Below are positions 1-38,586 of a stretch of DNA of 38,586 nucleotides, in pieces. The position numbers and the translations under genes were made by a program. The notes beneath the pieces are model-generated. The model was not told the origin of the DNA. It ran no database searches and saw only the letters and a list, made by a program, of their open reading frames with translations. Each line of letters starts with the position of its first letter. Positions within the stretch are counted from its first letter, which is position 1. Source of the DNA: Promethearchaeota archaeon (lineage in GTDB: Archaea > Asgardarchaeota > Lokiarchaeia > Sigyniarchaeales > SOKP01); contig SHMW01000034.1 of the NCBI GenBank assembly GCA_008080735.1, forward strand, positions 1 through 38,586, in the 5' to 3' direction.

Positions 1-88
1 AATTATATTATATTTTATATCTTATATATATATTATTATACAAGATATACATTCCCACTTAAGAAATGTTATTACCCTATGCATAAAC

Positions 89-2155
89 TTAGAAGTATTG
101 GGAAGTTAAAGTGGAAATTTGACCTAAAAGATCGGGTTTTTGTATATTGCTTTCATAAAATGTCTTTATCTGGGAAAAAATTGTGGAGAACGGAACCTCC
201 GGTTGTTTAATAAATGGTGTGAGGTTAAAGTATGGGGTAGGGAATATAAACTCGAAATTCGGAACCCACTCATCAGAGATGAGCATATTATATATTTCAT
301 AATGTTGGTTTTGGATTTGTTGGTCCAATTCTGACAAATATAGCATACGAACTAAAGCTTCTGATAGTTTTTGAAAATAAGAGATATATTCATTGCGCAT
401 AGATGGAGCAGTCTTTTCGCGTAAATTGTTAGAATGCTGAATATCATAATTGTATTGAGTGAGAAATTGTAATATTTTGCTTACCGCAGCTACCGATTTG
501 GGAAGTGAATGGGGCATTGGCAAGGTTTTAATAAAACTACCGTTAAAGCGGAGATATCCTTGCGACATATGAAGCGTACTGTATAGACTTTTAAACAGAG
601 AGTCAATAAAGTGTGAATTTAGAATTGCTAGAAGAGCGAATAATTCATTAGTGGAAAGGGAGGGAATTCGTATAAAATATAGACCCGTGATATTTGTGAA
701 AATTCCCGGATCGTAAGCACAAGTTAAATCTTTCGCAATTTCTCGAAAAATTAATTTTTGCGTTGAGATTATTTCCATCTTGGATTTATTTTCCACGGGA
801 GTATGAAAATAGCTCACGGGTAATGAATGATTTGCGATTCGGATTTTTTTGTGGAATTTATAGTAGAATTTTCCAACATTCCCGGTACCGAGAAGAATTA
901 GGTCATCTTCGGACTGGTTTTTCTCATCCGCGCATTTGTAATATTTTCCATAATTTGTGAAAGCGTAAGGGCGATAAATTATCTGTAAATCACTAAATTT
1001 TCCTTCCATAGTCTCAAAATGAGAAAAGAGGGAATTTATCAAGTTAATATCACCTTTGAGAGGTATAACCCTATCTGGTAAGGAATATAATTGTTCTTGG
1101 GTGATGCTTTGTCTATTGGAATTAGTTAAATCCGTCAGTTTTTTAATACTATCATAAGTTTGAATCGTTATTTTACTTTCCTTCGTAGGCGGAGTATTAA
1201 AAAGAGTCAAAATAATAGGATAGACTGAATGAGTAGAGAAGATTTGTAACGAGGAGATATTTAATATCTGGGTGATATGGGCATTTTTCATGAGCAAATT
1301 TCGAATTTTAACTCCATAATTAGAGGATAAAAACTTATTTGTGATAATAAAGCAAAGAATTCCATAATCTTGTTTCAAAATACGTAAAGATTGTTCTATA
1401 AATACAATAGACAAGTCAAATAACTTATATGCGGATTCAAAGGATCTATAAAGCTTTTGTTTATATGATTTATTCATTGTTTTATTGTCAACATAAGGGG
1501 GATTTCCAATGATAATATTGAATTTAAATTTCGGACGGTAATTCAGGAGAAAATCGTGGTCTAAGATGTTGAACTTGATGCCTAGATCATTGATGGAGGC
1601 GCCGATCCTATCTAAATCTTTGAGGTTTGGGGTTTTAAACTTATTTAAAACATCGCTTTTATTGGGTATATCTTCGAGCAACCATATAAATAGACGTATT
1701 TTTGATATAATACACGCATTTTTATCAAAATCTATACCATATAAATTATCCTCTATGATTTGTGTTTTTAAAGTCCACCTGTCAGTCTTCGGAAATAATA
1801 CACAATAAAAAGTGAGTAATAATTCTGCTAATTGAATTAAAAATCTGCCCGAACCGCAAGATGGGTCTAAAATTAAGATATTTCGCACTTGGTCTCGTAA
1901 TAAGGTTTTATCGGTTTGCTTCTTAGTTATAGTTTTGAGAAAAGGCTCAATAGATTTTAATAAATTTTTACCGAGTTGTATGTTAAAGAATTGGTTAAAA
2001 TATTTAATGAACGTATCAGTGACCATTAATTTGACGATCTCTGTAGGAGTATATACCGACCCAGTTTTTTTAGGAGCAGAATCTTTATCAAATTTCTTTA
2101 ATTCAAACGTTTTTATTAGATTCTCGAAATGATGTATTTTTTGATTCCTATTCAC
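89..2155 (-). CDS. N6-adenine DNA methyltransferase (gamma class, Eco57I/TaqI-like), no nuclease domain evident
   Basis: Motif X GSVYTP, motif I ILDPSCGSGRF, NLYGID, motif IV IIGNPPY; TaqI_C-like C-terminal region (KLIFREIA...LLAILNS...GYLRF); GTG start. Confidence 0.88.
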   Translation of the reverse strand: MNRNQKIHHFENLIKTFELKKFDKDSAPKKTGSVYTPTEIVKLMVTDTFIKYFNQFFNIQLGKNLLKSIEPFLKTITKKQTDKTLLRDQVRNILILDPSCGSGRFLIQLAELLLTFYCVLFPKTDRWTLKTQIIEDNLYGIDFDKNACIISKIRLFIWLLEDIPNKSDVLNKFKTPNLKDLDRIGASINDLGIKFNILDHDFLLNYRPKFKFNIIIGNPPYVDNKTMNKSYKQKLYRSFESAYKLFDLSIVFIEQSLRILKQDYGILCFIITNKFLSSNYGVKIRNLLMKNAHITQILNISSLQIFSTHSVYPIILTLFNTPPTKESKITIQTYDSIKKLTDLTNSNRQSITQEQLYSLPDRVIPLKGDINLINSLFSHFETMEGKFSDLQIIYRPYAFTNYGKYYKCADEKNQSEDDLILLGTGNVGKFYYKFHKKIRIANHSLPVSYFHTPVENKSKMEIISTQKLIFREIAKDLTCAYDPGIFTNITGLYFIRIPSLSTNELFALLAILNSHFIDSLFKSLYSTLHMSQGYLRFNGSFIKTLPMPHSLPKSVAAVSKILQFLTQYNYDIQHSNNLREKTAPSMRNEYISYFQKLSEALVRMLYLSELDQQIQNQHYEIYNMLISDEWVPNFEFIFPTPYFNLTPFIKQPEVPFSTIFSQIKTFYESNIQKPDLLGQISTLTSQYF

Positions 2156-2307
2156 ATCAATTATAATTCCTTTTCCATTGAATATTTTATGAGTTTATTA
2201 AAGATTTTATTCCCTAATAAAGCTGAGTAATGTGAGTAGAATTTAAAATATTAAACGCAAATTTAATAAATTTAGCTTTAACAAGTGATAATAGGTGTTG
2301 ATGGATA

Positions 2308-3198
2308 ATGGTTGAAAAATCTTTCTTACAAAAAATTATGAAATCTCCTGAAAGGATCTCTCAATTTGGATTTAATAAAATTTCGTCCATACTGAAGGAC
2401 GCAAAAGCACTATTTGAAGAAGAATCACTCATATTAAATCTATATGCCCCAGATTCTGATGTATTTGTAATCGGGGATCTGCATGGAAATCTTGAATCTT
2501 TACAAAGGATTCATGCGATAATTCAAGAAAAAAACCCAAAGTATGTAGTTTTTTTGGGAGATATTGTAGATCGCGGTTCATACCAAATAGAATGCCTTGG
2601 ATTCGTCTTGTCTTTAAAAATTTTAGAGCCTGATAAATATTTTATACTTAGGGGCAACCACGAAACTCTTCAAATGAATAAATATTATGGATTTTATCAA
2701 GATTTTAATATGAGATTTGGTCAAGAAGGGGACTTTACTGAGATCTTATCTCTATATAATCTATTGCCTATATGTGCCATTATAAACGATTCCACCTTAT
2801 GCCTACATGGAGGAATCCCAGAAAATATGGAAATTTTAGATCAAATACATGATTTAAAACAAAAAGAGCTGAATTATAATCCCTCGGGTTCAGTAGAGGA
2901 GGGTATCTTTCAAATGCTATGGAACGACCCCAAGGAGGGTCTCTCGGGTTTCATGAACAGTTTTAGGGGAGAAGGGATTAAATTCTTCGGAGGGGATGTT
3001 CTTGGAAAATTTTTGGATAAGTATGAGTTAAAATCTGTCATCCGTGCCCATGAAGTATTTCCGGCAGGATATAAATGGTTTTTTGAAGGAAGACTCCTCT
3101 CTATTTTCTCTTCATCCAATTATAGAGGTCAAGGTTCAAATGTTGCCGCCTATGCCAGAATTGAAGGGGACAAAATTTTTACAGAAATTATTGAATGA
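2308..3198 (+). CDS. Ser/Thr protein phosphatase, PPP family (PP1/PP2A-like)
   Basis: GDLHG, GDIVDRG, RGNHE, HGG, LWNDP, RAHE and FSSSNY motifs. Confidence 0.93.
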   Translation: MVEKSFLQKIMKSPERISQFGFNKISSILKDAKALFEEESLILNLYAPDSDVFVIGDLHGNLESLQRIHAIIQEKNPKYVVFLGDIVDRGSYQIECLGFVLSLKILEPDKYFILRGNHETLQMNKYYGFYQDFNMRFGQEGDFTEILSLYNLLPICAIINDSTLCLHGGIPENMEILDQIHDLKQKELNYNPSGSVEEGIFQMLWNDPKEGLSGFMNSFRGEGIKFFGGDVLGKFLDKYELKSVIRAHEVFPAGYKWFFEGRLLSIFSSSNYRGQGSNVAAYARIEGDKIFTEIIE

Positions 3199-3236
3199 TT
3201 TAATAGTTACCATAATAAAGTGCTAATCTAGCGTAT

Positions 3237-3662
3237 TCATTTTACTAATTCCGGAAATTTTTCTATGATCTCGAGATGCTTTGCTATTTCTTGTTTCCAT
3301 CTATCAGATTTGTCCATATCTAGGGCCAAATCTTCCCGCTTTATAGTTGATTCCGTTGGAACATATATAAACGCTTGGAATTTACTCCCATCCTTCAGTT
3401 CTATAACGGTTTTTACCCGTTTATATAATCCAGAAGGGACTCCTTCATAATAGTCCAGTTTTCTTAATTCTTCTTGATTTACATCAAATTTAAGAGCCCA
3501 AAAAGAAGAGTCTGGATCTGGCAGAACATAGGGAAACCAATTTCCTTTGGGAAATATCCGTTTAAAGCCAATTACACGACAAACCATCACATTTGATTTG
3601 TTTTTCCAATATCCTTTGGTAATAAACGTACCATATCCAACTACGGAAATGTTCTCAGACAT
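3237..3662 (-). CDS. Gamma-glutamylcyclotransferase (AIG2-like) family protein
   Basis: N-terminal VGYGT, catalytic LDYYEG, YKR, AFIYV. Confidence 0.85.
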   Translation of the reverse strand: MSENISVVGYGTFITKGYWKNKSNVMVCRVIGFKRIFPKGNWFPYVLPDPDSSFWALKFDVNQEELRKLDYYEGVPSGLYKRVKTVIELKDGSKFQAFIYVPTESTIKREDLALDMDKSDRWKQEIAKHLEIIEKFPELVK

Positions 3663-3741
3663 CTATGAAATCACTAAATAAGTTAAAAATTAGAAAATGA
3701 TAACTTGAAACTAATAGAAGCGAGGTAGAAAGATATGAATT

Positions 3742-3990
3742 TTAAATTAATTCGCTCGCATCGGGCTTAATAAACAAAAGATTGTTGCCTCTAATGAAGA
3801 TTTCACTGTATTTAGCCACTGGACTTCCATCAAGGATCTCAGTGGCGTCTTCAAGGATCATATTCATATATGCATCGATTTCCTTTAGTAATCCTCTATA
3901 TTCTGTACCATCCTTTAAACGTAGTAGAATCTCTGAATTTTGAGCATTCTGTAATATTGTGAGCGGATTTTTAGATTGCTGTTTCGACAT
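3742..3990 (-). CDS. Sm-like (LSm/SmAP) RNA-binding protein
   Basis: Sm1 motif YRGLLKEIDAYMNMILED and Sm2 motif IFIRGNN. Confidence 0.95.
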   Translation of the reverse strand: MSKQQSKNPLTILQNAQNSEILLRLKDGTEYRGLLKEIDAYMNMILEDATEILDGSPVAKYSEIFIRGNNLLFIKPDASELI

Positions 3991-4109
3991 TTTAATTTAA
4001 ACCTTCAATAAATAAATTTCTTGTAATATACTTAAAGTTAATTATAAGAATAATTTTAATTTAATCCTATTAAATCTTAATACCATTAAAATTTATTGGT
4101 CTTGACAAA

Positions 4110-4718
4110 TTGAAAAAGGAACGCACAAAGAAAAAAAAAGGAATTAAAGAAAAATATAATGCTACTTCTTTTTTTTACGATAAAAGATATGGAAACATTC
4201 AATTTCAAAAATATGACGAAATAATTTACCCAGAAGATTTGGAAAAGACACTTATTTTTGATGCAGGATGTGGCACGGGTTTACTCTCGGAATATTTCCA
4301 AAAGATGTTTGATTCAGTAGATCAAATGAATTTTAAATATGTTGGTGTAGACATTTCAATCCAGATGATGCAAAACTTTATGAAAAAACTAAATAAGATT
4401 CAGAAAAAAGTCTCCAACAAATATAATCTTATTTTAGCAGATTTAGAAAATCTCCCTATACGTAAAAACAGCTTTAATCTGTTAATTTCCATTACCTCTT
4501 ATCAAAATTTACCAGATATAAGGAAAGGATTCGAAGAATCTTTAGAAATTTTAAAGAATAACTCATTGATGATAATTTCAATATTAAGAAAAAAATTAGA
4601 AAAAGAGAACCTAATATCATTTTTTGAGGATAAAATGGAAATTCTTAAGGTCATAGATGAACAAAGGATTGAAGATATCATCATTAAAGGATTAAAAATA
4701 ATAAAGAGTCCATTTTAA
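4110..4718 (+). CDS. Class I SAM-dependent methyltransferase
   Basis: FDAGCGTG, VGVDIS, ADLENLP; TTG start. Confidence 0.88.
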   Translation: MKKERTKKKKGIKEKYNATSFFYDKRYGNIQFQKYDEIIYPEDLEKTLIFDAGCGTGLLSEYFQKMFDSVDQMNFKYVGVDISIQMMQNFMKKLNKIQKKVSNKYNLILADLENLPIRKNSFNLLISITSYQNLPDIRKGFEESLEILKNNSLMIISILRKKLEKENLISFFEDKMEILKVIDEQRIEDIIIKGLKIIKSPF

Positions 4719-4733
4719 AAACTACTAATCTGT

Positions 4734-5612
4734 CTATTCTTTTAAAAATGATTCTAAAATCTCGCCTGTATCACATTCAATATGATATTTCTTTCGAAAA
4801 TAATCGCAAATATTTTTTATATCTCGTCTTAAAATCCTAATAGCGTTGGGATGATCAGCCGAAACAGATTGTAACCAATCGATTATTAATATATTGCCAT
4901 CTTTATCAGCAACAATATTAAATTCTCCCATATCACCATGAATAAGGTCAGCTTTTTGATATATTAGCCGCATCTGCTTGATTATTTCTTGAAAAATGTA
5001 TTCTGGATCGTCAATATCCTTATAATAGGCGAGTTCTTTTCCACGTAGATATTCCATTACGATGACGTGCCTGTTATAATCTATTGGTTTCGGAGTTTTT
5101 AGATTGATATCGTAAATCTTGCTTAACGCATTATATTCCCGTTTTGCCGCTAAACGATTCACGTATAACCAAGATAAATGAGTTCTATTCCCAATGATAT
5201 TACGATAACGTTTTATATTTCGGAAAGAAGTCCGCCCCATTCTGTAAATCTTTAGGGCGAAAATATTTTCCTCATCGTCCATACAACTGTATACGTCTGA
5301 TTCCTTTCCTTTTCCTAGAAGCGGACCAAGCTGGCTAATTATCTCTTTTTCAACAAGAGTATGAAGAGCCAATACATCATACCCAATAGAATTCAATTTA
5401 TAGGACACGACATATTGAGCCGCATTTCTAATCGTGAGGCCAATTTTATGAACTTTTTTTAATCTGTATAGCGTCTCCTCCATAGGATACCTCGAATAAA
5501 AACGGATATCACTCACTTTAACATATTCTGACTTTTTCATTCCTTGTTCGATTGCCATCAGAATTCTAAAATCTTCTTTTTCAAGGTCTGGGAGGAGTCT
5601 ACCCGCTTCCAT
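4734..5612 (-). CDS. rio2: RIO2 atypical Ser/Thr kinase
   Basis: N-terminal winged helix (DFRILMAIEQGMK), GKGKESDVY, GRTSFR, IHGDMGEFNI, IIDW. Confidence 0.93.
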   Translation of the reverse strand: MEAGRLLPDLEKEDFRILMAIEQGMKKSEYVKVSDIRFYSRYPMEETLYRLKKVHKIGLTIRNAAQYVVSYKLNSIGYDVLALHTLVEKEIISQLGPLLGKGKESDVYSCMDDEENIFALKIYRMGRTSFRNIKRYRNIIGNRTHLSWLYVNRLAAKREYNALSKIYDINLKTPKPIDYNRHVIVMEYLRGKELAYYKDIDDPEYIFQEIIKQMRLIYQKADLIHGDMGEFNIVADKDGNILIIDWLQSVSADHPNAIRILRRDIKNICDYFRKKYHIECDTGEILESFLKE

Positions 5613-5685
5613 TTAATCTCACTTCAAGTAATTTAATAAAAGAATTTGAGAGAAATTAAATCTTTCATAAATAAATAAAAATCAG

Positions 5686-6477
5686 TTAATTTGGGATAAA
5701 AATATATTTTTTATAGGTTTTAGAGAATGAAACTGTCTCATAGACAATTGGAATAGTCTCAATGAGTAATGCCATCAAATTTAATATTATAAAAAAGATA
5801 AAATCAGATTTCGGGATTAAAAACAAAATATCAGTAGAACCTTCCTGAAATAAAAAGAGGAATATTCCCTGGCTAATATAAAGTAAGATCCCAATATCAA
5901 TACTTATAACTATGATACTCAAAATAATTAGCCAAAAATCTTTCTCGTAAAATGCAATTAGAAGGTTAATAGAAAAAAGGATGAGGGTTGAAATCGTAAT
6001 TATTCTATACACAAACAACATAAAGAAATAATTGGTGGAAGATATTTGATAGCTAGATGTGTTTGAGGGAAGGAATAAAAGACTTGCTATATAAAATATG
6101 GATAAAATCTTCAAAAAAGAACTGATTGTAATTATAGCAAAAGTTATCCTTATTGTCGAAAATTTGCTATATTTTAATTTTCCCCTCTTTTTGTTTTCTT
6201 TGGCAAGTTCCAACATATTTTCGATTTGATTCGTTATTTCGGAGGGAAATTTGTTTTGATTCTCAATAATATTCCAATTTTTATCGCTATTTTCTGATAA
6301 TAAAGAGAATAATTGAGCTTCAGCCTTTCTCTTTCTGGCCCTTTTTATATTCGGCCCCTCCCAGATATAAATTTTTTCATGCTCCGTATCAATAAAAGCA
6401 CATATATCATGAAAAAGAAGGATCTGAGTTTCTTCTATCCATCTATTCTCTTCATTATAAATAAATATTTTAAGCAT
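5686..6477 (-). CDS. Membrane protein with N-terminal gelsolin-like domain and about 4 transmembrane helices
   Basis: LLFHDICAFIDTEHEKIYIWEGPN...K..A resembles the gelsolin repeat pattern D.FILD....IY.W.G followed by a long helix; hydrophobic segments at about aa 110-245. The domain call is by eye. Confidence 0.6.
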   Translation of the reverse strand: MLKIFIYNEENRWIEETQILLFHDICAFIDTEHEKIYIWEGPNIKRARKRKAEAQLFSLLSENSDKNWNIIENQNKFPSEITNQIENMLELAKENKKRGKLKYSKFSTIRITFAIITISSFLKILSIFYIASLLFLPSNTSSYQISSTNYFFMLFVYRIITISTLILFSINLLIAFYEKDFWLIILSIIVISIDIGILLYISQGIFLFLFQEGSTDILFLIPKSDFIFFIILNLMALLIETIPIVYETVSFSKTYKKYIFIPN

Positions 6478-6588
6478 AAGGTCATTTCTATAAAATTTTA
6501 CTAATTAAAATGCTTTTCTAACAAGTTACAACTCAAAAAAACAATAGAAACAAATAAATAAAAAAAGTAAGCTAGGAAAAAATTAATA

Positions 6589-7485
6589 TTAATCTTCTAT
6601 TCTATCCTTCAATTCTTCCCATAGTTGATTTACATACTGCTTATATTGTTGAATTTCCTCTTCCTTTATCCCAGCAAATCGTTTTTGTGTTTTAAGATAT
6701 TCCCTTATAGGTGTTCTATTTTCCTTATCTAAATATTTCTTACTTTTCTTAGATAAAGTAAATTTACCGTTCTCAACTTCATAGAGAGGCCAAAAACCCG
6801 TTTCCACAGCTAGTCTGCCAATACTTATAGTGTCCTTAGGGTCATATCCCCATCCTGGAGGACAAGGCGCTAAAATATGAATATATTTCGTTCCTTGAAT
6901 GGTTTTCGCTTTTTGGAATTTTTCATAGAGATCGAAGGGATATGATGCGCAAGCAGTGGCAACATACGGAATTCCATGGGCTTCTAGGATCTTTGGCATA
7001 TTTTTTTTATGCCCTAATTTTCCGTCTGGTGTTGTTGTGCTGAACGCGCCCAAAGGAGTAGATCCACTTCGTTGGACCCCAGTATTCATATAAGCTTCAT
7101 TATCATAACATGCATATATAAAATTAGTTCCTCGTTCCGCAGCTCCACTTAGTGCTTGTATCCCAATATCGGTAGTTCCACCATCTCCTGCGAAGGCGAC
7201 TGTACAGATTTCTTTATCTAAGCCTTTATCTTCTAGGGAAGCGATAATACCAGAAGCTGACGCCCCAGTCGTCGCAAATGGAGTGTGTAAAACTGAAAGC
7301 TTTGTGGAACAGAATCCTTGCATTCCGTGTAATACGGTCAAACAAGAAGCAGGGACTGTAAGGATTGTATTAGGTCCCAATGCTTTTAAGGCAATTCGAT
7401 ATATTAATGCCATTCCGCATCCCGCACAAGCTCGTGTTCCAGGATAAATAAATTCTTCTTCTCTAAGATCCATAACATTTACCAT
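6589..7485 (-). CDS. porB: Pyruvate/2-ketoisovalerate:ferredoxin oxidoreductase beta subunit (TPP-binding)
   Basis: ACAGCG, GDGG...DNEAYMNTG, APCPPGW; start at 7485 preferred (alternative 7497). Confidence 0.92.
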   Translation of the reverse strand: MVNVMDLREEEFIYPGTRACAGCGMALIYRIALKALGPNTILTVPASCLTVLHGMQGFCSTKLSVLHTPFATTGASASGIIASLEDKGLDKEICTVAFAGDGGTTDIGIQALSGAAERGTNFIYACYDNEAYMNTGVQRSGSTPLGAFSTTTPDGKLGHKKNMPKILEAHGIPYVATACASYPFDLYEKFQKAKTIQGTKYIHILAPCPPGWGYDPKDTISIGRLAVETGFWPLYEVENGKFTLSKKSKKYLDKENRTPIREYLKTQKRFAGIKEEEIQQYKQYVNQLWEELKDRIED

Positions 7486-7486
7486 T

Positions 7487-8767
7487 TTAACTCTCATCCC
7501 CTTTTTTTAGAAAATCTAATTCGTCTAATTTTAATCCAATAAATTCTGTTTTACTTGAAAATTCCCTATTTTCGGCGTATTTTAGTCCTTGGTTCACTCC
7601 ATAGATAATTTGGTCATCACTCACGTTTCTCCCACCTAAACCAATCACGAATCCTTTAATAAAGGGTGGATGATCAATGCCATATAATGCTGCTTTTAAT
7701 TCATATGCAAGAACGCCTTCATGTCCATAGCCAATATCCCTATCAAAGACAATTATATTGTCAAATTGCTTGAAATATTCTCGTAGTTCTGAGACCGGGA
7801 ATGGTCTAAATAATTTTAAGCTTACTAGACCAATTTTCAGACCATCTTTCCGCATCTTATCAATTGCACTTCTGGATTGGGATGCCACAGACCCCATGGC
7901 AAATATTACAGTATCGGCATCTTCAGTTTTATATTTCTTGTAAACACCATTTCCATAGGATCGACCAAAAGTTTCGGCAAATTCATCATGCACTTCTTTT
8001 ACAATATTAATAGAATTTTCAAGCGCTTTCTGTAGTGAATATCTGAATTCATAATACCCAGGCGCGGTACCCTCTTCTCTCTTAACAATATGAGGTGTGG
8101 TGACTGGGTCGACTCCCTTTACTTGAGAGATGTCTGATAAATTAATATGGTGCTGTAAAGGAGGTAAAAATCCATCAATTGCTTCTTGGGGTTCTAAAGT
8201 AATGGGCATCATAGTGTGACTTAAAATATATCCATCATACCCGACAATAGCAGGCAAAAAAACGCGTGGGTCTTCTGCGATCTTAAATGCTTGAATATTT
8301 GTATCATATATTTCTTGATTATCCTCAACAAACATCTGAATCCAACCGACATCTCGTATGGTCATAAAATCTTGGTGATCTGTCCATACACTCCAGGGAC
8401 CTCCGAGTGCTCTTGTTGCTAAATTGATTACAATTGGTAAACGGTTACCAGATGCCCAAGGAAGCATCTCATACATCAACTCTAATCCATGGGCAGAAGT
8501 TGCAGTTCCAACCCGAGACCCAGTAGCAGAGGCGGCACAGCATACAGCAAGCGCCGAATGTTCCGACTCGACTTTTACGAACCTTGCTTTCATCTTTCCT
8601 TTTGCAATAAAATCCGAGATCTTTTCCACTACCGGACTCTGTGGAGTAATGGGATATGCAGAAATAACGCCTACATTTGCTTGTCGAAATGCATGGGCAG
8701 CTGCATGATTTCCCGTGACAATTTTCGTAATTTTTTTATTTTTGGTCGATTCGATTGTCTGAGTCAT
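7487..8767 (-). CDS. porA: Pyruvate/2-ketoisovalerate:ferredoxin oxidoreductase alpha subunit
   Basis: GNHAAA, AYPITPQS, VESEHSA, FRPFP, GLGGR. Confidence 0.93.
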   Translation of the reverse strand: MTQTIESTKNKKITKIVTGNHAAAHAFRQANVGVISAYPITPQSPVVEKISDFIAKGKMKARFVKVESEHSALAVCCAASATGSRVGTATSAHGLELMYEMLPWASGNRLPIVINLATRALGGPWSVWTDHQDFMTIRDVGWIQMFVEDNQEIYDTNIQAFKIAEDPRVFLPAIVGYDGYILSHTMMPITLEPQEAIDGFLPPLQHHINLSDISQVKGVDPVTTPHIVKREEGTAPGYYEFRYSLQKALENSINIVKEVHDEFAETFGRSYGNGVYKKYKTEDADTVIFAMGSVASQSRSAIDKMRKDGLKIGLVSLKLFRPFPVSELREYFKQFDNIIVFDRDIGYGHEGVLAYELKAALYGIDHPPFIKGFVIGLGGRNVSDDQIIYGVNQGLKYAENREFSSKTEFIGLKLDELDFLKKGDES

Positions 8768-9064
8768 TTATTCTTCCACCCTCTCCATTTTTATCGCATC
8801 TACAGGGCATTCCTCCATACATATTCCACACCCTTTGCAATATTCTAAATTTATTTCAGGAGGGATTGTTCTGGACACGACAGCCTCAGGACAATATAGC
8901 CAACAATTAAAACATGCATACTTTCCCGATTTTGCAGGAATACAAACTTCTAAGTTTATCACTGGTTTTAAAGGAGACCAAGTACCAGTCTTGCCAGCTT
9001 CCCCAATCACTGGTTTCTGTATTGACGATAATATTTTCTGATAATCTTTTTTCGAATCATTCAT
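8768..9064 (-). CDS. porD: 2-oxoacid:ferredoxin oxidoreductase delta subunit (2x[4Fe-4S])
   Basis: KTGTW..KPVI, C-x9-CxxCxxxCP and CKGCGICMEECP; abuts porA. Confidence 0.88.
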   Translation of the reverse strand: MNDSKKDYQKILSSIQKPVIGEAGKTGTWSPLKPVINLEVCIPAKSGKYACFNCWLYCPEAVVSRTIPPEINLEYCKGCGICMEECPVDAIKMERVEE

Positions 9065-9344
9065 TTTAATCGAGTTTTTTCCATTTACTATATTAAAGTA
9101 GGAAAAAATAAAATTGTTTTAGTTTACAAAAATAAGTAATTGAATTATGATCTATTTCTCCTAAAATAAATAGTTTTTATGTATTTCCGTTCTAAGCATG
9201 AATTTTCGTATTTTAAATTACAAAACTTAAAAAAATTTTAAATATTAGTTAAGTAGTTATTAGGGAATAACATATAAGATAAGTGATGGTTTTCTGGATA
9301 CTTTTAAGCAAATATTTGAAAAATTAGAAGAAGTTATTCTAATA

Positions 9345-11108
9345 TTGGATAAGGATTTAGTCGTAGAATATATCAATAAGGATATATTCTTAGGCTATTC
9401 ATATGAGAAACTTGTTGGAAAAAATATATTGACTTTTGCAGAATCAAAGAAATTAAACTCAACAAATAAAGAAGCAAAAGAAATAGTACATTCCCAAGAT
9501 GAGTTTAAACTTCGCTTGACGAAAAAAAATGGAGAGGCAAAGGAATATAATGCTTTTAATCATGAGTTTCAATCAAATCCAAATAAACTATTGATTTTGC
9601 TTAAGGAATTAGAAAATCAAGAGACCAATCCAGACGAGGATTATCGATTCATTATTGAAAATGTGAGCGATATTATTTCTGTGTTTGATGAAAATTATGA
9701 TTTAATATTCATTAATAAGGCACAGGATTCGGTTTCTGGCTTTTCTAAGGAGGAGGTTTTAGGAGAGAGCCCATTTGATTATTTACATCAGGAGGATATT
9801 AAAAAAGCAGCTAAAATGTTCCAGCAGGCATCGGTTAAAGGATATAGTAGCGGAGAATTCAGAATGCGTAATAAAAGTGGAAAGTACGTTTGGCTTGAAG
9901 TTAATATTAAAAGAGCAACGGATAAAAAAGGAAGAAAAAGAATTATTGTCTCTTCACGTGATATAGAAAAGCGAAAAAGGATACAAGAGGAACTGAAAAA
10001 TTCAGAAAAGCGATATTTACACCTATTTGATAATTCGCCGTTTGCGATTATACTAATTGATTTACATGGAAAAATAATCGAGATCAATTCGACCACCAGT
10101 TCATTAACGGGATATGAAAAACAAGAATTAGTAGGTAAAAATTTTCAAGACCTTTCTCTAATTCAATCCTCATTTTACCCTCCTTTAATGAGGAGATTTA
10201 AGAAATTAGTCCAAGGGAAACATTTACCTCCTATAGATTTGAAGTTATACAAGAAAAATGGAGAGGAAATCTGGGTTAATTTTGGAACTTCCTACATTAA
10301 GATCGGAGATCAAGAATTTATTCAATCTATAGGGTACGATATATCAGATCAAAAGAAAGCGGAACTATTAATCAAGCAAGAAATAAAAAAACTAAGGGAA
10401 TTGGAGCAGATGAGGCGAGACATTATTATGAGGGTTTCGCATGAACTAAAAACTCCTCTAATATCAATAATAGGCGGAACTGAGTGGATGGAAATGTCTC
10501 TTAAACAGAAGAAAGATAACGATATAAATGAAGTTTTAGATATGATAGAAAGAGGAGGCAATCGCCTAAATAAATTAGTTGATAGGCTTTTAGATATTTC
10601 AAAAATAGAATTTGGAAAATTAACACTAAACAGAAAGAAGACAGACCTTAAAAAGTTGATTAATGAAGTGGTCAGGAGTTTTGATTTTTTATGTGATAAA
10701 AGAAAAGTACACATAACCACAGATTTATCAGAACAAATAGTTCTTAATATCGATCCACTAAGGCTTGAGCAAGTAATTTCTAACCTCATTTCAAATGCAA
10801 TAAAAAATACACCTTGCGAGGGGATTATACACATTCAATTGAAAAAGGAGGAGGGATTTGCTAGCATAAGAGTAGAAGATAATGGAATTGGATTAACTAA
10901 GTCAGAATTAAAGAAAATTTTTAAAAGATTTGGTAAGATTGAACGAGAAGGAGAGGGATTGGAATATCTAGACTCGAGCGGCTCAGGACTGGGGCTTTTT
11001 ATTTCAAAAGAAATTATTCTGAAACATAGAGGAACAATATTCGCAGAATCTGAAGGTCGAGGGAAAGGGTGCAATTTTACAATAAAACTTCCTTTTGAAA
11101 ATAAATAG
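9345..11108 (+). CDS. Cytoplasmic multi-PAS sensor histidine kinase (true start probably upstream, about 9267-9294)
   Basis: PAS repeats, H-box SHELKTPL, N-box NLISNAIK, G1 DNGIG, G2 GSGLGL; frame open upstream to 9264 encoding PAS-like FKQIFEKLEEVILILD. Confidence 0.93.
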   Translation: MDKDLVVEYINKDIFLGYSYEKLVGKNILTFAESKKLNSTNKEAKEIVHSQDEFKLRLTKKNGEAKEYNAFNHEFQSNPNKLLILLKELENQETNPDEDYRFIIENVSDIISVFDENYDLIFINKAQDSVSGFSKEEVLGESPFDYLHQEDIKKAAKMFQQASVKGYSSGEFRMRNKSGKYVWLEVNIKRATDKKGRKRIIVSSRDIEKRKRIQEELKNSEKRYLHLFDNSPFAIILIDLHGKIIEINSTTSSLTGYEKQELVGKNFQDLSLIQSSFYPPLMRRFKKLVQGKHLPPIDLKLYKKNGEEIWVNFGTSYIKIGDQEFIQSIGYDISDQKKAELLIKQEIKKLRELEQMRRDIIMRVSHELKTPLISIIGGTEWMEMSLKQKKDNDINEVLDMIERGGNRLNKLVDRLLDISKIEFGKLTLNRKKTDLKKLINEVVRSFDFLCDKRKVHITTDLSEQIVLNIDPLRLEQVISNLISNAIKNTPCEGIIHIQLKKEEGFASIRVEDNGIGLTKSELKKIFKRFGKIEREGEGLEYLDSSGSGLGLFISKEIILKHRGTIFAESEGRGKGCNFTIKLPFENK

Positions 11109-11109
11109 G

Positions 11110-11703
11110 TTATAGCGTTTTCGCTAATTTATATCCTTCTTCTATTAATTTATTATTTATTTCACTTAATTCTTCATTCATACGGTTCTTTATGATTTTT
11201 TTAAGGTTTTCTAGGCTTAAATCAGGAATGGCTTTTGCGAGCAACCCTAATATTGGAGTATTAACGATTGGGTTTCCATCGATAAGGAGATTATTTTCGA
11301 TTGCCAATTTGTTGATATCGGCGACAATAATTTTAGTTCTATCGCTCAAATTGTAAATTTTTTTAAAATATTGGGGGTCCTTATTAGAATTTACAATAAA
11401 AATCCCATCTGGTTTTAAAGAAGCCACTATTTGTTGATCCAAGACGCTTGCATCGAAGACAATCAAAATATCTGGTTCTTCGATTGAAGAGCGATCCCAA
11501 ATCTTTTTATTCTTCGACAATTTTGCATAAGCTTGAATAGGTGCCCCTCTACGTTCCGCTCCAAAACTGGGAAAGGCAGTAACATCGGCAAAATTCTCAC
11601 TTAAGAAGGCCGCTTCTACGATTATCTGAGAGGCAGTCACTGCTCCTTGTCCACCCCTGCCGTGAATTACTATCTTAAGTATCTCGTTTTCTTGTTCGGT
11701 CAT
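11110..11703 (-). CDS. porG: 2-oxoacid:ferredoxin oxidoreductase gamma subunit
   Basis: HGRGGQGAVT, FPSFGAERRGAP, IVNTPILG. Confidence 0.92.
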   Translation of the reverse strand: MTEQENEILKIVIHGRGGQGAVTASQIIVEAAFLSENFADVTAFPSFGAERRGAPIQAYAKLSKNKKIWDRSSIEEPDILIVFDASVLDQQIVASLKPDGIFIVNSNKDPQYFKKIYNLSDRTKIIVADINKLAIENNLLIDGNPIVNTPILGLLAKAIPDLSLENLKKIIKNRMNEELSEINNKLIEEGYKLAKTL

Positions 11704-11893
11704 TTTAATTCAAATATTATTTTTTCTTGTTCATCTTTCAATCCTTCTAGTAGAAAATTTACCTAAAAATTAAAATTTTTTTAAAGTTTTTCAAGAGAAT
11801 TAGAATTCGAATCATAAAAAGTTTAAAAAGATAAACATTTAATAAAAAATAGATACTAAATTTTGATCTCTATCCAAGTATTTGCATTACTAT

Positions 11894-11900
11894 GAGGTGA
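11894..11900 (+). promoter_or_regulatory. Shine-Dalgarno-like ribosome binding site GAGGTGA
   Basis: Matches the archaeal SD consensus, 11 nt upstream of ATG 11912 (spacing somewhat long). Confidence 0.45.
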
Positions 11901-11911
11901 GAACATCCAAA

Positions 11912-12745
11912 ATGAAAAATGAAAAGGGATTCTTCGAGGGAAATCAAGGAAGGAAGTTATTTTATCAGTATTGGACCCCAGATTCTGGAAAGACAAAGGC
12001 AAGTATTCTCGCACTGCACGGGTTAGGTACTCATTCTCATAGACTCGAAACACCAGCGGAATATTTTACGGAAAAAGGATACGCAGTATTTTCTTTTGAT
12101 TTACGAGGACATTGGATGAATATACGGAAAATTCCAGGTCATATTGAGAACATAGATAATATTGAAAAAGATATCATTCATTTTAAAGAAATAATATATA
12201 AGGAGGGAGGGACGGACCCAATTTTTATAATGGGACATTCATTAGGGGGTTTAGTGAGCCTAAGATATGGGATACATTATCCGGAAAATCCAGGAATCAT
12301 TGTCTCCTCCCCACTACTCGGATTCAACACGGATGTATTTTTAGAAAAGACTGTTGGTTCCTTAATGGCAAGAATTAGTCCCACAAATATTATCGAATTT
12401 GAAATCGACCAAAACAAATTAACAAGTGACCTAAAGATTTTGCGGAAACAGATCGCAGATACTCATGTGATAAAACAAATAACGTATAGCACATACTCCG
12501 AAATTAATTCAACTATGAAATGGGTAATGAAACACGCTTCGGGTTTCGATTGTCCACTTCTATTAATGCAAGCTGGAAATGATAAAATTACAGACAAGAA
12601 ACAAGTAAGGAATTTTTTCAAGAAAGTTAAAAGCCGAGATAAAACCTATAAAGAATATGATGGTCTCTTACACGATATATTACACGAAAAACAACGACTT
12701 CAAGTATATAGAGATATCTACATTTGGTTAGAAAAACATATGTGA
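11912..12745 (+). CDS. Alpha/beta hydrolase, lysophospholipase/monoacylglycerol lipase-like
   Basis: LHGLGTH, DLRGHW, GHSLGG nucleophile elbow, D (GNDKI) and H (LLHDI) triad; ATG 11912 preferred over TTG 11882. Confidence 0.9.
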   Translation: MKNEKGFFEGNQGRKLFYQYWTPDSGKTKASILALHGLGTHSHRLETPAEYFTEKGYAVFSFDLRGHWMNIRKIPGHIENIDNIEKDIIHFKEIIYKEGGTDPIFIMGHSLGGLVSLRYGIHYPENPGIIVSSPLLGFNTDVFLEKTVGSLMARISPTNIIEFEIDQNKLTSDLKILRKQIADTHVIKQITYSTYSEINSTMKWVMKHASGFDCPLLLMQAGNDKITDKKQVRNFFKKVKSRDKTYKEYDGLLHDILHEKQRLQVYRDIYIWLEKHM

Positions 12746-12826
12746 AGGGAAATTACAATTGCATATCTTAAATCCATAATAATTCAGACTCCAAATTAGA
12801 TTTTTAGGGAAATAAAGATTATACTT

Positions 12827-13627
12827 TTAGGGATAGTTTTTATAGAGGTTTTTAATGATCTCATCCATCTCTTTTTGGGAGTGCTTTTCATATGCAATTT
12901 CTCCGCATTTATCTTCGAGATCATACCAACGTTCAATGAATTTATTATTCATAATGGTTAGAGAGGATTTAATGAGATGCATAAAGGATTCCATACGTTT
13001 GCTGAAAGTTCGCATAAACTTTTTTGTCTCAATCTCTAAGCGATCGGGAGCAAACACTCTCGTGGGGAAATTCACATTTTTTAAATCATCCAATCCGAAT
13101 CTATCTGAGGTAAATAGTAGTTTTTTGGCATAGCTTAACCCAAAAGCTAAAAGAGGTAATATTGTGGCTCCTGTTTGCGGATAAATCCCAATGGCAATTT
13201 CCGGCATACGGAAAAACATCTCATCAATCGGTTTATCAGCAAATATGCGTAAATCACTAGCCATTATCAGTTCCATTCCAAAACCGATAGCAGTCCCTTG
13301 AACTTGTACCACTATCGGCTCCTTCATCAAGAGCATAGTTTGGGTGACCTTTCTGCCAAATTCGCGCATTTTTTTCAGATAATCTGTATCATCCGCAGAG
13401 GCTGCTCTGATATCTATCCCTGAACTAAAAACTTTGTCACCGGAACTCTTTAATAGAATACATTTCACATTCTCATCCTCATGAGCTTTTATCAGATGAT
13501 CATAGAGACCTTTCATTAATTCCCAATTGAATGCGTGAGCCATGTGGGGGCGATTAAGGGTAATTGTGGCGATACTGCGCTTAGTATTATACAATATAAT
13601 TTTTTCTTCATCATTCATTTTTTCCAT
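12827..13627 (-). CDS. Enoyl-CoA hydratase/isomerase (crotonase) family protein
   Basis: ITLNRP, FSSGIDI, AIGFGMELIMASD, PEIAIGIYP. Confidence 0.9.
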   Translation of the reverse strand: MEKMNDEEKIILYNTKRSIATITLNRPHMAHAFNWELMKGLYDHLIKAHEDENVKCILLKSSGDKVFSSGIDIRAASADDTDYLKKMREFGRKVTQTMLLMKEPIVVQVQGTAIGFGMELIMASDLRIFADKPIDEMFFRMPEIAIGIYPQTGATILPLLAFGLSYAKKLLFTSDRFGLDDLKNVNFPTRVFAPDRLEIETKKFMRTFSKRMESFMHLIKSSLTIMNNKFIERWYDLEDKCGEIAYEKHSQKEMDEIIKNLYKNYP

Positions 13628-13737
13628 CCTTGTGTAGGGGTTAAACTAGGTTAAAAAAAGATAGTCAATATAAAAAGTTTCTTTATATTGGTTAGCTTAT
13701 TTCATCAAACCGCATAAAAATAATAGAGAAAGGGGAA

Positions 13738-14523
13738 TTACGGATACTTTTCATATAAATTCTGGATAAACTCGTGCAAGTCGCTCATCGGCTTTTTTGG
13801 CCCATATGCATACGCCCCACACTCATCCTCGAGATCTAAGCAAGATTTAATATAAGGTTTATTCATTATGGTCATCATCGCTTTTGCCGTGAAGAGAAAC
13901 TCCATTTTCAGTTTAGCTAGCTCTTTGGCATATTCAAAAGCTTGCTCGTCAAGATTCTTTAGCGGAATTATTTTGGTGGGAAAGTTGACATTCTTTAATT
14001 CTTCCAATCCTATTTTCCTATTGGTAAATAATACGTTTTTTGCAAATTTTATTCCAAACGCCATTAATGGCATTAAAGTAGCGCCAGTTTGGGGGAATGC
14101 ATTAATAAAAAGCTCCGGAAGCCTAATATACAATTCATCTTTTGGTCTATTAGCAAAGACTGTTAAATCTGAAGCAAGCATTAAAAGTACTCCGAATCCG
14201 ATTGCAGCACCTTGGATTTGAGAAATTACAGGCTTTTTCGAAAACAGGATGGTCTCGTTCACTTTTCTCCCCCATTCCGTGATCAATTTTACGTTTTCGG
14301 GATTTCCCGATACTTCCTTTAAGTCATAACCCGCAGAGAAAAATCTATCCCCGACACTTTTAAATAAGATGATCTTCACCCGATCATCTTCATCTGCTTC
14401 GATGAGATGTGCATGGATCTCTTTCAGCATCTCAACATTCACAGCATTTGCCTTATCCGGTCTATTGATGGTTATAACTGCGACTCTACTTTCAGTTTCA
14501 TATAAGATTAAATTTTCACTCAT
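13738..14523 (-). CDS. Enoyl-CoA hydratase/isomerase family protein, tandem paralog
   Basis: ITINRPDKANA, FSAGYDL, AIGFG...ASD, PELFINAFPQTGAT. Confidence 0.9.
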   Translation of the reverse strand: MSENLILYETESRVAVITINRPDKANAVNVEMLKEIHAHLIEADEDDRVKIILFKSVGDRFFSAGYDLKEVSGNPENVKLITEWGRKVNETILFSKKPVISQIQGAAIGFGVLLMLASDLTVFANRPKDELYIRLPELFINAFPQTGATLMPLMAFGIKFAKNVLFTNRKIGLEELKNVNFPTKIIPLKNLDEQAFEYAKELAKLKMEFLFTAKAMMTIMNKPYIKSCLDLEDECGAYAYGPKKPMSDLHEFIQNLYEKYP

Positions 14524-14729
14524 AAGTTTCTTAAACTATTTTTCTTCATTAAAATTACGGTAAATTAGTGATATTATTAAATTTGCTGAGTGGTGGATTT
14601 AATATATTAGAGAATTTTTTTTTCACATAGGATTATTAAAAAATTAACAATAATAGTTATTAGATCCATTTTATTTTTGTCTAAATAACAATTCGATTAC
14701 AAGATTTAATCACCCTCTCAAAAAATTTC

Positions 14730-17660
14730 ATGACTTATACAGAATCTATAGAGGATTTAGACCCAAAAAACGCAACACCCATGATCAAGCATTGGCTCAG
14801 CATTAAAAAAAAGTACCCAGAACATCTCATCGCTTATCGGATGGGGGATTTTTATGAATTCTTTTATGATGATGCCATAAGAGTCTCGAAATTGTTAGGA
14901 ATCACGCAAACAAAACGCAAAGTAGGAGATGATGAATATCCGTTAGCGGGAATTCCGCATCATTCCGGGCAATACCTAAATAATTTGGTAAAGAAAGGAG
15001 AAACCGTAGTCCTTGTCGAGCAATTAGAAGATCCCTCTACTGTAAAAGGAAGAATTGTAAAACGGGGGGTTGTGAGAATCCTGTCTCCGGGAACCATTAC
15101 AGAGGCAGACATGCTCGATTCCACAGAAAATAATTATATCGCATCGCTTGTAAAAGAAAGCCGAGGGGTGGCATGTGCATTTGCGGATATCTCCACAGGA
15201 GAGTTTGTAGCGGCAGAATATGTAGACGATGAAAAAGATCCTATGGAAAAGGTTTTGAGCCTATTTGCCCGATTTAACCCCGTTGAGTTGATTATTCCCG
15301 CAGAATTAAAAGAAGATGAAAAACTTTTCATCTTTCTGACAGACATTACCGAAGCGATTATTAAGCCGTATGAAAACTATACATTTCATTATGACCAAGC
15401 AGCCGATCTCATTCAAAGGCATTTTAATATTACTAATCTTAAAGGGTTTGGTTTAGATTCTTCTGAGATTGCCGTGAAAGCCTCTGGCGGTCTCTTAGCC
15501 TTTCTTAAAGAGACCCAAAGAGATGTAATACCAAATATTTTTAACATAAGAATATTGAGAGAACAAAATACCCTCCATTTAGATTATACAACCCAGAGAA
15601 ATCTTGAATTAATAACATCTCTCTGGGAAAAGGGAAAAGATACTACACTTTTTTCGGTATTTAATCACACAGAAACTCCAATGGGAGCTCGTCTTCTTAG
15701 GAAAATCATTTTGCAACCTTTATCGGATGTGAATGAAATAAATCAAAGACTAAACATTGTCCAAAAGTTTAAGGACGATATCTTTCTCAGGTCGGATTTA
15801 AGGGAGGAATTGAGTGTAATTGGGGACTTGGAGCGCTATATAAATCGCATTACATATGTAAATCGAACCAATGCAAGAGATCTGATAAATATTAAAAATT
15901 CTCTTGAAAAGATTCCAAAGATTCGTGAACTATTAGAAAAAGCAAATATTCCGGAAATTAATGAGTATTCAAAGCATATTAAAGATTTTAAAGTGGTGCG
16001 AACTCTCATCCAAGATGCAATCAAAGAGGACCCCCCTCCCACCGTCAAGGAGGGAAGTATTATAGCGGATGGATATGATGAGAAGTTAGACGAATTACGA
16101 GATGTGTTGCGTAATGGAAAGGATTATCTTTTAGAGTACGAACAAGAACAGAAAAACCAGTTGAAATTAAATTCGGGGTTGAAAATAGGACATAACAATA
16201 TCCTTGGCTATTATGTTCAAATTACCAAAAATACATTAAAATCAATTGAAAAAATCCCAGACGAGTATGTTGAGCGTCAAACGCTAAAGAATTCAAAACG
16301 ATTTACCACAGAAAAATTAAAGGAACTAGAACAAAAGATAGTGTCCGCAGAAGAAAAAATATATGAGCTGGAATATGAATTATTCTGTGAAGTAAGAGAA
16401 AAGGTAGAAGGTTCAACTTTAGATATTTTAGAAACTGCAAAAAATATTGCGTTTATTGACGTGTATGCATGTTTCGCTGAAATTTCTGAAAAATATGATT
16501 ATTGCAGGCCGATTATCGAGGAGGAGAGCAATAAAATCGTTATTAAAGAAGGTCGCCATCCAGTAGTTGAGCAAATGGATTTAACGGAACGATTTATTCC
16601 TAATGATTGCTATATTGATTCTGAGAATGAACAAATTCTTATAATCACAGGACCGAATATGTCCGGCAAATCCACATTTTTGCGCCAAGTGGCATTAATT
16701 TGTCTTATAGGTCAAATGGGATGCTTTGTTCCTGCCGCTTCCGCAAATATGGGAGTAATCGATCACATTTTTACGCGTATCGGTGCTTCTGACGATTTAG
16801 CACGAAAATTATCCACCTTTATGATTGAGATGACAGAGACTGCGAAAATTTTAAACTATGCCACGCCAAATAGTTTAGTTATCATTGATGAACTTGGAAG
16901 AGGAACCTCTACCAGTGATGGACAGAGTATTGCTATAGCAACCTTGGAAAAACTTCATGAGATGAAGGCTAAAACACTATTTAGTACCCATTATCACCAA
17001 TTAACAGAAATCAATTTACCACGAGTTAAGAATTATCATTTAGATATAATAGAAAATGAAGATGGGTCCATAAATTTCGTAAGAAAATTAAAACCAGGCA
17101 GTACAGACAAATCTTATGGTATACATGTCGCAAGATTGGCTGGACTTCCTGATGATGTAATAATTAAAGCATTTGAAATACTTGAACAGATTGAACAAGA
17201 GGATCCTTTTAGGGCAACAATAGAACAAAACAATAAAAACGGGGGTTCTAATGGGAAATTCTATGATAAACTTATTTATAACAAGGAGAAACAACTTGAA
17301 GCAGTGAATGAAAAGTTAAATAAAAAAAATATTCGGATAAAAAGATGTGATGAACAACTTGAGAGAAAAGAATTTGAACTCGAAGAGAAAATCCGTAGAA
17401 TAGAATCTTTGGAAGATACAATTGAGCAACTGCAGGCGAAAAGAAATATTTTTTCAACACAATTAGAGAAGAGACAGAGTAAAGAGAAAAAGAGAGTACA
17501 GACTACGTTTTTCAAACCAATAGTGAAAAAAGAACCTATTAATGATGAAAGGATTAAGGTAGTAATGAAAATAATTCAAGATACAGATATTAACTCTCTA
17601 ACCCCCGTCGAGGCAATGAAAAAATTCTTAGATATAAAGGAAAAGCTGGAATTTAGCTGA
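14730..17660 (+). CDS. mutS: DNA mismatch repair protein MutS (MutS1)
   Basis: TPMIKHW, mismatch-binding GDFYEFF, GRHPVVE, Walker A GPNMSGKS, STFMIEM, DELGRGT, STHYH, SYGIHVA, C-terminal DINSLTPVEA. Confidence 0.97.
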   Translation: MTYTESIEDLDPKNATPMIKHWLSIKKKYPEHLIAYRMGDFYEFFYDDAIRVSKLLGITQTKRKVGDDEYPLAGIPHHSGQYLNNLVKKGETVVLVEQLEDPSTVKGRIVKRGVVRILSPGTITEADMLDSTENNYIASLVKESRGVACAFADISTGEFVAAEYVDDEKDPMEKVLSLFARFNPVELIIPAELKEDEKLFIFLTDITEAIIKPYENYTFHYDQAADLIQRHFNITNLKGFGLDSSEIAVKASGGLLAFLKETQRDVIPNIFNIRILREQNTLHLDYTTQRNLELITSLWEKGKDTTLFSVFNHTETPMGARLLRKIILQPLSDVNEINQRLNIVQKFKDDIFLRSDLREELSVIGDLERYINRITYVNRTNARDLINIKNSLEKIPKIRELLEKANIPEINEYSKHIKDFKVVRTLIQDAIKEDPPPTVKEGSIIADGYDEKLDELRDVLRNGKDYLLEYEQEQKNQLKLNSGLKIGHNNILGYYVQITKNTLKSIEKIPDEYVERQTLKNSKRFTTEKLKELEQKIVSAEEKIYELEYELFCEVREKVEGSTLDILETAKNIAFIDVYACFAEISEKYDYCRPIIEEESNKIVIKEGRHPVVEQMDLTERFIPNDCYIDSENEQILIITGPNMSGKSTFLRQVALICLIGQMGCFVPAASANMGVIDHIFTRIGASDDLARKLSTFMIEMTETAKILNYATPNSLVIIDELGRGTSTSDGQSIAIATLEKLHEMKAKTLFSTHYHQLTEINLPRVKNYHLDIIENEDGSINFVRKLKPGSTDKSYGIHVARLAGLPDDVIIKAFEILEQIEQEDPFRATIEQNNKNGGSNGKFYDKLIYNKEKQLEAVNEKLNKKNIRIKRCDEQLERKEFELEEKIRRIESLEDTIEQLQAKRNIFSTQLEKRQSKEKKRVQTTFFKPIVKKEPINDERIKVVMKIIQDTDINSLTPVEAMKKFLDIKEKLEFS

Positions 17661-17801
17661 TTTTTCAATCGATAATTTTATTCTTTTGAAATTTTAGATT
17701 TGATTTATACTTCTTTTCTGGGTTTCTTCAAAAGGATGGCAAAATTAAATAAGAGAAGAATAAGAACTATATTATCATACAAAGAAAAAGCGTGAGTAGA
17801 G

Positions 17802-18719
17802 ATGGAATTAAAATTTTGCTGTGCGTGGTTATATGCGATATCGAAATACAATAAATATGGAGATACGTTTCAAATCCACCATATTTTAAACGCGCTGGAG
17901 AAGATAAAACAGATTGGATTTGAAACCACTGAAATCGAAGCTATGGGAAGAAATAATTTAGAGGACGAATGGAACGCGAGAAAAAGGATTAAAGAAAAAT
18001 TAAGCAGCCTTGAATTAACAACAAATAATCTCTGTGCAGTGTTTCCGGAATTAATGGAATCTAATTGGAAAAAGCATATTCCATTATTTGAAAAATCCGC
18101 AGATTTGGCGAATTATTTAAACTGCGAAACAATCCAATTAGATTCTCATATGCCCCCCGTAGAATATGTTTCAGAACGTCCTTATGATGAAACAATTAAA
18201 TTTGATGTAGATGTGAAAATTAGAATAGAACAAGGTCCCAATACTTTTAACTGGAATTCCCATTGGGAAAATATGGTCAATAGCATCAAGGCGTGTGATG
18301 AAATCGCACAAGATAGGGGACTTCGGCTTTGTTTGGAACCGCGAGTACACGAATCCATCTCTAATACAGACGCAATTTTACGGTTATTTGATTGGGTAAA
18401 CTCTGAAAATTTTGGGGCGGTTCTCGACACAGGACATCTTCACGCTCAGAAAGAAATTATACCTCTCTCAGTCGAAAAACTAGGCGAAAAAATCTTTTTT
18501 GTCCACGCGTCAGATAACGATGGTCGCACAAATGCTCATTTGGGTGTGGGAAGGGGAAATATCGATTGGGAAGGGACCTTAAAAGCACTAAAAAAGCATC
18601 ATTTTAACGATTACATTGCTATCGATATAGGAAATTTACCAAAACCCTACGATTTGGATCAAGAAATAACCCATTCTATCAAATATTTAGAGAAAATAAA
18701 CACAAACTTGTTTAGTTGA
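17802..18719 (+). CDS. Sugar phosphate isomerase/epimerase (xylose isomerase-like TIM barrel)
   Basis: LCLEP, LDTGH, VHASDN, HLGVGRGNIDW. Confidence 0.85.
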   Translation: MELKFCCAWLYAISKYNKYGDTFQIHHILNALEKIKQIGFETTEIEAMGRNNLEDEWNARKRIKEKLSSLELTTNNLCAVFPELMESNWKKHIPLFEKSADLANYLNCETIQLDSHMPPVEYVSERPYDETIKFDVDVKIRIEQGPNTFNWNSHWENMVNSIKACDEIAQDRGLRLCLEPRVHESISNTDAILRLFDWVNSENFGAVLDTGHLHAQKEIIPLSVEKLGEKIFFVHASDNDGRTNAHLGVGRGNIDWEGTLKALKKHHFNDYIAIDIGNLPKPYDLDQEITHSIKYLEKINTNLFS

Positions 18720-18812
18720 GTTTTATGTAGTATAAAAAAAAATATTTAATTTGACCTTAAGTTTAGATTATCTAATTACCAGAAAAAAATATCAAGAATT
18801 TGGAAAATTAAC

Positions 18813-19460
18813 ATGTTTAATTCCCTTATAATCAGAATTATTATCATTGCATTCTTTATTTTTTTTGGCTATAATATCATATTTATTATTTTGAAAAAGC
18901 AGCGTAATAATGTAAACAGAAAGGATTATAATCCTAAAACTAAAAAACCAAATAGACCAAATAAATTTGCAAAGTTTGGAGTTATTATCCTAAATATATT
19001 TATTGTGGTAGCGTGTTTGAATATTTTCTTTTATGAACTCTTTACTCGCTATATCCCTAGATTAAATTTCTTTTTCTTAACAGAAACCTTACAAGTAATC
19101 GGGATTACTTTAACCGCAGCGGGGAACATCACATTAAATATCTCATATAGAGAATTAGGGGTCTATTGGGAATATCCAATAGACGGTAAGAGGAAAAAAC
19201 AAAAATTAGTTACAACGGGGATCTATTCAAAAATCCGACATCCGATTTACTTATCATTTTATTTAATGTGTCTAGGTCTTCTTTTTATTATACAAGATTG
19301 GGTCTTACTGTGTTTGTTTATTGTTGGCGGAATAGGTTTATACTTGCAAGCGCTCAGCGAAGAAAAAGAATTAATAGAGGCATTTCCAAAAGAATATAAG
19401 ACCTATATAAAATCGACAGGACGCTTTTTTGTTAAATCTCGAAACTATATTAGATCATAA
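18813..19460 (+). CDS. Isoprenylcysteine carboxyl methyltransferase (ICMT/Ste14/PEMT-like) family membrane protein
   Basis: Multiple TM segments, LVTTGIYSKIRHPIY, EEKEL...F..EY..Y...TGRF. Confidence 0.87.
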   Translation: MFNSLIIRIIIIAFFIFFGYNIIFIILKKQRNNVNRKDYNPKTKKPNRPNKFAKFGVIILNIFIVVACLNIFFYELFTRYIPRLNFFFLTETLQVIGITLTAAGNITLNISYRELGVYWEYPIDGKRKKQKLVTTGIYSKIRHPIYLSFYLMCLGLLFIIQDWVLLCLFIVGGIGLYLQALSEEKELIEAFPKEYKTYIKSTGRFFVKSRNYIRS

Positions 19461-19567
19461 ATAATTAAATTTTATAGGACTCTCAATTTAAATACTACCC
19501 AAATATTCTTCATGACTGAGATCAATAGGACTGAGAAGTCATAAATTGAGAGATTATGAGCTAAGCA

Positions 19568-21421
19568 ATGAATAGAAGCAAAATTAAACCGATAAAGAAT
19601 GCGGATAAGATCGCCGCGGGTGAGGTGGTAGAACGCCCCGCCAATGTCGTAAAAGAATTAATGGAAAACAGCATTGATGCAGGATCCGATAATATCCGAA
19701 TAAATATTCGAAAAGCTGGCAAACTATCAATACAAATTATCGATGATGGTATAGGAATCCCCTCGGATGAGATGGAATTAGCCTTTGAAAATCATACGAG
19801 CAGCAAAATTAGAAGTATTGAGGATTTGGAAACACTTACAACATTAGGATTCCGTGGAGAAGCTCTCGCAAGCATTGCCGCGGTGAGTAAAATAGAAATC
19901 ACCTCCAGAACGGAGGAAGAAGAGCTTGGAACTCAGTTGATCATTGAGGGAGGGCAGATTAAACATAAAAAACGAGTCTCAGCGCCCACTGGTACCAATA
20001 TAGCAGTGAAAAATCTATTTTATAATACCCCGGCGCGACAAAAATTTCTCAAGACAGACTCAACCGAATTAGGACATATCACCGATATCGTACAACGATA
20101 CGCTCTGGCTTATCCTCATCTACATTTTATTTATGCTCATAATGAATTAATGATGCTGAACTGTCCGGCGAATAATGATTTAAAAACCACCATTTTTCAT
20201 ATTTACGGAAAAAAGATTGCGAAAATGTGCGAAGACATTAATTACAAGGAAAAGGGATATCTCTTTGATGTGTCTGGCTTCATAGGGCATCCTGATATAG
20301 CAAAAAAAGGAAAACATTATTCCAGCATTTTTATTAACAAGCGATTCATTAAAAGCAATCTATTATTCAGGGCTGTTAAGGATGCTTATGAGGGAATTCT
20401 TATGATAAATAAAAATCCCTTTTTTGTAATTAATCTGGAGGTGGATCCTTCTGTAATTGATTTTAATATTCATCCTAAAAAAATGAAAGTTCGATTTGAA
20501 GATGAGGATTTTGTCTACAACAAATTATTCACGATTATTTCTTACAATACTCAGAAATATTTTATAAAAGAAGAGTCAAGATATCTGAGCACTAATTTAG
20601 AAAAATTCGAAAAGGGGGATAAAAAATTAGAGTATGAGCGGCCAATAGAGACAGATATGAATCTAAAATATGAGGAACCTTTGGGTATAGAAGACTCCCT
20701 AAAAGAAGATCTCTCGTCTGTGCAATTAAATCTGGATGAGAATATCATACTTGATGGAAATAAGTTTGGATCGGAAGGGATTCTTCGAAATAAATACATT
20801 TCCGTCGATAACTTTCCTCTTGTAAGGCCAATATCTCTAACTGGTCAATTGAGTAATAATATTTATATAATTCTGGAAGGGATTAATCAAGAAAATGAAA
20901 AAGGGTTTTTCATCCTCGATCAACATGCTGCCTCAGAGCGCATTAATAAAGAATTTCTTCTTAAACAGTATGATACCTCGCACAAGAGCAAACAAAAATT
21001 AATTTCTCCACTTAAAATAGAGGTGTCTGTTAGTGAGAAATCATTTTTAGAGGATAATTTGGATGAAATTAGACAACTGGGATTTAATTTAGAACCTTTT
21101 AGAGGAAATACATTCATTCTTAGGGAGATTCCAGTTATATTTGATAAAGAAATAACCCCATTATTAATAAAGGACATCATCTCTGATATTACAGAAATTG
21201 GTAGAGATGAGAGCTTTAAAAATATAAAAGAAGAAATTATTAATTATCTCTCATGCCATAGGAGTATTCGTGGAGGGGATGATTTGTCTTTGAACGATAT
21301 ACGAAAACTTATAATTCAATTGGCAAATTGCGATGATCCGTTCCATTGTGCACATGGACGCCCCACCTTGAAGTTTTTCTCGTTCAAGGACTTGGATAAG
21401 TTATTTAAAAGAACCGGATAA
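19568..21421 (+). CDS. mutL: DNA mismatch repair endonuclease MutL
   Basis: IAAGEVVERP, ENSIDAG, DDGIG, GFRGEALASI, NIHPKK, endonuclease motif DQHAASERINKE, SCH, CAHGRP. Confidence 0.97.
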   Translation: MNRSKIKPIKNADKIAAGEVVERPANVVKELMENSIDAGSDNIRINIRKAGKLSIQIIDDGIGIPSDEMELAFENHTSSKIRSIEDLETLTTLGFRGEALASIAAVSKIEITSRTEEEELGTQLIIEGGQIKHKKRVSAPTGTNIAVKNLFYNTPARQKFLKTDSTELGHITDIVQRYALAYPHLHFIYAHNELMMLNCPANNDLKTTIFHIYGKKIAKMCEDINYKEKGYLFDVSGFIGHPDIAKKGKHYSSIFINKRFIKSNLLFRAVKDAYEGILMINKNPFFVINLEVDPSVIDFNIHPKKMKVRFEDEDFVYNKLFTIISYNTQKYFIKEESRYLSTNLEKFEKGDKKLEYERPIETDMNLKYEEPLGIEDSLKEDLSSVQLNLDENIILDGNKFGSEGILRNKYISVDNFPLVRPISLTGQLSNNIYIILEGINQENEKGFFILDQHAASERINKEFLLKQYDTSHKSKQKLISPLKIEVSVSEKSFLEDNLDEIRQLGFNLEPFRGNTFILREIPVIFDKEITPLLIKDIISDITEIGRDESFKNIKEEIINYLSCHRSIRGGDDLSLNDIRKLIIQLANCDDPFHCAHGRPTLKFFSFKDLDKLFKRTG

Positions 21422-21636
21422 TAAATTATCTCTCTATACCATGTTCAAGAAGGAAACTTTTCTACTTTTTTTATCCTTACATAGTTCAGATGAATTTCAA
21501 TTTACGCAAAATTCCTTAATAAGGAGTAGAAACTTTAGGAATTGGATTAGATGACTCTTGAAATAATTTAGGAGTTTAAATAGTCCTTCCCAAATGAAGA
21601 TTGTCCATACTAAAGAGATTCAATAGGATGGTATTT

Positions 21637-21777
21637 ATGACAAAATGTAATATCTGTTATGAGAAAATCGAACGTAAAGAATTACCTAAACAAATGAAAA
21701 TTTCCCTCGGAGATTTTAAAGAAGGACATTTCGTGACTAAAAAATCGTTATATTGCCATATTGATTGTATGATATAA
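21637..21777 (+). CDS. Small zinc-finger protein (46 aa, CxxC...HxxC, PARP-type-finger-like); absent from the ORF track
   Basis: Manual translation MTKCNICYEKIERKELPKQMKISLGDFKEGHFVTKKSLYCHIDCMI*; purine-rich AGGATGG upstream; alternative in-frame ATG at 21628. Confidence 0.7.
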   Translation: MTKCNICYEKIERKELPKQMKISLGDFKEGHFVTKKSLYCHIDCMI

Positions 21778-21824
21778 AAATAAATGAGAGAAATCAGATT
21801 AAAATTCAAATTTCTTTTTTCTTT

Positions 21825-22091
21825 TTACGCTTTTGAGAAGGCAATTCCCTCAATTCCTTGTAATCCATCTACTTGTGAAAATAATTCTTCAAGCTTGTCC
21901 GTACCGCCCCATTCCTCTGGATATCTTACACGTAATCTCACCTTCTTCAACCCAAACGCAACGGGCATAACCTCGTGGTGGGCAATTTTGGCATCCTCGG
22001 GAAGTGTTTTTGCCAATTTTTCAACGAGATTTTCAAAATTTGTTTCAATATCTTCTGGTATCACATCTATTAACGCTACAAAATCTCCCAT
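21825..22091 (-). CDS. ef1b: Archaeal translation elongation factor 1-beta
   Basis: 88 aa, V.PED, PVAFGLK, GGTDKLEE; directly downstream of the DUF1610 gene as in other archaea. Confidence 0.93.
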   Translation of the reverse strand: MGDFVALIDVIPEDIETNFENLVEKLAKTLPEDAKIAHHEVMPVAFGLKKVRLRVRYPEEWGGTDKLEELFSQVDGLQGIEGIAFSKA

Positions 22092-22164
22092 AATTTATAT
22101 TCCCTTTTTAATCACTATTTAGGATATTTAATTAATTAAATTGAAATTTATTATGTCTTCTCCT

Positions 22165-22341
22165 TCATGGACCTTCAAAATCACATTTTAAGCATCGGTA
22201 TGTTTTTCCACGCTCGCGACAAGCCTCACATCTCCAAATAGTCACATCTCCGCAATTTGGACATGGAAAATGAACTGCTGATTCGTATGGCGTTATAGGT
22301 CGACCACAACAAGAACATACATTTTGTTTAGCTGTTGACAT
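22165..22341 (-). CDS. Zinc-ribbon protein (DUF1610 / HVO_2753 family)
   Basis: CSCC, FPCPNCG, IWRCEACR, YRCLKCDFEGP; ATG 22341. Confidence 0.9.
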   Translation of the reverse strand: MSTAKQNVCSCCGRPITPYESAVHFPCPNCGDVTIWRCEACRERGKTYRCLKCDFEGP

Positions 22342-22591
22342 GTTATACGTAATCAATAAGATGATTAATTTTAACTTAACAAATTAAATTAAGAATAACT
22401 TTAATTTTTTTTGATTTTATCCGCAAGTAATACTAGTTAGAAATACCTATCTATATTGATTGATATAATGAAATTCACCAATAATCAGAAGGATTGAGAA
22501 CATGAAAGAATTTTTCCATAAAACATTTATTCCCAATTTTCATAATGTAAACTAAAAACAAATCTGTATTATATTTTTAAGGGGGTAAAAA

Positions 22592-22984
22592 ATGAATTTT
22601 TTAGCAATTCTAATAGCTTCTGGAGTTTTTTACTTCATTATCTTCTTTTGGTACTGGCCGTCTTTTTTAGGTAATATTTGGCTTATATTAATTGAGAAAG
22701 AAGAAGAACCAAAAGAGAAGATAATACGAGATTCCCTACTAATGATACCCACTTCCCTCATTATAAATTTTGCGCTGGGATATTTTTTTGATTTATTGTT
22801 GCTACCAGATATAATATTTAAATTAATTATTATCTTGGTAATTTTTGGTGGTTTAATTTTACCTATCGCGATAAATCAGAGCGCATTCATGGGAAGGACA
22901 AATTTCAAGCTATTTTTGATTGAATATGGTGTGTATTTTGTAGCTTTCATAGCTTCTGGATTGATAATTGCTCTATGGCCTTAA
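22592..22984 (+). CDS. DUF1761-like small membrane protein (4 TM)
   Basis: MNFLAILIA...WY.P..LG..W N-terminal pattern; KLFLIEYG C-terminal pattern. Confidence 0.7.
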   Translation: MNFLAILIASGVFYFIIFFWYWPSFLGNIWLILIEKEEEPKEKIIRDSLLMIPTSLIINFALGYFFDLLLLPDIIFKLIIILVIFGGLILPIAINQSAFMGRTNFKLFLIEYGVYFVAFIASGLIIALWP

Positions 22985-23127
22985 AATATCATTATCTAAA
23001 TTCCTTTTTTTCCTCTTATTGATTAAAATTCGGATTAGATTATTGTTTTTAATGGTAAGATCTACAATATATTTATATCTAAATTGCTTTATTTAATCTA
23101 TAAGTGTCCATTGAAAATTTTCATACA

Positions 23128-23133
23128 AGGTGA
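23128..23133 (+). promoter_or_regulatory. Shine-Dalgarno AGGTGA preceding a putative ATT start at 23140
   Basis: Consensus SD 6 nt upstream of an in-frame ATT. Confidence 0.55.
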
Positions 23134-23139
23134 AGTGTT

Positions 23140-23676
23140 ATTTCGAGTGGTCAACCAAATAGTAAAGTAAAAAAATATTTTTCTCTGATTGAGGTATGGG
23201 CCTATTGTGCCATTTGTAAAGAACTCATCCCAATGCGAGTGGACAAGGATGAAATTCAACAAGGTTTAGAATTGGGAATTTATACAAAGGAATATAAACA
23301 TACAAATCCATATCCCGACCCAGATGAGATAGATGACCAAAGTGTTAACGAACACACCATCTACGTTTATATTGATTCTAATTATAATGTCACAGGAGTG
23401 AAATCCTTTTTTGGTGATTCACCATCATTAGACGATTTACAAGCCCCCGAAGAGGGAGGTGAAGTACGAGTTCCTATTGTGGTTAAGGACGTCCCCGAGA
23501 TGAGCGTCCATTTAGGGATGCTCACACAAGAGGAATACAAAGTTCTAAAAATTTGTGATGGGATGAATACATTGGAACAAGTTGCTGAAATTGCCCAGAA
23601 AGATGTGACGGAGTTAGAGGAGATGATGGAGCGCCTCAGGGACAAAGGATTGGTCAAAGTAATCAAACGTTCATAA
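23140..23676 (+). CDS. Putative regulator with CxxC/His metal-binding domain and C-terminal winged helix-turn-helix (track start ATG 23233)
   Basis: Frame open from 23134, adding SSGQPNSKVKKYFSLIEVWAYCAICKELIP; later KH...HTIYVYID.NY; C-terminal LTQEEYKVLKICDG..TLEQVAE...LRDKGLV wHTH. Confidence 0.7.
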   Translation: MSSGQPNSKVKKYFSLIEVWAYCAICKELIPMRVDKDEIQQGLELGIYTKEYKHTNPYPDPDEIDDQSVNEHTIYVYIDSNYNVTGVKSFFGDSPSLDDLQAPEEGGEVRVPIVVKDVPEMSVHLGMLTQEEYKVLKICDGMNTLEQVAEIAQKDVTELEEMMERLRDKGLVKVIKRS

Positions 23677-23735
23677 ATTTAAACACATAATTTTTTCTCA
23701 ATCTTTTACTTCTCTTATTTTAAATTATTTTCATC

Positions 23736-25454
23736 TTAAAGCAGCGCATAGATCGCAATATCAATTCCAAAAATAGTTGTAATCGCTGAACCGAAGAAGA
23801 AAAATAGAATGTCAACAGAGAATATAAGTCGGATAGTCATTGCCTTGTTCTTTTCATAAATTAGAGTATTAAGAATCAGAACGGATATAAAGGCGAGATA
23901 AGTCATCAAGAGGGAGGGCAAGAACACCCATATTCGGTTAAAATAGATGATTGAAATTTGAATTAAAATTGATAATGCAATAATGATTTTGGTCTTTGTC
24001 CGTTCAGAATCGATGAAATTCAATAAAGGATAAATTATGCTGCGGTAAAATAATTCCATCGCGAGAAATATGGGGATGATGGTAAAACCCATAATGATCG
24101 ATTGTAAATTGCTAGGCCAGACAAAAGCAAAAGGATATGAAACAGTGAACACCACATAAAATCCTTGGAAGATACCAGAAGCTAATATACCATACATTAT
24201 ATAATTGGTTTTTAATTCTTGGGTAAGTCTACTCTTGAGCTTATGTTTCAGACCGAATTCTAAAGTATCTTCAGAAGCTCTATTTTTAAAATGCAGAGCA
24301 AGATATAGAACGGAATAAATTACTAATAATGCGAAGGAGCCATAAAAAATTCCGGCTAATCTAAAAACATTGGAAAAAAATGTCCAAATTCCTATAAATG
24401 TTATGCAAGCTAAAAGGATCCATGAAAGTCTAAGGACCTTATCCTTGGTTGAGTAATTTTCCTTATATCGTAAAGCAATTCGTTCTATTTTTATTGTTTC
24501 AAAGGAAAAGAAATTACTTGAAAGAGAGATAATAAGAAATATTATCCCAAATAACAAACTGAAGCTAATTCCAAGCAAAGCGTAATTAAACATAAAACTA
24601 ATCGTGATTGGTCCATTGACAAACCCAAAAAAGTTTATTTCGATCCAAGATATCATATCTGTTATTATATTACTATTGATCATTAAATGAGCGCCGCCTA
24701 TCATGGGCCCTTCATAAAGCGAAAGCGTACTATTTGTTAAGTTATATGCAACGACAGCATGTTTTCTATAATCAAGTAAACCATCATCTTTATGAGCCAT
24801 TAGGAGTAAATTCTGTGTATTACTTTTATTTAAATAGTCAACGGGTAAATTATTTTCAAAGTGTGGATGATAAAGCACATTATGGCTAACTAATGGTGCC
24901 AAAGCGACAGTTGTATTAATTCTCTCATCAAGAATACTTGTCATTAACACAATAGCTCCTCCAAGAGAATGTCCAACTAAGCCAATTTGAGAAGAATTAA
25001 TACTTGAAGAATAGATAGGAAGAGTCTCAATTTTATCAAGTAATTTGGACACATCTTCATAAATGGCAAGGTTGCCAGTATCTGGATTTAGATCAAACAT
25101 AGTACCTCCGCTCTGACCGTGTCCATGATAATCTAAAGTCGCAACGAAAAATCCCCTTTTTACCAATTCTATGGGAAAATGGAGATCAAAATTTCTATCA
25201 TTTCCTAGCCCGTGGACATAGATGATCAAAGGTTTTTTGTCTTGAAATTCTATATCTTTAGAAGGATGATAAAGATTGGCAAATAATCTTGTGTTAACAT
25301 GCTCAAATTCTATTTGCTGATATGAATGATACGCTTGAGATTTATTCGATTGAAGAATTGTAAGTGAGAAGAAAAAGACCAAAAACGTCAAAAATAGGAT
25401 AAATAGTTGGTTCTCATCTCGTTTACTAATATCTCCAAAAATCAACATAAACAC
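23736..25454 (-). CDS. Membrane-anchored alpha/beta hydrolase with C-terminal multi-TM domain
   Basis: N-terminal signal/TM segment, VHGLG, DYHGHGQS, GHSLGG, later Asp and His candidates; about 8 C-terminal TM segments. Confidence 0.85.
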   Translation of the reverse strand: MFMLIFGDISKRDENQLFILFLTFLVFFFSLTILQSNKSQAYHSYQQIEFEHVNTRLFANLYHPSKDIEFQDKKPLIIYVHGLGNDRNFDLHFPIELVKRGFFVATLDYHGHGQSGGTMFDLNPDTGNLAIYEDVSKLLDKIETLPIYSSSINSSQIGLVGHSLGGAIVLMTSILDERINTTVALAPLVSHNVLYHPHFENNLPVDYLNKSNTQNLLLMAHKDDGLLDYRKHAVVAYNLTNSTLSLYEGPMIGGAHLMINSNIITDMISWIEINFFGFVNGPITISFMFNYALLGISFSLLFGIIFLIISLSSNFFSFETIKIERIALRYKENYSTKDKVLRLSWILLACITFIGIWTFFSNVFRLAGIFYGSFALLVIYSVLYLALHFKNRASEDTLEFGLKHKLKSRLTQELKTNYIMYGILASGIFQGFYVVFTVSYPFAFVWPSNLQSIIMGFTIIPIFLAMELFYRSIIYPLLNFIDSERTKTKIIIALSILIQISIIYFNRIWVFLPSLLMTYLAFISVLILNTLIYEKNKAMTIRLIFSVDILFFFFGSAITTIFGIDIAIYALL

Positions 25455-25513
25455 CTTTTAAAAATTCTAATGTATTATTTATTTTCAAATCATATTTTTT
25501 ATTGATGTTAATA

Positions 25514-26299
25514 TTATTTCTCTTTCGATAATTGATTGAGCATTTCAAAATAGTGATTTTCTTCCTGAATATGCTCTTTTAATAGATATATTAGTCTCAA
25601 CAAACTCATTAATAACGTCGTTTTGAGTAATATGAAAAAAACATATTCGAAAGTAAGCGGGACTGATAACACCAGGAAGATTAAACCCATTAATATTATT
25701 GATAAAACTAAAATTGAACTTGAAATAATAAGAGAAATACCAAAAAAATTTCTCTCCACGATAGGTTTATTTAATGCATCCGAAAGTTGTTTAGCAAGGG
25801 AATAGCAATCATTTTCTTCACCATAACACATCTTTTGTCTCTTATGAGAGGATGTAATACAAGAGACGATAAATCGGTTGTCAAGGTAAAGATTTTCTGA
25901 AATAGTTAATGCTTCTATTTTCCCGAAGGATAGGGAATCTTTTTCATGGATGCGAGAAGATTTTCTTATGATATCAACCTTTTTCTTGCTTTTACTAAAG
26001 ACCCATTGAATTTTCAAATTTTTATATGAAGAATATCCAATATAGAGAAAAATAATGATTATAATATCAAAGATCAAAGAGATAAAGCCTAAAACGATTA
26101 AACCGATCTGAATTGCTACTAGTAGGTCTAAAGTGTCTAAGCTAAAAAAAACAATAAATACTAAATAAATCGTACCTGACTCAGATTTATCTACATCTAC
26201 AATAATTTTATTTTTATCCTCTGATATTTCAAAATTTCTATTTATAATTTCTTTTTGTTGAATTTCTGTATCAACTTGGTTTTCCGCCGAGGATATCAT
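25514..26299 (-). CDS. Hypothetical membrane protein (2 TM + soluble beta-rich domain + 2 TM)
   Basis: 261-aa ORF with four hydrophobic segments flanking a basic soluble region. Confidence 0.7.
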   Translation of the reverse strand: MISSAENQVDTEIQQKEIINRNFEISEDKNKIIVDVDKSESGTIYLVFIVFFSLDTLDLLVAIQIGLIVLGFISLIFDIIIIIFLYIGYSSYKNLKIQWVFSKSKKKVDIIRKSSRIHEKDSLSFGKIEALTISENLYLDNRFIVSCITSSHKRQKMCYGEENDCYSLAKQLSDALNKPIVERNFFGISLIISSSILVLSIILMGLIFLVLSVPLTFEYVFFILLKTTLLMSLLRLIYLLKEHIQEENHYFEMLNQLSKEK

Positions 26300-26421
26300 T
26301 TTTCTGGTAATTTGAGTTATAATATTTTTATTATAGATTTTATAAGAATGGTAATTTTATCTGATGTTTAATATTTGTCAAATTAAACTTAAATAATTAT
26401 TAAAAAGGTTGTATATATTGA

Positions 26422-27384
26422 ATGGTGGGAGAAAAGTTTTGTAATATCGTTAACAGCGAAAGTTTAGAAATATCTATTTTGGAGAAAAGCCATTTTAGCA
26501 TAGGGACTTCCCCTTATTACGCACATCAAAATGGGTTAGCCATAGATATATATCAAACAATCTCTATACAAAATTATGATGTTTTGAGTCCAGTGTCTGG
26601 AGAGGTTATTACTATTAAAGAAATGAGGGCTCCCAAACCTAAATTTCATGGGGGAACAGATAAAGAATATTTAACATTGATAAAGGATTCTCGAAATGAA
26701 TCCTTTGTGTATAAAATCCTCCATGTGATCCCATCCATGAGGGAGGGAGATCATGTTAAGATCGGAGATAAAATTGGAAGAACTATTCGGAATGGATATT
26801 TTGCCTATTGGTCTAGCCCGCATATCCATTTGGAAATTAGACCTAAGGATGATGCGGTTAGAGCTCGAGGGGGTAATCCCTTCAAACTCCTAATAAAAAA
26901 GAAAAATGAAAAACAAAATCAGATTTCTGAGAATCATAAACCCTCAGTTAGCAAGAATGTCCCAATAATAATCCAAAAAATATTTCCCGAATTTATTTTA
27001 GCTTCATTACCCGTCCATTTATCTCATAATTTTGGTCACCTTTATGGAGTAAAAGGAATGGTTGGGGGGCAGAGCTGTATTTTAGATGGCGGTATTCCTA
27101 TGTATAAAAAAGGTATTATTGTGTTTGGTGAAACAAAAGAAGCATCAAAATCACGGGCTGTGTATTTTGGTTCCATAAAAATTGGAGAAATTAAAAAAAT
27201 TAGGGATAGGTTCGGACTTGTGGATTTTGATCCAGTGGAATTGTTTTTAGATGAGATAAAAATTCGGGGTGTATCTCTATTTTTGACTCTTAAACATCCT
27301 CCTCTATTAAAAATAATTCCATTTAAAAAAAACCTTTTTTCGCTTGAAGTTGATTCAACTCATTCTCTCTCTCTTCGTTCTTAA
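26422..27384 (+). CDS. M23/LytM-like zinc metallopeptidase domain protein (archaeal type, no signal peptide)
   Basis: H..GLAID, VLSPVSGEV, LHV, VKIGDKIG, SSPHIHLEIR (HxH). Confidence 0.72.
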   Translation: MVGEKFCNIVNSESLEISILEKSHFSIGTSPYYAHQNGLAIDIYQTISIQNYDVLSPVSGEVITIKEMRAPKPKFHGGTDKEYLTLIKDSRNESFVYKILHVIPSMREGDHVKIGDKIGRTIRNGYFAYWSSPHIHLEIRPKDDAVRARGGNPFKLLIKKKNEKQNQISENHKPSVSKNVPIIIQKIFPEFILASLPVHLSHNFGHLYGVKGMVGGQSCILDGGIPMYKKGIIVFGETKEASKSRAVYFGSIKIGEIKKIRDRFGLVDFDPVELFLDEIKIRGVSLFLTLKHPPLLKIIPFKKNLFSLEVDSTHSLSLRS

Positions 27385-27429
27385 GATAAGAAGAGTTATA
27401 ACAAAAATGGAAGCAATAAGAATAGCATT

Positions 27430-28083
27430 TCAATTCGATTTAGATATTATTACCTTCCCCTTTTCCAAACCTAAATGTAATGCTTCAATATTCATATCTG
27501 GGTCTCTTAACCACTCCTTAATAACTTCTTCGTAATGTTCCATTTCAATAAAGGGTAATTTACCCGTTGCTATCGCAAATCCCAGCATTACTATATTTAA
27601 TTGCTGATTATCATTAAAATTGTCCAAAGCTAGCTGAGTCGCATTCATAAAAAATACACTCTCAGCATTTGCTTTCAAAATTTTTCCAATCCGCCCCAAG
27701 GAAGGATATTCTTCTAAATCAGCAGTAATCATCACCCCTGGAATTGTTCTCTCATTTAAGACAAAAGTGGTCTTATCCGAGGAAAAAATTCCTCTTCTTA
27801 ATGCTTCTACAGGTTCAAGGCAAATATATAGATCCGCATCCCCATAACAAATAAGAGGAGATTGTAAATTTTTGCGCGGATCATCGAACGCCTTCTTTTG
27901 ATAGCGTGTATGACTGGTGATTGCGCCTTCTCGTTGTGCTAGCCCATGCATTTCTGATCCCAGAATCAAATCTGCATTGGCCTTTTGCGCAGCGAACTCA
28001 ATAAGTCTCTTAAGGGTTATCACCCCTTGACCAGCAGTTCCAGCGATAACAATATTTAATATATCCGTCTCTTTATAATTCAC
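27430..28083 (-). CDS. iorB: Indolepyruvate:ferredoxin oxidoreductase beta subunit
   Basis: AGTAGQGV, SEMHGLAQREG, LEPVEALR, NIVMLG; overlaps the iorA stop. Confidence 0.92.
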   Translation of the reverse strand: MNYKETDILNIVIAGTAGQGVITLKRLIEFAAQKANADLILGSEMHGLAQREGAITSHTRYQKKAFDDPRKNLQSPLICYGDADLYICLEPVEALRRGIFSSDKTTFVLNERTIPGVMITADLEEYPSLGRIGKILKANAESVFFMNATQLALDNFNDNQQLNIVMLGFAIATGKLPFIEMEHYEEVIKEWLRDPDMNIEALHLGLEKGKVIISKSN

Positions 28084-30013
28084 GGAATGGCACCTCCGTT
28101 TCTAAAGCATCGATAATAGATTTGTGAATACCAGAATTTGGACAAATCTCATAGCAGACGCCACACTTTATACATCGATCCTCATCAATTTGCATAGTTT
28201 CCATCCCATCAACTTCTGTTTTTCTAATCGCGGGACAGCTCAAAATGCGTGCACATTCGTAACACATTTGACATCCAGTGATATGATATAAAACTTCTTG
28301 GACTTTATTTCCGTCTTGTTCTAATTTCCGTATTTGTTGCGTTCTCCATCTATGAGCTTGTAGGGCACATTCCCTCCGGATTATGATGACTTTTAATCCA
28401 TCAGTCTCAAGCGCTTTCTCAATACTATTGGTGAGATGTTTGGGATGATATGAATCCTCCACACGTAACCAACGCACCCCAATAGCTTCGCATATTTTTT
28501 CTATTGACAATTTTCTTTCTGTTAGACCTAGCACGGGCTGATGTCCTGTCATTGCAGTCCAGCTATTCTCAAATATAAATAAAAGCACGTTTGAATCATA
28601 ATTTGCTGCTTCTGCTAAGGGGCTCATGCCTGTATGTAAAAAAGTAGAGTCCCCGATGAATGCAATAACTCTTTGATCGGTTTTTTCCGACATCCCAATA
28701 GCCGCACTTAATCCACCAGACATACAAATTATAAGATCGCTGCATTCTTGTGGGGGAAAGAAACTCATTACGAAGCATCCAATATCTCCACAAACTACGG
28801 TATTTTCCAGATGATTTGTAGCTTTTAAAATGGAATATAAGGTTGCGCGTTCGGGGCATCCAGCACAAAATGTAGGAAACCTACTTGGTATTAACTCCTT
28901 ATAGGAATTGAAATATTCGATAGCATTTTTCATTTGTTGGCTTGGTGTTCTACTAAAGATATTGGCAAGTGATTTTGCGACCAACCCAGTGGAATATTCG
29001 TTATATTTTTGAAAATATTCCTCACCAATGATTTCAACATTAATTTTATGCTTTTGGGCAATTTCAGATACTTTTACCTCCAAGAATGGCTCTAATTCCT
29101 CGATAATAATTACTTTATCAAGTCCTTCAAGAAAATCCGTTATTTCATTATAATTTAAGGGGTAGATCATCCCTAATTTCAGAACGGGTACATCATTGAG
29201 ATCGAGCTGATTAAGAGCTTCCATTGTGTATCCAAATGGCATACCGCTTGTGATAATTCCGGTGGTATTTTCTCCCAGGATTAACTTATTTATACCTAAA
29301 TTGGGAATTTCTTGTCTAATTTTTTCTATTCGCTCATAAAGTCGGACATGATTGTTGATCGCATGTGGAGGTAGTGAATTATATTTAGGAATATTTCTTT
29401 CAAACTTACCTTTAGAGCTGCCATTTTTAATAGGTCCTAATTCAACATATCCACGCGAGTGTGCGCTTCGTGTCGAAGTTCGGATCTCAACCACAGTATC
29501 AAATTTTTCAGATAATTCAAATGCTAGTTTTGTATAATCCTTGCATTCTTGAGGGGTGTGTGGTTCAAAACAAGGAAAATGAAACATCCATGTATAAAAT
29601 CGCTCATTCTGTTCTTGATGAGAACCTAAACTTCCGGGATCTGCGCCAACTAGTATGACCATCGCCCCGGGATTCGGTCCATTGAGAGCAATCACACTTA
29701 ATGCATCGCTCGCAACGTTCAATCCAACATGTTTCATTGGATTGAGTACTCTACATCCAGTCCATGCAGCTCCAGCGCATTCAGAAGAGGCGACTGCCTC
29801 GTTTATTGCCCAATGATGAACTAAATATTCCTTTAAGTGAGGTTGTTCGCGTAATATTTGGTGGAATGTCTCTCCAATATCACTGGTGGGAGTTCCGGGG
29901 TATTGTGCTGCATAACTTACACCCGCTTCAAGACACCCCCGTACAACGGCTTCATTTCCAAGCATTAATGCTCTTCCTTCTTCAGAAATGAATCGATTAT
30001 CTTTTTCCTTCAT
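28073..30013 (-). CDS. iorA: Indolepyruvate:ferredoxin oxidoreductase alpha subunit
   Basis: LGNEAV.RG, YPGTPT, MKHVGLNVA, FCAGCP, GDIGC, GDSTF.HTG, AMTGHQP, two C-terminal ferredoxin motifs. Confidence 0.95.
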   Translation of the reverse strand: MKEKDNRFISEEGRALMLGNEAVVRGCLEAGVSYAAQYPGTPTSDIGETFHQILREQPHLKEYLVHHWAINEAVASSECAGAAWTGCRVLNPMKHVGLNVASDALSVIALNGPNPGAMVILVGADPGSLGSHQEQNERFYTWMFHFPCFEPHTPQECKDYTKLAFELSEKFDTVVEIRTSTRSAHSRGYVELGPIKNGSSKGKFERNIPKYNSLPPHAINNHVRLYERIEKIRQEIPNLGINKLILGENTTGIITSGMPFGYTMEALNQLDLNDVPVLKLGMIYPLNYNEITDFLEGLDKVIIIEELEPFLEVKVSEIAQKHKINVEIIGEEYFQKYNEYSTGLVAKSLANIFSRTPSQQMKNAIEYFNSYKELIPSRFPTFCAGCPERATLYSILKATNHLENTVVCGDIGCFVMSFFPPQECSDLIICMSGGLSAAIGMSEKTDQRVIAFIGDSTFLHTGMSPLAEAANYDSNVLLFIFENSWTAMTGHQPVLGLTERKLSIEKICEAIGVRWLRVEDSYHPKHLTNSIEKALETDGLKVIIIRRECALQAHRWRTQQIRKLEQDGNKVQEVLYHITGCQMCYECARILSCPAIRKTEVDGMETMQIDEDRCIKCGVCYEICPNSGIHKSIIDALETEVPFREL

Positions 30014-30186
30014 AAATGGTCCTTTTACTGATGTTCTAAAGTCTAATTATAGAGAGTAATGTCTGAATCTTAAAAAAATATTTTTTTATTAAAATTAGGT
30101 TCTTAAAATTTATGAAAAAAGATAAGAAAAGACTTATATAGTTCTAGGACAAAATAGGAATAGTCTATTCGAATAATTTAGATGAG

Positions 30187-30636
30187 GTGAAGATTATTCC
30201 ACACACAGAACTAAAAACAAATTTAAATGCTCCCGTGAGTAAAGTCTATAACGTATTAAATGATTTTATGAATCTTCCTCGCTGGAATATAACCGTGAAC
30301 GATATTGAAGAGCTAGAGAAGGATAAATATCTTATCCACTCAACAGTGGGAGATATAATAAATATTGTTATTGAAAATGTTCCAGAGAAGAAGATGGCTT
30401 CTAAGCAAGAAAACAGCCCTATGTTGAAAATTGGATACGATTTTGAGGACAAAGGAGATACTACGGATGTCACCCTTTGGACCGATTTTGAACTGGAGGA
30501 TCAGCGCGACGTCTTAAATATGGCAGCTGAACTCTTTCTGAAAAGTCTTAAGGTATATGTTGATTTTTTAATGGAAGGAGGAAATCCCGAGGAATATACC
30601 AAAAAATTCGGGAAAATACAAAAAGCTGAAATATAA
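30187..30636 (+). CDS. SRPBCC/START-fold ligand-binding protein
   Basis: NAPVSKVYNVLNDFMNLPRW pattern and C-terminal long helix; start GTG 30187 or ATT 30196. Confidence 0.78.
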   Translation: MKIIPHTELKTNLNAPVSKVYNVLNDFMNLPRWNITVNDIEELEKDKYLIHSTVGDIINIVIENVPEKKMASKQENSPMLKIGYDFEDKGDTTDVTLWTDFELEDQRDVLNMAAELFLKSLKVYVDFLMEGGNPEEYTKKFGKIQKAEI

Positions 30637-30766
30637 TTAGATTTTCAACCTAATCCTTATTTTTCTTTATAATGCGTTTTCTGTGAAGTTTTTCGATACG
30701 TTATCTTAATATTGAACTTTGAGAGGGGAATTGATAAAGATAAATGTTTTTTTATTAGAACACAAT

Positions 30767-31951
30767 TTAAGAAAAGCGTTTACCTAATCCCCTATAGGTT
30801 TTGTATGTACCGGTAATTTTACCACCTTCATATATATTCACTTCATTGAAGTGTTCCAGAGGTTCTCCTGCTTTTCCAAACCTGCAGAATATTGGATCTC
30901 CAAGTTGCAAATTATTATGTTCTGGATTAAATTTGAATGGGGTTTGAACCTCCCCGAATTCTTCAAACTTTATTGTCTCTATATTTTGAGGGATCAAGGG
31001 TTTCGGTATGGCGGGATCGCTTCCAGAGCTGGTGTACCCTCCCGAGAATGCCGTTGCAATATCATTTTTAGGTTTTCTCACGATCTCTAATGTAAAAAAC
31101 AACGATGGATGAAAGTGATTGAGGGAATGTATCGAATCAAAGATATGAGATTTAAAAAGGAGCGAACCTATTCCGATTTCTGTAATTACTTCTTCAGAAG
31201 CTGTTTCTTGATAGCACCCTGATCCTCCTCCGTTTACTACTTCACATTGGAATCCTTCGCGCTCAAGATCGTTTACAACATTTGCGCGATGCTTATTTAC
31301 AAACTCACGAGAACGTTTTTTTAACCATCGATAGAGAAATTTATCATCTCCCACTGAAGCATTTTGAGCTTCATAACCCATAATACCTCTGAATGACACA
31401 TTATCACAATCATCGATATATCTTGCTAAAGAAATTATGTCATCTGAAGTTCTTAAAGGACTACGTAAAACACCTAAATGCATGCCAAAAAAACGATAAG
31501 AAACGTCTAACTCAACCAATAATTTCACTCGAACTCCTCTTTTTTTACTTTGCGCTTCCAACAGATCGATTTGTTTTATATCGTCCACCATCACGGTTAT
31601 ACTGACATTTTCGAAGGAAGCTGCTTTACAAACCTCTTCCGCATCAATTTCGGAGACAATGGGATACCCAATTAGTATATCATGTATCCCATACTCTTGC
31701 GCATAAAATAAAGCCTCAGCGGAATTATAGTTGAATAGTCCATTCACGAAATCTTGTTCTTCAACAAGTTTCACAATTTCTGGCACACGTACGGATTTAG
31801 TACAAAGTCGCATCTTTTTATTTTTTTTCCGCAGATCTTCCCCTATTGTTTCAAGATTGGATTTTAATAACTCCAAATCACAAATGACACATGGTTTTTT
31901 AATAGGTTTTACCAATTTTTTTAGAACTTGATAGTCTGAATCAATTAACAT
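30767..31951 (-). CDS. Fold-type III PLP enzyme (alanine racemase N-terminal domain; DSD1/D-threonine aldolase-like)
   Basis: P..ICDL...N, RLCTKSVR (PLP lysine), GIMGYE, NGGGSG, EIGIGS, GEVQTP, KAGE..EHF. Confidence 0.85.
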   Translation of the reverse strand: MLIDSDYQVLKKLVKPIKKPCVICDLELLKSNLETIGEDLRKKNKKMRLCTKSVRVPEIVKLVEEQDFVNGLFNYNSAEALFYAQEYGIHDILIGYPIVSEIDAEEVCKAASFENVSITVMVDDIKQIDLLEAQSKKRGVRVKLLVELDVSYRFFGMHLGVLRSPLRTSDDIISLARYIDDCDNVSFRGIMGYEAQNASVGDDKFLYRWLKKRSREFVNKHRANVVNDLEREGFQCEVVNGGGSGCYQETASEEVITEIGIGSLLFKSHIFDSIHSLNHFHPSLFFTLEIVRKPKNDIATAFSGGYTSSGSDPAIPKPLIPQNIETIKFEEFGEVQTPFKFNPEHNNLQLGDPIFCRFGKAGEPLEHFNEVNIYEGGKITGTYKTYRGLGKRFS

Positions 31952-32100
31952 TTTATTGATTTTAATAATTCCTTTTGTTATAATAACCTTTTATATTAAT
32001 TAAGCTACGCCTTCTGATTATAAAAAATAAGAAATAATTATATTTCAAATTTAGAAAAACAAAAGAATTATAAATTTTCCAAGGTAAATAACATTTAAAA

Positions 32101-33735
32101 ATGTCAGATCAGAAAATATATCAAAAATTTTACCCTGAAGGCGTTCCAAAAGAAATTGATATTCCCGACAAAACTCTTGTGGATGTGGTGGAGGAATCCG
32201 TCGCAAATTATCCAGATAATCCCGCCACGTATTATATGGGATTCCAACTGACCTACACACAATTAAAAGATCTTATTGATAGGACTGCTACTAAATTGAC
32301 AGAATTAGGAATAAAGAAAGGTGATTGCGTTGCTATCCAATTTGCAAACACGCCCTCATTTATTGCCTATTATCATGGAATTTTAAAAATCGGCGGAGTC
32401 GTTACCGCTCTTTCTCCGCTATTTAAAAGCCTTGAAGTAAAAAGACAATTAAATGACAGCGAAGCAAAAATTTATATTGGCTGGGAAGGTTTTTCAGGAG
32501 TGGTAGATCCGATTATTGAAGAAACTGGAGTTGAATATAAATTCGAAAGTAATCTTGCACCATATCTTAGTCCAGATCCTATGGCACCTCCCGAATTTGA
32601 GATGGGTGGGGAGCCCACCTTTGAAGATGTGATTAGAGAGGTTGAGCCGAATCCACCTGAGGTCTCGATCGATCCTGATGATATAGCATTACTCCAATAT
32701 ACTGGTGGGACTACAGGTTTTCCTAAAGGTGCAATGTTGACACATCGAAATCTGGTAGCAAATATTTTACAAGCTTATGCATGGTTTATTGATAAAAGTC
32801 CCGGTGAAGAAACTTTACTCGCTGCCTTGCCTTTTTATCATATTTTCATGGGAACTATGATGAATTTTGGTTTGTATCTTGGTGCACAAATCGCCCTTGT
32901 ATTTAATCCCAGAGAAGCACATGAAATTATCGAGGTGATCGAAGCTACCCAAGCAACACTTTTTCCCGGAGTCGCCGCAATCTTCAACAACCTAAATAAT
33001 TATGAAAAAATAAAGGAACATGATTTTTCATCGCTTAAATATTGCATCAGTGGAGCAGGCCCGCTTCCGAAGGATGTATGGAAGAGATTTGAGGAATTGA
33101 CCGGAGCTAAATTACGGGAAGGGTATGGACTTACTGAGATGTCACCATTCGTGACCGCTAATCCATTCCAAGAAAATTTTAAGATTGGTTCTATTGGAAT
33201 ACCATTTCCTAACACAGATGTGAAAATCTGTGATCCCGAGGGAAATACACTAGATATCGGAGAGATTGGAGAGTTAGTCTGCCGAGGACCTCAGATGATG
33301 AAAGGATATTATAAACGAGAAAAAGAAACAGCAAATACAATTAAAGATGGCTGGTTATGGACTGGAGATTTAGCAGAAATGGACGAGGATGGCTATTTGG
33401 CAATCAGAGAGCGAGTGAAAAACATGATCAAATATAAAGGTCATTCAGTGTATCCGACCGAGGTCGAAGATTTGCTCTACAATTATGAACCAATCAAAGA
33501 ATGCGCTGTGATTGGGATAATTGACGATGAGGGAAAAGAAAATATTAAGGCATACATTTCCTTAAAAGACGAGTTTGAAGGTAAAGTAAGTGAACAAGAT
33601 ATCATCGATTGGTCGAAGGAGAACATGGGATTCGAAAAATACCCGAGATTCGTAGAATTTATTAACGAAATCCCCAAGACAATCGTTGGTAAGGTCCTCC
33701 ATAGAGAGTTGCGAGAGAAGGAACAACAAAAATAA
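32101..33735 (+). CDS. fadD: Long-chain fatty acid--CoA ligase
   Basis: YTGGTTGFPKG, EGYGLTE, TGD, YPTEVE, PKTIVGK. Confidence 0.92.
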   Translation: MSDQKIYQKFYPEGVPKEIDIPDKTLVDVVEESVANYPDNPATYYMGFQLTYTQLKDLIDRTATKLTELGIKKGDCVAIQFANTPSFIAYYHGILKIGGVVTALSPLFKSLEVKRQLNDSEAKIYIGWEGFSGVVDPIIEETGVEYKFESNLAPYLSPDPMAPPEFEMGGEPTFEDVIREVEPNPPEVSIDPDDIALLQYTGGTTGFPKGAMLTHRNLVANILQAYAWFIDKSPGEETLLAALPFYHIFMGTMMNFGLYLGAQIALVFNPREAHEIIEVIEATQATLFPGVAAIFNNLNNYEKIKEHDFSSLKYCISGAGPLPKDVWKRFEELTGAKLREGYGLTEMSPFVTANPFQENFKIGSIGIPFPNTDVKICDPEGNTLDIGEIGELVCRGPQMMKGYYKREKETANTIKDGWLWTGDLAEMDEDGYLAIRERVKNMIKYKGHSVYPTEVEDLLYNYEPIKECAVIGIIDDEGKENIKAYISLKDEFEGKVSEQDIIDWSKENMGFEKYPRFVEFINEIPKTIVGKVLHRELREKEQQK

Positions 33736-33783
33736 ATTTTTTAATTTAAATTCTAACCTATTTCTATTTTTTATCTATTTTAT

Positions 33784-35292
33784 TCATTGGTCTTCTAAAG
33801 GAAGGGTAATAATAAACCTTGCACCTTTATTCCGACCTTCCGATTCCGCCCAAATTTGGCCTCCGTGAAGATCAATTATCGCTTTCGAAATGAAGAGCCC
33901 CAGTCCAGAGCCTTGAATATCAATAAAATCAAGTTCCTCCTCATCTCGCTCAAATTTTCCAAATTGAGTAAAGAGCATGCTCGTCTCTTTTTGCGTCAAT
34001 CCGATTCCCGTATCTTCTATACTTAATCTTGCATGAAGATCATTTTTTTCTAAAATGATTCTAATGATACCATGTGGAGGGGTGTTTTTTAGAGCATTGA
34101 TTAAAATATTAGTGATAACCTGTTTTATTCTCAGTTCATCTAAGGAGAGAATTATATTCTCAATATATTTTTTCTCAAGATTTATTTGATGTTTTTTAAT
34201 CAGAAATTTTATATCCTCTATACTCTCGTCAACAAGATTATTTAAGTTTGTATTTTCCTTGTTTAGCTGGAGTTTGTTATAATTAATCCTTGTTGCATCT
34301 ATTAAATTCTCGATCAACTTTTCAAGCCTCGAACTCGCTCTTATAACAGTACTAATGATATCAGCAGCTTTATGGTTGATATCAATTAATCTAGATTCAA
34401 ATAAATATTCGATAGCCCCCATAATTAATAATAGGGGCGTTTTAAGTTCATGAGAGATCCGTATCATTAATTTTTTTCTTGTATTATCTAATTCATGTAA
34501 TGTTTTTAGTTCCTTATTAATAAGTAATTCAGCTTCTTTTCGTTTAGAAATATTTTGAATGATAACTTGAATAAAGGAATCATTTTCTAATTGAACAACT
34601 GAGCCTTGTAAATTAGTCCATATCAGATTTCCATCTTTTCTTTTTATTTCAACATCGATTCGATTGACATGCTCTCCATTTACCATTTTATTAAATAATG
34701 AAGTTAGCGTTGGAATATCTTTCGTCTGAATTATTGGAATCTGTGAGAAATGTTTATGTATGAAATCAGTTGATTCATATCCCGTTAAATTCTCTGTTGT
34801 CGGGTTAGATTCGATTATTTTTCCATCAAAATTTAAAATAATAATTCCAAAGGGACTTTTTTGGAATAAATTTCTAAATCTTTTTTCAGATTCTTTCAAT
34901 CTTCCTTCTGCTAATTTTCTACGCGTAATATTGGCTCCTATTCCCATAATCGCATAGATTTCATTGTTTTTTTTTAGGGGGATTCCATAAGTCTCTAAAA
35001 AAAGCACATGTCCATCTTTTGATTTCAGTTTATAGGTACTCCGTTCACTTTGTTTTCCTTTTTGGATAATTTCTCTCGTAATATCCATTGCTTTAATTAA
35101 TTGGTCTTTGTCAGCCAATACATCCAAGAAGTTCAAAGATTCGATCTCTTCCTCCTTGTATCCCAAAGCATCTAATGCTATTTTATTAGCATCTAGAAAA
35201 TTTCCTTTTAAATCATTTACATAAATGTAATCTAGAGAATATTCAAAAAGGTCTTTAAACTTGCTTCTTATAAAGTCTTTGTCATACCTCAA
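33784..35292 (-). CDS. Cytoplasmic PAS-PAS sensor histidine kinase
   Basis: Two PAS domains, SHELKTPL, NILINALK, DTGIG, GSGLGL; no receiver domain. Confidence 0.93.
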   Translation of the reverse strand: MRYDKDFIRSKFKDLFEYSLDYIYVNDLKGNFLDANKIALDALGYKEEEIESLNFLDVLADKDQLIKAMDITREIIQKGKQSERSTYKLKSKDGHVLFLETYGIPLKKNNEIYAIMGIGANITRRKLAEGRLKESEKRFRNLFQKSPFGIIILNFDGKIIESNPTTENLTGYESTDFIHKHFSQIPIIQTKDIPTLTSLFNKMVNGEHVNRIDVEIKRKDGNLIWTNLQGSVVQLENDSFIQVIIQNISKRKEAELLINKELKTLHELDNTRKKLMIRISHELKTPLLLIMGAIEYLFESRLIDINHKAADIISTVIRASSRLEKLIENLIDATRINYNKLQLNKENTNLNNLVDESIEDIKFLIKKHQINLEKKYIENIILSLDELRIKQVITNILINALKNTPPHGIIRIILEKNDLHARLSIEDTGIGLTQKETSMLFTQFGKFERDEEELDFIDIQGSGLGLFISKAIIDLHGGQIWAESEGRNKGARFIITLPLEDQ

Positions 35293-35495
35293 TTCATTTT
35301 CACTTTCGGATGATAGGACTTGATATTAGTTTTTTTGAAAATTTATAAATGAAATTATTAAAATAATTTCGCCATCTAATTCTATCTGTTATTTTTATTA
35401 TAAATCACATCCATTAAAAAAGTTAACAATCTTATATATTACTATTTAGATTGTGTTTATTAATTATTTTAGTTGTAATTTCCCAAATTATAGTG

Positions 35496-36479
35496 ATGAG
35501 TTTTATGAATATTCCAGGTTGGATTGATTTGCAGGTAAATGGTTTTAAAGGAATTAACTTTTCTTCTCCAAATTTAACTTTAGAAGATATAAATCATGTG
35601 AATATTGAATTGCATAAGAGAGGGACTGTCGGGTATTGTCCTACATTAATTTCCTCCCCTACTGAAACGTACAAACACAATCTTCCTTTACTCTCAAAAG
35701 CTATGAGCCTTGAGGCAGGCGCTAAAATATTAGGAATCCATTTGGAAGGGCCCTTTCTAAATCCAACAAATGGCCCACGGGGAATTCATTCCGAAAATTG
35801 CATAAGGAACCCTTCAATAAAATTCTTTGAGAAACTTTATAATTTGGCGAACGAAAATATCGCGCTAGTCACAGTAGCTCCGGAACAACCTAAGGCATTA
35901 GACTTAATAGAATATATTTCGAATTCAACCCATTCAACCGTATCCTTAGGACATACCTTAGCAGATAGTAAAATAATTCGCGATGCCACAAATTTAGGAG
36001 CGAGGGCGGCAACCCATGTGGGAAATGGTATCTCAGAACAGATAAATCGTCATAAAAACCCCATTTGGACTATATTAGCTGAGGATGATTTATATGGACT
36101 GTTCATCACTGATGGATTCCATCTTCCAAAAGAATTTATTAAAGTAGCTCTGAGAGCTAAAAAAGTGTCAAAATTTATCGTAACAAGCGATTTAATTCAT
36201 TTTTCGGGAATGAGTCCAGGAAATTATAAATTAAATGGTGTAAAAGTTGTATTAGAACCCAATGGATATTTTCATAGGAAGAATTCAAACCAACTTGCTG
36301 GATCCACTCGAACTATGATGAATTGTGTCAATTTCATTTTCAGCCTTGACGAACTTGCTCCCAATGATATCCAAAAAATAGCATTTGAAAATCCCTTAAT
36401 GCTCTTGAAAAAACCATTTAGAAACTATATGTTTAACTCTATAAAAATAAAGTTCAAAAATGGATCATTCATTTTATAA
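35496..36479 (+). CDS. nagA: N-acetylglucosamine-6-phosphate deacetylase
   Basis: PGWIDLQVNG, GIHLEGPFL, LGHT, THVGNG, DGFH, TSD, LAGS; start ATG 35496 or 35505 rather than TTG 35451. Confidence 0.88.
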   Translation: MSFMNIPGWIDLQVNGFKGINFSSPNLTLEDINHVNIELHKRGTVGYCPTLISSPTETYKHNLPLLSKAMSLEAGAKILGIHLEGPFLNPTNGPRGIHSENCIRNPSIKFFEKLYNLANENIALVTVAPEQPKALDLIEYISNSTHSTVSLGHTLADSKIIRDATNLGARAATHVGNGISEQINRHKNPIWTILAEDDLYGLFITDGFHLPKEFIKVALRAKKVSKFIVTSDLIHFSGMSPGNYKLNGVKVVLEPNGYFHRKNSNQLAGSTRTMMNCVNFIFSLDELAPNDIQKIAFENPLMLLKKPFRNYMFNSIKIKFKNGSFIL

Positions 36480-36578
36480 ATCATCTGATTAAAAGATTGT
36501 TAATTGGACAAAAAATTCAGAATCTTTATATAATAAAAGCGACCTAATACTATTCATCATAGAAGAGAACCGCTCAAT

Positions 36579-37112
36579 ATGGACAGCAAATTCGTTTTTA
36601 AAATTTTACTTCTCGGAGATAAATCAGTGGGAAAGACAACTCTTACATATAAATATGTGACGGGGTCATTTAAGAGAAATATAAAGCAAACTATAGGTGT
36701 GGATATTTTCTCTAAATTTTTGACTTTTCATGGTAAAGAAATTAAATTTCAATTGTGGGACTTTGGAGGCCATAAACGCTTTCGACAAATACTTCCAAAA
36801 TATACTGTTGGGGCGAATGCTGTTCTTTTATTATATGATATCACTAATTTTTCCTCATTTGAGCACCTTTCCTCGTGGCTTCAATTTATAGCAGAAAATA
36901 CAAAAGATATCCCCATTTTGCTAATAGGAGCAAAGAAGGATCTTGTTGAGATGCGAGAGGTCCCATTCGAGAAAGGTGAGGAATTTAGCAAGGATGCAGA
37001 TTTAGAGAAGTTTTTTGAAATATCATCTTTAACGGGAAAGAATGTGGAGAAGGTTTTTGAAGAATTGATGAAAATATTGATGATAAAAAAGAAATTAAAT
37101 ATTGAAACCTAA
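36579..37112 (+). CDS. Rab-like small GTPase (Ras superfamily)
   Basis: FKILLLGDKSVGKT (G1), TIGVD (G2), QLWDFGGH (G3), YDIT, GAKKDL (G4), EISS.TG.NV (G5). Confidence 0.93.
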   Translation: MDSKFVFKILLLGDKSVGKTTLTYKYVTGSFKRNIKQTIGVDIFSKFLTFHGKEIKFQLWDFGGHKRFRQILPKYTVGANAVLLLYDITNFSSFEHLSSWLQFIAENTKDIPILLIGAKKDLVEMREVPFEKGEEFSKDADLEKFFEISSLTGKNVEKVFEELMKILMIKKKLNIET

Positions 37113-37129
37113 ATCGAATTTTCGAATTA

Positions 37130-37159
37130 AATTTTTGAAATTGGGACATTTCAAGAATT
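37130..37159. terminator. Imperfect inverted repeat between convergent genes, possible terminator
   Basis: AATTTTTGAAAT-tgggac-ATTTCAAGAATT (11/12 paired); AT-rich, so could be chance. Confidence 0.25.
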
Positions 37160-37243
37160 ATTTAAAAAAAATTAGAAAATTATTAATCTCACATTAGTTA
37201 GAATTGATTTAGAAAAATATGAAATTTTTAAATTTTCTTTAAT

Positions 37244-37972
37244 CTATGTAGATTTTATTTTTATCTTTTTAGTTATTAGTGCACCAATCAATACTATAGT
37301 AGATAATGTAAAGATGAGAAAATAATTTGTAAAAGGTATCTGTCCATTAGTATTGGTTTGAATACTAAATCGATATAAAACTGTGTCGGAATCATCTTTT
37401 ATTTCAGCTTTGGATAATACACCAGAATTTATATTAAAAGTGTATATTATTAAATATTCTGTGAGATCGGTTTCATTGTAGATCCATTGATTGTTTAGAT
37501 TATAACTATTTTCATCTGCTGAATACTCGTCTAAATAATCATCCACATCAAGGGCCGAGAAATAAGCTCCAGAATACCAGGGTCCTAAAAATATTATCAT
37601 TCCTTCAAATTTTTGATAACTCAATCTATATTCTAAAATATCTGCCGATAAACCAAAATTGGAATTACTCCAATTCCAAATATCAAAATCCAGGTACCAA
37701 TTGTAAGTATCTGAGGAGATGTTAATAAATTTATATTTCCTTTGATAATTTAAATTTTGACACCCATCTCCAAATTTTTCCTTTAGGTCATCTTCCCAAT
37801 TTACTCCAAATGTAGTATTTAATGCATCTTGGTTTACTAGATCAACTTTCCATATGAATTCTTCCCCAATATTAATGTTCCATGAATAAGTTTGTGCGAA
37901 GGTATATGGTACATTTAGAAGGAGTACAAAAAGGATGAAACCCAAAATTTTCATATAAAGTTTTGATTTCAT
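37244..37972 (-). CDS. Exported surface protein with signal peptide and C-terminal membrane anchor (Loki-CTERM-like)
   Basis: Signal peptide ending TFA/Q; C-terminal QIPF + hydrophobic helix + KKIKIK. Confidence 0.75.
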   Translation of the reverse strand: MKSKLYMKILGFILFVLLLNVPYTFAQTYSWNINIGEEFIWKVDLVNQDALNTTFGVNWEDDLKEKFGDGCQNLNYQRKYKFINISSDTYNWYLDFDIWNWSNSNFGLSADILEYRLSYQKFEGMIIFLGPWYSGAYFSALDVDDYLDEYSADENSYNLNNQWIYNETDLTEYLIIYTFNINSGVLSKAEIKDDSDTVLYRFSIQTNTNGQIPFTNYFLIFTLSTIVLIGALITKKIKIKST

Positions 37973-38115
37973 TTTTACTGTTTATTCACATTAATGTATA
38001 TGATTATTATTAGGATACCAACATTTTATTAAATTTTTGAAAAATGATCCATTTCTCAAGAAAAGAAAAAAAAGAGGTTTTGATTTTACTCTTCCGAGTA
38101 GATAGCGGCAGCAGT

Positions 38116-38586
38116 TTAATAGACTGAATCAATTCTAAACCAGATAGTATACCGACAATCACCCATATCATAGCGGGATCCCGACCAATACCATCCGTTA
38201 TTTATATACCCATGCCATTGGGAAGGATTGAACCACCATTGAAATACAGGATAATCATCGTCCCCTGAGGTAGAATCATATTCGGATGCTTGGACCCTTA
38301 CTTTCGCATAGGAATTGTAAGAGAATAAGGCATAATGATAATTGTTCCAGTCGATAGCTTCCTTTTTGCCAGCCTTCTCGTAATCATCATTGGCTTTATC
38401 AATCTTATCAAGATGATTATCGTTTTTGTCTCCGCCAGCCGCACAGCTTGGGAAATAAGCCTCTCCAATCCATAGCTTTAGGTACATTTCACCATCGCCC
38501 ATCAGCCAGCCTTCATGTTCGTCATCGTAATAGACCTCGTCTACAAAAACTGTCATTTTATAGAGGTCGGCAGACGCATCGACGGC
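38116..38586 (-). CDS. Secreted acidic protein, possibly C2-like; 5' end lies outside the window
   Basis: Frame open to the window edge (AVDASA-DLYKMTVF..., AxA cleavage-like site); Asp/Trp/Tyr-rich; GDGEMY and EYDSTSGDDD loops. Confidence 0.65.
   Translation of the reverse strand, partial: AVDASADLYKMTVFVDEVYYDDEHEGWLMGDGEMYLKLWIGEAYFPSCAAGGDKNDNHLDKIDKANDDYEKAGKKEAIDWNNYHYALFSYNSYAKVRVQASEYDSTSGDDDYPVFQWWFNPSQWHGYINNGWYWSGSRYDMGDCRYTIWFRIDSVY

What the first reader, a model, noticed from the sequence alone, without database searches (positions are those of the whole stretch)
5686..6477. Gelsolin-like domain fused to a four-pass membrane domain: candidate membrane tether for Asgard actin
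Seen: the first ~90 aa show D-I-C-A-F-I-D-x5-IYIWEG followed by a helix (KRARKRKAEAQL), matching the gelsolin repeat core; about 4 TM helices follow, with no signal peptide, so the domain should be cytoplasmic. The acidic residues of the usual Ca2+ sites (Glu in the long helix, the EGxE motif) appear replaced, and the helix is strongly basic. Known: Asgard archaea encode actin and soluble gelsolin-family regulators. Inference: an integral-membrane, possibly Ca-independent, actin- or lipid-binding protein that could couple the cytoskeleton to the membrane. I do not know of a described architecture like this.
Basis: partly seen in the sequence, partly recalled or inferred. Interest (0 to 1): 0.75.

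Follow-up and report, generated by a model that had tools for sequence, protein, structure and literature searches.

The report
Membrane-anchored gelsolin-domain protein of Lokiarchaeia
This gene encodes a conserved Asgard-archaeal membrane protein whose cytoplasmic head has the gelsolin (actin-regulator) fold and is joined to a four-helix membrane module, so it is a testable candidate for the unknown link between the archaeal actin skeleton and the cell membrane; actin binding itself has not been shown.

Summary
The ORF at 5686-6477 (-) is real, 263 aa, and the quoted motifs are there. A profile of residues 1-104 finds villin (E 1.5e-9), gelsolin (2e-7) and Thorarchaeota ProGel (3.3e-4). The AlphaFold model (pLDDT 91) matches only gelsolin domains: ProGel Z 9.5, and all of the top 50 rows. 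Pfam's own gelsolin model misses the protein. Residues 106-258 form four transmembrane helices, and the K+R distribution puts the head in the cytoplasm. The family is single-copy. It occurs in 111 of 134 genomes of the window's family and in three sister families of the same order, including cultured Lokiarchaeum ossiferum (UYP46179.1, 'hypothetical'). It was nearly absent from the rest of the phylum sampled. The type-2 Ca2+ Asp is invariant (D24), but the Glu is Arg48 and the type-1 Asp is Leu60, so Ca2+ control looks lost in this clade. I found no paper describing this architecture. This scan has already noted the same family on at least nine other genomes. This is a new variant of a known kind.

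The parts
5686..6477 (-). Whole gene, 263 codons plus TAA stop (5686-5688)
   Evidence: conserved full length in homologues
6184..6477 (-). Cytoplasmic gelsolin-fold domain, aa 1-98 (strands 2-7, 13-15, 25-30, 35-40; long helix 46-63; strand 69-71; helix 79-98)
   Evidence: AF2 domain model pLDDT 91.4; profile vs PDB: villin 1.5e-9, gelsolin 2e-7, ProGel 3.3e-4; Foldseek top hit 7c2f_B E 3e-4, TM 0.69 by target; VIA Z 9.5, rmsd 2.7, 84 aligned
6406..6408 (-). Asp24, equivalent of the gelsolin type-2 Ca2+ Asp (G1 Asp66 / G3 Asp302); invariant in 36/36 family representatives
6355..6363 (-). Trp39-x-Gly41, the W-x-G core of the gelsolin signature (W in 33/36, G in 36/36)
   Evidence: DWG motif described in PMC7444086
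6334..6336 (-). Arg48 at the position of the type-2 Ca2+ Glu (W+9; aligns with the Glu of gelsolin G3 and of both domains of this genome's own 2DGel). It is K/R in 19/20 close homologues and E/D in 5/36 of the wider family.
6298..6300 (-). Leu60 at the position of the type-1 Ca2+ Asp (Glu+12; Asp in this genome's own 2DGel domain 1)
   Evidence: G1 Asp109 role from PMC5368644
6163..6183 (-). Short basic juxtamembrane linker, aa 99-105 (GKLKYSK); lower pLDDT
6073..6162 (-). TM helix 1, aa 106-135
5944..6039 (-). TM helix 2, aa 147-178 (ends in invariant Glu178 within the close family)
5872..5937 (-). TM helix 3, aa 181-202
5812..5871 (-). Outer loop, aa 203-222, carrying the most conserved membrane-domain motif Q-G-I-F-L-F-L-F-Q-E-G-S-T (Phe208 in 97% of the wider family). 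A short strand, 218-222, lies beside strand 142-146 of the first outer loop in the model.
5704..5811 (-). TM helix 4 and basic cytoplasmic end, aa 223-258
6501..6510 (-). AT-rich TTTTAATTAG, 24-33 nt upstream of the ATG with no Shine-Dalgarno-like sequence between. A possible archaeal TATA box for a leaderless transcript (inference from the sequence only).
   Evidence: sequence read directly; not tested

Best explanation
The gene encodes an integral membrane protein with N-in/C-in topology. Its cytoplasmic N-terminal 98 residues are a diverged, single gelsolin/cofilin-type domain. A linker of about 7 residues holds that domain directly on the inner face of the membrane, above a conserved four-helix transmembrane bundle. 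[quoted passage not shown] That would fix actin monomers, filament ends or filament sides to the membrane. In the window's clade this binding would not be Ca2+-controlled: Arg48 replaces the type-2 Glu and may pair with the retained Asp24, and Leu60 replaces the type-1 Asp. The membrane bundle is as conserved as the head and has a conserved hydrophobic outer loop, so it probably does more than anchor (self-association or an outside contact). Shown here: the fold, the homology, the membrane domain, the conservation, the distribution and the residue substitutions. Inferred: topology (positive-inside rule), actin binding, Ca2+ independence and any role in protrusions.
For: Gelsolin homology. A profile of aa 1-104 from 18 family members hits villin at 1.5e-9, gelsolins at 2e-7 to 2.5e-6, Thorarchaeota ProGel 7c2f_B at 3.3e-4, adseverin and CapG at about 1e-3, and Loki 2DGel at 0.033. 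Foldseek on the full model returns gelsolin domains only, with ProGel first. VIA on the domain model gives ProGel Z 9.5 / rmsd 2.7 / 84 of 88 residues, and every one of the top 50 rows is a gelsolin-family domain. PF00626 is the commonest weak Pfam hit in the family, in 10 of 36 members.

Signature residues. D24 and G41 are invariant and W39 is present in 92%.

ProGel and 2DGel domain 1, the nearest solved relatives, were crystallised on actin, and ProGel also lacks Ca2+ sites (PMC7444086).

The genome has a binding partner. It encodes Lokiactin (444 bits to PF00022), ARPs, and soluble gelsolins of the 2DGel and GelX types.

A Lys at the type-2 Glu position is shared with this genome's two GelX-like paralogues. 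The Thor 1DGelX class acts on actin without Ca2+ (PMC7444086).

Membrane part. Four hydrophobic helices are present. Mean K+R per segment is: inside 3.4 (juxtamembrane), 1.3 (4-residue turn) and 7.0 (tail); outside 0.5 and 0.4.

Selection. The gene is single-copy and stop-free in 111/134 genomes of the window's family, and in 16/19 genomes of three sister families.
Against: No direct or predicted evidence of actin binding was obtained. [quoted passage not shown] The solvent-exposed face of the long helix is not conserved across the wider family. Only the buried positions 52, 56, 59 and 63 are conserved, which is not what one expects if that face contacts the highly conserved actin in all members. 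Identity to any actin-binding gelsolin is only 16-22%. The family profile barely detects this genome's own gelsolins (E 0.013 and 0.44). The L. ossiferum orthologue is not among the five gelsolin-homology proteins enriched in the published Lokiactin co-IP, although the authors say that the experiment under-represents membrane proteins. The high conservation of the membrane bundle suggests that its own, unknown, activity may be the main function.
Confidence: 0.5

Rival explanations
1. The gelsolin fold is used here for a partner other than actin, as in the gelsolin-like domain of Sec23/Sec24. The head would be a cytoplasmic docking or regulatory module for another protein or for acidic lipids. 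The protein would then have no direct cytoskeletal role.
For: The exposed helix face varies across the family. The conserved polar residues cluster at E15, H23, D24 and D30, not on the helix. The head is very diverged from actin-binding paralogues in the same genome. Sec23a is cited as a gelsolin fold without known actin binding. In this clade the helix and juxtamembrane region are strongly basic (net +4 to +6), which would suit acidic lipid head groups.
Against: All significant sequence and structure matches are to actin-binding gelsolin-family domains, with Asgard ProGel first. No Sec23/24 chain appears among the rows shown. The basic character is clade-specific, so lipid binding by the helix cannot be the family's common function.
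Confidence: 0.28
2. The four-helix membrane bundle is the functional core (a small channel, transporter subunit, sensor or oligomeric scaffold). The gelsolin-like head merely regulates or localises it.
For: Within the window's family the membrane region is as conserved as the head: mean column identity is 0.68 against 0.67. It has invariant polar or small residues (E178, S187, G196, G204, Q211) and the outer-loop motif GxFLFxFQ. Phe208, Gly196, Tyr200 and Ile221 stay conserved in the wider family.
Against: The bundle matches only generic or designed four-helix bundles (Z 10-16, with no membrane-protein family standing out). It has no Pfam or Atlas relatives outside its own cluster. Across the wider family the head is better conserved than the membrane part (0.45 against 0.37). 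Four helices with short loops are few for a transporter.
Confidence: 0.17
3. Not a real gene: a chance ORF in AT-rich DNA between porB and rio2.
For: The region is AT-rich (GC 0.29), there is no Pfam hit, and it is annotated 'hypothetical' wherever it is named.
Against: Full-length, stop-free homologues down to about 20% identity occur in 129 genomes, with a conserved start and length. Both AF2 models are confident. There is significant profile homology to gelsolin.
Confidence: 0.01

Closest known systems
Thorarchaeota ProGel (PDB 7C2F chain B; Akil et al. 2020, PMC7444086)
   Same: A single gelsolin/cofilin-type domain of about 90 aa. It is the best structural match (Z 9.5, rmsd 2.7, 84 residues; Foldseek E 3e-4) and a significant profile match (3.3e-4). 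It has the D...W.G signature and no functional Ca2+ sites.
   Different: ProGel is a free soluble protein. Here the domain is fused through about 7 residues to a conserved four-helix membrane bundle. Identity is only 16-18%. ProGel's actin contact was shown by crystallography; here it is untested.
Asgard 1DGelX / L. ossiferum B35_GelX class (single gelsolin domain plus a C-terminal 'X' extension)
   Same: One gelsolin domain followed by a non-gelsolin C-terminal module. There is a Lys/Arg at the type-2 Glu position, as in this genome's two GelX-like paralogues. Thor 1DGelX acts without Ca2+. The family profile's best hit in its own genome is a GelX-like protein (E 0.013).
   Different: The X module is soluble (coiled-coil or disordered), not transmembrane. 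GelX paralogues lack the Asp24 equivalent. Sequence similarity is marginal.
Eukaryotic gelsolin/villin/adseverin/CapG (PF00626 repeats)
   Same: The same fold and recognisable sequence homology (villin 1.5e-9, gelsolin 2e-7). Asp24 lines up with the type-2 Asp.
   Different: The eukaryotic proteins have 3-6 repeats, are soluble, are switched by Ca2+, and meet the membrane only peripherally through phosphoinositides (my own knowledge). Here there is one repeat, integral to the membrane, with the type-2 Glu and type-1 Asp replaced. The protein falls below Pfam's cut-off.
Sec23/Sec24 gelsolin-like domain
   Same: A gelsolin fold placed at a membrane-associated machine, possibly without actin binding.
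   Different: It is part of a large COPII coat subunit, not a membrane protein. No Sec23/24 chain was among the matches listed.
Ponticulin of Dictyostelium (integral membrane F-actin-binding protein; recalled from memory, not tested)
   Same: A functional analogy only: a small integral membrane protein proposed to attach actin directly to the plasma membrane.
   Different: The fold is unrelated as far as I know. No comparison was run.

Membership tests
Gelsolin repeat superfamily (PF00626-type domain) | Fold: mixed beta-sheet packed between a long helix roughly parallel to the strands and a second, shorter helix | tested here: met
   The AF2 domain model (pLDDT 91.4) has the order b-b-b-b-long helix-b-helix. 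All top 50 VIA rows and all listed Foldseek rows are gelsolin-family domains, at Z up to 9.5.
Gelsolin repeat superfamily (PF00626-type domain) | Detectable sequence homology to gelsolin repeats | tested here: met
   The family profile against PDB gives villin 1.5e-9, gelsolin 2e-7 and ProGel 3.3e-4. The caveat is that the single sequence gets no Pfam hit. Only 10 of 36 members touch PF00626 (best E 0.00099; listed at E <= 1, and the gathering cut-off was not reported per member). A whole-genome PF00626 scan misses this gene.
Gelsolin repeat superfamily (PF00626-type domain) | D...W.G signature (as opposed to the WP of cofilins) | tested here: met
   D24 36/36, D30 30/36, W39 33/36, G41 36/36. 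The motif is described in PMC7444086.
Ca2+-regulated gelsolin domains | Type-2 site: Asp at the start of the central strand plus Glu at the N-terminus of the long helix (G1 Asp66/Glu97) | tested here: not met
   The Asp is present (D24), but the Glu position is Arg48 (K/R in 19 of 20 close homologues). It aligns with the Glu of gelsolin G3 and of both domains of this genome's own 2DGel. Five of 36 wider-family representatives, and the L. ossiferum orthologue, keep E/D there.
Ca2+-regulated gelsolin domains | Type-1 site Asp near the C-terminus of the long helix (G1 Asp109), shared with actin Glu167 | tested here: not met
   Leu60 lies at the position where this genome's own 2DGel domain 1 has Asp. 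The role of Asp109 is taken from PMC5368644.
Actin-binding gelsolins (functional class) | Binds G- or F-actin | not testable with these tools
   The co-folding job with this genome's own Lokiactin was not run by the tool. No biochemical data exist.
Asgard 1DGelX / GelX | Gelsolin domain followed by a soluble X domain (coiled-coil or disordered) | tested here: not met
   The C-terminal module here is four hydrophobic transmembrane helices, not the X domain described in PMC7444086.
ADF/cofilin | ADF-H fold with extra helices and a WP motif | tested here: inconclusive
   No cofilin or twinfilin chain is among the rows shown, and W-x-G is present rather than WP. Lower-ranked rows were not inspected.
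Known four-pass membrane families (tetraspanin, claudin/PMP22, MARVEL and the like) | Specific structural or sequence match of the membrane domain | tested here: inconclusive
   The wide VIA search gives only generic and designed four-helix bundles (Z 9-16, within the range common for helical models). There is no Pfam family. Atlas features return only the protein's own cluster. The membrane domain was not folded alone.

The most novel reading that the evidence does not exclude
This family is the direct, integral-membrane attachment point for Lokiactin in Lokiarchaeales. The gelsolin head would cap or hold filament ends at the inner membrane face, and the conserved outer loop of the bundle would contact the envelope or partner cells. 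The family would therefore underlie the actin-filled protrusions and crawling seen in cultured Asgard archaea. The L. ossiferum-type subfamily keeps the type-2 Asp/Glu pair and carries a conserved C-tail motif KP(S/T)(I/L)L(R/Q)D; it would be the Ca2+-responsive version.
Probability: 0.3. Interest if true: 0.85.

Novelty: new variant of a known kind. Interest (0 to 1): 0.6.

Why it matters
Cultured Asgard archaea build actin-filled, fast-moving protrusions. The actin regulators described so far are soluble profilins and gelsolins, and the searched papers name no protein that couples Lokiactin to the membrane. This family is invisible to Pfam's gelsolin model and is annotated 'hypothetical'. 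It is absent from the gelsolin list of the L. ossiferum study. Yet it is a near-universal single-copy gene of the window's own family (111/134 genomes) and is found across the sister families of the order sampled, and it is present in a cultured species. That makes the actin-membrane question directly testable with one small protein. If binding is shown, it would be a prokaryotic precedent for an integral-membrane actin anchor built from the gelsolin fold. If binding is not shown, it is a documented case of the gelsolin fold being reused at a membrane.

Tried and rejected
The tool did not fold it because the actin chain looks eukaryotic.

2. Single-sequence searches were uninformative. Pfam gave nothing for the full protein. 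For aa 1-110 it gave only a sub-threshold Phage_tail_terminator_7 hit (E 0.017, 15 bits against a cut-off of 27), which I take as chance. phmmer against PDB gave only an HD phosphohydrolase at E 0.32.

3. Membrane domain: the wide structural search returned only generic or designed helical bundles. Atlas features returned only the protein's own cluster. No family assignment was possible.

4. Conserved neighbours as a functional clue. The order porD-porA-porB / this gene / rio2 / methyltransferase / LSm is kept in three homologous loci at 32-44% protein identity to the query. In the sister family (L. ossiferum, Harpocratesius) the gene instead lies between a TFB gene and a large Eco57I-like methylase gene. 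I therefore read the Rio2/OFOR adjacency as lineage synteny, not a functional link.

5. Expression in L. ossiferum. The accession and locus tag of the orthologue are not in the searchable papers or in the held supplements. By gene order it would be GNAMCCOK_02484, because a 54.8-kDa entry, _02486, fits the neighbouring RtcB. That tag is absent from the held, partly cut proteome table. The mapping is inferred, so this is inconclusive.

6. The sigma-70 promoter/terminator scan does not apply to an archaeon and was ignored.

7. A partial hit in a distant family (G058) turned out to be the C-terminal half of the head plus the start of the membrane domain (profile positions 34-135), continuing into a long multi-pass hydrophobic region that was not identified (I ran no family search on it), on an 8-kb contig. 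It may be a rearrangement or a mis-assembly and I did not pursue it.

Full report
**Observation.** The minus strand of the window carries an ATG-to-TAA ORF at 5686..6477 that encodes 263 residues. The N-terminus is not signal-peptide-like. Hydropathy shows four membrane-length hydrophobic stretches after residue about 106.

The gene is not a chance ORF. It has 21 clusters of homologues at 90% identity and 60 representatives at 50% identity in an exhaustive phmmer scan. The complete ones (about 250-320 aa) cover the query from end to end; the shorter hits match only part of it and look like fragments. There are stop-free matches in 129 of 400 genomes of the phylum.

**The head is a gelsolin domain.** The single sequence gets no Pfam family, and a whole-genome PF00626 scan finds three other gelsolin genes but not this one.

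- A profile of residues 1-104 from 18 family members (A2) hits PDB chains of villin (1.5e-9), gelsolin (2e-7 to 2.5e-6), Thorarchaeota ProGel 7c2f_B (3.3e-4), adseverin and CapG (about 1e-3), and Lokiarchaeota 2DGel (0.033).
- AlphaFold2 models are confident: full length pLDDT 84, head alone pLDDT 91.4 and pTM 0.81.
- The secondary-structure order is four strands, a long helix (46-63), a strand, and a second helix (79-98).
- Foldseek returns only gelsolin-family domains, with ProGel first (E 3e-4, TM 0.69 by target).
- VIA gives ProGel Z 9.5 (rmsd 2.7, 84 of 88 residues), human gelsolin G2 Z 9.3 and Loki 2DGel Z 7.8. All 50 rows shown are gelsolin domains.
- PF00626 is the commonest weak Pfam hit among family members, in 10 of 36.
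- The D...W.G signature that Akil et al. use to separate gelsolins from cofilins (PMC7444086) is the best-conserved feature of the whole family: D24 36/36, W39 33/36, G41 36/36.

**Calcium sites.** In the HMMER alignment to gelsolin G3, the family's Asp24 column falls on the type-2 Asp. The column nine residues after Trp39 falls on the type-2 Glu. The residue roles come from my own knowledge; the positions of Asp66, Glu97 and Asp109 in G1 are given in PMC5368644.

A direct alignment with this genome's own two-domain gelsolin shows the same pattern. Both of its domains have Asp and Glu at these two positions, and its domain 1 has an Asp twelve residues after the Glu, which is the type-1 position. 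The window's protein has Asp24, Arg48 and Leu60.

Position 48 is Lys or Arg in 19 of 20 close homologues. It is Glu or Asp in 5 of 36 wider-family representatives and in the L. ossiferum orthologue. The two GelX-like paralogues of this genome also carry Lys there, and Thor 1DGelX acts on actin without Ca2+. I therefore infer that the window's clade is not Ca2+-switched, and that Arg48 may pair with Asp24. This is inference: I could not measure the distance in the model.

The strongly basic long helix is specific to this clade. Net charge over residues 43-63 runs from -2 to +6 across the family.

**The membrane module.** AlphaFold2 places helices at 106-135, 147-178, 181-202 and 223-258. Two short strands in the outer loops (142-146 and 218-222) lie in the two outer loops.

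Across 36 family representatives, mean K+R is 3.4 in the juxtamembrane stretch, 1.3 in the four-residue TM2-TM3 turn and 7.0 in the C-tail. It is 0.5 and 0.4 in the two outer loops, which are net acidic. By the positive-inside rule the head and the tail are cytoplasmic.

The bundle matches only generic or designed four-helix bundles and has no relatives outside its own cluster.

Within the window's family the bundle is as conserved as the head (0.68 against 0.67 mean column identity). The motif QGIFLFLFQEGST lies at the start of the second outer loop, and Phe208 is kept in 97% of the wider family. So it is probably more than a passive anchor. Only about 7 residues, of lower confidence, separate the second helix of the head from TM1, so the head must sit on the membrane surface.

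**Distribution and context.** The family profile matches 111 of 134 genomes of the window's own family, nearly always once per genome. It also matches 1/1, 12/14 and 3/4 genomes of three sister families of the same order. In all other families of the phylum sampled it gives only one partial hit.

One matching genome is Candidatus Lokiarchaeum ossiferum B35 (UYP46179.1, locus NEF87_002464, 'hypothetical protein'). Another is Candidatus Harpocratesius repetitus.

In the window's family the gene lies between porB (2-oxoacid:ferredoxin oxidoreductase beta) and rio2, followed by a methyltransferase and an LSm gene. In the L. ossiferum family it lies between a TFB gene and an Eco57I-like methylase gene. 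The neighbours therefore do not point to a function.

The genome encodes Lokiactin (444 bits to PF00022), several ARPs, a 2DGel with a zinc-ribbon tail and two GelX-like proteins.

**Literature.** Akil et al. list three Asgard architectures, ProGel, 1DGelX and 2DGel, none of them membrane-embedded. The L. ossiferum crawling study names five gelsolin-homology proteins. The orthologue of this family is not among them. The authors note that their co-IP under-represents membrane proteins. Full-text searches combining gelsolin, Asgard/Lokiarchaeota and transmembrane or anchor terms found no description of this design. The library is incomplete, so this is absence of evidence only.

**What it most likely does.** My best reading (confidence about 0.5) is a membrane-fixed actin-binding gelsolin head. 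It would hold Lokiactin monomers, filament ends or filament sides at the inner membrane face, without Ca2+ control in this clade. The case for it:

- The nearest relatives by sequence and by structure are actin-bound gelsolin domains.
- The genome has the partner.
- The head is pinned to the membrane.

The case against:

- The exposed face of the long helix is not conserved family-wide.
- The head is very far from actin-binding paralogues in its own genome.
- The gelsolin fold is known without actin binding.
- Nothing here tests binding. The co-folding job was not run by the tool.

The rivals are a non-actin partner or lipid for the head (0.28), a membrane-bundle-centred function (0.17) and a spurious ORF (0.01).

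**Earlier notes of this scan.** The same architecture has been noted and followed up on at least nine other genomes. Those notes agree with what I found independently. I did not use them to set the scores.

**Verdict.** This is a new architectural variant of the gelsolin family. Interest is moderate to high, because it turns an open question, how Asgard actin meets the membrane, into a one-protein experiment.

Noticed in passing
L015:4758-5606 (L. ossiferum orthologue P0202) and representatives P0050, P0064, P0070, P0071, P0074, P0079: The L. ossiferum-type subfamily has a 30-60-aa cytoplasmic C-terminal tail that the window's protein lacks. The tail carries a conserved short motif (K/R)P(S/T)(I/L)L(R/Q)D(K/R). 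It loosely recalls the WH2-like LKKV/LKDV/LRRV motifs of Asgard 2DGel proteins; this is a lead from memory and, and was not tested. Other subfamilies have different tails (WKEW..., or H.RYG.P.(I/V)VDLRK).
   Followed up: partly
family-wide, window aa 15, 23, 24, 30 (window 6388-6435, minus strand): The best-conserved polar residues of the head are E15 (92%), H23 (89%), D24 (100%) and D30 (83%). They lie on the strands around the type-2 site, not on the actin-facing helix. They could form a conserved metal- or ligand-binding patch. I could not inspect the model coordinates.
   Followed up: no
L018:1829-3118 (-) (genome G058, a different family of the phylum): An open frame of 430 aa contains only the C-terminal half of this head and the start of the membrane domain (profile positions 34-135, E 1.6e-22). 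It then continues into a long multi-pass hydrophobic region that I did not identify (no family search was run on it). The upstream part of the frame does not match the head. It is either a domain-swapped remnant or a mis-assembly on an 8-kb contig.
   Followed up: partly
L001:1441-2475 (+), own genome contig C21: The genome's two-domain gelsolin (344 aa) keeps the Asp/Glu type-2 pairs in both domains. It ends in an acidic linker plus a CxxC...CxxC zinc ribbon.
   Followed up: no
L003:505-1821 (-) and L004:766-1833 (-), own genome contigs C19 and C1: These are two GelX-like paralogues (438 and 355 aa). Each has an N-terminal gelsolin domain with Lys at the type-2 Glu position, a long low-complexity linker and repeated C-terminal modules (...LYGAISKK..VFGE...). 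One of them ends in what looks like a helix-hairpin-helix-type tail.
   Followed up: no
window 3742-3990 (-): An 82-aa ORF lies where the syntenic loci carry an LSm (PF01423) gene. It falls below common ORF-size cut-offs.
   Followed up: partly
window 89-2155 (-) and L015:1763-4765, L017:1406-4567: A large Eco57I/MmeI-like N6-methylase gene stays near this gene in both families: about 3.5 kb away in the window, and directly downstream (overlapping by 11 nt) in L. ossiferum. The reason is unknown and it may be residual synteny.
   Followed up: no
window 6589-11703: The porD/A/B genes and porG are separated by an opposite-strand PAS histidine kinase (9345-11108). The same arrangement (a PAS kinase beside porDAB) appears in loci L012 and L013.
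   Followed up: partly
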